Source of the DNA: Vairimorpha necatrix
Taxonomy: Eukaryota
Direction of reading: 5' to 3'
NCBI GenBank assembly: GCA_036630325.1
Contig: CP142731.1
Span: 930,001-994,000, forward strand
Length of the DNA: 64,000 nt
Positions 1 through 64,000 of this stretch are shown piece after piece. The translations under genes and the position numbers were made by a program. Numbering within the stretch: the stretch's first letter is position 1; every line of letters begins with the position of its first letter. The notes under the pieces were generated by a model. The model searched no databases. It had not been told where the DNA came from and was given only the letters and a program-made list of their open reading frames with translations.

Positions 1-433
1 TATATATAGAATATGTACGGTTTACTAAGAGATTGACAATAGTTTGCATCTATTTACATAGTTCTAAGTTGATACGGCGGTTAAATTAATTTCCTACAAT
101 TATTTTCTTTTCATTAATATTTTCTACGTGCATATATCAGGATTTTTAGGCATTAATTTACTGTAATCTGTGTCCTAGTGTCTTTCTTAATTTCTACATT
201 TTAATAACAATAAATAAGCATCAATAAATTTATCTTTCGGCCGTAAATGCATCATTTAATTTTGTAATAGGGACAATCAACTAATAAAAAATATGTATAT
301 GGTATTAGTAACCAATAATTTTGGATTCTGTACTAAAAAATCGTCAAAATTACGAATTAAAACCAAGGTGGTATTTAAATATAAAGAACAAAAAAATATT
401 TATAATAAAACAATTTTTAACAGGATAGCTTTA

Positions 434-751
434 TTAACCTCTAAGCGCGTCTTTTATTGTTGATCCTTTTTTGTAGAACCTAAAGGAATTGCATTTATGC
501 AAGTGGTATGACATTTCAAGGTCGTAAAGTTCTTTTTTAAATTCTTCAGTTTGTTTTATTTTTTCGCCTATAGGAAGAATGTACTTTTTTTTTGATGCGA
601 CAAATCTCAATGGAATTGCTATTAAACATAGAAAAAGTGTTATTAATACAAAAAAGGGAAAGTAACGCACGACAAAACTATTATTAAGGAAATTTTTAAA
701 TATTTCATAAATTAAATCTGATGGTAAATAATCAGTTGAAATATTGCTCAT
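434..751 (-). CDS. Hypothetical 105-aa protein with one predicted transmembrane segment
   Basis: ORF preceded by CCCCTTTAT-ATG (microsporidian CCC motif); hydrophobic stretch YFPFFVLITLFLCLIAIPL. Confidence 0.6.
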   Translation of the reverse strand: MSNISTDYLPSDLIYEIFKNFLNNSFVVRYFPFFVLITLFLCLIAIPLRFVASKKKYILPIGEKIKQTEEFKKELYDLEMSYHLHKCNSFRFYKKGSTIKDALRG

Positions 752-1160
752 ATAAAGGGGATCAATTATAAAAATATATATAATAGTTGTATACTAGATT
801 AACAACTTTAAAAGATCACAGACATCTATATAATCGTAAAATATAATCTTTTTGAAATTGATTTTCTTAATTTATTTAATTTCGTACATCTTTAGAAATG
901 TAAAAAATGATAAAATTTCAAAACTTCGATGACGTCACGAACCTGGAAATATATATTGAATATAAAAATGCAAATAGTTTAACTTTCACATTATGAGGAA
1001 TTTATAGGGCAGATGAAAAACAAAATTATTGCATTATATAAAACTAAGTGGAAAGATTTTTATAAACACTGTTCTCGGAAAAAAATATTTTCGATGTTCA
1101 TTTAATACATTCTAAATCAACAATATATAATTTTTTTGGGTATAATATTCGGCTTATTAA

Positions 1161-1990
1161 TTACTTTTCACAAGATACGCTTACAGTCTCATCTGGCAGT
1201 TCCAGGACTTCCTTCTGAGATTCACTCATTGGGCTCTCGAAGACCCCTTCCTGATCTGTATCAAGCCCATGTCTGGCTGACATAGTTAGGCTTTCTAAAG
1301 TCATTTTAAAGACTCTTGACTGTATATATGCTTCCGTTCTGGGTTCTAATCTGAGCACTTTGATATGCGTACGGTGAAAATTAGTTACTATTCAATCCCA
1401 CGTCATCACATAAAAAATAATTTTCGGCTTGTATTTGTAGAGAGAAGCCACATGATTTGCGAGCAAGTCGTATTTATTGTTCTTTTCTGTTTCTACTGCA
1501 TGGAGGTTGTTAAAACTAAGTGAATCCAACTTATACAACGATCACTTCTTTCCTCAACTTGTCTATAATTAGTATATCAGGCTTGTTATACTTTATTTTA
1601 ATACTTGAATGTATCCTACTGTCGACTCGTATCTCAACATACTCATTAGCTACACGTTCCTGGACTGAATGATTTCTAATTCTTTTGGCATGGGATAGAC
1701 CATACGTCTTACACAACTGCAGGCGGATGCATCGCAGTGCCTCAATGTGCCGTCTCATGTAATCATGTGAAAGCATACGATCACATTGGGTGGCCATATG
1801 ATCTACTGTCTTTGCATATTCATGGCAGTGTGGGCATTTTATCTGTTTCTCTAAGAAAATATTTCGGTCCTGTAATGCACATAAATTGCCTTTCTCTCTC
1901 GGGCTTATATTTCCTTTTGTAGCCACGTGGCAGCCTGTTTTATATCAATAAGTGGATCGTCTCTTGGTCTAAATAGCTTTGAATGGTTTG
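1161..1990 (-). mobile_element. Degenerate, 5'-truncated non-LTR retrotransposon of the restriction-like endonuclease (RLE) type; 3' end
   Basis: CPHC..TVDHMATQC zinc knuckle, RH motif, KPDILIID..(E) RLE core and EAYIQS..KMTLES tail, broken by frameshifts and stops. Confidence 0.85.
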
Positions 1991-3486
1991 TTTATAACAC
2001 GTATATTATATTTTATACTAAAAGAATAAAATCACAGAATTTTGAAAGGCTTTTCTTACTCTATAATAAAACATACACAAAATGATCCTAACTTTTTATT
2101 TATATACGTTAACATATAGATGTTGAAAGAAGAATTAATAGTTTAATTGCACAACATCGGGCAAATTAAGTCGACAAATATATTGTTGCATTCGAAAGAT
2201 GACTGTGCCAGTTACAAACTTAATAATTGTAGATCCAAAGGAAATTTTAATTATTGTGTTTGCAACTTAAATTTTCCAAATGTTACGAGCCAAAAGAATA
2301 ACATGCCACAATTAAACATTTTATTATCCTTTGATTTTGATTCTCTTTATGTTAGTTGTTACATGTTTTAAAATGCTGAATAATTTAGATTTATTAAGCA
2401 TTACTCGATAATTGTAATCTATATTTTTTTAGTTTTTTTCTTAGGATTTTGCAAATTTTTTCATTGAGTTGTTTTTTATACACTAAACTACTGTCGATCT
2501 AATTCCCTTGGTTCATTCTAACCTTATGAATATTTATTTTTACTTTCAAGAATATTTATGGCGATTAACAATTTTCATCTTAAGTAATAAAAACCACCAC
2601 TTTGTTTGAATATAATACAAAGTGCAAGCTATCTAATCTATATTTAATCAGCTTCAAGTATATAATACGAATTATGGTAACTTACTTTTAATACAGGATA
2701 AAATTAGAAAATATTGAATCAAAATATGATTTAATTTAAATCGTACTTATAAAATCGAATTCTTAGTGGTGCAATTTGCAATTTTTCATTTGTCTCTTGG
2801 TAAAGCTGACTTTAAGCAATATGAACCCGGCCAATAATTACGTATATTAAGTAACTAAGGTTTCTCGAAAAAAACATTTAATGGGCTTAAAATTTTTTTA
2901 AACATAGTGTTTTTAAAATTTACTAAATAAAAGGCTTTGTGTACTTTAATCGTTCAAATATTAATTTTTGATTTAATTCTCACTTAAATAATAATAGTGG
3001 TTTAGTATTTAATTTCATTACATATTTAAATTAGAGAAAGAAAAAATTCTTTTTAGTAATTAAAGTTTACTTCTGCCAAAAAGAATACAATTGCAATGTA
3101 AGCTTTGATTAATAAATAAATTTTTTTTAAAAAAATATTATACAAAGATGTTAAGTACTGCATAGAAGATCATTGAGGAAGTATAAACTCGCCAAAAGGA
3201 ATTCCTTTGGGCCCCGATCCCGATCTTTGCTTCTATTTTCTAACATTCCAGCGAATGCATTCAAAATTTTTCTTATTGTATATGAGATGCCTTTATCATT
3301 TTTAGAACTTATTTAGTGATTTTATAACAAACATACACAAAGAAATTAGGCAAAATACTAAAAGACCCATCGTGCTTGGCATATTAATTTTTTTACCCAC
3401 AAAAAATAATTTACAGGCGCAGGAGAAAGACCAAGAGTTCTAACCCCTTTTAACAAAAAAAATTAATAATCAATAATATTATAACG

Positions 3487-4348
3487 ATGTTTAAGGAAAC
3501 AATCAGGCTAGATCCGAAGCAATTTACTGCTTCCTACAGGATAGAAATATCTTCTGTGGACAAGAGGGACAATGTCCCCATTTTGGATCTCATAGGAAGA
3601 CCGTGGATCATTTAGCTACCAAGAGTGATCAAATGCTGTGTTTTAATTATATAAAAAGACACAACGAGGTAGTTAGATGCATTCATCTCTTACTATGTAT
3701 TAAATATGGGTTAAGAAGACAAAGAAAATACGTGGATACTTAGTACAAGAGATCATGGAAAATGATCGTGCTGAAATAAGAGTAGATACGAGAATATCCA
3801 CTAATATAAAGGTAACCCATAATAAGCCTGATATTCTTGTTTTTGACAAGAAGAAGAAAGAAATTTTAATAGTTGAAGTCGGTATAACCAACCAGGATCG
3901 ACTTACTATAGTTGAGAATGAAAAACTAAGAAAATTTGACCTTCTTGCAAATGAACTGGGACTAATACATAAATCCCATACAAGAATAGTTCCTTATGTA
4001 ATGACATGGGATGGAGTGGTGACCAAATATCACAGAAAGTACATCAGGGAGCTAGAAATCCAACCCTACCTGGAAGCATATATCCAGTCTATTGTGATGA
4101 AGAAGACTCTAGAGTCCATCTCTTTGGAAAGACGACGAGGATACGATCAGGAGGATGCAGAAGAAGAAGTGGCTAGAGCTGTAAGCGCACTAGCGAATAT
4201 GGTGACCGTTAAAGAAGTGGTGTCGGCAAAGGGGAATGAAGCTGCTAAAGTGAAGTTGGAAAACATTAATAATTTCACAGAAACCAAAGTCTGTGAAGAG
4301 CTGAATCCCATGAGCGATACCGGGGAAAGCTGTGCTATGAATATCTAA
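3487..4348 (+). mobile_element. Degenerate, 5'-truncated RLE-type non-LTR retrotransposon; endonuclease ORF 3755-4348 still open
   Basis: Upstream LQDRNIF..QCPH..KTVDHLAT (broken); ORF contains HNKPDILVFD..IVEVG..KLRKF..PYVMTWDG. Confidence 0.88.
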
Positions 4349-5084
4349 TCTTAATGATAAATTAACTCAATAAATCTTTTATATTTATAACGATGCTATT
4401 TGATAAGATAATCGAGGAATTTTTTTTTGTATACCATCTTATAAATATTTAAAATTTAGAATGTATGATATATGTTATAATGTCATAATTTTATCTCATT
4501 GTTTTATACTTTCCTAAGTAATGTATAATTTATTGTTAATTTCATTATTGATAAGATTTCAAAGTTCCAATGCTTGATGGATTATTACAGGAATTTTAGT
4601 TTATTTTAAAGAAAGAAAATAACGTAAATCTATTTCTAAAATACGAAAGCATAGAAAATTATAAAGCTTATGTTTAGAATTGCTAGTAATAATCACATTA
4701 AAATTATGTTTTACTTGCACATGGTAATTTTGTATTTTTAATATTAAAAGTGGTTGGTAATTCTTGCTCCTCCTTTTTTTGCATTCATTTTAGGGTTTAG
4801 AAAATTATAAACAAAGGTTCGACGATTGTTGGAAGTTTGTATTTACTAAATAAAAGACTTTGGTAATTCTTACCAGACTATAACATTTGGAAAGATACAC
4901 CCAGAGCTGGGGAAAATGGATTAGAATTTTGCTCATAAAATTCTTTTTTGGGTTAATTTTCATGTCCATCTTCTTTTCTTAACAATATAAATGTAGTAAT
5001 CAATTTTTGGCCTTAGTTTCACTCTCCAATTTACAATTGTAGTTTTCTTTTGGGGTTTATTTTTTTTACTAAAATATGTAGCCC

Positions 5085-6338
5085 ATGGTAAATCTAAATA
5101 TTATAATAGACTACATAAGAAAATTATCACAAGATGACAAAGACACGCTTTACTCATCTCAAATATTCACAGTTTCAATACTTAAGATATTTGATGATTC
5201 TACTATAAGACTAATATTTGATTTATTACTGACGGCCCCATCAATAAAATCTCTACAGAAAAATGAAGAAATCAAAAATTCTCTTAAAATTTTATTGCGT
5301 CTTCAACTTATAGTCAAAAGAGGGGCTAATATTTATCTTAATGATAAATTTAGAGATTCTTTTTTCCAAGGTATAGAAAATCCAAATATTAAAGAATATT
5401 TTGAGAAAGTTGAGAAAATATCAAATAATGACTTAATTTTTGATTGTAATAAATTTGATGATATTTTAAATTTTTTAGTTAGCAAAGAAAATATAAATTT
5501 AAATAATAACATTATAGATGTTTTAATACAGAGTAAACTTATAAATGATCATAAAGACATTACAAATAATGGATTTGAATTTCTACTTAAGCCAAAATAT
5601 GAACAATATTGGTATCTGGTAATTTCTGCCTTAAAATATTATTGTAACGATGAAAAAAAGCAGATAAAAAATTTTATGAGTCTAATGGAACTTTCAAATT
5701 TATCATCAGAATTTGTTTATAAATTTATAAACCAAGTCGATAAAAATTTTTATACATTTTTAAATGAACTAGGTATCATTTATTCAATATCTGAAAAATT
5801 TTTAAAACAAGATAAATTTGTTCTAGAAAATCTTTTTGTGATAAAACATAATTTGTTTGTGAAACATGACACAGAAAAATCAAGATATATTTTAATAGAG
5901 ACAAATTTCAAAGTATACGCTTATACATCTTCAACATATGAGAAGTCTATAATTCAATTATTTACAGAAATACATCAAACACTACCAAATCTAATAAAAG
6001 GCAATTTGACCGAAGAAAGTTTATCAAATGCCTTTTCAAAAGGAGTGACTAGTCAACAAATTATAAATTTTATAAAAACTTATTCTTTATTTGGAGATAT
6101 ACCTGATACAGTCATAAATCAAATAGAAATTTGGGAGTCAAAGCGAAAAAGAATAAAAATTTTACCAGGATATTTATATTCAAATTTTTTAAATTTGGTA
6201 GATTATCAGAAATTCGTGAAATTTTGTGCATCAAAAGATTGTATAATTGATAGAGACGATGAAAGAAGAATGGTCATTATAAAAACAGAATATAATGAAA
6301 TAGTAAAAGAATATACAAAAAAACAAATTAGCAAATAA
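5085..6338 (+). CDS. TFB2: TFIIH subunit Tfb2/p52 (GTF2H4)
   Basis: ITNNGFEFLL, ILIETNFKVYAYTSS, GVTSQQIINF, PDTVINQIEIWE..R and GYLYSNF motifs; GCCC immediately before ATG. Confidence 0.93.
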   Translation: MVNLNIIIDYIRKLSQDDKDTLYSSQIFTVSILKIFDDSTIRLIFDLLLTAPSIKSLQKNEEIKNSLKILLRLQLIVKRGANIYLNDKFRDSFFQGIENPNIKEYFEKVEKISNNDLIFDCNKFDDILNFLVSKENINLNNNIIDVLIQSKLINDHKDITNNGFEFLLKPKYEQYWYLVISALKYYCNDEKKQIKNFMSLMELSNLSSEFVYKFINQVDKNFYTFLNELGIIYSISEKFLKQDKFVLENLFVIKHNLFVKHDTEKSRYILIETNFKVYAYTSSTYEKSIIQLFTEIHQTLPNLIKGNLTEESLSNAFSKGVTSQQIINFIKTYSLFGDIPDTVINQIEIWESKRKRIKILPGYLYSNFLNLVDYQKFVKFCASKDCIIDRDDERRMVIIKTEYNEIVKEYTKKQISK

Positions 6339-6825
6339 AACATTTAAAATTCTTTAAAAACATTATAATTTGATATGAAATCGATATAAAGTATATTTTT
6401 TTATTTAGGTTTTTTCTTAAACTTCGTTGCATTGCTCCATCAAAATACAGGTTTTTTTTTTGTAATAACTCACTAATTTTCTTTCCCAATAAAATCTCAA
6501 ATGCACTCAAGGATTTTTATGAGAAATTAATAAAAGTGTGGATTGAAGATTTGTTTTTTTTATATGTCAAGGAAAGGATCTCCAGAGGTCCTAAAATTGT
6601 CCTGGAGACCAGAGAATATTATTTTATAAGTTTTCTCCTCCTTTCCGACAGTCATAAAAAAATTCATGCCCAAAACTTATGAAGGATTATAAAAAACATA
6701 GTTTTAAACATTCTTGGCTTGTGAGAAACAGACAGGCCACAAATAACATACAAAAAAATGCATTAAAAACTTATTAATGCTTCAATTTTATAGGAAATTT
6801 ATCATATTAAAACAATTTTATTTTT

Positions 6826-7324
6826 TTATTTAACTTTTGATCTGTTATTCTTATCTTTATTTATTACATTGTATTTACTAAAATATTTTCTAACTTCAAA
6901 TGACAATTTACACCCATTCCCTAATAATTCTATAGCTTCATTTGTTTTATTTTAATCAGTACGAAATAAGCCTTCAATTCTGCTTCTTCTCGATTAGAAA
7001 TCAGAGATTTACTATAATATATTCCATTTTCAGTTTCTAATTCAAACAAATCTTCTTCTTCTATTTTTTTATATTTTTAATTTCTTCTTTTATAATTGGA
7101 ACTTTCAAATTTTTCGTCTGTTGACGCATTCTTTCCAGTAAGTCGGCTTGGTCTTTGATATTTATAACTCCTTCGACTTTATCAAAGCCTTCGAAATTTA
7201 GATTGTCTGGTTCATTTATATTAATAACTAATTGTTTATAATTAGAAGTTTGTAGATAAATGCTTGCCATGTACATGGAAAGATTATCTCCAATTAAAAT
7301 AATGTTATATTTGTTGCTATTCAT
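6826..7324 (-). pseudogene. Pseudogene copy A of the thioredoxin-reductase-like gene at 37333-37833
   Basis: Near-identical to 37333-37833 but with two 1-bp deletions (~7065, ~6978), an AAA>TAA nonsense change (~6954) and the CCC motif mutated to CCA. Confidence 0.88.
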
Positions 7325-9469
7325 AAATGGATAGAAAATTTACAAATTGATAAATTTTACAATTTCTGTATAAATCGACCAAAAATTATAAAACATCGAA
7401 AAAACAACATTTTTTACAATGAAAAGTCATAAAAGATTGTGCTTCGTAAATTGTAATAAGATTATATACGTGTTCTAGCACTATTTATTTTATTATATAT
7501 GAATGCCTTGTATCCAATGTTTTACTGATACTTTCATAAAAATCTCGACTTTTAAATTTTGTTCTCATTTATAGCTTCTCTTTTTAAATATACTCACTTG
7601 TGGCAGCGCAAAAATTTGTACGTTTATTTAATAAAAGCTGATACTTAATGTTGTTCTTATTTATTTGAATTAAATTGTTTGATTAGTACTTAAGCTCGCT
7701 TTTTTCGACTCATTTAACAATAAATGATCCGATCAACAGACAGAAAACGTTTTTTTCTGTTTTGCAGAGGTCCATAAAAAATGTTAAACGTTTATTTTTC
7801 CATAAAAACAACAGAATTTGTTAACTTTACACGTTTGAAGAAGCATGTCTTATCCGTTACTTAAATGCTTTTCATATAAACTAAACCTCAAAAAAGACCC
7901 TGTTGAAAAAAAAAATTATATTTTTGATGTACACAACAACTTCTATAAAATTATAAATCTCTTACCGTCATGATTATTCATTCTTATGTTCATATATTAT
8001 TTTAAATAATTATACCGTATTAAGATGGTACTATTTTACTTAATTTATAAAAAGCCAATTTTTTTATATTAATAAATTCGGGGTTAGAAGAAAAAAATCT
8101 TTTTTTACACTATTTGATTCAACACCATGTTAGTAGATCTATTGGTCTTTAATACAATTGATTTTTTAAGTTTTATAAATTTTAACTATAATATTATATA
8201 ATTTCATTTTGCAAAATAATGGTCTTAATTAAAGATATCCATTATTTAGTTTTAAATTTTATTTTTTAAATTATAATGTGAATTATTTTTTTTGTCTCAA
8301 TAGAAAAAAAAGAGATATGAAGTTTCTTACAGTTTAAAATAACTATGTCATATTTTTTTATTAAACACCAATGTAAAAGTACATATAATATTTATGAATG
8401 CTGTATGCAAGTATGTCAACCCCTGTATAGTTTTTATTATAAATTGTAGATTTTAACAACATATTTTACCATTAACTATTCTTATTAATTTTTTATAATT
8501 AGAGTGTCGACATTGATATAGTTCGACATCTATAATTCTTTAATATGTGTTTATATACTGAACATATAGTTTAATCATTTAATGAATCTTGTATTTTTTG
8601 GTATTATAAAGTTGTGTTACAATATTTTTATATTATACATTTTTTTTTCCATTATTTGGAGACAAGGGGGGGGGTTGCTATTTTTATACATTCTAAATCA
8701 ATGAACGCCCAATAGGTATAAAAGGTATTTTTGCTAAACGTAGTACACAAGAAAACATTTCGGTGAGTAAATAACACATGAAAATGGTTTTACAAATAGT
8801 AAGATGAATATTGTTTTTGTTCCTGTTTTGTCTCTGTTCCTTATTGTCTTTTTGTTATATTGACCCTTCCAAATGAAAATTCAATTTTTTATAAAAATGA
8901 GAAAATTGACACTATGTAGAGATACAGCCTAAAACAGGAAAAAATCATGAATTCAGATTAGTTATAGCATCGAAACTTGGTTAGAATTACATTGTACGAA
9001 TTATAAAAGTTTAATAAAATTTTTAAAAATATATTACATTTATTACGTATCCTTTAATCTTGATAATAGAAAAATTTATTTTAGTATCCAAATTAAATAC
9101 ATTTTAACCAGAAAAGCGTCTACCATAAAATATAGAGGAACTAACTAATTAACAAAAAAATTAGTTAACATGAAGTGGAAATCTATGTAGCGGGGGGAAA
9201 GTAAAATTAAATCTAGTTGGAAATAATGATTTAAATAAATCGCTACCGATACATCCAAATGCGTTCATCTTATTTTTATTGTAGGTCGATGGATTCGTAC
9301 ATGTAGAAAAATGCACGTAAAATACAACAATAGAGGCCCTGCAAAAATTTTCTAAATCGATAAAGTGACAGATGTACAACTTGAGCTATTCTTGTTCAAG
9401 AAAAACACACTTCTATATTTAGCAACAATACACGAGGTTTATAAAGATAAACCAAAGAAAAAGCGTAGT

Positions 9470-10010
9470 CTGTAAGCAAAACAATATAGGTAATAATTAT
9501 AATAGAAGTACGAACAAGGTGCCTACATTGCCACAAAGCTTCAAAGAAAAATATGGCTACCCGATGTGATCGTATACTTGTACATGTTTAAAGGCGTCGA
9601 AATGAGGCACTGCATTTGTCCACAGTTTGTAAGACGTATGGATTGCCCATTATAGAATTAGAACTTTTAGGCTTACAATTGTATAGCTAACAAGCATGTT
9701 GGTGCATGTGTATCAGTAGATATCCTCGATTATTAAATAAAGCATAATAAGCTGAGCATACTAATTTTGTATAAAAATAAAAAAGGAATAAATATTGTAG
9801 TGGTATAAATTACAATTTACCAAAACTCCCTTGGTTAGATAAAAAAGAATAGATTTACGTTTGATAGCGAACAATATAGCTTCTTATGGTAAGAAAATTT
9901 AAGAATATTATAACTAGAATTTCTTTGCTGGCAATAGAACTAAGTTTACCGCCCACGCCACCTCAGATCTTTGATTAGAACACGTATGTAAGCATATATA
10001 TAAATATAGA
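9470..10010 (+). mobile_element. Heavily decayed RLE-type non-LTR retrotransposon fragment
   Basis: CLHCHKA..MATRCDRIL..CKTYGL, homologous to the reverse complement of 1161-1926. Confidence 0.7.
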
Positions 10011-10049
10011 TAGACAAATATCTTAAAACAATAGCAACAAGCTAACTGA

Positions 10050-10230
10050 GGTATGATCTCTAACTGATTTTTGTTCGCAAAGATAACTATAAAAAAACAA
10101 ATAAGAGTATGTTGAGAGAATTTAAGAGTTAGACACTAGAGAAGCATGCGTTTCGCAAAAAGATTTAGAAAACTATGATCTAAAACAGCCAAACTTTACA
10201 AAACCTTTCTTATAATCTAGTTATTTCAGA
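10050..10230 (+). mobile_element. Possible Ty3/gypsy RT-connection/RNase H relic
   Basis: LKQPNFTKPFL resembles the gypsy L..PDF.KPF.L motif; otherwise decayed. Confidence 0.35.
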
Positions 10231-10344
10231 TCTTATCACGAACAATTACTTAATCTTGGAATAGAAGATAAGAATATTTTTTTAGCATTTTTGTCTTTTT
10301 AAGGTTGTTAAATAAATTTAGTCGATTTAATGAATCAAACTAGA

Positions 10345-10595
10345 TTTATATTACATAATTTTTATATTACATAATTTTTATATTACATAATTTTTATATT
10401 ACATAATTTTTATATTACATAATTTTTATATTACATAATTTTTATATTACATAATTTTTATATTACATAATTTTTATATTACATAATTTTTATATTACAT
10501 AATTTTTATATTACATAATTTTTATATTACATAATTTTTATATTACATAATTTTTATATTACATAATTTTTATATTACATAATTTTTATATTACA
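10345..10595. repeat. Minisatellite of the 16-bp unit TTACATAATTTTTATA: 15 perfect copies (10351-10590) plus partial units
   Basis: Read directly; the array continues at 13771-13803 on the other side of the LTR element. Confidence 0.97.
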
Positions 10596-10643
10596 TGTAT
10601 TTATTTATCATAATGAGGGTAAAAATTATCAAAATATATAACA
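10596..10643 (-). repeat. 3' LTR (48 bp)
   Basis: Identical (48/48) to 13723-13770; minus strand TGTTATATATTTTGATAATTTTTACCCTCATTATGATAAATAAATACA. Confidence 0.95.
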
Positions 10644-10653
10644 TCCCCCCTCC
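10644..10653 (-). other. Polypurine tract (GGAGGGGGGA)
   Basis: Purine run directly abutting the TG of the 3' LTR on the minus strand. Confidence 0.9.
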
Positions 10654-10666
10654 AAGACGGTTAGTC

Positions 10667-13600
10667 TCACTTTATCCTTAACCCAAGCAGACTTTTTAGA
10701 TCATAGTGCCTTTTCTTTACATATCTTCCATTTACTAACTTAACTATATAAGAATCATTGCCACATCTCTCTATAATTTTCCCACTCTCTAAAAACCTAC
10801 CTTTCGAATATTTATCCGCACCTTTCAAGTTTTCCTTCTTAGCTACTCTCACGTACTCACCTACTTTAAATTTTTCCCGTTTCCCCCTGTTAAACAGTTT
10901 TCCATATTTCCCCTGTGGGCTATTTTCAATCATTACATGTCCAGTTTTATCCTCTGTCGCTTCTATTGGTGTACATTTTAGTGCCGTGTGGTAACTCATA
11001 TTATATTTTTCAATGCTTCCCATGACCTTCTCTGCAAATGTACCTTCTTTAGTCTTCAGAATGCTCTCTCGCAGCGTACCTATAACCCTCTCGACTCTGC
11101 CATTACTCCTGTGTGATTCGACACTTACTTTCCTATGTTTAATTTCTAGTCTGTTACACAACTCTCTAAACCCCTCATTGATAAATTCTCGCCCATTATC
11201 CGTTATAATCTCTTCGGGCTTTTTTCCTTGTTCACACAACTTACTTAAAAATTCAGTCACATTCTTTCCAGTCTTGTTCTCCATTACCGTGCCCCATACT
11301 CTTCGAGTGTAATAATCTATCGCAACCAATACGTATTTACCTGCGTCTCTAAAATCAATGAGATCCAAAGCAACCTTTTCTAAATAACGTGTAGTATCTA
11401 CAAACTCACATCCACCGAGTCTTTTTCTATTATATATTTGACATTGTACACACTTTCGAATTGTCTCATTTATGTCCTTCTTTATTCCGGGCCAATAAAA
11501 TCTTTCCCGCATCGCGTAATATACACTTGTCATACATCTATGTCCAACTTTTTCGTGGTATTCCTGCATCAAACTTTCCCTTGACTCTTCTGGTGGTATC
11601 TCGACTTTCCGTCCTGAATCAAATCTCCAATATTTTTTTCCTTCTGCGTCATCGACGTGCGCTTTCCATTTACCCTCTATCTGCTTGGCGGTCCTTTCTC
11701 TGATTTTCTTTTTCTTTTCATCGTCTTCCATATGTATCCTGCTTAACGCGTCAGCCACCACCATTTCTTCTGGTTTCTTATATTCTATGGTGAAGTCAAA
11801 TTCCTGGATCTTTTCAATCCATCTATTTATTCTATTGTTATTAAAACACGGTTTATTTCTAATCTCAACCAAGGCTTTATGGTCCGTCTCGATTTTAAAC
11901 TTCCTACCGCGCAACTCGTATTCAAATCTTTTTATCCCCCAAAATACCGCGTACATTTCTTTCTCCGATATAGTATATCTGGTCTCTGTAGGTGTTAACT
12001 TTTTTGAACTCCATTGGATTGCTACCCATTCATCTTTATCGTTCTTCTGAAGTAACACGGCTCCTATCCCTACATTGCTCGCGTCCGTTCTCAATATAAA
12101 TTCCTTCCTATAATCAGGCAATCTAAGTTTCCCCATCGCTCTCAAAACTTCTTTCAGCTCTAAAAACTCTCTATTCATTTCAACCGTCCATTCCCACTTC
12201 TTATCTTTACCTCTCAAGCTATCTGTCAGATGAATAGTTAATCCCGCGTAATTCTTTATAAAGTTCCTAAACCATCCTGTCATTCCTAGGAATCTTCGTG
12301 TTTCACTTACACTTGTCGGCTGCGGGAATTCCAACGCCTCGTTCTTCTTTATTTCATTCGCTTCAATATCTGTACCATTCAATGTGACTCCTAAGAGCTT
12401 AACTAACTGTTGGCTAAACTGTATCTTCTCAATATTCAATCTCATTTTATGTCTTTTTAATCTTTCCAATGCTTCTATAACTAGCTTGTCATGCCTTCTT
12501 TTAGTTCTAGCGTGTATAACGATGTCGTCCATATATACCTCCACTCCTTCTCCTTGTAAATCTTCAAATATTTGGTTCATTATTCGTTGTAAAATCTGAG
12601 GGGAATTTTTATATCCCATTACCATACTGTTCCATTCATATACCTTTCTGTTAAATTCAAAGTCCGTTTTGTGCTTATCCTCTTCTTCAATCTCTACGTG
12701 GTAAAAGCCTTCCTTCAGATCTATAACGGTAAACCATTTAGACCCCTGTGTGGCTCTAACGATGTCCCTAATATTTGACAACTCATACGGATCTTTTTCA
12801 ACTAAGTCATTTAAACTCATTAGATTACTTACAAGCCTTACTCCTCCGTTAGGTTTTACTATAGCTCTAATTGGGTTCCTCCACTCGGATGTTGATCTTC
12901 TTATAATCTTTCTTTCTTCCAAACTTTTTATATATTTTTCAGTTTTTTCCATCAACGCCTGTGGGATAGTTTGTCCTCTTTTAACTACTTTTTTCCCTGG
13001 TGGCGTCTCAATTTTACATTTCTCTATCTTACAGTGTACGATCTCTTCCTGCTGCAAGTCAAAAATTTCTCTAAACTTCGCTTTTATATCTTCAATGACA
13101 AGGCCCTCTTCTATTCTATCCTCTCTCATTCCTCTCCTTTTTGAATTTTGTTTACGTTTTGCTTCTCCGCATTTCCTATATTCTTGTGCGCTAAGTTCTG
13201 TGCTTGTAGATCCACTCTCTTCATGAACAATTAAATACTTGTTAAAATGTTTATTTTTATTATCTTCTTCTTTCCTCTTCCTTACGAAGCAATCTCTTGC
13301 CATGTGCCCAAATCTACCACAGTAAAAACAATCTCTACTTCTTACTCTCGTAGTTTCTTCCCTTATTTTTCCTAATGCTCCTCTATTTGCCAGCTCCTCT
13401 CGAACTGTTCCTCTAACCGACTCTGCAATTATTTCCATCATCTTACTTTTGTCTTCTTCTTCCTTCTTTTTTAATTCGTCCTTTCTAACCTCCTTTTCCA
13501 TTTCTTCAATAATTAAGGACCAACTATCTTCTTTTTTAATTCTTTCTACCATAAAGTTCTTTACTTCTTCCGAACCCATTTCATAAATTCTTGCCTTCCA

Positions 13601-13738
13601 TAGAGACTCATCTACTCCATCCAACTCTAGCTTATAAACTATTCTTTTAATTTCTTGTAACATTATTCTGGCCCCTTGACCACAGCCATCACTTGTTGAC
13701 TCTCGATTTGGTATCGCCCCCATGTATTTATTTATCAT
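10667..13738 (-). CDS. Gag-Pol polyprotein (CCHC nucleocapsid, reverse transcriptase, RNase H, integrase); no protease motif seen
   Basis: CFYCGRFGHMARDC; RT IDLKEGF, MVMGYKNSP, YMDD; RNase H TDAS, EKE, TDHKAL, ADALSR; integrase H-x4-H..C-x2-C, ALD, TDNG, GRVER. The track start at 13771 borrows a TSD base; the likely start is 13738 (after CCC) or 13723. Confidence 0.93.
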   Translation of the reverse strand: MINKYMGAIPNRESTSDGCGQGARIMLQEIKRIVYKLELDGVDESLWKARIYEMGSEEVKNFMVERIKKEDSWSLIIEEMEKEVRKDELKKKEEEDKSKMMEIIAESVRGTVREELANRGALGKIREETTRVRSRDCFYCGRFGHMARDCFVRKRKEEDNKNKHFNKYLIVHEESGSTSTELSAQEYRKCGEAKRKQNSKRRGMREDRIEEGLVIEDIKAKFREIFDLQQEEIVHCKIEKCKIETPPGKKVVKRGQTIPQALMEKTEKYIKSLEERKIIRRSTSEWRNPIRAIVKPNGGVRLVSNLMSLNDLVEKDPYELSNIRDIVRATQGSKWFTVIDLKEGFYHVEIEEEDKHKTDFEFNRKVYEWNSMVMGYKNSPQILQRIMNQIFEDLQGEGVEVYMDDIVIHARTKRRHDKLVIEALERLKRHKMRLNIEKIQFSQQLVKLLGVTLNGTDIEANEIKKNEALEFPQPTSVSETRRFLGMTGWFRNFIKNYAGLTIHLTDSLRGKDKKWEWTVEMNREFLELKEVLRAMGKLRLPDYRKEFILRTDASNVGIGAVLLQKNDKDEWVAIQWSSKKLTPTETRYTISEKEMYAVFWGIKRFEYELRGRKFKIETDHKALVEIRNKPCFNNNRINRWIEKIQEFDFTIEYKKPEEMVVADALSRIHMEDDEKKKKIRERTAKQIEGKWKAHVDDAEGKKYWRFDSGRKVEIPPEESRESLMQEYHEKVGHRCMTSVYYAMRERFYWPGIKKDINETIRKCVQCQIYNRKRLGGCEFVDTTRYLEKVALDLIDFRDAGKYVLVAIDYYTRRVWGTVMENKTGKNVTEFLSKLCEQGKKPEEIITDNGREFINEGFRELCNRLEIKHRKVSVESHRSNGRVERVIGTLRESILKTKEGTFAEKVMGSIEKYNMSYHTALKCTPIEATEDKTGHVMIENSPQGKYGKLFNRGKREKFKVGEYVRVAKKENLKGADKYSKGRFLESGKIIERCGNDSYIVKLVNGRYVKKRHYDLKSLLGLRIK
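13705..13722 (-). other. Primer binding site, TGGGGGC..., tRNA-Pro-like
   Basis: Directly follows the 5' LTR CA; first 7 nt equal the classical tRNA-Pro PBS start TGGGGGC. Confidence 0.65.
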
Positions 13739-13770
13739 AATGAGGGTAAAAATTATCAAAATATATAACA
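13723..13770 (-). repeat. 5' LTR (48 bp) containing AATTT, CCC-ATG and AATAAA
   Basis: Identical to 10596-10643. Confidence 0.95.
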
Positions 13771-13803
13771 TTACATAATTTTTATATTACATAATTTTTA
13801 TAT
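13771..13803. repeat. Right-hand remainder (~2 units) of the 16-bp minisatellite
   Basis: TTACATAATTTTTATA x2. Confidence 0.9.
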
Positions 13804-15067
13804 TTATATAAAAAAGTCATCAAAGGACATTTTAGTAGTTGTTATACGTGTTGCTCAAGAAAATAGAGGTTAATTTTACAGGAAAATATAGAATAACAGA
13901 ATTTAAATGACTCTATGGACTTATCATTTCTCTTCATAATACCCAAATTTTTTTCAGCAAAAGTTTGTAAAATTTCACATGGTTAACACAAACCATTGTC
14001 TTAGACGAATATATAAAAGAAAAAAGTTTACGATAAATATGCAATTTCATCAGACTCATCTCGCTTTTCTAATAATACCCTGCAAATATAAATTGCTTAT
14101 TTTACGCACTAATTTGGAAATTATTTCATATAGTTACGTTATTCGGCAAATAATAAAACAATACAAACTAGCGAAAAGAACATAAAAGATTTTACAAAAT
14201 TCTTTTCTCATGGAATAATTGCCTAATAATACACTTGAGAGTACTTCAATGCTTTTTCGGAATAGAGAAGTTTTAAATTAGAACGATAACAGAAAAGAGA
14301 ATTGGAACAGTCGTCCAAAACTCAATTGTTTTATTTAGATTTTCAGTTATTTTACAAAAATAAAACTTTAAGAAATATATAAAAAACTTCTACCTTATGG
14401 GATAGTAAATATGCAGTAAAATTTCAACTGATTTTAGTAAAAAATCTATTTAATGGCTCATGTCTTCAAAAAAATTTCTACATTTTATTTTGTTTTCTTT
14501 TCTATTTAAGACGAATTATTTGAATAGTTTTATAAAAAAGCGCAAAGTTTATACTAAAAAGTTTGAATTTACAAATGTATATTCCATCATTTTAAATGAA
14601 AACTATATAAAAATTTCCTAGTTTTGTATATAGAATTAAAGTCAATATTGCATAACTCACGTCATTAGAACAATTTGAAGTCTTATAATTGATTCAATAC
14701 TTTTTTGCACATTGCAGTAGTTTTTTCAAAAATATGGAACAAATTCAATTTTTCGAACCGTAAAAAAAGCTAAATGTTTCTTATAAACATAAAAATATTC
14801 AAATGGTCTATGTAAAACGAGGACTTATTATTTGATCCGTTTGATGAATTAAAAAGTAAAAAAAAAGTAACGGATTCTTCTAGTTTTTTCCATTACATTC
14901 GAATCTACATAGCATCATATAAAAATCAGAAATAATAATGTTCATTGACGTACAAACACTGCGAATGAAAAAAACATAAAACTAACATACCCTTAATATA
15001 TTGTTTATTGAAAAATACTTTTTAAAATTTTTTCATAAATATCATCAGGAACTCTTTTTGAATATCG

Positions 15068-15859
15068 TTATTCAATAGTCTGTGAATTAACTTTTCCATA
15101 ATCAATGGTTTGCAACACATTTCCGTTATTATAAACATTTTGTTTATGTTGATTGAGCCTATTAATATTATTTTCATTTTTACGGGACGTTATATTTCGT
15201 CTTATTTTTTTTGCAATAAATAAATAGTCTGCATTGACAAACACATTTTGAAATATATAGTTTTTCTTCTTTTCCATTTCTACTGTCAAATGTTTATCAA
15301 TATATAATTTTAAATCATTTGAAGTAAGGCTTTTAGTATTGAAATTAATACATAAAAGTGTAGCATATATATTTCTAGTTTTTTCTGCAAAAGATTTTGT
15401 AAATTCAAATATTTCTCCTTTCCTCTTACCATAATAGATTTTATGTAGATTTTCATTTCTTAGTATTGCATAGTATAAATTAAAGTTAATGTCTTCCCTA
15501 CCAATGTTATATTGCAAATAAACTGGTATAAAATCTTGAACATTTTTTATGGGGAAATTAATGTTATCCAGAACCAAATTAAACAATATTCTTGATATTT
15601 TTTCTGCTTCGTATTCGACAAATTCAGTCATCAGAAATGTATGAGCCGTTTGATGAAGTAAATGACAGCAGTCTCTAATCTCATTTTTTAAATTGTTTCT
15701 TTCTTTTGACTTTGAAGAGTTCTTGATCACCTTTTTTTCTGTGGTTTCTGTTTGTGTATGAACATTCATACTGGAATGCCTTAATCTTGTTTCTGTTTCA
15801 CTGCTACTTATTGATTGATATATGTGTAAAAACAATTTTAAGCTCAGAAAAAACATCAT
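15068..15859 (-). CDS. Putative secreted protein, 263-aa family, copy 1
   Basis: Hydrophobic N-terminus; family motifs ETET, DCC, LFNLVLDNINFPI, TLLCINFN; CCCCC before ATG. Confidence 0.85.
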   Translation of the reverse strand: MMFFLSLKLFLHIYQSISSSETETRLRHSSMNVHTQTETTEKKVIKNSSKSKERNNLKNEIRDCCHLLHQTAHTFLMTEFVEYEAEKISRILFNLVLDNINFPIKNVQDFIPVYLQYNIGREDINFNLYYAILRNENLHKIYYGKRKGEIFEFTKSFAEKTRNIYATLLCINFNTKSLTSNDLKLYIDKHLTVEMEKKKNYIFQNVFVNADYLFIAKKIRRNITSRKNENNINRLNQHKQNVYNNGNVLQTIDYGKVNSQTIE

Positions 15860-17199
15860 AGGGGGCTACCCACTATTTTATTTATAGTTTTTAATTACTA
15901 AATAAAAATTATTGTTTTAAATATCAATCGTTTTATTGTGATTTATATTTAATTCTTTAGAAAATATAAATTAAAGATTTTATTTAATTTGAAATTAATT
16001 AAAATGATAAATCAAAATTTAATGAAATTTTTATAAATAATTTGGTATTTTAATATTTCTTCATTTTTTGTCTTTGGAATCATCATATTAAAACAAATTA
16101 TTAGTTTAATATTAATCATTTAGAAAATGTAAGTTAACGATCAAAATTTATAACATTATTAATTTTTCATAAATATGCTTACTGATTAAAAACGATTTAG
16201 GTGGTAAAATTATCAGAGTTGCAAATTAATAAAAATGGTATTTATGGAAAGAAGTTATCAAAAAAAAAAACTAAAAAAAATCTATATAAACATTAATACC
16301 TAGAATGTGTTTTAGTGGCAAAAACGCACAAATATTAAATCCATGATTTATTGTGGTGTAAGTACCAAATTGCGAACAAAGGTTTTCATTGGAAAAAAAT
16401 TATGTTTTGTCCATATAAAACCACATTCAACATTTAAGATAAAAATTGAATATAGCAATGTTCCCTTATATGATTTAATATGTAGTATTTTAGGATACGG
16501 TAAAATACCAGCTTGACAATAGATAAGCTTAATGGATTAAAGATTTAATAAAAGCACTTAAAATCTATACAATGGGTATGGAACTTTATAATCCATAAAA
16601 TCAATTTAAAATAAAGATAAAATTTTATACAATCCAAGAATTTTTTTGAGGGTTGGTTATTCAAATGGGGAGCAAACTTAAGTAAAATATTTTTTTGCAT
16701 TAGAGATGAATGACCAATTTTATTCTTTTTCATTTAGTTAGATGCAATATTTTTATATTATTCATTTGATCTTAAGCAGCTCAAAGTAAAAAATAAATTT
16801 TAAATAAAGAAAACAGCGATATAAACAACGATCTTTTCTTTCTAAAAAAATAATGATTTTCATACTATACACAAGAAGACGCATTTAAGGTCTAAAGCTA
16901 TTATAGTAATATATGCATTGTAATTTCACAACTCTGGCGCAATTGTTTGGCCACGACCTTCACTATTTTTTTATGTTCTAAAATCGGCCCAATACCGTAA
17001 AGTGGAAAACTTTTTTGAATTAAATAGCCATAAGATGAAAATTTACAGATTTGCCTTAATATTATCTAAATTAATATTCCTTGAGTTACAAATCTTTTTA
17101 TATTTTTTAAAAGCAATTTTACACATAAGTCGTTTCTGGGGACTCGTAATGACATTTCAAAAACATTCAAAGACTATATGAGAAATTATGAAGGCTAGT

Positions 17200-17830
17200 A
17201 GATGAAAAAACAATTTAGTTAACGAAATTATCGGGATTAGAGGCATTAACCTTCGAAAGGGTATAAAATTGATGGATACAAATATTAATATAAAGAAAAG
17301 ACTGGATTGAAAATTTCATTTCAATGTTTGGTAAAACCTTTTTTTTCCTTCTTTCATATACCTATTCTTAATGATTTGTATATTCTATATCTATTTACTT
17401 ATAAACTGTTCATATTTAATACTAACAAAACTTCTCAGGGGTCGGCTTTTAATTCTTTAGGGCCAAAGGTTAATTTACGAAACACCGAAAAATGAAAAAA
17501 ACAAACATAAAAAATAGGAAGGGATGAAGAAGTGACACAGATCAAATAAAGTTTTGCGTAGCGGAAAATTTATGCATATAATCATGGGGAATTTTTGAGA
17601 TTGTTAAAATCTGTATTTAACAGGGAAAATAAATTGGCTTACTTTCAAACTATGAATTCAATAGTGGGCAAATATACTATTTCTACCAGATACAAAATTT
17701 AGAAATATATATAAAAAAGAAGAATTTTTATGACTGATTGACATCAATCTCATCCCAAAGCAATCAGTTCAATCAACGGGAAATACCGCGTTATTAATCA
17801 CGACGGAAACTTTAAAAATAAGTGTTTGAA
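17200..17830 (+). mobile_element. Decayed Merlin (IS1016/IS1595-like) transposase relic
   Basis: TFFSFFHIPI..LYILYLF, IGRDEEVTQI(K*)SFA*RK (cf. IGG...VQIDES.F.KRK), MTD(W) and RVINHDGNF (cf. TVNHS.NF) occur in the expected order. Confidence 0.6.
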
Positions 17831-18109
17831 GACTACTAATTAAAAAAAAAAGAGGGTTTCAAATTTTAATTATATTTTTGAATTATTAAAGAAATAAAAA
17901 TAGCCTTATATTTTATTTTTTGAAAAATAAATCGAATAATTATGCATTTTCTAAGATTCTTTAAGATTCTTTTTAATTTTTTTCTTCAGAAAAACTAAAC
18001 TTATAATTTTATTTTTCTAGTTTCTCTTTTGGAGAGAAAAAAGAAAGCGTCTGTGGCTTTGTTTAAGAGCTTAAATGATTAGAAATTTTTTTTTATTTTA
18101 AAAATTTGC

Positions 18110-18620
18110 TTTAATAATTTTTTTCGTCCTGCTATCTCTATTTAAGTTTTTTACATTATTTGTCAAAATATTTATAACTTCAAATGATAATCTACACCCG
18201 CTCCCTATAAGATTCTTGAGTTTCCCTAAAAATACTATTTTTATTAGTACGAAATCGTACTTCAATTATGCTTTTTTTAGAAATTAAGATTTACTATGAG
18301 ATACTTATTTCGGCCTCTGATTTATACAAATTCAATCCCCAGACATTTGTCTTCTTATTTTTATATTTTTTGTTGTTTCTTTTATGATTGAATCTTTTTG
18401 TCATTTTTGCCTGATGGCGCATTCATTCTGGCAAGCCAACCTCGTCTTTGACATTTATTACTCCTGCTAATGCTAATTTATCAAAGCCTTAAATTTTGTA
18501 TCGCCTGGTTCATTTATATTAATGAATATTGTTTATAATCATAATTTCGTATATAAAAGCTGGCTATGTACATAAAAGAGTATCTCTAATTGAAATAATG
18601 TCCTAGTTATTGTTATTCAT
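18110..18620 (-). pseudogene. Older pseudogene copy C of the thioredoxin-reductase-like gene
   Basis: Colinear but diverged match to 37333-37833 with indels and stops; upstream 18621-19330 matches 7325-8050. Confidence 0.8.
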
Positions 18621-21331
18621 CAAGGGATAGAAAAATTTGCAAAATGGACAATTTTTAAATTATTGTATTAAGAGACCATAAATTAATTATACATCAAAAA
18701 CAACAATTAACAAAGAAAAAAGTACCGAAAGATTGTCCTTAAAATCGTAAAAAGCGAAATATATGTTCTTATATTTATTCATTATACTACATATGAATAC
18801 CTTGTATACGATGTTTTATGTCTATTATAAATAATTTATATTTTTTATTTTTACATCATATAAAGCGTTTTCTTCTTATATTTATTCAATTTTACATAGC
18901 TTCAATTTTTTTACGCTTTCATCTAATAAGGGATTTAATTGACGTTGTTCTGGTCTATTTTAATGCATTTGTTTGCTTAATACTTAATCAAACTTCGACC
19001 GACTCAGCAAACAATTGAATTTTATTACCAATAGACAGAAAACTTTTTTTGGTTCAGAGGTCCATGAAAAAAGAGTTAAAAATGCTTTTACTATGATAAC
19101 TAAAAGATTTGTAATCCATTGCGATTTTTAAAGATCACGTCTTATTCGTTTTTCATAGCGCTTTACTTATAGATTCTGATCTCAAAAGGTCCTTTTGAGA
19201 AAAATATTATTTTTCGATGTAAATAACAACTTCTATTGTATTTATAGGCTTTCAACTTTAAATAATTTAAACTTTATATAGATAATTTTCTGATATTTTC
19301 TACCGTTTTAATATCATATTATCTTGTGTTAATTTATGACGTCCTTTTTAAATATATTTTTTTCTTCTTAGTAAAAAATCATTTTTTGGACTTAGCCGTT
19401 TTAGTTCCATGTTAAGTCATGACAAGACTTGGAACAAGTTCTTTTATGATAAACTAATGTTTTTTTTTGTAAAAAAAACTAGAAAAATTAAATTTTCTTT
19501 CGAAGTACTATGTATTTTACTCGTGATCACTAATATTCATTTTTATTATGAGATTATACTTCTTAATTAACAAGATATATTTTCCCCTACAATTATATAA
19601 AAAGCATTTGTGCTTTTTTTACAGTCTTTACAGCATTTTATGAAATATGATTCAAAACCTTTAATATTAGATTTTAAAACCCCAATTGTGTCAAGTACTT
19701 ATAATCTTAATTTTAAGACATACAAGAATTATAAATACGACTTTTTGGTAAACACTATGCCTTTTTTACAATAGAAGCGATAAAAAAAATCTCTAAAATA
19801 TGAATTGTGACAGAAAATGATCAATTAAAAAAGCAGACATATAAAATTTACTATCAGACGCGGACAAAAGTATATATACAAAATAATCCCTTTACATGGC
19901 TTATAAATAGTGACACTTTCAAGCAGATATGGGTTTGATACTGACCAGAAAAGGCTAATTGAATATATAATAAAATTTTTCTGAAAGAATACGTGTCGAT
20001 AACCGAGAAAATTTAGCATAGTGTTTAAAATATTAGGTATTGCTCCTAGATTTATTTTTTATATCTTTTAAACTTTATTCTTTTCGCCTTTATAAGATTT
20101 TAGCGTTTTTTCCTATCTATATACGAATTCTAAAATTCATCTAATCATTTATGAAAAATGTGATTTATTTTATTTTGATTAAACAAGTTTTCAACATTTT
20201 TTACAAAACCATATTTATAGACTCCTATTTATAAAGATATATACTGATATTATACTCAAAAATCAAAGGTAAACAAAAAATATACTATAAAAATTAGCAT
20301 AACTCCAAATAAAAAATTATCATTACGTTATGAGATAAAATTAAACACGAAAAACACTTGGCTTGTCATAAAATCAATTCAGAAATTTTCTTTGTAAGCA
20401 GGAAGTGAATACTGATAAAGTACCAAGAAAATATTGGAAAGTACCTAGAGGATTTCTTTTCTTTTTTATGCAATAGATATGTTTAATAATACATACAAGG
20501 GTTGTCGTTTATTTTGTTCTTATATATGTATATATAATTTTAATGCAAAATTCGACTTGAATTTTTTTCTTTGCAACTCTGGTCGTTATACGACATCTTC
20601 ATTGTCAATATTGACGAACCTTAAATATAGCAATTAACTCGATTTTTTAGATACATTCCTTTTTTTAATTCTAAATAATTTCATTCAAAATACAGCTCGA
20701 ATGCTTATATATATAAAGAATAGTTTTGAACATTTATTTATTGACTCTTGTTTATAACAAAGACTTATAAATTTTGAGAAGAAAATGCAATAATAGAAAA
20801 AATATGAACTTGTAAATTTAAACTGACATACAAACATACAAAAGGTGTATAAAAAAGTTTAAATTGGTTTTATAATAAAACATTAAACCTTGTCGGGGAA
20901 TCACATTGTAACAAAAATTTTATATTTCATAAATTCAATTATTTTTTTGGCATAGAATAAATTTTTTTTTTATAATTTAAAAAGCCAATTTTTTTAGAAC
21001 ATAAAAATGAAAAAGACTATTTTTAAAAAAATAAATGATAGATGCCTTAATGTATGCAAAATAAATATAATTTTCAAAACTTGGACCTACTTAATATTCG
21101 ATGTATCAAACAAGTACTAAATCACTGAAAACCAAACCATTTTAGGATATTTAAATCCCTTATCTGCATTTTTATTAAATATTGTTATTAGGAACATGAA
21201 TTAGCCCAACAATACTTTTTATATACTATTTTACATGTAAAAAAATAGATAATAAATTACCCTTAATATTTCATTTATTGCCAAATAATTAACTTACTAA
21301 TAATATCATCGGGAACTCTTATTGAATAATA

Positions 21332-22123
21332 TCATATAGATACAGATAATCTGTATCTTTCATAACTAATTGGGTCCATCACTTTTCCGTTAGCATATCC
21401 TAAATTTTTATCTTGATTGAGCCTACTAAAATATAAATCATTTTTAAATGGTAAAATATAATGTTTTATATTTTTTGCAATTAAATAATCATCAGAAACA
21501 AACACTTTTTTGACAATATATTTTTTCCTTTTTCCCATTTTAATTGTCATATGTTTGTCGATATACAAAGATATTTCGGCCATTGAAAGCCGAAAAACAT
21601 TAAAATCAATACAAAGAAGTGTCTCATACATATTTCTGGTTTCTTTAGCTAAAGATCTTGTAAATTTAAATATCTCGTCTTTTTCTTCCCCATCATGAAT
21701 TATTTGTGAATTTTCATTTCTTAGTAAAGCATAATATAATTCATAATTTATGTCTTTTTTATGAATGAAGTATTTTGAATCCATTGACAAAATTTCTTTA
21801 GTATTCTTCCTTATAGGAAAATTAATGTTATCCATAACTAAATTAAACAAATTTTTTGCTATCTCTTTTGCTTCATAATCAAAAAATTCCGTCATCTGAA
21901 ACATAGGAAATTTTTGATGAAGTAAATAGCAGCAATCTGTAATTTCCTTCTTTATACTGTTTAATTTTTTTAATTTTTTCGACTTTTTTTTAGCAGCTGA
22001 TTTTTTGATTGTTTCAGGCTGTGTATAAACTTTTATAATGGGATGTCTTAATCTTGTTTCTGTATCACTACTACTTAAGGATTTATATATATGTAAAATA
22101 AATGTAAGGTACACAAAAAACAT
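21332..22123 (-). CDS. Putative secreted protein, 263-aa family, copy 2
   Basis: Same motifs as copy 1; CCCC before ATG; upstream ~300 bp resembles that of copy 1. Confidence 0.85.
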   Translation of the reverse strand: MFFVYLTFILHIYKSLSSSDTETRLRHPIIKVYTQPETIKKSAAKKKSKKLKKLNSIKKEITDCCYLLHQKFPMFQMTEFFDYEAKEIAKNLFNLVMDNINFPIRKNTKEILSMDSKYFIHKKDINYELYYALLRNENSQIIHDGEEKDEIFKFTRSLAKETRNMYETLLCIDFNVFRLSMAEISLYIDKHMTIKMGKRKKYIVKKVFVSDDYLIAKNIKHYILPFKNDLYFSRLNQDKNLGYANGKVMDPISYERYRLSVSI

Positions 22124-23099
22124 CTTTGGGGTTTAATTAATAATTTTATTTATAGTTTTTATTTATTACAGAATATATTAAATTACAATAAAGCTCTTAT
22201 ATCTAAATTTAATTATATTTAACTCTTAAAGAAAATATAATTTAGAGGTTTATTTAAATTGGATAATTAAATTAAATGATAAATAAAAGCTTAATAAAAT
22301 TTCCAAAAATTATTGATATTTACACTTAATGTGTTTTTATCTTTTATTACATTATTATCAAAACAAATTAGTTAGTTCAATATAAAATATTTATAAAATA
22401 TAAGTTTAAGATCAGCTCTGAAAGTAATTTCGATTTTCTATTTATATATTTTTTTGCAAGTTATAGCGAAAAAAATCGAAAATCTTATGTTAGATAAAAG
22501 GTATACGTGTCGTATAATTGAACGATTTATATTTTACGCCACTATACACATATGTAAATACTGGTTTTCTATTTTTAACTCTTAGAAACAAAAACTGAAG
22601 CGAAAAATGTTAAAAAAACGAACTAGAATTTGCTATATACGAGAACTTAACGTTGTCCTGTTTGACTAAAAAATACTAAAAACAAAATAATGTCCCCCTA
22701 TAACTTATGTCCATAATCAACCTTTAATCAACTTCTGATATTGTATAAATATTTAAAATATAATAAAAATATCGTTATATTCTATGTTTATAATATCAAA
22801 CTTTACATTTGTTTATAATTTTGTTGAAGTTTTGGTACAGTTTTTGGAATAATCAAAAATATTTTACAATATATTAATTTTTTTTTACTTCTTTTGTTTT
22901 TATAGACATATAAAAAAGAAAAAAAGTAAAATTCTTTTAAAAGCTTATTGAGACAAAACAACATCTTTTTTATAATTTTGATTCAATTGGGGGTTATGGG
23001 TATTTTCTTGTATTTGTTAATTATATATTTCATGCAAATCCCATAATTTATGTCATTGGTGACCACAAAAAGTCTCATTATATTCATATTAGTATGATA

Positions 23100-23720
23100 T
23101 GAGAAGATTTAAACAATAATAGTGGAAAATAATACATCATAGGTAACTAATTATCGACTCTCTTAATTGTACTATGTTAGGATACCAAAGAGTAGCCAAT
23201 CAAACTAACTTTCAAAGTAGGCAGATAGGCCCATAAAGTATAAATTGATAACCATTTTCTATTTCCGACGACCTCAAACTCCACGAAGCTTATGAATAAA
23301 GAAACCAGTTATATTCCTGTGGATTAGATATTTACAAAAGTACGTAATAATTAACTGTAAATAATGCGACGATGAGAAAGAGATGCCAACGCGCACACAA
23401 AATGTTAAATGAAAAAAAATCCTAAGCCCCCTTTTTGCCCAAATGAGGACTTTGAAAATATGAACCAAATATTTTATAAGGGCAGAAGGGGTGCAAGACT
23501 CCTTTAATGGAGTAAATTTGAGTTGTGCAAAAAGAACGTATATTATAGAAAGAGATTTATGATTATTTGTTTAGAGGAAGTGATATACTATAAAGGTCTA
23601 GAGCATATATATATATTGACATACAATTTTATGTATAAAAACAATTTACAGCTTGCTTGTAATGAAGACTATCCAATCTTGATTTAAATTATGATAAGAT
23701 CCAAATTATTGATGATAGAA
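23100..23720 (+). mobile_element. Decayed non-LTR reverse transcriptase fragment
   Basis: NHFLF/DDLKL (cf. NHLLFxDDLKL), with a YKxL(G)-like motif downstream. Confidence 0.45.
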
Positions 23721-25849
23721 ATAAAAACTCGTGTTAAGTATTTACTATTAATTTAAAAAAGATAAAAATAAATTTCAAAAATCTGCAATTCTAAATGTAA
23801 AAAAAAACAAATTCAAATTAATTGCAATAAAATAGCAGCATAGAATACAAAATAACTTTTAGGATATATAATAGCAAAAGGCATAGGCTTACAACTGCAA
23901 ATAAAACAGAACAAACGATAAAAGGTTTTTAAAAAACAGAAAATGAGTTTTAAGGCGTCGGCTTTTGACTAGGTATAAGATATTATATTATGCTATTTCT
24001 GGTTATTATAACTCCCGAAACGGTAGAACATGTTTTAAAAACAAAAGAGTGGATAAGCATTTGTAAAAAATTTTAGATTCTGATATCGAATCATATACAA
24101 TGTCTAATTAAAAGTTTCTTATGGTTATATGAATATACACGAAACGCACATAACATATATCTAATCTTATAACTTATAAAACGTGCCCAAAAAGTAAAAA
24201 TAAACATGAGCACTCTGTACAGAATAATTTATAAACCTTTTAAGCAAACAAAAAATCTATAAAGATAAACCACAAATGCCATAAACTAAATATTTGAAGA
24301 GAATGAAAGAGAGATCTAAATAATAAAAATTGCAGAAATTGAAAGGTTAAATACAAAGCCAAGAATTAAAATCAAAGAAACTTGATTTCCTAGAACACGA
24401 AATAGTCCTAATAAATAAATCCGTTACAAATAATTGTGGTGCGCGAGCGTTGACCCCGTAAAAAAAATATTAAAAAAACACGAATGAATCTTTTATATAG
24501 ATTGTTTTGAATTAGAGTTTTTTAAGCATAACAAAGATTAATTTTGGGTACTTTCTCAAGTTCTGCGTTGTACTCTGTTATTTATAAATTTTCTGTAATC
24601 TCTTATTCCTTAGAGAAAAAGTATATAGCTTTTCTTTTTATTGTTTCATTTTTATTATCAAATTACTTAACTACAATGACGCTGTCACCAATTTAAAAAT
24701 ATATTTGGGATTTGAACCAATATGACACTCTATTCTTGCGAGATAATTCCGATTAACAGAAAAAATATAAGAAATTACGTTCAACTACACTAATTGACAC
24801 ATCTCTTTTATTTTTTGTCTCAAGTAATATTTCAATTTTTTTTCATATATCATTTGAAAACACGTTTCATTCTGAGTACACAAAAGAATTATCTGCTGAA
24901 ATCTTTATTAATTATAGAATGGAACCTCTTTTGTTGCACTATGTTCGGTTTAATTGTAGTTGTAAAAGACTTTATAAAATAGTTTTAGTTATTACTATTC
25001 ATCTTCGGTCATAGAATTTTAAATACAATTAAACTCATTTACGTACACATTATTAGATAGGACTTAATGTTTGGTTAGCCCTTTCCATTTGCCCCTTTGA
25101 ATGAATATGGCGCGGCCTACTATGTTTTTAAATATTTTAAAATTCATTACAATGCTTAATTAGAAAGATTACAGAATTTATTTAAATTTTCTTTTTGTAA
25201 CATCTTGGGTAGAACAGTCAACTTGTGGGATTAAAATCCTACTTTTTTTTTATACCTCTTATCTTGTTTTCCTTGTTAATGAAAGGCCCTGGCAAACTTA
25301 GAATAAACTCCTGAAATTGTTGGTCAAACAATACTTATTTTTAAAGTTTTTATAACGCGATTCATTGATATAAAGGATCATAATTCGTCATTGACTTCAG
25401 GATATAACATAAACTTTCCGTTCTTTTTTCTTAACCTGAGATTATTGTCTAAGATATGAATTCTAAGACAACATAAATAAAATATTCGTAGGAATTTGAA
25501 AATATATTGCCTGATGCTAAAATTCGTTAACACGTTTATAATAAAGTTAATGAAATGCTCTACATGTAACTACCATAGCTCCGAAGTGTTTATTATAAAA
25601 AAAACATTCAAAGGGTTTACATTTGCCCTTCGTTTAATATAATGCACCAGCTATAAGAAGGCAATTACATGTCTTTTAACTTTTTTGTTGTTTTAAAAAA
25701 CGACCTTTTTATTGCAAACTATTTAATGCAATAATATTGAAATCAACAGCATTTCTGGGAGAAAGAATCTTAATATAAAGGATAAAAAAATTATTATTCA
25801 ACAATTGTCACTATACAAGTAATTTTTTATTAGTGTGTCATAGTATATG

Positions 25850-26300
25850 GTGTGCTATTTAGTTACATAATACAGGCAGAAGTTCAATCCGTTCAAGAGA
25901 TCATTTTTTTATTAAATTATAAAAAAAAATCTATACAAGGTCTTGCGTGTGAAACCCTAGAGAACAACGCTTGTACGGAACGGAATCGTTGGCAACCACA
26001 AAAATTACTAAAAAAATTATAGTTCTCTGTCACAAAATAACAAAAAAGTACATTGGGGAGATATAACTAAGTTTTTATTGAAGTTACGTCAATCTATGCT
26101 CTGAAGAAAAGACGAAGATATATCTCTTAAATTTCAAGGTCGATGTCAAACATATGATCTGAAGAAGAAGTGGCTAGAGCTTCTAAGATATCTAGCTGTG
26201 AGTTAACTGTCATAGAAATATGTGTATAGAAGATAGAGGTATCTATAACAATAGAGCTAAAAATTATAAATGAAATTGCAACGTCTAAAATATGTAAAGT
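25850..26300 (+). mobile_element. Decayed RLE-type non-LTR 3' fragment
   Basis: GAAGAAGAAGTGGCTAGAGCT identical to ~4160-4180; CAAGAGATCAT also shared with ~3746. Confidence 0.6.
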
Positions 26301-26981
26301 GTAATCTCTTAAGCTATACTTTTCAATCATTTAAAATATAATCTTATATCAACATAAAAAACTCAATTCATAGAAAACAATTCCTATAGACCACTTTAAG
26401 ATTAATGATTAATTTTTTAGATAAAGTACAGAAGAAGAGCATATTTGAATACCGAGAATGCGGACGTAGAATGCAGGCGAAAAATAATACCTCTTATCGA
26501 GTTAATCTTTTGTTACATTATAACACAAATTTTTACAATCCCCAAAAGTACATTTGACATATAATTAGCAAAAAAAAAATTCTTTTGAACTCAATTTTAA
26601 GCTTTTAAAGGTATTTTTTTTCAAAACCCATATCATGTTAACATGATTTTCAAGGGCATGACATAGTGTAGAGTTTCTAATGCAATAAACATATTAAAGA
26701 AATAATTTTGTTTTCTATACAAAATATAAGCGATACAATTCAGGTATAAAGCCCTACAATTTATGTAATATAGGTAATTTATAGGTAAAAAATTTACATT
26801 ATTGCAAATTATATAAAAAAGTTTTTTATAATGCAATCTTAATATATATATATATACATTGAATATAAAAGAAATATTTAGAATAATAATCGATCAGGAT
26901 AAACAACTTTTACTATAATTATATTTAAAGATGGTAATGTAATTTTTAAACCTTTTACTTATATCAATCGATAAAAATGTA

Positions 26982-27773
26982 TTAAAGCAATAATGGTAAT
27001 ATGAATAGACTATCTTTTGTTATATTCTTTACTTTACCATCGTCATATATACTTTTTTTATATTGATTAAATCTTTCAAAATTAATCATACTATTATGTT
27101 CCAAAATACCGTAGAGTATATTTTTGTATATAGAGAAATATTCTTCAAGATCAAATACTTTTTTTACTTGATAATTTAGCTTTGTCCCCATTTTGATTTT
27201 CATATATTTATCAATGTACAGTCTTATGGCATTTGGAGATAGGTTTTGTACGTTAAAATTGATACATAAAAGTGTTGCAAACATTTTTCTAGTATGTTCC
27301 GCAAGAGATTCTGTAAATTTGAAATTTTCTTTTTCTTTGATACTATAATTTTTATTTGGATAATTATTTCTTAATAATTTATAGTATAATCGAAATTTAA
27401 CATCTCTCTTATTAATTGTATATTCTCTATAAACTTTCAAAACATCTTTTGTTTTATTCTTTATCGGGAAATTTATATTATCCAGAACTAAATTAAATAA
27501 CGTTCTTGATATCTCATCTGTTTCTTCTTCTATAAATTTTGTCATTGGAAATTTATGAATTTTTTGAAAAAATAATAAACAACATTCTTCTACTTGATTT
27601 TTTATAATATTTGTTTGTTCTTGATTCAATTTTTCTCGTATAACAACTGGATTTTGGCTAAAACTAGATTGTATTTTCATACCTACTATTTGTAATTTTG
27701 ATTTTGTCTCTGTTTCATTGATACCTATTGATTGATGTGTGTTATAAATGAACAATGTACAAACCAAAAACAT
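26982..27773 (-). CDS. Putative secreted protein, 263-aa family, copy 3
   Basis: Family motifs; CCC before ATG. Confidence 0.85.
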   Translation of the reverse strand: MFLVCTLFIYNTHQSIGINETETKSKLQIVGMKIQSSFSQNPVVIREKLNQEQTNIIKNQVEECCLLFFQKIHKFPMTKFIEEETDEISRTLFNLVLDNINFPIKNKTKDVLKVYREYTINKRDVKFRLYYKLLRNNYPNKNYSIKEKENFKFTESLAEHTRKMFATLLCINFNVQNLSPNAIRLYIDKYMKIKMGTKLNYQVKKVFDLEEYFSIYKNILYGILEHNSMINFERFNQYKKSIYDDGKVKNITKDSLFILPLLL

Positions 27774-30700
27774 TTAGGGTTAAGCCCCCAAATTTATATG
27801 TACATTGTTTATTTTTTATTTACTAAATATCAAATCAATCTATATATTTTGTTTAATTCAATTTTATTTTTAACAAAAACAGAAGTGCTGAAAACATTTA
27901 TCTTGGTAAGTTGAATTAAAATCAACAATTAATCAAATTAAAAGAACTCATCAATATGTTTACATTAAGTAAAACCGTTGCTTTATATTTTTAACCTCGA
28001 CTTTTATTGATTTTAGATATAAATTAAATTATTTAAAAAATGCCTTTTTAGAATCTATTAAAATTGAAAAAAAAATTTAAATTTTAATTTTTATAAATTA
28101 TAAAAGCAGAACAAAATTACAAAATAACAACACACAACGTATAATAAAAAAAACAAGTTCAATCGATTCATATAATTTTTTTTTGATGAACGCATTCAAT
28201 GTTTTTTGTGTGAAAGAAATACATTTTAAAGATGTTTTGTTAACAAAGTTTAATATAACATAATCAGCCCCTAAAAGTGCATTTGAAATTTAAAATTTTC
28301 TTATATAATATTTATAAGAGATTTTCTATTAACAAAATATACATCTAAGTCACGACGCATCTTTTCAAGTACGCTATATAAATTCTACCTATTTTCAATT
28401 AATTTATTCCATAAACTTTTCGATAAAATCAAAAAGATTCATACCAAAATAATATCTAAATATTATAAATATTAATTATTTTTAATCCGCATTGTATAAT
28501 TTTTAAGATAAAATTACAACGTATATTTACTTTTTAAAGTCATTTTATCGACTATAAATCAATAGACCCTTTATTATATTATGATATTTTTAGAATAAAA
28601 TATTCATGAAGACAACAGAAATTTTTGTGGATTTAAAAAACAAATTTAAATTAAATATAATCACTATAAAACTTATTTTTTAGTCGTAATAAGTATCAAA
28701 TATTGTAAAAACTTATGTTTGTAATATTAGACACAATAGGAGTAAAAAATCTCTGACCAAATTGAAGAGTGTATAACTCTTGTATGTTCAAGAATTCTCC
28801 CAATCTCATTGCTAGACTTAAGCCTCCGGAAAAGAGAAGGTGTGATCCGGAAAGAAGCTTTATTGATACAAAATTATTTTTTATAGTTTTTTTCTAGCAA
28901 TACTAAAATATCGAAAACATTGCCTCCAAATTAAATCGTTTTTTTCATTTTATGTGTTACATATCAGACAAATACAATAGTACTATATAATTATTCAAAA
29001 ATACCAAATTTCACAATAAAGGTTTATAAAGACTATTTGAATATAATTAGTTAATTATTTTAAAAAAAAGCATCAAAAACGCATCTAGATATTTAATTGT
29101 ACTTTTATGTTTTACTCATTTGCATTTTAAAAAATGGGGTTATATGAAATTCGCTGGTAAAAGTTTATGGATGTAAACATTCGTTTCTTATGAATCTAGA
29201 ACTCTGTTTATTTTAACGTATAATATTTTTTCAAACATTTTCGTAATGCAAAAGCGTTTAGTAGTCAGTTTGACATATATTTGACATTTATATCAATTAT
29301 TAAAATCGAATATAAACAATTTCGAACCGATTATTCATAGTTAATTGTATATATAAGATGTTTGTATAGATTATATTATAACTGCGTATGTAGTACTAAA
29401 TTATAATGGCGCAAAAAACGCTCGCATAACTACGAATTGCGAAAGTACATACTGCGAACTACTAATAAGAGTATTTTGTTTATTAATTTATATCAGAGAA
29501 GAAAAACAATGCGCAATACACAAGAAACATTTTTAAAAAATTCATAGCGCAATTTTAATAGAATATATAACAGAAGAATTGTCAAAAGTGTTTTTAAACG
29601 ATCGATTTACAAATTATTTACAAGTTTAATGTATTGATTTTCATAAAAAAAAAATAAGAATATAGAATAAATGGAAGCATAAATGTCCGCTGTTGGTTTT
29701 TAAATTTTTTTATATCGTACATTTAATAATAAATAATATACAATCTTATTATGTTTTGTTTAGCCAAAATTAAATGATGAAATTTTGTAAATTCAATGCA
29801 TGTAGAATTTTTTTCATGTTCTAAAGTAGACTATAGAATCTATCTCTCTGCATCGAAGTTGAGGATAAGACTAAATAGACACTAAAGAAGAAGGGGTATC
29901 GATGTAAGTGGACTATCTGGAAAGAATTGACAAATCAATGGTCGTATGATAGTAGAAATTTTTACTTAAAATAAGCTAAAAAAAATTATTAATACCATAT
30001 GTTCTATAGATCATGGAGAGGCTAATCTATTTGGCGACAAATAATTAAAGTGCTTTTATTGAACATCTGAAAGTTTATCGTAATATACATTCTAAAGAAA
30101 ATCTTATCTTGTTAAAATAATACATTTATACAATATTAACGTAAAAAATTGATTCATGTTTATGCATAAAATCAAATCAAGTTTTTGCTTCATGTATTAT
30201 ATCTTAAAACTTATTTGAGACATGTAACTTGGAGTTTAACTTATTAGTGTATTTTTTTTTGTTATACTAAAAATAAAAAAGCTTTCGTTATTTAATAGAC
30301 TATGAAAATATTTGTAGTTTTTTTTGTATAAAATAAATTCTAGAATATTTTAAATATTATAGTAGAGAAAATTAAAAAGACGCTGATGATTTTTATTGAC
30401 AGAAACTACCAACAAGTAGGAGTAAAAAATATTCATAGCAATTCAACACGAGATTATAAAAGAATCAACACTCTTATTAATCTATGTATGTACTAAAAAT
30501 AATAAATATACAAAGCTGACAAAACCTTCGACTTAGAACAAAATTCACTGCATAATATTGGTAAAATAATCCACTACCACTAATAAAACCTTTTATTATT
30601 TCAAAGATTTTAAGCCATAAGGATTTCCATTTAATATCACTATTAATTTTTTTCTTTTACAAAAGTTTCGTCTGTTCCATGTAATTTAAAAATTATAGAA

Positions 30701-31440
30701 CGTTACAAGTTATTTACTTTTAAATCATATAATAAATCTTTTTTTTTTTTGCAAAATTAGGTTCTAGTTATACTTAGCCTATTATCGTAAATTTTGATTA
30801 AATTTTATATACACTCCCCCTCAAGCATGGATGTTAATTTTTTGTTCATATTTGACCTAAAATCTTTATTGATTCAACGTAAAAATGCAGAAACAAAATT
30901 AAAACAATTGACATACGCTACTATTTATACAAAAGACAAATTAAAAGACTGTTGGCTTTATTAATAAAACATGATTCGAACGAGCATCTTGATATTTAGC
31001 AAACATATAGTTTCAATGTAATTTAATTTGTTGTTTCATTATAAAAAACTACTAAAAACACAGAAAAGGTTCATTTTTTGAGACTCGATAAAGTAAAAGT
31101 TATAAATCGAACACTAAAAACATTATTCAAGGGTTGTAGATGCCGTGTAATTTTAACAGATATAATAGTGTTAAGTATTAAATATATTTTCTTGTTTTTA
31201 TAAAAAGACGGAAATGAGCAATAATATATACATTTTAGATTTAATTACCTTTTATCACATATAGTCATTTATACACTTTTTTTGAAAAAAATTACGTATA
31301 AATAACTCATTATGTGCATAGAATTAAACATAGCGGGAAAAATCGCATATACTTTTTATATAGATCAAAAGAAAAGTTTATGAGATTATTTACTAGAAAA
31401 TAAATATTTCAAAATATTATAAAAACTCTTTTTAATTTTA

Positions 31441-32232
31441 CTATTCGATTGAAGGTAATCTTATATGAGTATGGTCATGATAATCTATCACTTTCCCATT
31501 ATCATATACATTCTGTTTATTTTGATTAAATCTTGAAAAATTAATTTCATTCTTATGTTTCATTGTAAAATACTGTAAATTTGCGCCAATCGAGTGATAA
31601 TTATCAGAATCGAATACTTTTTTGATCTTATAATTAAGCTTTGTACCCATTTTAATGTTCATATGTTTCCCTATATACAGTTTTATTTCATTTGGATTAA
31701 TAATGCGGATGTTGAAATTTATACACAAAAGTGTTGCAAACATTTTCCTAGTTTGTTGCGCAAGAGATTCCGTAAATTTATATATTTCCCTCTCATCAAT
31801 CCGATAAATTTCATCTGGAAAAATATTTCTAAGTAAATTATAATATAAATTATACCTAATATCTTTCCTATTAATTGTATATTTTCTACCCAATGGTATT
31901 GTATCTTGAATGTTTCCAATAATAGGAAAATTAATATTATCGAGAACAAAGTTGAATAGCGTTCTTGATATCTCATCAGATTCGGATTCGAAAAATATAG
32001 TCATTGGAAAATTATGAAAATTCTTAGAGAATAATTGACAACAGTCTTCTATTTCAAATTTTATATTATTGGTTTCTTCATAATTTAATTGTTTTTTTTT
32101 ATTAACTGGTTTTTTAGTGTTATTAGGTTGCTCATTCACACTTTTATTTGGAATTCTTAACATGGTTTCTGTTTCATTACTACCTATTGCTTGATGCATA
32201 TTCATAATATATGTTAAGTAGACAAAAAGCAT
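31441..32232 (-). CDS. Putative secreted protein, 263-aa family, copy 4
   Basis: Family motifs; CCCC before ATG. Confidence 0.85.
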   Translation of the reverse strand: MLFVYLTYIMNMHQAIGSNETETMLRIPNKSVNEQPNNTKKPVNKKKQLNYEETNNIKFEIEDCCQLFSKNFHNFPMTIFFESESDEISRTLFNFVLDNINFPIIGNIQDTIPLGRKYTINRKDIRYNLYYNLLRNIFPDEIYRIDEREIYKFTESLAQQTRKMFATLLCINFNIRIINPNEIKLYIGKHMNIKMGTKLNYKIKKVFDSDNYHSIGANLQYFTMKHKNEINFSRFNQNKQNVYDNGKVIDYHDHTHIRLPSIE

Positions 32233-32849
32233 TAAGGGGCTATATAAATATTCAATTTAGAGTTTTTTTAGATTAAAATTTAAAAAAAAAAAAATTAAAA
32301 CTATAATGGTTCTTACTAAAATCTATAAAAAAATATTATCTAATAATGTAAAACAAAGTTTTTAATTATAAATTTTTTATAAAAATAATAATTGTTAAAA
32401 GTTAATGGAATTTCTAAAAACATTAGACTTACTATAAACCGTTTTTTGACCTGCATTTTTATAAAAAAACGGAGCATTTTCACTATAGGCCCCTACCAAT
32501 TAAAATACTACATTTTTTATTTTTAGCTTCAGTTTTCGAAAGTCGAAGCGGAAAAAATGTAAAGCAGAAAATATGAAAATAAATAAAATTATCAAAAAAT
32601 AACATAAATACCAAAAATACATAAATTATTTTTTTTGTTTTTTTTCAATTTTTTAAAAATTTTCTTCTTACACTTATTGATCGAGACATATCTTTGTTTT
32701 GCATTTTATGTTAAAAAGATAATTTTTGAACAATCTATATTAAAACAACATCATAGAAGATAATCACAATGTTGGAAACGATATTTTTTTAAAAAAACAA
32801 TTATACTATAATTTTTTTAATAAAGCTATTATTAAGTTTATTTTTTCTT

Positions 32850-33050
32850 CAATTTACCTCCACTGCAACGCACTCTATCTGATCACACCGCCTTCTAGCT
32901 ACCGTTACTATGTTCTTGGCTCCAGATCCTCTCTAACATGACCCTGCCGGCGTTCAAAGCAGATGCTCTCTTGTGTCTTCTTTATAATTCTCATTTGGAT
33001 GTTAGTTGCGTTAATAATCGTTAGGCCAATGCATTGCCTTAATTGCTGTA
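32850..33050 (-). mobile_element. RLE-type non-LTR 3'-terminal fragment
   Basis: IKKTQESICFERRQGHVRED matches MKKTLESISLERRRGYDQED of 3755-4348. Confidence 0.65.
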
Positions 33051-34361
33051 GTATTTTGTCACAATTTTTTTAATTATATAAATATATGATATTTTTTATA
33101 TCAAAAATATAACATATCTAATAGAATAAATGTTGATTCCGATTCAAGAATATTTAAAAGATCAAAAATATTACATATTACTACATAGTTTAACTATAAC
33201 TATAATGAAATAGTAAAAAATACCAAATCAATCTATATACAAAAAATAAAGATTTATAAATTTAGAATTTGTTTATAACAACAAAAGCTGATTGAAAATG
33301 TTAAATTAAGCTGTTTTTTGACTTTCATAATATTTTTAGAAAGGTAAAATATTTATTTATTATTATAGTAAATATTTTACAGTAGATACCTTGGGTAAGT
33401 ATCTACAATAAGTAATTACAGAATCTTTTCAGTAACTAGATTATCATCCTGTAACAGAAAACATGTTTAATAACAAGATAAATATATTTTTAATACTTAA
33501 ATAATAAAAAATATTAGAAGAGATTTGAAAATTTAAACTTCTTATAAACAGTGTTTACGTGAAAACATGGATAAAACGGATTTAAAATAATGTTTTAGAT
33601 TAATAATGATCAATAAAATCTTAATAAAACCATTTTTGTACGTTATAAATTTTTTAAAACCTTTCTGTGTTTAATGCATTGACTTTCGTTAATACGGGGC
33701 TTTAAAATAAAAAATTTTGTATTTCGCTGGTAAGGGGGAAGGCCAAAGTTAAAATTAGCCATTTTTTTAAAATCAAAATGTTTTATTGCGCCGTATAGGA
33801 TATTCAAATGCTTTACATTGTACCTTCCAACATGTTTCTACTTATTTCCTATTTCATTTTTGTGTAAGTTTTCATGTACCTTTTGTAACATTCAAATCTG
33901 TCCATTTGTAGGGATATGATTAGTCAGTATTTGATCGGCCACGACAGTACCATCTAGTACTACTTATGTGCGAAAATTGTCATATATGTTTGCTGTACGT
34001 AAATAATACTTGTATGGTTATGCAAGAATAAAAATATTTATTTTCTTATGTAAAAATATCAAACAATTTATTATTTGGTAAAAGTACGCAATTTTAAAAT
34101 TCATGATAAAATCACAAAAAAAATTGAATCAGACTACCCCAAGTTATATTTCTATTACTTTAAAATTATCCACGTTTTTATAGTATAAATAGCAGGAAAA
34201 TATTGAGATTGTCATTTTTAGTTTTCTATTTGTGAAAATTAAAATTGTAATATATAGTGATAATTTAAAACCTGTTTTTTGAAATGGTATATCTATGAAT
34301 CTTATAATTATTTTTTGATTTTACATTCTTTGTTTAGTGCATTTTTATTTTTTACCCTTTT

Positions 34362-34502
34362 ATGTTTAAAGAATTAAGAGATTTGGAATCAAGACTGAAG
34401 AATTATAAGAATGGGGTTATAAATGTTTCCGATGATCCAGTCCTGTCTATTGTCTGTCCTAAATATTTTTGTAGAGATGAATATGTAGAACTTATTGAAT
34501 AA
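34362..34502 (+). CDS. Small 46-aa protein absent from the ORF track (MFKELRDLESRLKNYKNGVINVSDDPVLSIVCPKYFCRDEYVELIE)
   Basis: TTTTTACCCTTTT-ATG start context; AATAAA overlapping the stop; coding-like composition. Confidence 0.6.
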   Translation: MFKELRDLESRLKNYKNGVINVSDDPVLSIVCPKYFCRDEYVELIE

Positions 34503-34944
34503 AATTTTTTGTTTTGTTATTGTTGGATTTATTGCCTAAATAAATATTTGACAAGCATTTATAATGTGGCTAACAATAATAGTAAATTATAAGGATTCAT
34601 AACGCTTATTATCAGATAAAATTTCAGATATGTGTGATAAATGAAAAACCCCATTTTTTATATTGTCAAGAATGAATTTGGTTTATAAGTACAACAGTGA
34701 ATAATTTAACACTGATAGCATATTTACAGCTTAAAAAGATCATCATTAAAACAGCAAAACTACATTTAAATAACATATAAGATTGATTTTATCTATCAAA
34801 AAATTCACAAAAAATGGCTAATCTGACAATTGTGGTTTTATGAAAAGTTGTAATTAAGATTTACAATTTTAAAATATATTTAGCAAATTTTAGTCAAAAT
34901 TTTAAGTTTAATTTTTTAGTAAAAAAAAACTATAAAAATTTACC

Positions 34945-36470
34945 CCGCGGAAAGTCTTCAAAAATTGATATAATGACAATCCATGTTATGTACTGTCATC
35001 GTTCGGAGCGGACGCCAGGGAAAATGCTACACGAGAAGGGCAAAAAAATAAACAAAAAACATGGTATTTAATTGTAATTCGTGTATAAAAATTCTTTAAT
35101 ATTAAAGGCATGAAAATAAAATTGAAAACAATGAAAAACAAGGAGTTTTTGTCTTTTTATAGATTGATAATGTTCCAACAAGGTTGGTAGAAAAACAAGA
35201 AAGAGATGCTTTTATGAAAAAGCAAAAAAAATTATCCTTTTTGAAGATGTGATTGACGGCATCACAGAGCTCACGGTGCGATTAAATGTAGGTCTATATA
35301 GATCATTAAGATTCTTTAACACCAACAAGCAACGATTCAAAATCGATTATATAAAATTGTTCCATGGATCAAATGGGCATGCGAGATGGAACGGATTGTT
35401 TCCATTATTGCAAACAAAGTCTACGACGCAACACAAAAAGATATCCAGAGAGTATTAGATAGCTGTAATATATGTCAAATAAAGAGAAATCTAGTAACTA
35501 GACCAGTTATTAGACCAATTGTAGCAAAATATCCAAGGGAAAGATATGTTGCAGACTTGATTGATCTCCGGCCATATCACGAACTCAATGAAGGCTATAA
35601 ATGGTTATTGTAGATTATTTTACCAAATTTTGTTGGACGGTATTACTGCTTGATAAAACAAGTATTAGTGTGGGGAATGCCTTTGAAACATTGTTTAGAA
35701 TGTTTGGTTCTTGTTCTATACTACATACTAATAATACTAATAACGGCAGAAAATTTGTAAATCAAGTACTCGTCGAATTATGTCGGAAATATGAAATAAG
35801 ACCTGTAAGGGGAAGAACTAGACGTCCATGGATACAAGAACAGATATAACGATGCAATCGTACAATAAATTAGATGATTGCATCTATTCACAGGACAAAA
35901 ATTTTTGGGGGCAATGGACCAAGGTAAGAGAAGAAGTTACCTGGTTATATAATAATTTAAGACACTCTACTACGAGACAAACACCATTCTCTCTGATATT
36001 TGGTAGACCCATTGGGGACATAATGGACGTGTCTAGAATCACGGGCATTATAGATTCGATTAATAGCAAAAACCACGAACAAGAGTACGGGGACGAAGAA
36101 CACACTGAAGAAAGTTTATAAGTTGTCTTAATTGCAATACTAATGAAGAAATACAGCAACTATTTGCTCTGAATAGCACAAACCTTTTTTTAAATGAAAT
36201 TTATCATGATGCAGCTAGAATTCATACACAAACTGCTGCAAATAGAATGGTACAAAGAAGTATGTGAGAAATGTTTTATTAGAATTTTTAATAGCAGTAA
36301 GACTCATCATAAGACCTTATTAAAAAAACGTCAATACTAGAAGACATTCTCTTTATAAACATTTAGATGCCGAGGTCTATGTTGTAACCGACATAATACA
36401 ATTTAATAAAGTAAAATTATGCAGAGAAGATGATAATGGAATTAATATAGATGAAATAAGTACTAAAGGT
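34945..36470 (+). mobile_element. Frameshifted integrase-like (rve, Ginger/GIN-type) transposase pseudogene
   Basis: H.SNGH..CNIC zinc motif, ERYVADLIDL, IVDYFTKF, LHT(D)NGRKF and YNNLRHSTTRQTPF spread across ORFs 35249-36121; no RT or RNase H upstream. Confidence 0.8.
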
Positions 36471-37332
36471 CTAAGATTGCTTGGAAATGAATATAGTACT
36501 AGAAATTTTGTTTATTTTTCTCCTTTTTTCATTATTCCCTCCTATTATTATAAAAAAGAAGCAAAATTTAACCTATCAAAAAATCGATACAAATTTTATG
36601 TAGTCATTAAAATCGAACATTTATTTGTTCATATTACTAGTTCGCCCCTAACTAAAGAGATTTTTTTATTTTTACCCTTTTCGTCCGCCCGATTTTTGAC
36701 AAACTATAATTCTAAATTACTAAAAAATTCATCGGCCATGTAAACACGCTTACATATTAGAAAATAATCAAACATTGCAAAAATTCAATTCTGAAATTTT
36801 TTTTTATAATTTTCTTCACTTACAATAATGTAATGGGGATTTTTACGCAACACAATATTTATAAATTGATAAAAATTATTCATTTGTGCTGAAGATGCAA
36901 TTTATTTGTTTTATTTTGAATTGATAAAAAGTACTAATACTAGTTAACAAGTATAAATTGTAATAAACATATCTTTGTGAATGTAATTAACTATTAAATT
37001 AAGTAAATAATAAGATGTGTTAAATTTCAAATAAGATTAAATGCAGTTAATATTACAGGAAGGTGTTTTTTAAAATTTATTAAAAAATTATGTCGCCAAT
37101 ATAGATCAAAAAATCAGTTGTACATATAGAGCGACGTACAAAAAAGCATACTTGCTATTAGCTGCACTTAAAAAAAGCTATGAAAGGAATCATTTATATT
37201 TTCACTTGTGCATCCTTCCGAACTGCAAAATAAATACACCGACAAAATGAGTTTAATTTTTTACAAAAGAATAAATTTAGCTCGTGTCGAAACATTAAAT
37301 AATTATACACTCAAATACCAAAAAATTATTTT

Positions 37333-37833
37333 TTATTTAACTTTTGATCTGTTATCCTTATCTTTATTTATAACATTGTATTTACTAAAATATTCCCTAA
37401 CTTCAAATGACAATTTACACCCATTCCCCAATAATTCTATGGCTTCATTTGTTTTATTTTTATCAGTACGAAATAAGCCTTCAATTTCTGCTTCTTCTCG
37501 ATTAGAAATCAGAGATTTACTATAATATATTCCATTTTCAGTTTCTATTTCAAAAATATCTTCTTCTTCTATTTTTTTTATATTTTTAATTTCTTCTTTT
37601 ATAATTGGAACTTTCAAATTTTTAGTCTGTTGACGCATCCTTTCAAGTAAGTCGGCTTGGTCTTTGACATTTATTACTCCTGCGACTTTATCAAAGCCTT
37701 CAAAATTTAGATTGTCTGGTTCATTTATATTAATAACTAACTGTTTATAATTAGAAGTTTGTAGATAAATACTTGCCATGTACAATGAAATATTATCTCC
37801 AATTAGAATAATGTCATATTTGCTTTTATTCAT
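37333..37833 (-). CDS. Thioredoxin-reductase-like protein reduced to the FAD-binding domain (166 aa)
   Basis: YDIILIG..LYMASIYL resembles the TrxR N-terminus; IEGLF..EAIELLGNGCKLSFEVREYF resembles the TrxR C-terminus; central NADPH/CxxC domain absent. Confidence 0.7.
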   Translation of the reverse strand: MNKSKYDIILIGDNISLYMASIYLQTSNYKQLVININEPDNLNFEGFDKVAGVINVKDQADLLERMRQQTKNLKVPIIKEEIKNIKKIEEEDIFEIETENGIYYSKSLISNREEAEIEGLFRTDKNKTNEAIELLGNGCKLSFEVREYFSKYNVINKDKDNRSKVK

Positions 37834-37931
37834 AAAGGGATAGAAAAAACAAAGAATTTTTTTAACAAAAATTTTTACACTATAGCCAGAATAAAATTTA
37901 AGTATGTATTTTACTTTAATTATTATGTTTT

Positions 37932-38378
37932 TTATTTTATATATGATACTGGTTTGTAAATATTACTATCTCGTATCTTATTCCTCAATTTCTCAGGATT
38001 AAACCTTTCGTCTCCCATTCCTTCAAACCCGACAATTTGGTCTACAAAAAACCCATTTTTAAAAAAGCCCAAAAATGGTAAAATTTTTATTTCCAGTTTA
38101 TTTGTTACAATGGGACAAATATCAGCTTTTATTTTATAAAAGCTGATATTTTCAAAATCTTTATAAATTTTATTTAATTCTTTGTTCATGATTTTACATG
38201 TCTCGAATGTGTCATCATAAAAGTGTACAATCATCGTCTCATGTTGTGTGAGTTTTATTAATTCGTTTTCTGTTACGATTTCTGGGATTTCTTTTAATAA
38301 TTCTTTTATACGTTGAGATTTATATTTTTCATATATTTCGTCTTCAACTAGAAGATCTTCTTCATTATGAAAAGTCAT
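37932..38378 (-). CDS. Phosducin-like thioredoxin-fold protein (TXNDC9/Plp1 type)
   Basis: IVHFY..F.TCKIM, L.IK.LP..FF.NG..VD.IVGFE.MG motifs; CCCC-ATG. Confidence 0.85.
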   Translation of the reverse strand: MTFHNEEDLLVEDEIYEKYKSQRIKELLKEIPEIVTENELIKLTQHETMIVHFYDDTFETCKIMNKELNKIYKDFENISFYKIKADICPIVTNKLEIKILPFLGFFKNGFFVDQIVGFEGMGDERFNPEKLRNKIRDSNIYKPVSYIK

Positions 38379-39584
38379 GGGGTAAAGAAATCAAATAATA
38401 AAAAAAGGAAGAAAAACTTGCACATAAATTATTCTAAGATGGCATAGTGACATGTATTATTGCAAGACACAGAAAAAAAATCTAGAAATTTTGAACACCA
38501 AAAAGGATTTACGAGAATCACACTAGACTAAAGCAAGGCCTTCGAACAAGCTTATCATTCCTTACTGGTGTTTTAAAAATAATAAGTTTTGCTTATAATC
38601 CTTTGTTAAAACATTTTACTTTTAAAATTAACTCACGAGAAAACAATTGTTTAGAGGACTTTCTGTCAAGAATTTTAAACAACAGCAACAAACACAAAGA
38701 AAACTCAAATTAGAGATATAGTAAAATGCATTCAGACATTCTTTATGGGATCTCTAATATTTATCAAAACTTTTCTTTGCTTGACCAGTTGGGCTTTACA
38801 ACGAAATCTCAAGAATTCTTCTGTACATGTTTCAATTTACGACTTCGATCGAGACTTTCAAGTGTGTGGACGGTGAAATTAATTCCGATACTTTTTTCAT
38901 TTAAAAATTTTTGGGCTGTAATTTGATTAGACATTTCGTGCTCATGGACGCAAGTCAAAGATAAACCTAGACTTGCTACAGTGATTGCCTTGATTTTTTT
39001 TGGCTGAATGTAGGACAGAGCTCTCTTGTATGTAAAACTTAATGGATTTTGATTGATTTGCATCAGCAGTCATTATGTATGACTTTTTATTTTAGACTTA
39101 GTAAGCAAATATATTCAAATTTAACTATGTTTGTTTCTTAAAATTTAACATGTGTATTTAAATCTTGTTTTATAACGTGTAGTCCATTCTAATGCAGCAA
39201 TATGAAGTTCTCATAACATATTATTCGATTTTAAAGTAAAATAAATAATTTTAATTAAATTTTTTTATCAACGTGGAAAAAGCCTACAAAAAAAAATAAA
39301 ACTTTTAAGAAAATATATAAATTTATACTTAAAATAAATTGTGTTTTTATGTACTTTGACTAATTCATAGTAAAATCTTACTTATTTATCTATTAAATTA
39401 ATTTGCCATCAATATAATTTTTTGTTTCTTTTAATTATCAATATTGTTTTATTTTGTATATAATATCTATAACTTATCTTAAAGGTCTTCCTTTTGTCTA
39501 AATTTAAATAATAAATTGCCTTTTAAAACTTACTTAACTTTCTTAAAAATAATACATTTTTTTTAATATTAAAATTTTTTTTAT

Positions 39585-39893
39585 TTATACGAAAATATCA
39601 TCATAATAGTAAAACATTATACTAGACACTATAAGTAGAATATAACTACTTCCCCAAAATATAAAATCGGAGTTAGTGTTTACTCCCATAAAACTACAAA
39701 GATAATACAAATGAAATACAACGAAAATCAAATTACTAAAAGATTTTAAATCGAATTCTAAATCTAATAATGGATTTAATCCTAATAAAATGCACAGTAT
39801 TCCAGATATAAACATGAGTACTGTTATAATTACTGATGTGGTGGTCCATTTCTTCTTTCTGAAAGTTATATTTACTCTACTACCTTCTGACAT
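39585..39893 (-). CDS. Hypothetical 102-aa membrane protein (3 predicted TM helices)
   Basis: Three hydrophobic segments; coding-like ORF. Confidence 0.7.
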   Translation of the reverse strand: MSEGSRVNITFRKKKWTTTSVIITVLMFISGILCILLGLNPLLDLEFDLKSFSNLIFVVFHLYYLCSFMGVNTNSDFIFWGSSYILLIVSSIMFYYYDDIFV

Positions 39894-40366
39894 ATTTGTT
39901 ATTTATAAATGTAAATTAAAAAATATAAGTAAAACAAAATTTGAAACACAAAAAATAAACATAATCCAATAAAAAACAGATCAGAAAAAATTTATACAGT
40001 GAATAAATGCTACTATATCAAAGTATAAATCTGTGTGTTGAGTTAATTTTGATATTCGTAGCACAGCTGTCTTTAAATCGCATATGGGATATTACTTTTT
40101 ACAGACTATAGTTTCTGTGTATTTATTTTCTTTTTTAATTCCAATTTTTAGCTTCATTGTCAACGACACTTAACTAACACTTATACAAATACTACTAATA
40201 ATAAAATACTCTTATAAATTTATAATATAATGAATACTTTAAGTAAATATAAACAAACATTCATTTTATAATTTATATTTTAATAATATAATACAAGTAA
40301 ACATATTTAAAATAATAATATAATTAATATTGAAGGTAAAAAAAGTTGCAATTTTATATACTACAT

Positions 40367-40603
40367 TTATTTCAACAGTACTGTAACTAAACACGCCGCA
40401 CACACTGTAAATAATGATACTGAAGACATGCATCCATTTGTAGACTTTTTAGATGAATGTTTTTTTTTAGACGAGGATCCACCGCTCTTTTCATTTGTGT
40501 TAGTTGCATCTTCTTCGTCGTCATCTTTAGAATTATTCTTGTTTGAATTTGCAGCTGCAATTATTTGGAGGAGAGAAGCTAGTATTAAAAAAACTTTCTG
40601 CAT
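40367..40603 (-). CDS. Small putative GPI-anchored surface protein (78 aa)
   Basis: Signal peptide, hydrophilic core, NG small-residue site and terminal hydrophobic tail; CCCCACCCCCA-ATG. Confidence 0.8.
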   Translation of the reverse strand: MQKVFLILASLLQIIAAANSNKNNSKDDDEEDATNTNEKSGGSSSKKKHSSKKSTNGCMSSVSLFTVCAACLVTVLLK

Positions 40604-41491
40604 TGGGGGTGGGGTAAATTTCTCTATTTATAGTTTTTTCATTTAGTTTGTTGGTATACAAACAAATAAATTGAAAGAAGAGGCGACTGAAAAAATGATA
40701 TAAATTAAAATGTCTAGAAAAAATTAATTTTTATGTTTTTTACTGGTTATAAATGAAAACAATGACGTGTTTTATGATATAATAGTAAACAAGTAATATT
40801 TAGGAATATAATAAGTCTTTTATAAATATAAATCTCAGTTTTATAATATCTATCTGACATTATCTGATCGAATATTTAAAAAATTATATAACAAGTAAAT
40901 TGTTTTTGATGTTGCAATATAGCTATACATATAATTGTATTATATTCAGAAGATCTTATATAATCATAGAACGTATGATATTTTAAAATGATATATTTTC
41001 AAAAAATAAAAAGTGCATATAATATGTTTACATTTTTTAAACTCTTATATTTAGTTAAAATATCGAATTTGTTTTCTATTATTTTTTATACAAAAATTTA
41101 TAAATAAAAAAATCTTTAAAAATTATATTAGAACTTGAAAATTAAATAAATTATTATTTCTGAATATTTATCAGTATGTAAAATATTTTTCAGGTTTTAA
41201 AACGGCTCCTTTTGTTTTATGAAAACATATCATAGTGACATTTGAATGTAAACAAAAAACCTAAAATTCATAGTCTTGCCTTTTTAATCTTGGACATCAC
41301 TAAAAAATAAAATCTTGATTGAAGGCACTCGTCACCAACTTGTAGTTGATATTCTTCTTCACATATCTTTGCTCTTAATCTTGTTCAATATTATATTATT
41401 AATGTCCATTTGGATTTTACTATCAATTCAAGTTGCTTTTTGTTCAATTATGACGTGTTATCTTTTTTCATATTTATTGTCTTATCCCTTT

Positions 41492-41938
41492 ATGATTTCT
41501 TTACTATTATCTAACTTAGTTCTCTGCTCAGTTAGAATATTTAATACTAAAATGGATGAAGCCTCTCTTCTTCTAAATCACTCTGGTTTCCCATACACTC
41601 TAATTCTCGAATATCCTGACGGCGTTGCCTTTGACCAGAATATTATCAAAGATTCTAAAATTATCCAAGTAGATGAACAAAGACGAGTCTACAGGACATT
41701 ATTAAAGATAAACAAGAAGACAATTATTAAATATAAGAAGTATCTGAATAAGTCTTATCAATATGACTTGTATTATGAGAAAGGAATAAGATTAAGATTC
41801 TGGATTATAAGAAATAATAAAGTAGAATATGGTGAATTATTAGACTGGGCGCCTATACCAGACCTGTCTATGATATTTGTAGGGAGTTTAAGCCTGGGGA
41901 TTGTATTGAGCGTAATATTAAAGGTAATTAAAATGTAA
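41492..41938 (+). CDS. 148-aa type I membrane protein; possible miniaturised GPI transamidase subunit PIG-T/Gpi16
   Basis: Start reassigned to the ATG after CCCTTT; signal peptide; YGELLDWAPIPDLSM followed by a TM helix resembles PIG-T LL..LPTPDFSM. Confidence 0.55.
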   Translation: MISLLLSNLVLCSVRIFNTKMDEASLLLNHSGFPYTLILEYPDGVAFDQNIIKDSKIIQVDEQRRVYRTLLKINKKTIIKYKKYLNKSYQYDLYYEKGIRLRFWIIRNNKVEYGELLDWAPIPDLSMIFVGSLSLGIVLSVILKVIKM

Positions 41939-42010
41939 TATATAAAATTGAATAGACTAAAGTCTACTTAAGATCATTATAATAATGTTATTCAATCTAC
42001 TAAAAGTTTT

Positions 42011-42098
42011 AAATTTGTAAAAAAGATTTCAAATTTGCTAAAAACATTTCAAATTTGTAAAAACATTTCAAATTTGTAAAAAACATTTCAAATTTGTT
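42011..42098. repeat. Tandem repeat, ~20-bp unit AAATTTGTAAAAAACATTTC, ~4.5 copies
   Basis: Read directly. Confidence 0.8.
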
Positions 42099-42411
42099 AA
42101 ATGTTACTTAAACTGGGGCATTAATCAAAGGCCCATTTTGCACATTAGAAAAGGAATATGAGGCATCTTTATTCTTATGGATTTATCATAAATGACAATA
42201 TATAAGTACTTATGATTTTATAATCTACTCTCCTTGGTAGATTTTTGTCATTTTTTATAAATTTTAAAACTGTCCCCAAAATGCTCTAAAGTTTATTCTT
42301 TGTCAATTTTTTTAAATAAAAAGAAGTTTGTACAAATTTAAATAATTTCTGTTAACTTAGATTTTATTAAACTGTCCTTGTTGATTTTGTTAATCTTTTT
42401 TCCCCCTTAAG

Positions 42412-44502
42412 ATGAAAAACAATATCACTTTTCAGCCTCTAATTTCTCCTAGTATTTATTGTCATTTACTCTCTATAAATAACACTAAAATTCTTATTAA
42501 TTCTGGTGGAAATGAATCTTTTTATACCCAAGAAATATTAAATATTATAAACTCCTGTGACTGTATTCTTATAACTTCTTTTGATCTAGAATGTATAAAT
42601 TCCTTATTTCTAATTTTAAACCAAGGCTTTTTTAAGCCTGTTTACATGTCTGTACCCGTCAAAGAATTCTTTTTAATATTCCATGAAAAAGAATATAAAA
42701 ATATTTATGACGTCAAATATCTCCAACCGTTTAACGTCAATGACGTACAAATATGCGCATTTAATGCTGGTAATTCACTAGGCGCTTCTCTTTACAAAAT
42801 AACTTCTAACAGAGAAAATATTTACATTGGGTATAATATAAACCACAGGAAAGAAAATCATTTAAATGGAGTCGACTTAAAGAAAATAACTGACAGTTAT
42901 GTATTCATTACTAATAGTAAATATTGTTATAAAGAAAATATTAATCATAATATTAGAAATGATCAATTTATTTCTTTAATTAAAAACGTCTTTAATACTA
43001 AATCTAAAAAATTAATAATTTATATTTCTTATACAAGATTTCATGAATTAGGTATAATTCTTAATAATATTAAAGATAAAAAAATTATAATTTTTGATAA
43101 ATTTATTGAAAAGTTTATTAATAAATCTAAGAATATGGTAGAATGGAGTAATAGTAAACTTATAGAAGAAAATGATGTATATGAATATTCTAATTTAGAA
43201 AGAGTAGAATATTTTACGAAATTGGGAGTATTTGATATTTGTGTGGTATTAAATGATGATATAACTATACTTGATAAATATAATAATGAGAATTTGAGTG
43301 TTTTATTTATAGATAAGAAGATTGATATTAAAAATATGCCTGTATATGAATATAAAGGGATTTATGAGATACAAGAAGAAAATGAGAGTGAAGAATTATT
43401 ATCTGAGAGTAGTGATGAAGAAATAATAAAGCATTGGAGTGAAGAAAAGCATGAGATAAGATTTTATGACTCAGAAACAAATGTCTTAGATAAAAATAGT
43501 TATAATATGACAGATAATATAACTGATAAAATAAGTTATAATATGACTAATAATATAACTGATAAAAACGACGAAAAAAGAAGTTATAATATGTTTGATA
43601 AACAAAATAATAATATAACTGAAAGTTATAATATGTCTGATAATATAACTGAAAATTATAATAAGCAAAAATATTTTAATAAGCGAAAATATTTTAATGA
43701 TTATAATTCATTATTTCAGGAAACTTACAAATATTTTTATGATTCAGAAAATTCTGAAAATTTTTTACCTAAAAAATTTTTCAAAATCCAAAATTTTTTA
43801 AAATTCCCAACTAAAAAAAAGATTCGTAATTTCGACAATTACGGCGAATACGTCGACCAATTTAAGTTCCAAATAAAACTCCCGAAACTTATTATCAAAG
43901 AAGACACAACACCAGTCAAAATTTACAAAGAATCAAAAACACTTTTTAAATTAGGTATAACTCCCAAATTTAAAATTTTAAATTTCAATTTACAAGGATC
44001 CAGTGATCTAAAAAATATAAAAGTCGTTTTACAAAATACAGAAAGTAAAAAGATTTTGATAGTAGAAGATGATTTCTTATGTAGTAAATTTATGTATAAT
44101 AATCTTCTTTGTTCTGTAAAAAATGTACAAATTTGTAATAAGTTAGTAAATTTGAGTAGTAGTACGAATATTAATATTTTTAATGTATCAGATATTATAA
44201 ATAATATAAGTAAAGTAGTTAAATTAGAAAATATGAATATATTTAGGTTTATAGGGAGGAAAGAAGAAAAGAATATTAAGTTTATTAAAGAAGCAGAGAA
44301 AATTAGTGCGTGTGATTTTAATGATTTAAGGAAGAAGATTGTTGGAGTAAATTTGAAAATTGAGAGAATTGGAGACAGTTTTGTTGTACAAGACAAAGTT
44401 GTAATAAAATTGGAAAATGAGAAGATTCTATTAGAAGGAGAAGAAGGGGAAGTTTATAATTATATGAGGGATTTATTATATGAGAATATTCTCCAACTTT
44501 AA
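42412..44502 (+). CDS. CPSF2: Cleavage and polyadenylation specificity factor 100-kDa subunit
   Basis: Inactive metallo-beta-lactamase fold; VKYLQP, AFNAGNSLG, NHRKENHLNG, FDNYGE, G.SD..N motifs; CCCCC before ATG. Confidence 0.88.
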   Translation: MKNNITFQPLISPSIYCHLLSINNTKILINSGGNESFYTQEILNIINSCDCILITSFDLECINSLFLILNQGFFKPVYMSVPVKEFFLIFHEKEYKNIYDVKYLQPFNVNDVQICAFNAGNSLGASLYKITSNRENIYIGYNINHRKENHLNGVDLKKITDSYVFITNSKYCYKENINHNIRNDQFISLIKNVFNTKSKKLIIYISYTRFHELGIILNNIKDKKIIIFDKFIEKFINKSKNMVEWSNSKLIEENDVYEYSNLERVEYFTKLGVFDICVVLNDDITILDKYNNENLSVLFIDKKIDIKNMPVYEYKGIYEIQEENESEELLSESSDEEIIKHWSEEKHEIRFYDSETNVLDKNSYNMTDNITDKISYNMTNNITDKNDEKRSYNMFDKQNNNITESYNMSDNITENYNKQKYFNKRKYFNDYNSLFQETYKYFYDSENSENFLPKKFFKIQNFLKFPTKKKIRNFDNYGEYVDQFKFQIKLPKLIIKEDTTPVKIYKESKTLFKLGITPKFKILNFNLQGSSDLKNIKVVLQNTESKKILIVEDDFLCSKFMYNNLLCSVKNVQICNKLVNLSSSTNINIFNVSDIINNISKVVKLENMNIFRFIGRKEEKNIKFIKEAEKISACDFNDLRKKIVGVNLKIERIGDSFVVQDKVVIKLENEKILLEGEEGEVYNYMRDLLYENILQL

Positions 44503-44538
44503 AAACAATATTAAATTTTTAATATATATATATTTCTT

Positions 44539-44590
44539 TATGTATTAAACTTACTTATGTATCAAACTTACTTATGTATCAAACTTACTT
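44539..44590. repeat. 17-bp tandem repeat ATGTATCAAACTTACTT x3 in the intergenic region between convergent genes
   Basis: Read directly. Confidence 0.75.
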
Positions 44591-44611
44591 ATATTCTTGT
44601 CTTACTTATGT

Positions 44612-44797
44612 TTAATATATTATGTAACATATGTCACTTCCCTTTATTAATATTTTATCAAGTTTCTCTTTTTTAATTTCTACTTCTTTTAAGAATAAAT
44701 TACTGTTCTTGTCTATTTTCATGATTTGTCCTTCTACTACCAAATTTTCCTTAGTGAAGATTTTGACTTTTTTATTTTTCAAATTTTTAATCAGCAT
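44612..44797 (-). CDS. Sm/LSm-fold protein (61 aa)
   Basis: Sm1 (L.NKKV.I.TK....V.G.I..ID...NL.L..V) and Sm2 (ILIKGSDICYI) motifs. Confidence 0.85.
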   Translation of the reverse strand: MLIKNLKNKKVKIFTKENLVVEGQIMKIDKNSNLFLKEVEIKKEKLDKILIKGSDICYIIY

Positions 44798-45059
44798 AAA
44801 GAGGAAGAAAAAAAAAGAAAATATTTAAAATAAAGATATAAGATATAATTAATTAGATATTGAAAAAGATATTTAAAGAACCATTTTTTAAGAAAGATAT
44901 ATTTAAAGAAAGAAACTTAAAAAGATATTTAAAAAAGATGTTTAAAAAGATATTTAACCAATATCTTAAAGAAATATTTTTCGAACTGTGTTACACACGC
45001 CAATATCAGACTAAAACTTCTCATTATATAAATAAAATCTACTACATAAAAGGGTCGAG

Positions 45060-45491
45060 ATGGAGAGAAATATTGTAGATGTTTTATATTTGGACTATGC
45101 CTTGTATAAAATAGTAGAGATTTATAACAAGTCGCTCTACAAGAGACTTAGAAATAAACAAGACAATATTCCAAATATAAATAAATCAGACATGAGATTT
45201 TATAAGAATATTACAAATCTAATAAAAAGCAGTCTGGAAGTGGAATATGATGACGAAATTATTAAGAAGATCATGTATGTGAAGATACTGCAGATTCTGG
45301 ACAGTAGTCAGAAATCTGAAGGGGAAGCCTTGGCCAAAGTCAAGGAATATCTCAAGATTGTAGAGAATAAAATGGAGAACTTTGATATATTCAGAGGGGA
45401 GACAGTAGAGGAACTTTTAGACTGGGTAGATGAAATTTATAAGTCTTTTTCACTGCCCTATTTATATGAGGAATGTATTAAATTAATATAA
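45060..45491 (+). CDS. Hypothetical 143-aa protein
   Basis: Coding-like ORF with a GGG motif before ATG; divergent from the Sm gene. Confidence 0.75.
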   Translation: MERNIVDVLYLDYALYKIVEIYNKSLYKRLRNKQDNIPNINKSDMRFYKNITNLIKSSLEVEYDDEIIKKIMYVKILQILDSSQKSEGEALAKVKEYLKIVENKMENFDIFRGETVEELLDWVDEIYKSFSLPYLYEECIKLI

Positions 45492-45654
45492 CTTATTAAA
45501 ATATGTCTTATACAGCATATTAATAAGACATAATAAACTAGACAATCTTTATTATTAATATAAGTTTTTTAAACATAAATAAAACTAGTATATAAATAAG
45601 ACATAATAAATTATACAAATATATATAAATATATGTTTTTTAAATATATGCTTT

Positions 45655-46575
45655 TTAATTTACTAGAGTGTAATCTATTCCTTCATAAGGAATATGCTCC
45701 CCTTCTATTCCAATCTTGTAAATCTCCCCTTGATTATGCGCATAATCTCCAACTTCCAAATTTAAACTCAAAATAAAATCCAGGAAATCCAAACTGACGT
45801 CATTCTTAAAATCCACATCTTTAATTTTTACACTCTGTTTATCAAATACTGCCAGATAATTCTTATCACAATCTAATCCATTAAAATATCTCATAATCTT
45901 ATTATTACTCTTAAAACAAGATGAAGAAAAAATTACTAAATTATATCCTTTATATTTATACCATCTCTCTTCTGTGCTTTTATATTCCTTACAAATCTCT
46001 TCATAAGACATTTCTAAATATTCATAAACATTTATAGACTTAAAATAAGAATCTTCAAAAAAAATATTATTATGTTTTAAAATCTTAAAATGAACAAAAA
46101 TATTAGGCATGTGGACTTTAGTGAGGATACTATCTTTGAGAAAGATAGTATCCTCTTTATTTTGGTGATAAACTAACTTATTAAACAAATCTAAATATAA
46201 ATCAATACCCTTCTTGAGGACATGGAAATTAATGATCTCTTTGTAGGAAGACACCACATCATGGAGATCTGGATTTTGGGAATTTGTTTGTTTTTTGTCT
46301 GGTGAATTTGTTTGTTTTACAAATTTATTATCAAAAAAAGATTTATCTCTGCATAAATTTACTATATCAAAAAAATCTCTATTGAGTCTTTTTTTAATTT
46401 TGGTAGGAAATGAAACCTCATGGAAATCGCTCTGTCTTGGTATGGAATTATCCCCAATAAATAAACAAGAATTGGGATAATAAGCATATGATAAGGTAGA
46501 TATTTGAGATGGGAATTTTGAAGAAGGAGAAATTTCTCCTTCTTCTGAAGATGAAGAACATAACGTGTATTCCAT
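45655..46575 (-). CDS. Hypothetical 306-aa protein
   Basis: Long ORF; ACCCTTCA-ATG start context. Confidence 0.8.
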   Translation of the reverse strand: MEYTLCSSSSEEGEISPSSKFPSQISTLSYAYYPNSCLFIGDNSIPRQSDFHEVSFPTKIKKRLNRDFFDIVNLCRDKSFFDNKFVKQTNSPDKKQTNSQNPDLHDVVSSYKEIINFHVLKKGIDLYLDLFNKLVYHQNKEDTIFLKDSILTKVHMPNIFVHFKILKHNNIFFEDSYFKSINVYEYLEMSYEEICKEYKSTEERWYKYKGYNLVIFSSSCFKSNNKIMRYFNGLDCDKNYLAVFDKQSVKIKDVDFKNDVSLDFLDFILSLNLEVGDYAHNQGEIYKIGIEGEHIPYEGIDYTLVN

Positions 46576-48583
46576 TGAAGGGTAAAGAAAAACAAAATAC
46601 TACTAAAAAAAGGATAAAAAGTATATGTTTTGATAATGTGAAGATACAAAAGGGAATTTCAGTTTTATGAGAGCATATATCTAAAGATTTATTGTAAAAC
46701 ATTTTGGATTAATTATAAGAAATCTACATGAAAATTATTTAAAGTCATAAAGAAGAACATTTTAGAAGTGTAAAAACAAACAACAAGAATTATTTTGATT
46801 TTGATGCAGAAATAAATAGTCGGAGTAGAATATTAAATCTGGGCGTAAATATAAGCCGTCAGCTCAAAATCCAATATAATTTTAAAGAAAAAAAACTTGG
46901 AGTTGGTACAGAAATCGCCATGAAATAAGAATGCATTGCAAGATACAACGTCACTCCCAGATCTAATCAGATAAAATGGCTATAACAGTATTTTTTATAA
47001 CAAATACACAATAAGAACTAAGGCAAATTACTATATAGAAAATAAAGTCCGAGAGAGTCCCAAGACGCGATATGATATAAATAGATAAAAGTCACTGGTT
47101 AAATTAAATGTACACGGCGGAATTTACCTCATGTCCAGAATAAATTATAATGAGTAAGAATCTCACAGTACTAGTTAGATTAGAAGCACAAACCAAATTA
47201 CAAAATTTGCATGTGAGGTTTCTGCTACATTCTACAAACAATAAAAAGAATGTATATATATTTACTAAAGACGTAAGTAAAACTCCAACTTATACCAGAA
47301 TTGTATCTACAAGTCTCGTGTATAAAAATTGAAATTCCAGAGTGCAGTACAATAACAAAAAATTATAACTTTCTATTAAATTGATAAATATTTTTTTTGT
47401 GCGGCGTGTTACTGTAATGAATCAAAAAATTCCCAAAGTTAATTTATTACGAAACATAAATATGTGCAATCGGACGACAATGCAAAATGCCCAGCTAAGT
47501 TTGTTTGTAAAAAACTTAATTTTCTGTTTTATGTATTGCAGCCAAAAGCTGCCAACCATGAAAAATTAGCTAAAATTTTTTATTCTATGATAAATTTTAC
47601 TCTTGATAAAATACAGAAAAATGATAATCTTTGTAGTCGATTATACATAATTCCAAGAAGAAGTTATATAAAATTTATAAAGAAAATATTAAATTGTTAC
47701 AAGAAACATTTATTTCTAATTCTAATCTTTCGCATTAATTTCCCTGTCACGGCCGATATAACGCATTCTTCGTCTAACATTACTTTATTTATTGTAAAAT
47801 AGTGTACAATAGAAGCTTTAAGATCCAAAGATTCATTCAATGTTTATATTAATTGACTATGCAAGGCTTAAGAAGAACCAAATAACATAATATAAACTTT
47901 ATTTTTTTACTACTATTTTGCTGTACTATTTTCAGCAGTTTGTGCGAAAGGTTTCACCTTTTTGTGTAAAATTTTTCAAAGAAGTCTTTGGTTTGATAAT
48001 ATAATTTAAAATTATTGGCATATTCTTAATGTATAATTCATTTTATAAGTTAAGTTAATATAATTTTTGTTTGAATTTCGCCATGTTATCATTGAAAAAA
48101 AAGATAGAACACCAATGACTACAGACTCACACAAAAGTCCATAAAGATTCATGAAACATGATAATAAAATTGTAGATGGGCTGGTTATGTGTCATAAACT
48201 ATGTGTGAACAAGTTATATATTTGCGCAGGCGGGGCATTGTCCTATAAGTTCTTTCCAAAACATAGTAGATTTAATCATCTATTTGATTAAAAATTTTTA
48301 TCTATTCCTGTATCAAAAAGCATTTATTGAAATCTATTACAATTCTTATTATATATTTATGACTAAAATCGGCAAATAATCAGTTGTTGATGCTTGATGT
48401 TGTCAGTGAGAAGTATATAACTCGCGCAAATGCTCTAAATATGTTTCAAACAAATCAGGAAATATTAATATCTGTATTATCACGCAATGCTATAGTACAA
48501 CAAAATTTAATTGAAGAATTGCAGCATGTAATTTCTTTTCGTGTCTTATATTTGGTTTATGATTATTGATAGACGCTTACGTC

Positions 48584-48607
48584 ATATATATATATATATA
48601 TATATAT
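48584..48607. repeat. (TA)n microsatellite
   Basis: Read directly. Confidence 0.85.
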
Positions 48608-51314
48608 TTTTTCCTTGATGATTTGTTATGGATTAAATATCCGAATCTGTAACTAGCTATATTTTGAGGTGTAAAATTCCGCAACAATAAATAACTCTGG
48701 AAACTTCATATTGTTCGTGGCAAAAACTTTTTTGTTACTAATCATATAAATGTGTCCCATTCCAAAAATTCATTTGAGATATGTACTAATTTATATAAAT
48801 TGGTCTTCGAACGCTCTTCATTAGTTGTAAAAAATCTTCACTATGTATAAAGACTGAATTTTAATCTCACTATTTTTTTTTGCGTTACCATCAATTGCTC
48901 TAACATATTTAAAATTCGTCTAGTTTTTATTTATAAACATTAATTTAATATCTTTTAACCATCATTTAGCAATAATAACATCTTATTAATAAATTTATAA
49001 ATTTTTTCGCTCTTATTGTTAGTGGTTTTTACTTTCATATACTATTCATCTCAAAAATATATAATTTTTTTTAAGAAAAAAATTTTTTTTGATTAAGCTA
49101 AAAAGTATTTAAACAAAAGTCTTTCTAGACCTTTTTAGATGTTTCTCTTCACAGATATGTAGGTTATCTAATGTGCACCTTTTCGATGGCAAAAGTAATT
49201 TAAAAAAATGCAATGAATAAAAAATAATGTGTAAAAAGGATTAAAAACGCTATCGCAATTCTTTTATGATAATCCAAAACAGTGCGAAATATAAAATTTT
49301 AGAAATAATTGGCGAAGTAGCAAATAAAAAAGACCTTTGACTCGAGATATCTAAAATAATATGAAATCTGTAGAACCCTAAAAGACACTCTAAATAAAGT
49401 ACATGCTATAAAATTAGTACTACTAACTATATTAACACAAAAATGTGAAATTTAGAGAGTTATAAAACATGACCTATGGTCTCTAATTTGAGTCAAAAGA
49501 TTTGATCCATACTTGAAAAAAGTAATAAAAATGCGATAAAATCATGTTTTATTAGTTTTTAATTTGTTAGAAAACTACAACTATTGTATTTAGCAAATAA
49601 AATTATATTATGTAAGCATCCATAGATTACTATTGTGGTTCAAACACTTTTTAATTTGATTTCTATATATTTTTAGAGAAATAAATACACTTTAGTAGAC
49701 ATTTTAATTATTGATAAAAAAGTTAATCTATTGAAACTTAATTTGGAACATTTAAAAAAATGTTTTAAATACTTCTAAGAGTCCCATTAAAAAATTAGTC
49801 GTTATTAAATCAAAGACAAAATACACAAAATTTCAAGCCACGTGTAAACGAATGCTTTATACCTCAAAATTTTGATTTAGACTTATAAACAGCTTATGAT
49901 TTTATAAATTAATTCTGAGACTTACAAATATAAAAATTAGGCAAGAGAACCAGAAATTGAGTTTAAATAAGCCTTAAATGTCAGCTAATTGTGTTTTTAA
50001 TATGGCGATAACATAAAAATGGCTTTATGACAAAATTTATCGAATTAATAATCGTACTAATATGATTAAAGACCCTATCAACCGATCGATTGTGTAATTA
50101 TAGTATGATATTAACTATGTACTAATAATTAACATTAACAGGGCATGAAGATCTCTGTACATATATGGGTGGAATTTTCATCATATTGAAAACACCAATA
50201 GAATTTTTTCGGCATTCTTTTAATTTTAATTCAAATGACGAACTTTTGTATAGTATAAAAAACATAGTTAACAGCTACAACACACTTTTATGTTAACAAT
50301 TATAATTCTTGTTGGGAATAATTATTTTATTGGCTGACATACTAAATTTTGTTTAGGTCAAAATTGTTGTAGTTATACTATAACAATTTCCAGGATTCGG
50401 TTTACGAAAGCACTTTTAATCTAAAACTGGTTCTTCGGCTGCAGATCTCTTAGTTGTTTTTAAACAAAGATAGATCACCTAACTAGAAAATGGTTACAAC
50501 TTGTTTTAAGGTAGTTTTGTTGGGTCGAAAACTTATATACGAGCTAACCTCAAGAAAATTACCTATAAATATGTCAAATGAAGTACTGAAATATTAAAGT
50601 GATAATCGAACTCTGAAAATCATAATTGTTTACTTATAACTAGATATTTTACCTTATCAAATTGATAGGAAAGTTAGTGTGCATGTGAGTTATTTCACGA
50701 TATTTTGTAATTCATAGTAAAATAAATTTATAAAGTCGCCCTATAGCTCATATGATTCGGCATGTCGATGCGACGATGTAAAAAGTCTCGTCTGAGAATT
50801 GTATAGATTAAAGGTAGCTTTTCAAGGGGTGCGTCAAATTTTTGTTAACTCGCCCGGGTTGATTTATTACATATTCTGAAAAAAAATTTTAACGAATTAT
50901 ACAACCTTCAACTGTTTTGTATAATGCATTATTCTATGTGTTGAGCTATAGCTACTTAATAACAACTCAACATGTTACTTGTTGATTATTGATCACATTC
51001 CAAGCTTCGCCGAATCGCAAGTAAGAAAATCAAAGCTTTTTTGTAAAAAAAACTTGTTTAAATTTATATATAACCTAAAAATTAGAATAGAATGAAAAGG
51101 GCTTACGTTTTTTAGAAGGATTCTTCTTAAAGTTCATTAATAATAAACTGCTATAAAATTAGTTAAACCTTTATATATCCAGAGCAATTTATATGGATTC
51201 ATGCTTTGTATTTTTGTAACCCAATCCTTTGAATAATACAATAAGCTTATTAAGAGAGTTTTCATGAATAAAGTAATTCGAAAAATTTACAAGTTTATTT
51301 TTGCATTATTTTTT

Positions 51315-53486
51315 TTATTGTTTCCCCTTGTCTTTTAACGCCTTTATCAAATCATCGTGTAATTTTCCAGCAAAACTATTATAAACTTTAATAAAATGCT
51401 GTTCATTTAAGCTTGATCGAATATAAGCTAAATTTTTTTCACAAATTGATTTTGCGTGTTTATCATTGTTGATTTCATTTTTTAGCAAGTTAATAAGGCC
51501 CTGATGTAAATATCTCCTACGATTATTTTTTATATTTTCTGTTGTATAATATTTTATTGCCATGTGATAATTTTTTTTTGTTTCAACTATTAAGTAGTCT
51601 TTTAATTCTTTATTCATTCTATCAAATTTTTTAATTTCATTAAATGTTTTGTCAATAAAATCTGTTGCCATGTCAATCAACTTAGTCACAATGTTCTCAA
51701 TTAAAAGTTCATCCTGTAAAATTCCAATATCTGTATTTAAAGCCTTTTTTAGTATCTCATTTAAAGTTTTCTTGGAAGGATGTTTTTTTAAAATTTGCAT
51801 TGCGTACATAATTTCATCTTTCTTTTTAGTTCTTATACATTCATATTTTTTATCTTCTTGTATGTTTTTTAATAACTTAGATCTAATACTTTCAACGTAA
51901 TTTTTAACTTCTGTTTTATCAAGTTTTAGATATCTAATAATGTTTTTTTCGGATAATACACTTTTATCATGTTTAAAAAATATATCTGTATTTAATCTAG
52001 AAAATAATGATGCTATAGAACAAATTTTCATTATAATTTTAGCTTTATATTTAATAAAATGATCAAAATAATGACTTGCTAATAGATCTATTGTTTTAAA
52101 TAAATTCATATTTCTTGTAGTACTTTTTTTCGAATCTAGAAGATTATAGATATCTTTGAAATTTTTGAATATAAAATCTTCGTCTATATTATTTTCGTTC
52201 ATGTATCGTTCCGCCTCAATCAATAAACAAATTTGAATCAAATATAATCTTGTCCCATGAGTTGTAGCTAAGTGCTCATAAACAAGGTTTAATAGCTTAG
52301 TCCGAGTACTCTCATGATAGTTATTTTTTAACAACAAACTGGAAAGTATTTTTTCGTCTATTTTTTCATTATGTAAAAACAAAAGAAATAACATATGTAA
52401 TGCCGACCCCCTTCTATTTATTATATTAAAAATTAGTGTATTTATTTTGTCATTATATTTTAATAAATTGTACACTAATTTAACTCCTTTTATATTTTCG
52501 TGGCTATTCATACTAGAGAAGATTTTAAATATTTCCATCATTTCTACAAAAAATGCATCCGACATACCATTTTTCCTTTCAACACTATGTATATAATATT
52601 CTTCATCGTTATGATTTAAAAATATTCTGTCTGATTCAATTTCTACTTTAAGGTACAGATCATCATCAAATATTTCGATAAAATCTTTTGTACTTTTGAT
52701 CGGCAAAGTATGTGGCTTCATATAAAGACTATTGAAATTATCATGTGATTTTTCACTCAACTCAGTAAATTTTTTTAAAATGTCAATTTCAACTTTTTTA
52801 TCGGAGACAATTTCTGTATCTACAATGTTAAAAAGGTCTTCAATATACAACCTGAAAAGGTAGTAATTATTTTCTGAATGAATGTGAAATTTCATATAAT
52901 GCATAGGTTTATCAATCCCTTTTAAAATTACCTCAATATATGATTTTGCACTTTTCAACTTATTATTATAAATTTCACCTAAGAATAGTGTTTCTTCAAA
53001 TAACGAATTTATAGTAAAAATATTTTCATAATAAATTTCATAACCATCTTTTCGTTTGGCATTTATTTCTTTAATATGATTTATAACATCGCCGAAAGTA
53101 AAAGATTTATCGTTATTTATATATGTATCTATTTCACTTTCCTCATACAATAATAAAATTAGGTGATTATTTGGAAAATCAAATTGTGTTTTTATTTTAA
53201 TTTCAATTTCTTCTCTAATGTCATTTATAGATTTATTCTCACAATAAATATATAAAGGAGGTATGGTATTCTGTACATTCCAAATCGACATTCTAACTTT
53301 TATAAAATCTTTATCATATTCATTTTTATTTTTAAAAATATATACGTAGTTATATTTTTTCGTAGAATCAATTGAAAAATAGTCTCTAGTTTCGATTTTA
53401 TGCATAATTTTATCCTTTATTACATTTAATAAACAGGAATTAGCACGCACTACTAAAATCATAAAAAAAAAATTCATGAAAAACAT
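51315..53486 (-). CDS. Large putative secreted protein (~723 aa), intact member of a three-copy family
   Basis: Start at CCCCA-ATG (53486); hydrophobic leader; KDGYEIYYENI and LYLIQICLLIEAE shared with the paralogs. Confidence 0.85.
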   Translation of the reverse strand: MFFMNFFFMILVVRANSCLLNVIKDKIMHKIETRDYFSIDSTKKYNYVYIFKNKNEYDKDFIKVRMSIWNVQNTIPPLYIYCENKSINDIREEIEIKIKTQFDFPNNHLILLLYEESEIDTYINNDKSFTFGDVINHIKEINAKRKDGYEIYYENIFTINSLFEETLFLGEIYNNKLKSAKSYIEVILKGIDKPMHYMKFHIHSENNYYLFRLYIEDLFNIVDTEIVSDKKVEIDILKKFTELSEKSHDNFNSLYMKPHTLPIKSTKDFIEIFDDDLYLKVEIESDRIFLNHNDEEYYIHSVERKNGMSDAFFVEMMEIFKIFSSMNSHENIKGVKLVYNLLKYNDKINTLIFNIINRRGSALHMLFLLFLHNEKIDEKILSSLLLKNNYHESTRTKLLNLVYEHLATTHGTRLYLIQICLLIEAERYMNENNIDEDFIFKNFKDIYNLLDSKKSTTRNMNLFKTIDLLASHYFDHFIKYKAKIIMKICSIASLFSRLNTDIFFKHDKSVLSEKNIIRYLKLDKTEVKNYVESIRSKLLKNIQEDKKYECIRTKKKDEIMYAMQILKKHPSKKTLNEILKKALNTDIGILQDELLIENIVTKLIDMATDFIDKTFNEIKKFDRMNKELKDYLIVETKKNYHMAIKYYTTENIKNNRRRYLHQGLINLLKNEINNDKHAKSICEKNLAYIRSSLNEQHFIKVYNSFAGKLHDDLIKALKDKGKQ

Positions 53487-54238
53487 TGGGGTAAAAAAAA
53501 TTTTCATTAATCAAAATAAACAAAATCAATAATTTCTAAAAGTAAATATTTAATAATATTATTATGTGTTACATTTTAATGAAGAAATAACTAGGTTTTA
53601 GAATTCTAAATGAAAATTAAAATGTATTTATAATATTAAAGTAAGTTCAAAACTTAAGATGATAAAGATATTCTGTGAACATATTTTTGTTAAAACCAAT
53701 TCTAATAATATGACAATATATATACATATCAACGACAACATGAATTTTTTTTTAAAAATTAATATTCTATATTACGGGTCCTACGCCTAATGTGTTTATC
53801 AATGCAAAGTACAATGGAAAATACGGTCTAAATAATGGTATAAATTGAAATAGATTGCTACAATAAGTACAGATATTTTTTTTGCATGGGAATATAAGCT
53901 TTGAGGGCGTGGACATTGCTAAATTTTTTTAAGTTCCGACTCAACACGGCCCGTAAATCAGCAAATCTGTTTTTGAGAAATACATCGACAAAGTCGAATT
54001 TTTCAGATTTGTAATTTATTAGTAAAAATTTGTTTAATATTCTATAAACTTTCTGTTTTTGGATTTTAAAGTAATTTGCGTTTGTGTTAATAGTTCAATA
54101 AAGGCAAAATACAAACCCAATAAATTTGACTCCCTTTTTAAAAATTTACAGACTAGTGGAAATTAATTTTAGTACGATGCAACGATAATAAAATTGTGAC
54201 GGGGAATGGGAAAATATAAGATATATTTTGTGATATCC

Positions 54239-55904
54239 GGTAACCGTAAATTCGCCTGTAGGCGAATTTACGGTTTTCCGCCAAAAATTAAAATTTGCTC
54301 GTTTTTTCGCCAAAAAAAATACAAAAAAAAATTTATTGGTATTAAGAAAAATTAAAAGATTTTAAAAGCTTTATTATAATTTAAATTAAATTTTATTGGT
54401 TATTTAAAAAGCATTTATAATAAAAATAGGTTTATTGAATTTACTTATTCGCATTTAAAATTTACGTGTTGCAGTAAAGCATTCATGTACTCTTCACGAG
54501 AATAATGTTTATAATTTTTAACGATTGTTCTAATTTTTTCCTCCGCTTTTTTGGATTTTGGCTTCAAATAATCCTTTTTCATAACGTTTTAGAGTATATA
54601 TATCCATTCATCAAAATTGAGTATTTTTGAAAAAAAAACGATTTTGGATTTCTTGTCTCATCCTCTTGTTGATGGTTCTATTCCAGTTTTCTGCATTGTT
54701 AGAAGTCCGAGGAATTTCATTTTTTACCCTATCAAATACATTCCAAAAATTTATATTGGCGATAGCTCTCCCACCATTATCTTCTCTTGTTACATAGAAA
54801 ACTAAATAATTATTTTCAAAGTACAACTGAAAGTTAACTGTGGTTGTAATTAATTATTTTGTATAAATTTCTTAATATCTTTATAAAAAACCGGAACATC
54901 TCGTATTGGCACAAAAGCTAATCGAAGAATCTTTTTGAATACTAGATTATAGTTAGAATCGTTTTTAAACTTTTCTATGTCCCTCATTGCCCCGACTCTT
55001 TCATAGGCTGCCTGCCCATGATGAAACAAGCATCCATTATAGTTTGCTTCAGGGAAAGATATTCGTAATGCATTGACCAATCCTCTCTCAAAATCAGTCA
55101 CAAAGTTCTCAACATTCATAGTAACTAATTCTTTGCATTTATCGAAGGCTCTAGAATATGACCTTTCACTTTTTCCCTTGAGTAAAATATAAATGTATGG
55201 AAAACTTTTGCCAAATATATGTCCATGAAAGACGACAATTTGGTAAAATCCTTGAGGAGAAGATTTAAACGTTCCATCGACAACGAACGTGTCTATTTTT
55301 TCAATCATACTTTTATTGAATTCTAAAAAAAATATTATAAATCTATCATTATCCTGCATACCACTATCAAATCTAAGATAACGATTTTTTTTAGAATCTA
55401 CTTGCAAGACTTCGGGTATATCCATAATGCAACCAGTTATAAATCCGAGTCTTGAATTTCTTGTTCGTTATATTGTATCTCTTAAATATTCTATGGAAGG
55501 CATTTTAGTAATATCTAAGCTGGTTGACAATGCTGGGAGTTGTTTTTTATAATTTCTAGGAAGTTTTCATTAATTGTAGCAACTTGTTCTTTTATTTTTT
55601 TGATAGTTCTTTTAAACATGCATTTCTCAGGTACTAATTCATGTGAATGAATAACTTTTTTAACGATTTCGTTTTGTTCATTCATTATAATACCACCCCT
55701 ACAAGACCTATTACTGCACCTCCATCGCCTAGTGCCGTCCTTATTGTAGTCTAAAGTGTATATCTGATCTTCATAGATAAGATTTTGCCCTCCACGTTGA
55801 CCTAGAAAAATTTCAAAGTTGTCGTTCATTTTTTTAAGGGTAGATTTTCGGCGAAAAAAAGGAAAAATTTTATGGGCAAAATTTTTGGCGAATTTACGGG
55901 TACC
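54239..55904 (-). mobile_element. Mutator-like (MULE) DNA transposon with FLYWCH domain; transposase (55829-54445) disrupted
   Basis: FLYWCH WRC..C..HSH, VDGTFK, TDFE, GCLFH and RTSNNAE; TIRs GGTA(A/C)CCGTAAATTCGCC at 54239-54256 and 55887-55904. Confidence 0.9.
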
Positions 55905-55963
55905 CAAGGATATCCTTATCAATTTAATAAATATAGTTAGGGTATGCTTAGTGCAGTTTATAC

Positions 55964-56160
55964 TTATAATTTAACAAGGGTAGGTTCCGCGTTAGCCTCG
56001 TCTGCTTGTGGGTAGTTTCCGTGTTCATAATCATTTCCAAATAGGCTTCGTCTCCTTTGGTAGTCAAGAAAAATGCCTTCTAGCAACTTCTTTTGCGTGA
56101 TTATCTGGATGTACGCTTCTATCTTCTTAAGAATTTCAAGTCTTGTGGTATGATATCCTA
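55964..56160 (-). mobile_element. RLE-type non-LTR 3'-terminal fragment
   Basis: LEILKKIEAYIQIITQKKLLEGIFLDYQRRR matches LEIQPYLEAYIQSIVMKKTLESISLERRR. Confidence 0.7.
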
Positions 56161-57129
56161 ATATCAATAAAATATTTATAAATATTTCCCACAATAATTA
56201 TTTAATTATTTTACCCGATAAGGGGTATTGATAAACAGAGAGTGTAACAATAAAAATATATTTAATACATTCCTGAGTGTTGGGACCACACTTATATAGG
56301 TTAAATAAAAGTTTAAATGTAGAATAATGTATGTTGAGAAATTATTTATTTTTTTAGTCTTAATTCATTTAAATGTCCTAAATAACTACACATAACTGAT
56401 TGAAAAGCTTATATTTTTTATATAACATCTAACTATTTTAATTTTAAAAAGGGTTTTTGCAAGTTTAAACAATTCAATGAATCAAAAACTTATTAGCAAT
56501 AAAAAAATATCCATATAAGACATGTCATTAAAGGCGAAACGTTTGTTTGAGTGTAAAATTTGTTAAATCTTTATGAAAATATGTTTATACAATAAAAAAT
56601 TGCATTTACGGTATCTCGAGCGGATCTAAGTAAAAAACCAATAAAGAGATAGTTTGCATCCATAATGAAACCACGACGAAAATTCTATGCATATTGAAAA
56701 ATAGTTTGTCTTGCGGTGGTTATGGTAATTTTATTAGGTCGAAAAGTAAAATATTATCAAGTTATGTGATAATTGATTAAAGCAGTTTAAAAATAGCCGA
56801 AGGCGGAGTATAAATATTTTATCTGTTTCCTTGCCTGATAATATAAAAATACATTGCCTTGTCATATTGATAATATCATACTTGAAATTAAACATGATAG
56901 GAAAAAATTATATAAGTAATTAAGATCATTTTTATAAAAATCATTTATTGTCAAATAAACTATGTTTTAGTTCATTGTTGAGGAGCTAATTTATAACAAA
57001 AAGTCTGGTTTCGCACGCTACGCCAACATTTATACAAGCCCCTCAGAGGACATATAGAACCTTGTTATACAATCTAAAACACAACATGATCAAGATATTT
57101 AATGAAAACAAATGTATTTGCGCCGTATT

Positions 57130-59276
57130 TTCTTTTTGTCGTAATCTTGATATTCTAACACACTTACCAAATCTTTATGTTTTTCTTCAGATAGGTTATT
57201 AAAATTATAAATTAATGTTTGTTTCTTCATGATTGATCGAATATAATTAATATTTATTCACATGTTGTAGTTATTATTTTATCACTATTAAATTTCATTT
57301 CTAATAAGTTTATAAAACACCGTAGAAAAAATTCTTTGTAATTGTTTCTTGTTTTTTTTGAAATACAACATTTGATAAATGAACGATAATCCCTTTTGTT
57401 TTGGTCTTCAAAATTTTTTTTTATTCTTCACTTATTTTTGATTTTCATCACTAAATCAGAAAACCCACTACCGTTCAAATCCATTGATGTATCTATAAGA
57501 TTTTTTACACACTGTTAAGAAGTATTTTATCAAATGAATTTATACTATTTTTTTTGCAGTTGTTTTAGGCACTGCATCGAATTTTCTCTTAGAAGGATGA
57601 TTTATCAAAATTTGTATTGCTTTTTTAGTTTCATCTTTTTTTATATTATTGTTTTCGTATTTAATATCTTTCTTAGTATTTTTTGTAATTTAATTTGATT
57701 ATTTTCAATTGTATGATTTACCTTCATTTTGTTAGTTTTTAGATATTAAATAATATCATCTTTTAATAAATGTCTTTGGTCGAGATTAAAATAAATGTTT
57801 TTGCATAATCCAGAAAATAATGATACGCTCAGAGATTTTTTTCAACTTTTTTCATATAGTTTTTAATTTGATCAAAATAAAACATACATAATTCTTATAT
57901 TGTTCTAAATAATTACGCCTTTTTATTGAAATGTTTGTTGAATCAATAAGATTAAAAATATCATTTAAATTTTTGAAATTGAGATCTTCACTTGCGTCAT
58001 TTTCATTGATATATCTCTCTGCTTCAATTTACGAACAAATTTGAATTATATAAAATGTAGGTCTACATACCATACATAAATTTTTGTAAGCGGTTTTTAT
58101 TATCTCAATCTTGTTTTTCTCATTTAGTTCTTCCTTGTTTTCAACAGATTATATACTTTTTTTTACCAATCTCAATATAAAATAATAACAAAATAAATAT
58201 CATATTTAAAGCTGATTTAAACCTCTCAATAATTCTTGTGGTCAATATATTTATTTTGTTATTATTCTTCAGTAAATCATACACCGCTTAAAGAACTTTT
58301 TTTTAGATTTATTCATTTCATAAAAAGTTTAAAATTTTTTGGAATTCTTTAACAAAATTATCTTCAATATTATATCCTCCCTTTCGGTAAGTAAATCAAT
58401 ACTATATTCTGATTCATTCTGATAAAAACATATTTATTTAATTCTATCTCCACCTTGAAGTACAAATCGTCGTCCACTATTTTGATATAAATTGGTGTAC
58501 TATTACTGAAAAGTTTTAAACTTTCATATATAATAATATAAATTATCATATGATAATTTACTTAACTCAACAAATTTTTTTAGTATTTCAATTTTAACAT
58601 TAATTAGTAAGCATGTCCGTATCTACAATTTCAATTAAATCTTGAATACAAAACCTAAAGAAATATGATTACTTTCCGCTAGGATTTAATATTAATTAAA
58701 AGAACTGGCTTGTGTATGTATTTAAACAAAATTTCAATGTTAGAATTAAGTTTTGAAACTTGATTATTGATAACTCTATCACTATATATAATTCCCTTAA
58801 ATAAGGAATTAATCATATATATCTTTTCATAAAAAAATTCATATCCCTCTTTTCTTTTTTCATTTTCTTCTAATAACAATTTTACAACATCGCCCATTGT
58901 AATTGATTTAGAGTTGTTTAAAAAGGCGTTTAATTCACTTTCTTCAAACAATAAAATGACTGCAAATCTCCCTTTATATCTAAATTGACATATATATTAT
59001 CTTCATTCTCTTCATTTATTTTTTGCAAATTTTGTTCATACAATCTACAAAAAAAAATATGGGTTATCTCACTTTTCTTGTTCCAGAGATACATTGAACT
59101 TTTAATGCATTTTTTTTTAATTTTCTGCCTTATTCTTGGAAATATAAACGAAATATAGTTTTTTGTGTAATCAAACGATAAATATTCATTACAATCAATT
59201 GTATAATTAATTTTATTTAATAAAGTGGAATTGCTTGCATTACTAAAATATATAATAAAAAATTATAGAAATTTAT
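57130..59276 (-). pseudogene. Pseudogene paralog of 51315-53486
   Basis: Includes ORF 58679-58951 (RKEGYEFFYEKIYMINSLF); colinear similarity with many stops and indels; start codon lost. Confidence 0.85.
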
Positions 59277-60155
59277 TTCTGGTTAAAAATTTAAAATAGA
59301 ATGATTAAAATTTTAAATCTATATAAAAATAGATTTTTGATTTATCGGTCTATTTGGATTTAATAGCTCAACAATAACATTTATACAGTTTATATGGATT
59401 TAAATTTGTTAACCATTTTATCATAATGCTTTTCAAGTTATAGTTAGTAAATAGTTTTTGGCAAGTTCGGCACTAAATAATTATAAAGAAGGGGTTTTTT
59501 ACTTTGATCAAATCATTCTGGATTATAATGCTAATATACGACATAAACGATTGCTTGGTGACAAAAATTGAGCATAAAAATATGATGTTTAGAGACAAAT
59601 ATAAAACATGATGTTATGCAGGGGTAATTCCTGTTTGTATTTTAATTATTTACATTGGTAGTGCTTTCAATTGTGTATATTATTATTGGTTTTGCAATAT
59701 TACTAAACTTTTTACAGATTGATGAATATTTTCAGGGCAAAGTTTTTTGTTTCTTAAGATATTAATAAACAAATATAATTGAGTCTTGCGATTTGATTTT
59801 TGCATTACAAATAAAATATTATGTTTCCTGTATCAAATGTTGTTACAACTTACAATAATACTAGTGCACCGAAAAATGATACATCTGCGGTAAAAATAGA
59901 ACGAGAAAAATATCTATGATAAAAATTTTTCGAATTTAAATATAAAAAGACAACGAAAATTATAAATTAGGGGGAAAACATATTCTCTTCGCCCTCTATT
60001 AAAAAAAATTAAAAGCGTTTAAACATATATCATCAATGTAATCTTTGCAATTATATAATAATTATATTTTTAAATGCATATTTAATATATTTTTGTTGAG
60101 TGTTTTATGTATAAGTTGTATTAAAGATGTATCTTCAGTATTAAAGAGTTATTTT

Positions 60156-60864
60156 GGTACATGACCGTTTGGAACTCGCTTTGGGGAATTGAACTGCATT
60201 GGGAAAATGAACCCGCTTTGGGAAAATAAACCCGCTTTGAAAAATTCAAAAAAGGGAAAAATAAAAAAAAGTTATAAAAAAAAAAACTTGATGATTTATT
60301 TTAAATAATGACAGAAGACAATTAATCCGTTAATTTTTGGGAATTTGAAAAGCCTAGTGAAACTGTAAAAGGTACTCATAGTGTTCTTCTTTGTTTATGT
60401 TAAGATCAAATATCTCTTATATGAATGAGCCGAAACCAACTAAATTATATAATATTGTGACTCAGAATCGCTAGAGGGTACGGCATTTATGGAGTGATTC
60501 TTAGTACTGTGCTCCATCCCTTTGCTTATCTAATGTGACATCATATGCTATCCATTGATTAGAGATCATATAGAAACAGGTTATACATTTTCTTGTATCA
60601 CCTCAAGGAAAAAGCAGTATTCTACTAGTTACAGAAACGAGCAAGGCGCACGCCGATTTAGCATTAAATGTTTCCAAAATAAACTTTTCTTTATATTCAC
60701 CGTATAAATACATTACATCACTAAAAACCTCATCTGCCTCAACAAACATTGTTTTTGCCAATTTTGCCATTTTTTTAAAGGGGGGTCCTTTAAAATTTCA
60801 ATGCGGGTTTATTTTCCCAAAGCGGGTTCATTTTCCCAATGCGGGTTCCAAACGGTCATGTACC
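60156..60864. mobile_element. Non-autonomous TIR element (709 bp) with 8-bp TSD GTTATTTT; Merlin- or Mutator-like
   Basis: Perfect terminal IR GGTACATGACCGTTTGGAAC followed by ~20-bp subterminal repeats; TSD at 60148-60155 and 60865-60872. Confidence 0.92.
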
Positions 60865-61699
60865 GTTATTTTACGTTTCCAAATGATTATAAAATCAAAT
60901 ATTTTTTTATAAGTACATAAGAATAATATTTATATATCTAACAGCATTTTTTAGGCACTGAAGAGTCCACAGATCTAGATAAAAAAAATATTTTACGAGT
61001 GACAGCTTAACTTTGACAAAACAATTTAATCAAAAAATTCAACTAAAGGCCATTTGAAAATTACAATAGCGTTAAATATATGTCACAGAATACTTTTTTT
61101 TGTCTGTTTAGACCATAAGAAAATCTGGCTTGATATCAAATTGATGTAGTTGAAAGGGCGTTAGAAATTATACATTAAATCTCACTAATTTATCAAGTGA
61201 AAAATCATCACAAAAAACATATCCAACACTTGGTATTTTATGATCTTTTTAATTTAAATCGATCACGAGCCATGATATCTTCAGACATGTTACAACTACA
61301 AAAATCGATTATGCAAATAACATTCCTCCGTAAAAAATAGTTCTTTTGCAAGGAAAGCTCAAACTCGATGTCACAGAAAACCAAAATATTATCTAATAAC
61401 AATGTTTGCTGATTTAAATTACAAAATAATGATTTTTACTCGGGCGATTTATTTTTATCTACAATACGCGATATTATCAGATAACAATTTTATCTCTGAA
61501 TAACCTAATTTATTTTATAAAAATCAATAAAAAAAAAATATTTACGAAGAAAAATTAGTATAAGTTATTATATATTTGCACATATATTTTATGCGTTGTT
61601 TATGAGATTTGGATCTTTACATATAACCAATACTGGTTTCTTATTTGTGCCTTATTGTTCTTATAGAAAACAATTCTCTCCTTCTGCACGAACTATTTA

Positions 61700-62040
61700 T
61701 TGGAAAAACCTTCGAGCTAGTTAATTAAAGCCTATCCTCTTCATTCACTCCAAAGTCTTCTTGATCGCATCCTCGTTTTAGATCCGTAAAGGCTGCTTCA
61801 ATAGTCTTTTTTAACACAATAAATTAGGTGTATTCTTCAATAAAGAATTTATTTGCAACTAATAAAATAAAATTCTATATACATTAAATTCTACGCTCAA
61901 TCAATAGTCTTGAGAAACTTATAAACGTACCTTTAAGTTTTATAGGAACTTTGGGATTTGAAATAGCGAGGTAAGACGATTATAGAAACGAATTTAATAA
62001 TCATTATGGTTCTTAAATGTACTTACCATGAGTTACGATT
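61700..62040 (-). mobile_element. RLE-type non-LTR 3' fragment
   Basis: IVLKKTIEAAFTDLKRGCDQED matches IVMKKTLESISLERRRGYDQED. Confidence 0.6.
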
Positions 62041-62147
62041 AGCTTCATAATATACGTTTTTATAAGAATTTTCTTTTATTTACATTAATTGATTTACAAA
62101 AACAATGAAAATTTTATTTTTTATTGGTGCTATTTTTTTGCCCATAA

Positions 62148-64000: not shown

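Follow-up and report, generated by a model that had tools for sequence, protein, structure and literature searches.

The window (the whole 64-kb stretch of DNA that was analysed) contains a 3175-bp element that lies on the minus strand and is bounded by two identical 48-nt repeats with TG..CA ends. The element splits a host 16-bp tandem array and carries one long open reading frame for a polyprotein. The features of the locus, with their positions in the window, are as follows.

10345..10595, no strand: left part of the host 16-bp tandem array, unit ATTACATAATTTTTAT, split by the insertion
10591..10595, no strand: left copy of the target-site duplication (TSD), TTACA, assigned from array phase
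10596..10643, minus strand: 3' LTR, 48 nt, TG..CA, identical to the 5' LTR
10644..10653, minus strand: polypurine tract GGAGGGGGGA, adjoining the 3' LTR
10667..13738, minus strand: polyprotein coding sequence, 1023 codons and the stop TGA, with the ATG in the 5' LTR taken as the start
11132..11368, minus strand: integrase catalytic core (rve), residues 802-880, assigned with Pfam
11426..11596, minus strand: integrase zinc-binding domain (Integrase_H2C2), residues 726-782, assigned with Pfam
11798..12115, minus strand: RNase H (RT_RNaseH), residues 553-658, assigned with Pfam
12380..12859, minus strand: reverse transcriptase (RVT_1), residues 305-464, with YMDD at 413-416, assigned with Pfam
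13094..13288, minus strand: linker from zinc knuckle to reverse transcriptase, residues 162-226, the expected place of a protease
13289..13330, minus strand: CCHC zinc knuckle of nucleocapsid type, residues 148-161, assigned with Pfam
13331..13723, minus strand: Gag-like N-terminal part, predicted by AlphaFold as a three-helix bundle plus one helix of ~60 residues, P0001 residues 17-147
13710..13722, minus strand: putative primer-binding site (PBS), starting with TGG, adjoining the 5' LTR and lying within the coding sequence; assigned by position, extent uncertain
13723..13770, minus strand: 5' LTR, 48 nt
5' LTR motifs on the sense strand (minus strand of the window): TATATAT at 13761-13767, CCC at 13744-13746, ATG at 13736-13738, AATAAA at 13727-13732, and the terminal CA
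13771..13775, no strand: right copy of the TSD, TTACA, assigned from array phase
13771..13804, no strand: rest of the host 16-bp tandem array, right of the insertion

Exactly two copies of the 48-mer lie in the window, at 10596-10643 and 13723-13770, and they differ at 0 positions; two or more matches of it were seen in 0 of 100 shuffles, which confirms the pair of identical TG..CA repeats reported in a preliminary description of this DNA. Identity continues past the 48 bp for 2 nt more on the left and for 1 nt on the right. Because it stops there, the repeats are not just a recognisable portion of longer LTRs. The element is flanked on both sides by TTACA. When the element was removed together with 0-8 bp, the period-16 phase of the host array was regained solely at 5 bp, supporting the earlier assignment of TTACA as a 5-bp TSD; the 5 mismatches that remain after this removal lie at the natural end of the array. 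In the sense orientation, TGG directly follows the right-hand LTR and GGAGGGGGGA directly precedes the left-hand LTR. The preliminary description needs correction as to orientation: the sense strand is the minus strand, and it is therefore the repeat at 13723-13770 that forms the 5' LTR. The polypurine tract was found at 10644-10653, adjoining the 3' LTR as had been claimed, and the 23 nt between the stop codon and this LTR are conserved at the DNA level in two relatives, L009 and L003. The claim of a PBS held as regards the TGG next to the 5' LTR, and the site itself is putative, by position; a tRNA scan of the window returned 0 genes. The discriminator base implied for the primer would be C, which may fit eukaryotic tRNA-Pro. 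Neither a further copy of the element nor a solo LTR within 3 mismatches was found in the 64-kb window.

The single ORF extends over 10667..13771 on the minus strand and has 1034 codons. Counted from the ATG within the LTR (13738), the coding sequence comprises 3072 nt, or 96.8% of the 3175 bp, in agreement with the earlier statement that one uninterrupted ORF fills about 97% of the element. Its domains follow the order reverse transcriptase, RNase H and integrase, which is the Ty3/gypsy order. In the family alignment the zinc knuckle residues C148, C151, H156 and C161 are invariant, as are YMDD of the reverse transcriptase, H739, H744, C774 and C777 of the integrase zinc-binding domain, and the integrase residues D803, D858 and E894 (D-D-35-E). 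A chromodomain, which would mark a chromovirus, gave no Pfam match in the polyprotein at E<=0.01.

The Gag-like part is modelled by AlphaFold as confidently all-helical, with pLDDT of 94-98 over most of its length. Its helical lobe shows a weak likeness to the Arc C-lobe and capsid CTD, with Z of 6.3-6.5, which is within the noise range of the tool; the best VIA-align Z for the Gag part is 6.5 (Arc CTD), and such scores are common for helical models. With Foldseek, no PDB entry matched this part at E<=0.001 (E>1). The Gag-only search of 1.84 billion representatives yielded 120 matches, and because most of these are to the zinc knuckle alone, with the family-specific ones mainly fragments, they provide no link to another Gag family.

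We found no Pfam match to a protease in the polyprotein at E<=0.01, and the Gag-protease-reverse transcriptase succession of Ty3/gypsy elements is accordingly not seen. A precomputed protease Pfam family is likewise assigned to 0 of the 40 closest homologs (P0002-P0041), which come from at least 3 named microsporidia and many further assemblies; it is present in more distant matches. The linker in which a protease would be expected is ~65 aa long in the window protein, varies greatly in length among 16 aligned members, and contains no conserved acidic-S/T-G (D-S/T-G) motif in those 16. AlphaFold predicts it to be disordered, with pLDDT <50 at P0001 residues 180-221 and no beta fold. When the family profile was aligned with hhalign to L027, a relative that bears a protease, the alignment began only after the L027 protease, at L027 residue 353. 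Judged from the sequence and the predicted structure, the element encodes no protease. The preliminary description of a "complete Ty3/gypsy retrotransposon" is therefore sound as to the intact structure and the domain order, and too strong in the word "complete".

Relatives of the element are present in several microsporidia; among named proteins, those of Vairimorpha necatrix, Nosema granulosis and Enteropsectra breve are the closest. In the source names such elements are listed only as "reverse transcriptase" or "endonuclease" genes. A scan for viral contigs gave no match. A second subfamily has 49-bp LTRs: the 3' LTR of L003 and the 5' LTR of L002 are identical at 44 of 49 positions, and their similarity stops at TGTT.. 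and ..CACA. This comparison was anchored at the junctions, MAFFT alignments of the termini being uninformative. Looking for direct repeats in L001-L003 was of no use, as the elements there are nested or truncated, and the L009 LTR has no second copy in the L009 genome bin. Two more distant relatives are complete, namely L018, a 3364-bp element with identical 58-bp LTRs, and L027, a 3590-bp element with identical 75-bp LTRs and a protease; neither has a matching TSD in its metagenome contig. Both contigs are binned into a bacterial MAG. These lengths of 49, 58 and 75 bp indicate, at the level of sequence, that short LTRs are a trait of the lineage, and the ultra-short LTRs noted earlier are thus real.

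Contigs from two other sequencing runs show the same boundary beside other flanks. Run X1 contains a contig of 3101 nt that spans 10639-13739 and has 11 differences, and another of 442 nt that matches 13716-13770 and is then unlike the window. In run X2, a contig is unlike the window after 13771; the flank is partly without cover in this run, and the gap was not counted as evidence.

The LTR looks like a core promoter of host type, comprising TATATAT, CCC-ATG, AATAAA and CA. Its CCC stands 5 nt before the ATG, and this layout of CCC then ATG is the same as in host ORFs: in the window, a CCC lies at most 12 nt upstream of the ATG in 8 of 9 host ORFs of at least 200 aa, against 89 of 2221 (4.0%) of all ATGs. 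Enrichment of CCC upstream of start codons has been published for Nosema ceranae and E. cuniculi (PMC2685015). At 13723-13721, the final A of the LTR joins the TG with which the PBS starts to make a second in-frame ATG, a feature common to most relatives. Among the 25 homologs scored as N-terminally complete by our script's criterion, 21 have an N-terminus of M[AG], or of M plus up to 7 residues followed by M[AG]. The ORF of L018 starts at the last LTR base. The candidate LTR of L010 has no CCC. The earlier suggestion that the short LTRs match host genome compaction fits poorly, as the window is gene-sparse (10 ORFs of at least 200 aa in 64 kb); the LTR corresponds to the minimal promoter of the host and the layout of its start sites, not to genome size.

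We consider it very likely that the locus holds a member of a miniaturised microsporidian lineage of Ty3/gypsy-type LTR retrotransposons, in a copy that is structurally intact and probably of recent insertion. The recent activity proposed earlier is plausible in view of the intact ORF, the identical LTRs, the clean TSD, and the near-identical contigs with different flanks in other runs, and LTR identity over 48 bases dates the insertion weakly. That the 48-bp repeats are instead non-functional, having arisen by chance or by assembly duplication around a retroelement-derived gene (a misassembled array or a domesticated gene), is hardly credible. The element does lie inside a tandem array, where assembly errors can arise, and common LTR finders would not call it. 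However, the repeat has no relation to the 16-bp unit of the array and its second match was never reproduced by shuffling, the TG..CA ends, the TSD in exact array phase, the PBS and the polypurine tract are all correctly placed, independent relatives have the same layout, and the contigs of runs X1 and X2 reach the same terminus beside other flanks.

The other two alternatives concern the protease. Its lack could mean that the element depends on other elements or does not move independently. We regard it as unlikely that the copy is a non-autonomous or dead-end derivative from which the protease was deleted, and which spreads with the protease or particles of protease-bearing relatives or has ceased to be mobile. 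A polyprotein without a protease would fit such a derivative, as would the existence of L027, a protease-bearing relative with short LTRs, and the elements studied to date need a protease in order to mature. Against it, the lack of a protease is not peculiar to this copy, a protease Pfam match being absent from all 40 of the closest homologs. These homologs have kept full-length ORFs of ~1000 aa and invariant catalytic residues despite sequence divergence of up to ~50%, which argues for long-lasting purifying selection on a replicating lineage, and the near-identical copies in other sequencing runs also speak against a dead end. Far less probable is a protease that is present and has diverged beyond recognition, either in the knuckle-to-reverse transcriptase linker or in the N-terminal part. 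Microsporidian proteins do diverge fast, and in L018, the relative with 58-bp LTRs, a D-S/T-G precedes YxDD by ~270 residues and there is no Pfam protease match. Yet the linker, ~65 aa in the window protein, is variable in length, without a conserved acidic-S/T-G and predicted to be disordered, the N-terminal part is confidently all-helical and the profile alignment to L027 starts after the L027 protease.

On our preferred reading of an intact copy of a miniaturised lineage, the usual cycle of LTR retrotransposons would be reduced to a minimum. The 48-bp LTR would serve as a host-type core promoter, with an AT-rich TATA-like box and the CCC 5 nt before the ATG. Because the TATA-like box and the CCC-ATG are laid out as in host genes, transcription would be expected to start ~15-25 nt before the LTR end. 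The AATAAA within the LTR would be passed over close to the cap and would act in the 3' LTR. R, together with U5, would measure ~15-20 nt, and the geometry suggests that both strand transfers rest on these ~15-20 nt of R/U5 plus the PBS, in line with the few tens of nucleotides proposed earlier. Translation would begin either within the LTR or at the second ATG, which spans the LTR/PBS junction. The resulting Gag-reverse transcriptase-RNase H-integrase polyprotein may remain uncleaved, at ~120 kDa, or be cut by a host protease, and integrase would join the CA ends, producing the 5-bp TSD.

Taken jointly, these features allow a bolder proposal, which we put forward as a tentative and rather doubtful possibility: that this is the smallest autonomous LTR retrotransposon known, with a 48-bp LTR, an R of ~15-20 nt, no protease and a LINE-like ribonucleoprotein. 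If so, the LTR may consist of a host core promoter, a start codon, a poly(A) signal and an integrase end, and little more, and the PBS, and in some members the polypurine tract, may lie within coding sequence. An uncleaved or host-cleaved polyprotein with a coiled-coil Gag may act in cis on its own RNA, and the cycle may be closer to that of a LINE-type ribonucleoprotein than to that of a retrovirus-like particle.

The usual range given for LTRs is ~100 bp to several kb, and the minimum length set in common LTR finders is ~100 bp. Structure-based LTR annotation would overlook this whole family in microsporidian genomes. A coding and apparently active lineage with 48-58-bp LTRs would set a much lower bound for the promoter, the R region and the integrase ends. 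Protease loss in a conserved, multi-species lineage would bear on the need for Gag-Pol processing in LTR retrotransposition, and the LTR copy of the host CCC-ATG start architecture offers a compact, testable model of the microsporidian promoter. In the literature that we searched, no LTR shorter than 85 bp is stated and microsporidian elements are nowhere said to have lost their protease; such data may be contained in Xu et al. 2006 or in the supplements to Parisot et al. 2014.

A family of microsporidian Ty3/gypsy elements with a single polyprotein is already known. The groups described by Parisot et al. 2014 (PMC4202319) share with the present element the host group, the reverse transcriptase-RNase H-integrase order and a fused gag-pol ORF; the main text of that paper gives no LTR lengths or element sizes and has 0 occurrences of the word "protease". 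The present element likewise has a single gag-pol ORF in a microsporidian genome, its host genes and closest homologs being microsporidian. The Nbr elements of Nosema bombycis (Xu et al. 2006, as summarised in PMC2474625) are also of Ty3/gypsy type, have one polyprotein and come from a host of the Nosema/Vairimorpha clade. According to this secondary source, however, Nbr polyproteins do contain a protease, in a five-domain Gag-PR-RT-RH-IN arrangement, whereas the present element has none; the comparison is by description only.

The LTRs of L027 and L018 share the layout of the present LTR, with TG.., an AT-rich box, CCC, ATG, AATAAA and ..CA followed directly by TGG, and their ORFs likewise begin in the LTR or at the LTR/PBS junction, at a protein identity of 33-39% to the present element. 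L027 has a recognisable aspartic protease (E 3.5e-8) and no CCHC match by regular expression, and the present element is the opposite in both respects. Ty3 of Saccharomyces and Tf1/Tf2 of Schizosaccharomyces are ~5 kb long, encode a protease and have LTRs that measure a few hundred bp; they have the Ty3/gypsy domain order and a 5-bp TSD, and Tf1/Tf2 have one gag-pol ORF. The present element shares this domain order and the 5-bp TSD and differs from them in its 3.2 kb, its 48-bp LTRs and its lack of a protease. Some homologs are called "Tf2-9 polyprotein" in their source annotations. The SMART elements of grasses, including FRetro129, also have a 5-bp TSD and LTRs that are very short and end in TGT..ACA (PMC3281118). 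The 85-bp LTR of FRetro129 was published there as remarkably short, on an element of 292 bp that is non-coding and non-autonomous, whereas the element described here is coding and has LTRs of 48 bp.

The 64-kb window contains exactly two copies of the 48-nt repeat that bounds the element, 10596-10643 and 13723-13770, with 0 mismatches, and two 48-nt matches were obtained in 0 of 100 dinucleotide-preserving shuffles. Identity continues just 2 nt farther leftward and 1 nt rightward, so the similarity of the repeats does not run into the flanks. The element spans 3175 bp, has a G+C content of 36.8% versus 25.3% in the remaining window, and is flanked on both sides by TTACA. Its insertion target is a perfect 16-bp tandem array of about 18 copies in all (10345-10595 and 13771-13804), and it is this perfect periodicity that makes the target-site duplication (TSD) provable. 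We deleted the element together with 0 to 8 further bases and checked the period-16 register across the junction; phase was regained at +5 only. This independently proves the 5-bp TSD and the 48-bp boundaries, both of which the preliminary description had proposed. The 48-bp long terminal repeats (LTRs) are real.

The sole long ORF, of 1034 codons, lies on the minus strand (10667..13771), which makes the right-hand repeat the 5' LTR. The preliminary description was accurate except for the strand and the word "complete", since there is no protease. Pfam places the following domains in the polyprotein, P0001:

Residues 148-161, CCHC knuckle
Residues 305-464, RVT_1
Residues 553-658, RT_RNaseH
Residues 726-782, Integrase_H2C2
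Residues 802-880, rve

This domain order is that of Ty3/gypsy elements and upholds the earlier assignment. YMDD, the integrase H-H-C-C, D803, D858 and E894 are invariant across 16 aligned family members. As had been noted, a putative primer-binding site (PBS) beginning TGG directly follows the 5' LTR, and a polypurine tract (PPT), GGAGGGGGGA, directly precedes the 3' LTR, 23 nt past the TGA stop.

Coding reaches into the LTRs. The polyprotein frame includes an ATG at LTR positions 33-35, and a second in-frame ATG is formed by the last A of the LTR and the TG of the PBS. By a scripted criterion, the N-terminus is complete in 25 of the 40 closest protein homologs (P0002-P0041); 21 of these 25 start with M[AG], or with M and up to 7 residues followed by M[AG], a pattern also present in P0010, which that criterion excluded. 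The C-terminus passes the PPT into the LTR in 10 of the 40 homologs, ending ..GG-D/M-V/L.., and the ORF of the related element L018 runs from the final base of its 5' LTR to 18 nt within its 3' LTR.

Vairimorpha necatrix, Nosema granulosis, Enteropsectra breve and many further assemblies supply the closest proteins, which are 46-87% identical to P0001; most of them have about 1000 aa and are encoded on contigs of 3.0-3.2 kb.

LTRs and coding capacity of the window element and of elements at related loci
Window element: LTR 48 bp, identical; 3175 bp; ORF 1023 codons; no protease
L003 3' LTR and L002 5' LTR (L002 on the minus strand): 49 bp, 44/49 identical; element not complete
L018: LTR 58 bp, identical; 3364 bp; ORF 1088 aa; no protease Pfam hit
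L027: LTR 75 bp, identical; 3590 bp; ORF 1153 aa; clear protease
L021: LTR about 190 bp; ORF 1221 aa; weak protease hit (E 7e-4, below the Pfam cutoff)

In the L003/L002 pair the similar stretch opens precisely with TGTT, past the PPT or flank, and closes with CACA, ahead of TGG or flank. The LTR of L027 has the same layout as that of the window element (TATATAT .. AACCC-ATG .. AATAAA .. GACA, then TGG). Against this, no matching TSD surrounds L018 or L027 in their metagenome contigs, a candidate 47-nt LTR at L010 lacks CCC, and a search of the L009 genome bin gave no second LTR copy that would fix the LTR length there. At L001 1-80 and L002 1031-1100, the reverse-oriented 5' end (LTR and PBS) of one family member is nested in the RNase H region of another. 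Polyprotein matches also occur in G001, G002 and G003, the bins behind L009, L010 and L011 (43, 16 and 159 matches), which are labelled as Clostridium, Turicibacter and Rubritalea MAGs; these are eukaryotic retroelement contigs co-binned with bacteria.

Pfam detects no protease family in P0001 at E 0.01, and precomputed protease Pfam families are found in 0 of the 40 closest homologs; more distant, longer homologs do carry them. The knuckle-to-RT stretch is about 65 aa in P0001, is highly variable in length among the 16 aligned members, and contains no D-S/T-G conserved among them. Residues 17-250 were modelled with AlphaFold (27-row alignment, mean pLDDT 76); the model has a three-helix bundle, a helix of about 60 residues, the knuckle, another helix and a low-confidence stretch up to the RT start (pLDDT below 50 at residues 180-221), with no beta-rich domain. 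In a profile comparison with L027, the alignment starts at residue 227 of P0001 and residue 353 of L027; the L027 protease (residues 234-329) lies just ahead of that start. Fold matches of the Gag part are weak (Arc C-lobe and CTD, Z 6.3-6.5; RSV capsid CTD, Z 5.7), in a range common for helical models, and Foldseek gives E>1. A single capsid-like lobe in the modelled Gag part is a lead, not a result.

We compared contigs from four public sequencing runs with window positions 10550-14100; none crosses the entire insertion. In run X1, one 3101-nt contig spans 10639-13739 with 11 differences, at a word depth of 20.4 versus 3 for a right-flank contig; such depth does not give a copy number. Another X1 contig, of 442 nt, agrees with 13716-13770 apart from 5 differences; its next 70 nt do not resemble the window, and an X2 contig departs from the window after 13771. 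The 13770 terminus is therefore common to copies elsewhere. Word depth over the element in X2 varies more than 200-fold (about 1,600 to 377,000, in many short contigs), and 533, 352 and 148 contigs fall at 99+, 95-99 and 90-95% identity, suggesting either many subfamilies or a library that is not genomic.

The window is poor in genes. Among them are a TFIIH Tfb2 homolog, whose closest named relatives belong to microsporidia (Nosema granulosis 47%, E. cuniculi 42%), and a beta-CASP/metallo-beta-lactamase protein. The host belongs to the Nosema/Vairimorpha clade of microsporidia. Four paralogous 263-aa minus-strand ORFs (15068-15859, 21332-22123, 26982-27773 and 31441-32232) lie 4.5-6 kb apart with 41-52% mutual identity; none has a Pfam hit, each has CCC just before its ATG, and their N-termini are hydrophobic and resemble signal peptides. 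The four appear to form a tandem family encoding secreted proteins. A short integrase-core-like stretch at 35601-35801 (plus strand; 31% identity to P0001 815-878, tblastn E 2e-5) is probably what is left of another retroelement or of a DDE transposon.

On its sense strand the LTR carries TATATAT at 4-10, CCC at 25-27, ATG at 33-35, AATAAA at 39-44 and a terminal CA. CCC lies at most 12 nt upstream of the ATG in 8 of the 9 other window ORFs of at least 200 aa, and upstream of 89 of 2221 ATGs (4.0%) when all on both strands are counted. The one exception, 51315-53507 (minus strand), may have its true start elsewhere. The start context of a host gene, tttaCCCttcaATG, may be compared with that of the LTR, tttaCCCtcattATG; in Nosema ceranae and Encephalitozoon cuniculi, CCC is reported to be enriched just upstream of start codons (PMC2685015). 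Transcription would start near the LTR CCC, and R, plus any U5, would therefore be about 15-20 nt, with AATAAA in the 3' LTR as the putative poly(A) signal. Transcript ends, primer, mobility and polyprotein processing are functions that we infer. The short LTRs had been taken to match host genome compaction, which the gene-sparse window does not bear out; it is not a compact genome that the element mirrors but the minimal promoter and UTR architecture of its host.

The element belongs to a known microsporidian lineage: Ty3/gypsy groups that are specific to microsporidia and encode a single polyprotein have been described (PMC4202319), in a paper whose main text contains neither LTR lengths nor any mention of a protease. 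The V. necatrix genome paper counts 109 retroelements and does not mention LTRs (PMC10759460). A literature search over sources other than Repbase and supplements returned neither LTRs near 50 bp nor a protease-less autonomous Ty3/gypsy element, which does not prove their absence. The combination of 48-bp LTRs mimicking the host core promoter, LTR-started coding over the PBS and no protease appears to be undescribed. Nbr polyproteins of Nosema bombycis, according to a secondary source, comprise Gag, protease, RT, RNase H and integrase (PMC2474625), whereas the window element has no protease. The element published as the smallest LTR retrotransposon, a 292-bp grass element, is non-coding and has an 85-bp LTR (PMC3281118), in contrast to the 48-bp LTRs of the coding element in the window.

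Follow-up and report, generated by a model that had tools for sequence, protein, structure and literature searches.

How can an LTR retrotransposon of Ty3/gypsy descent persist if its Gag-Pol polyprotein carries no retropepsin, an enzyme that textbooks hold to be indispensable for LTR retrotransposons and retroviruses? The question is raised by one long open reading frame (ORF) in a 64-kb stretch of Vairimorpha necatrix DNA (hereafter the window), in which an earlier note, made from the sequence alone, had read a Gag-Pol polyprotein without an aspartic protease. We therefore asked whether the protease is really missing, whether its loss is private to this copy or shared by relatives, and how such an element might replicate.

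Structure of the element

The locus is a complete, recently inserted LTR retrotransposon of a Ty3/gypsy-derived microsporidian lineage. The element is 3,175 nt long, and one ORF covers 97% of that length (Table 1). It has structural features of Ty3/gypsy elements, namely LTRs of the form TG...CA, a putative PBS, a polypurine tract (PPT), a TSD in the range of 4-6 bp, and the order reverse transcriptase (RT)-RNase H-integrase. The LTR borders were defined from the PBS, the PPT and the TSD, the raw exact direct repeat being 51 nt, and the resulting 48-nt LTRs are far below the usual LTR length. On the other side of the element from the main satellite array, a further 2.2 copies of the satellite lie at 13770-13804, and when the element and one TSD copy are removed in silico the 16-bp satellite continues in phase. 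No further copies of the element were found in the 64-kb window, where a weak integrase-like match stands alone at 35601-35801.

The 5′ LTR contains a TATA-like TATATAT (LTR nt 4-10), CCC (25-27), ATG (33-35) and AATAAA (39-44). Microsporidian expression signals include CCC shortly 5′ of the ATG, and AAUAAA, according to the available text of PMC2803860, and we infer that the CCC and AATAAA of the 48-nt LTR probably serve as the expression signals of the element. The putative PBS, 12-20 nt long, sits within the coding sequence, where it encodes MGAIPNRE; a tRNA scan of the 64-kb window returned no tRNA genes. At the other end, the 3′ LTR follows the stop codon after only 23 nt.

Table 1 Features of the element and its insertion site, in window coordinates.
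Feature	Position	Strand	Remarks
TSD copy upstream, TGTAA, 5 bp	13771..13775	-	TGTAA flanks the element on both sides
5′ LTR, 48 nt, TG...CA	13723..13770	-	Part of the 51-nt exact direct repeat
PBS-like sequence TGGGGGCGATACC...	13703..13722	-	Abuts 5′ LTR; TGG start, fits tRNA 3′ CCA
Long ORF, 1034 aa	10667..13771	-	Order Gag (helical)-CCHC knuckle-linker-RT-RNase H-integrase
Gag-Pol ORF from LTR-internal ATG, 1023 aa	10667..13738	-	Stop codon 10667-10669
Helical Gag core, ORF aa 32-144	13340..13678	-	Three short helices and one ~60-residue helix (AlphaFold2)
CCHC zinc knuckle CFYCGRFGHMARDC, aa 148-161, nucleocapsid-like	13289..13330	-	Pfam zf-CCHC, 25.1 bits vs cut-off 20.8
Charged linker, ORF aa 162-221, at usual protease site	13109..13288	-	pLDDT below 50, strands absent
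Reverse transcriptase, ORF aa 222-526	12194..13108	-	Pfam RVT_1 305-464; YMDD at aa 413
RNase H	11684..12193	-	Pfam RT_RNaseH 553-658, RT_RNaseH_2 528-627
Integrase and C-terminal extension	10670..11683	-	Pfam Integrase_H2C2 726-782, rve 802-880
Polypurine tract GGAGGGGGGA	10644..10653	-	Abuts 3′ LTR
3′ LTR, 48 nt	10596..10643	-	Identical to 5′ LTR
TSD copy downstream, TGTAA	10591..10595	-	Matches upstream TGTAA
16-bp satellite, 15.8 copies, insertion target	10345..10596	.	TRF, 100% matches

Gag-Pol polyprotein

The ATG at 13771 was rejected as the start codon, as it is built from one flanking base and the TG of the LTR. Besides the LTR-internal ATG, an alternative ATG at 13723 spans the LTR/PBS border; counted from it, the putative tRNA primer site doubles as codons 2-7. 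The position aligned with this second ATG is Met-Ala or Met-Gly in 14 of the 15 relatives in alignment A1 (DG in P0011), and 10 of the 15, P0011 included, have an earlier Met 5-7 residues upstream of that position. The N-terminal peptides in the family, of the types MGAxP, MANTR, MATAA and MAPE, imply corresponding classes of PBS. Depending on the ATG chosen, the part preceding the knuckle has 136 (ATG 13738) or 131 (ATG 13723) residues, in agreement with the 130-135 aa given in the earlier note.

The AlphaFold2 model, which covers aa 12-275 and was built from a 24-sequence alignment, has pLDDT 93-97 in the Gag core. There is space in Gag for one small helical lobe and the long helix only. Neither Foldseek nor VIA gave a significant match for the Gag model; its likeness to the C-terminal lobes of Arc and retroviral capsids lies within the helical background in VIA (Z 6.2 and 5.5) and at background level in Foldseek (E 1.8-5.2). 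The nearest ESM Atlas clusters, annotated zf-CCHC, Retrotrans_gag or Ty3_capsid, score 0.88-0.92 with few features in common and amount to no more than a lead. Residues C, C, G, H and C of the knuckle are invariant across alignment A1, and the linker that follows contains an NK-x-Y motif and a basic patch.

Among the catalytic domains, RVT_1, RT_RNaseH, Integrase_H2C2 and rve all exceed their Pfam cut-offs, and mean pairwise identity within the family is 55% for RT, 61% for RNase H and 46% for integrase. The statement that RT, RNase H and integrase are intact thus holds for the domains and for the YMDD motif but has to be qualified at RT residue 370, which is D in the window copy and A in 15 of 16 aligned family members (KTAFEF). 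A second copy, from a public run, also has A at this residue. Because D replaces a nearly invariant RT alanine, the window copy itself may be impaired.

Absence of an aspartic protease

We confirmed that the element encodes no aspartic protease: neither its sequence, read in every frame, nor its predicted fold contains one. Pfam, profile, six-frame and structure-prediction searches were all negative and the positive control worked, which upholds the central claim of the earlier note. The evidence is as follows: (i) There is too little room. From the end of the knuckle to the conserved N-terminal helix of RT (~aa 222) there are 60 aa, compared with ~95-100 aa for a retropepsin; counted as far as aa 244 the stretch has 83 aa and a K/R/D/E content of 46%, so that the "about 70" charged residues reported previously were a fair estimate. 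(ii) Pfam finds no retropepsin at E<=10 in the whole protein or its N-terminal parts, and no Pfam family matches the 84-aa linker piece. (iii) A protease profile built from six protease-bearing relatives, which recovers the enzyme with E values of 2e-6 to 6.7e-16 in 9 protease-bearing tree relatives outside the training set, does not match the window protein, and in 15 of 35 clade members it matches only at E>=0.32, under 5 bits and inside RT. (iv) A six-frame scan for a protease yields noise only. (v) In the AlphaFold2 model of aa 12-275 the helices are followed by a stretch with pLDDT<50, and a beta domain is absent; with this model Foldseek gives 0 PDB matches at E<=0.001 and no retropepsin among its rows. 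In the sister element L005, which served as the positive control, a beta domain is predicted at aa 211-296 with pLDDT 86-92, and Foldseek gives 254 PDB matches at E<=0.001, with HIV-1 protease and Ddi1 leading. Because the VIA search barely covered the linker part, it is the length of the interval and the model that carry the fold evidence. No divergent protease fold was thus detected by HMM scans or structure prediction of the N-terminal region, where the earlier note had allowed for one.

The absence is concluded from the lack of room and from negative profile and fold searches with working controls, and not from the missing D[TS]G tripeptide alone. The single D[TS]G of the protein is a DSG at aa 718-720 (nt 11612-11620), 8 residues before Integrase_H2C2 and within the N-terminal part of the integrase; D[TS]G is absent from the other five frames of 10400-14200. 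The retropepsin motif (hydrophobic-hydrophobic-D-T/S-G-A/S) is missing from the interval between knuckle and RT, where the string that comes nearest is E-S-G at aa 185. If this E-S-G were the remnant of an active site, only ~35 residues would be left before RT, and the motif is not conserved in relatives.

A protease in another frame or on the other strand was rejected by the six-frame scan. A TRIM/LARD-type non-autonomous element was likewise rejected, a full RT-RNase H-integrase ORF being present. Because the retropepsin expected of a canonical member is missing, we class the element as a derived Ty3/gypsy variant by descent.

Phylogeny of the protease-less lineage

Comparison with relatives showed that protease absence is fixed across the whole family and is not private to the window copy, a distinction on which the earlier note had hinged. 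There are 35 protease-less near-full-length relatives, the named ones being from Vairimorpha, Nosema, Enteropsectra and Nematocida. For 16 family members, no retropepsin family is present among the 25 of 39 matched families listed. Retropepsin Pfam matches occur in 0 of 3 and 0 of 8 clade members, compared with 6 of 9 more distant relatives, and the spacing from the knuckle to the RT anchor is 102-181 aa in 26 clade members versus ~350-400 aa in classical outgroups. Precomputed Pfam columns were left out of the evidence because they are insensitive: P0054 and P0204 are blank there, yet direct scans find a protease in both. When the N-terminal part of P0054, a protease-bearing sister, was used as the query of a homologue search, P0054 itself was the single protein recovered. 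The metagenome loci L001, L002 and L004, with no terminal repeats and odd ends, were left out of the anatomy.

In an RT-IN tree of 56 rows, obtained by a "quick" search and rooted on chosen outgroups, one of which split from the others, the 35 protease-less rows lie on one side of a short branch (0.091) with an SH-aLRT of 95. They are sister to 4 protease-bearing rows, the two groups being joined at 99, and the window element nests among protease-bearing gypsy-type polyproteins. The lineage does appear to descend from protease-bearing ancestors. Because the protease-less rows form one clade nested among protease-bearing elements, the tree fits a single, ancient loss of the aspartic protease, since which the lineage would have spread. 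The suggestion of a unique in-frame deletion derivative can be set aside: with 35 divergent protease-less relatives in one clade at SH-aLRT 95, the deletion is ancient and fixed.

Activity of the family

Several observations argue that the family may still be active or under selection. The window copy has identical LTRs and a perfect TSD. A 3,101-nt contig of the element in a public run is 99.6% identical to the window copy, and word depth in the same run is 20.4 on this contig compared with 1.9-3.0 on the flank (the comparison spanned 10597-14100), a weak hint of several copies. Between the second copy and the window copy there are 12 differences, 7 of them synonymous against an expectation of 19% (p=0.003). 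Finally, the family includes dozens of intact ORFs at 41-69% identity.

Proposed replication without an encoded protease

The reading that we tentatively favor, at a little short of an even chance, is that the element works as an uncleaved NC-RT-RNase H-integrase polyprotein. Linkers in the family are 24-83 aa in length, and their mean pairwise identity is 16%. Such an unconserved, disordered segment of variable length is more readily reconciled with an unprocessed polyprotein, or with unspecific cutting by the host, than with a specific site for a retroelement protease. Under the uncleaved reading, transcription would begin just 5′ of the ATG within the 5′ LTR (CCC signal), and the AATAAA of the 3′ LTR would yield a ~20-nt terminal repeat for the first strand transfer. 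No element-encoded enzyme would cut the ~118-kDa protein, which would act as one chain. Its long N-terminal helix, by putative self-association, would bring the chains together. RNA of the element itself would be bound by the knuckle, which would also assist strand transfers and the annealing of the tRNA; cDNA made from this RNA by RT/RNase H would then be inserted by the integrase, still attached to them. As for the linker, it may be a flexible tether, perhaps with a nuclear-import signal, and a matured capsid shell would not be needed. Active RT-IN fusions occur in ASLV and Ty3, and the hepadnaviral P protein and LINE ORF2p function unprocessed. To our knowledge, protease activity is required in every Ty3/gypsy element and retrovirus studied. 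Gag is also needed in excess over Pol, and this argues against an unprocessed polyprotein because covalent fusion fixes a 1:1 ratio, from which such an excess would be unobtainable.

A host protease (e.g., a Ddi1-type retropepsin, the proteasome or another cytosolic endopeptidase) might instead cut the linker, and perhaps the RNase H-integrase junction, to make separate NC, RT and integrase. Canonical biology demands processing, and the linker is predicted to be disordered and so probably accessible. About half of the 41 members compared carry the motif NK-x(3-6)-Y soon after the knuckle, where it might serve as a conserved site for cleavage or docking. However, there is no clade-wide conserved site, linker length and sequence drift freely, and microsporidian proteomes are reduced; we consider cutting by the host unlikely, though to be taken seriously. 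Processing could also be supplied in trans if the clade, as a partially non-autonomous parasite, drew on the retropepsin made by protease-bearing sisters that share its genome. Compact protease-bearing kin do exist (L005, P0054, P0062 and P0107), and the available text of PMC12449221 describes aspartyl-protease domains such as PF13650 as abundant, although variably present, in nine microsporidia. Yet the clade is old and has diversified over Vairimorpha, Nosema, Enteropsectra and Nematocida, and lasting dependence would require a helper in each host together with conserved cleavage sites, of which none was seen in the family. Moreover, the 120 matches listed of 1,034 include three named relatives from Vairimorpha necatrix, none of which has a protease, and we judge a supply in trans to be distinctly improbable.

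The remaining explanations fare worse. Since no known structure matched the Gag core significantly, its assigned function is putative, and a cryptic non-retropepsin protease or self-cleaving segment might be sought there or elsewhere in the polyprotein. However, the core is a plain helical bundle with a long helix, at 19% pairwise identity in the family and with no invariant catalytic-type residues but E and S at two positions, and its ESM Atlas neighbors are Gag-like; such an activity seems to us scarcely credible. Very unlikely, too, is that the family is immobile or the locus an assembly or annotation artefact, the intact ORFs being young relics. The aspartate at a nearly invariant site in the window copy would suit this explanation, but it is opposed by the perfect TSD and identical LTRs, by a 99.6%-identical copy in an independent run with depth above the flank, by the synonymous excess between the two copies and by more than 35 divergent intact ORFs from many sources.

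Relation to known elements

With Tf1, a single-ORF element from fission yeast, and with Ty3 from budding yeast, the window element shares the layout LTR-PBS...PPT-LTR, a 5-bp TSD, a CCHC knuckle, the pol order RT-RNase H-integrase, the H2C2 zinc domain and the RT_RNaseH/RT_RNaseH_2 domains. Canonical Ty3/gypsy elements, these two included, have LTRs of hundreds of nt and a total length of ~5 kb, whereas the window element has 48-nt LTRs in 3.2 kb, no aspartic protease, a Gag cut down to ~150 aa, a start codon within the LTR and a translated PBS.

Its closest outgroup in the RT-IN tree consists of compact sisters, namely the metagenome locus L005 and the proteins P0054, P0062 and P0107, on contigs of 3.4-3.7 kb. 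L005 resembles the window element in its short LTRs (67 nt), a CCC-preceded ATG within the LTR, a second ATG across the LTR/PBS border, a PPT adjoining the 3′ LTR and a helical Gag that likewise includes one long helix. The sisters differ in having kept a retropepsin of ~90-100 aa with D-T-G, and L005 differs further in lacking the CCHC knuckle and in an additional 162-aa ORF 3′ of integrase.

Outside the LTR elements, the hepadnavirus P protein and LINE ORF2p likewise place priming/binding, polymerase and nuclease/integration on one chain with a flexible spacer, a functional analogy, and the coiled-coil RNA chaperone ORF1p of LINE-1 may follow a similar logic in joining a coiled coil to a nucleic-acid-binding module. 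Hepadnavirus P and the LINE proteins have no sequence kinship with the window protein beyond RT, and LTRs, tRNA primers and a DDE integrase are absent there.

Among the microsporidian elements described previously are Nbr1-8, which are of Ty3/gypsy type and come from Nosema bombycis (Xu et al. 2006, cited in PMC2474625); according to the available text of PMC2474625, Gag, protease, RT, RNase H and integrase are all encoded by nearly every element of this species. None of our named homologue matches was an N. bombycis protein. Parisot et al. 2014 (PMC4202319) described microsporidia-specific Ty3/gypsy groups and flagged their single Gag-Pol ORF as unusual; the word "protease" appears nowhere in the available text of that paper. 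By description, which is the basis of this comparison, Nbr1-8 and the Parisot groups are like the window element in having a microsporidian host and a single Gag-Pol polyprotein ORF. The literature searched contained no account of gypsy-type elements without a protease in microsporidia; the supplements of Parisot et al. 2014, which comprise consensus sequences and the data of the structure figure, may bear on priority.

Implications

It is possible, although we rate the chance as somewhat below even, that a microsporidia-wide, autonomous LTR lineage gave up proteolytic maturation and a real capsid and multiplies by means of a single covalent chain of NC, RT, RNase H and integrase that acts on its own RNA. 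If so, a protease would not be universally required for LTR retroelement replication. A long-lived, diversified and apparently self-sufficient protease-less clade, if real, would be a natural experiment on the purpose of processing and would offer a natural single-polypeptide machine for reverse transcription and integration. At 3.2 kb, with promoter signal, start codon and poly(A) signal packed into 48-nt LTRs, the element may be among the smallest self-sufficient LTR retroelements.

The common minimum LTR length of LTR-finding programs exceeds 48-67 nt, and the named Vairimorpha necatrix relatives are annotated "reverse transcriptase" or "endonuclease". Because their LTRs are too short for such programs and their proteins carry such labels, elements of this kind are easily mis-annotated or missed in microsporidian genomes. 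Per-species counts of "aspartyl protease" domains may in turn partly reflect which retroelement lineage is resident.

Absence of a protease from the polyprotein

The gypsy-type element carries a single Gag-Pol ORF, which the earlier note had described as lacking an aspartic protease and having a very short Gag. Re-measurement of motif, spacing and length figures shows this description to be accurate. The 1034-aa protein has a single D[TS]G, a DSG at aa 718, directly before the integrase zinc domain, at the RNase H–integrase junction named in the note; none occurs in the other frames of 10400-14200. Between the CCHC zinc knuckle and the RT N-terminus lie 60-83 aa, depending on the choice of RT start, 46% of them charged and with no D[TS]G (about 70 charged residues without the motif in the note), and the part preceding the knuckle comprises 131-136 aa (130-135 in the note). 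Because a retropepsin needs ~95-100 residues and the interval offers 60, it is too small to hold one.

No retropepsin-type peptidase family was found in the whole ORF protein with Pfam, even at E<=10; a weak Peptidase_A17 row falls in the RNase H region, below its cut-off. The N-terminal 234 aa and the 84-aa interval, searched alone, yielded the knuckle or nothing, and no protease. With the same library, gag-asp_proteas, Asp_protease_2, RVP_2 or related retropepsin families were detected in six of nine more distant relatives. A custom profile built from the protease segments of those six recovered nine protease-bearing relatives outside the training set at 2e-6 to 6.7e-16. It had no match in the window protein and only noise in the six-frame translation of the element locus; in the protease-less clade, it gave noise only, in 15 of 35 members (E>=0.32, <5 bits, inside RT).

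AlphaFold2 modeling of residues 12-275 from a 24-sequence alignment gave a Gag part of three short helices and one ~60-residue helix (pLDDT 93-97), followed by the knuckle, and then no strands at model residues 165-242 (pLDDT <50). Foldseek of this model against the PDB returned 0 matches at E<=0.001. The same procedure, applied to the first 350 aa of L005, a metagenome locus with a protease-bearing sister element, produced a beta domain at 211-296 (pLDDT 86-92) and 254 PDB matches at E<=0.001, with HIV-1 protease and Ddi1 at the top. The divergent fold for which the note had proposed HMM scans and structure prediction was found by none of Pfam, the custom profile, AlphaFold2 and Foldseek; four independent tests, all with positive controls, speak against a divergent protease hidden in this interval.

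Distribution and phylogeny of the trait

Using the first 320 residues as query, we obtained 38 relatives; many measure ~1,000-1,020 aa and come from short contigs (3.0-3.2 kb). Using RT-IN, the named matches above ~40% identity among the best 120 of 1,034 came from Vairimorpha necatrix, Nosema granulosis, Enteropsectra breve, Nematocida minor, N. ausubeli and Vairimorpha apis. Alignment of related copies, proposed in the note as a check on whether protease absence is fixed, gave a short knuckle–RT interval in all 16 family members, and no tested member had a retropepsin Pfam match: there were none in these 16 among the matches listed (25 of 39 families), none in three further members, and none in eight that included the basal and longest ones. 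The linker spans 24-83 aa in the family and has 16% mean pairwise identity, the other parts ranging from 19% (Gag core) through 46% (integrase), 49% (knuckle) and 55% (RT) to 61% (RNase H). Among the 35 clade members, 26 have a knuckle, and in these its distance to the RT anchor is 102-181 aa, compared with ~350-400 aa in classical gypsy-type outgroups, which have hydrophobic-D-T/S-G-A motifs.

The tree was restricted to the RT-IN part, which keeps the trait's own columns out, and comprised 56 rows picked from 268 sequences (803 columns; incomplete proteins and long multi-copy gene models omitted). The 35 protease-less rows lie on one side of a branch with SH-aLRT 95, a short branch (0.091) in a "quick" IQ-TREE search that placed the presumed ingroup row P0170 with the outgroup. 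Their sister is a group of four protease-bearing rows (P0107, P0054, L005 and P0062), joined to them at 99, and both are nested among further protease-bearing rows. Because the 35 rows are monophyletic under the outgroup rooting used, a single protease loss is indicated. The note had offered a mobile in-frame deletion derivative as one option; since 35 divergent relatives lack the protease and form one clade, a copy-specific deletion is rejected. Protease absence is ancient and has become fixed in a widespread lineage of miniature LTR retrotransposons in microsporidia.

L005 is 34% identical to the window element and resembles it in having short LTRs (67 nt), a polypurine tract (PPT), one ATG within the LTR and another across the border of LTR and primer-binding sequence (PBS), and, in the predicted structure, a short Gag made of helices, one of them long; it differs in a D-T-G within a predicted folded retropepsin. 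Sister contigs measure 3.4-3.7 kb and those of the protease-less clade 3.0-3.2 kb, a difference of about one protease. Because of this difference and the compact features shared by L005, the miniature architecture is taken to be older than the protease loss. L005 also contains an extra 162-aa ORF (3428-3916) between integrase and 3' LTR, which resembles the family Gag N-terminus (ASDKLKDFILLN versus consensus S..LK.FIVE).

Organization and insertion site

The 3,175-nt element has only 23 nt between stop codon and 3' LTR, and its ORF occupies a G+C-richer island (0.32-0.35 versus ~0.25 in the surroundings). It interrupts a perfect 16-bp satellite (minus-strand unit TAATATAAAAATTATG, 100% matches), with 15.8 copies at 10345-10596 and 2.2 at 13770-13804. 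Excising the element and one TGTAA brings the satellite back into phase; the insertion target is the satellite.

Features of the element in the window
Feature	Position	Strand	Basis or remark
Gag-Pol ORF	10667..13771	minus	1034 aa, single ORF
CCHC knuckle CFYCGRFGHMARDC	aa 148-161, nt 13330-13289	minus	Pfam
RVT_1	aa 305-464	minus	Pfam
RT_RNaseH	aa 553-658	minus	Pfam
Integrase_H2C2	aa 726-782	minus	Pfam
rve	aa 802-880	minus	Pfam
5' LTR	13770-13723	minus	48 nt, TG...CA, identical to 3' LTR; repeat finder and DNA reading
3' LTR	10643-10596	minus	48 nt, TG...CA, identical to 5' LTR
Primer-binding-like sequence, TGG-initiated	directly after 5' LTR	minus	DNA reading
Polypurine tract GGAGGGGGGA	directly before 3' LTR	minus	DNA reading
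5-bp target duplication TGTAA	flanks element on both sides	minus	DNA reading

The LTR contains TATATAT (nt 4-10), CCC (25-27), ATG (33-35) and AATAAA (39-44). Microsporidian expression signals include CCC close upstream of ATG, 5' UTRs <7 nt and AAUAAA (PMC2803860). The CCC precedes the ATG at 13738 by 5 nt, with identical spacing in L005, and we take this ATG as the start because the spacing fits and recurs. The next ATG consists of the last LTR base and the first two PBS bases, the PBS being read as MGAIPNRE. Met-Ala or Met-Gly occupies this position in 14 of 15 relatives (the relative P0011 has DG), and 10 of 15 have an earlier Met 5-7 residues upstream. The residues that follow fall into the classes MGAxP, MANTR, MATAA and MAPE, which may represent translated PBS variants for different tRNA primers, with the window element and L005 as the basis at the DNA level. 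We read the LTR, partly by inference, as using these signals in an extremely compacted form. The start codon in the LTR, second ATG and translated PBS lie at 13723-13770 and 13703-13738 in the window and at 41-125 in L005.

Activity and possible mode of action

In a public run of assembled contigs, not RNA, the element is represented by a contig of 3,101 nt with word depth 20.4 against 1.9-3.0 in the flank, a hint of several copies in a quantity that is not a copy number. The contig ends inside the LTRs, which fits a repeat with several flanks. Of the 12 differences between this copy and the window copy, seven are synonymous, against 19% expected for random changes (binomial p=0.003), and among the five non-synonymous differences two fall in a single codon. 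At the sequence level, the synonymous excess, the identical LTRs, the target duplication and many intact divergent ORFs speak for selection that still acts on the protein and its Gag part, and a dead family is very unlikely. The window copy itself may be slightly damaged: its D370 (codon 12661-12663), in the RT motif KTAFEF, is Ala in 15 of 16 relatives and in the public-run copy, and may be a mildly disabling private change.

How the polyprotein functions is a matter of weighing several readings. We tentatively prefer, at somewhat under even chances, a protein that works uncut over one whose cleavage is outsourced. The element encodes no protease; its one ORF specifies a structured helical core at the N-terminus, a knuckle that is conserved, and a linker that lacks conservation, varies in length and is predicted to be disordered. 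The long helix would multimerize the polyprotein, the knuckle would bind RNA and act as a chaperone, and the linker would tether these to RT-RH-IN; its basic patches (KRKQNSKRRG in the window element, GKRxKK in near relatives) are candidate nuclear-import signals. Active RT-IN fusions exist in other retroelements, and two proteins that function without processing are hepadnaviral P protein and LINE ORF2p.

A host protease may instead cut the exposed linker, which is the less likely reading; the best hint of a site is the motif NK-x(3-6)-Y, which follows the knuckle in about half of 41 members. In the window, this candidate cleavage or docking site lies at ~13225-13260 (aa ~171-182), and the rest of the linker is unconserved. 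It is improbable that the protease of a sister element acts in trans, and a cryptic protease within the polyprotein is the most remote of these readings.

Comparison with described elements

By descent and layout the window element fits Ty3/gypsy-type elements, without the canonical protease and probably without a two-lobed capsid. Microsporidia-specific gypsy groups with a single polyprotein were described by Parisot et al. 2014, in whose available text the word "protease" is absent (PMC4202319). Gill et al. 2008 report, with reference to Xu et al. 2006, that with few exceptions the elements of Nosema bombycis carry Gag, protease, RT, RNase H and integrase (PMC2474625). The V. necatrix genome paper counts 109 transposable elements, their structure undescribed in the part available (PMC10759460). 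Aspartyl-protease domains are abundant but variably present among microsporidia and are read as virulence factors (PMC12449221); part of this variation may reflect the retroelement lineage carried. In the main texts searched, few of them from subscription journals, neither a protease-less gypsy-type clade nor 48-nt LTRs are described for microsporidia, and a prior report is possible. Three V. necatrix proteins belonging to the family (P0001, P0009 and P0018) are annotated publicly as "reverse transcriptase" or "endonuclease"; two of them, P0001 (623 aa) and P0018 (779 aa), are apparently truncated gene models for an element of this kind.

Neighboring sequences

Beside the element lies a divergent tandem gene family of four minus-strand ORFs of exactly 263 aa each (15068-15859, 21332-22123, 26982-27773 and 31441-32232), 4.5-6.3 kb apart and with 25-52% mutual identity. 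At 35601-35801, a weak integrase-core-like tblastn match to the element's integrase (31% over 67 aa, E 2e-5) is probably a fragment of another mobile element.
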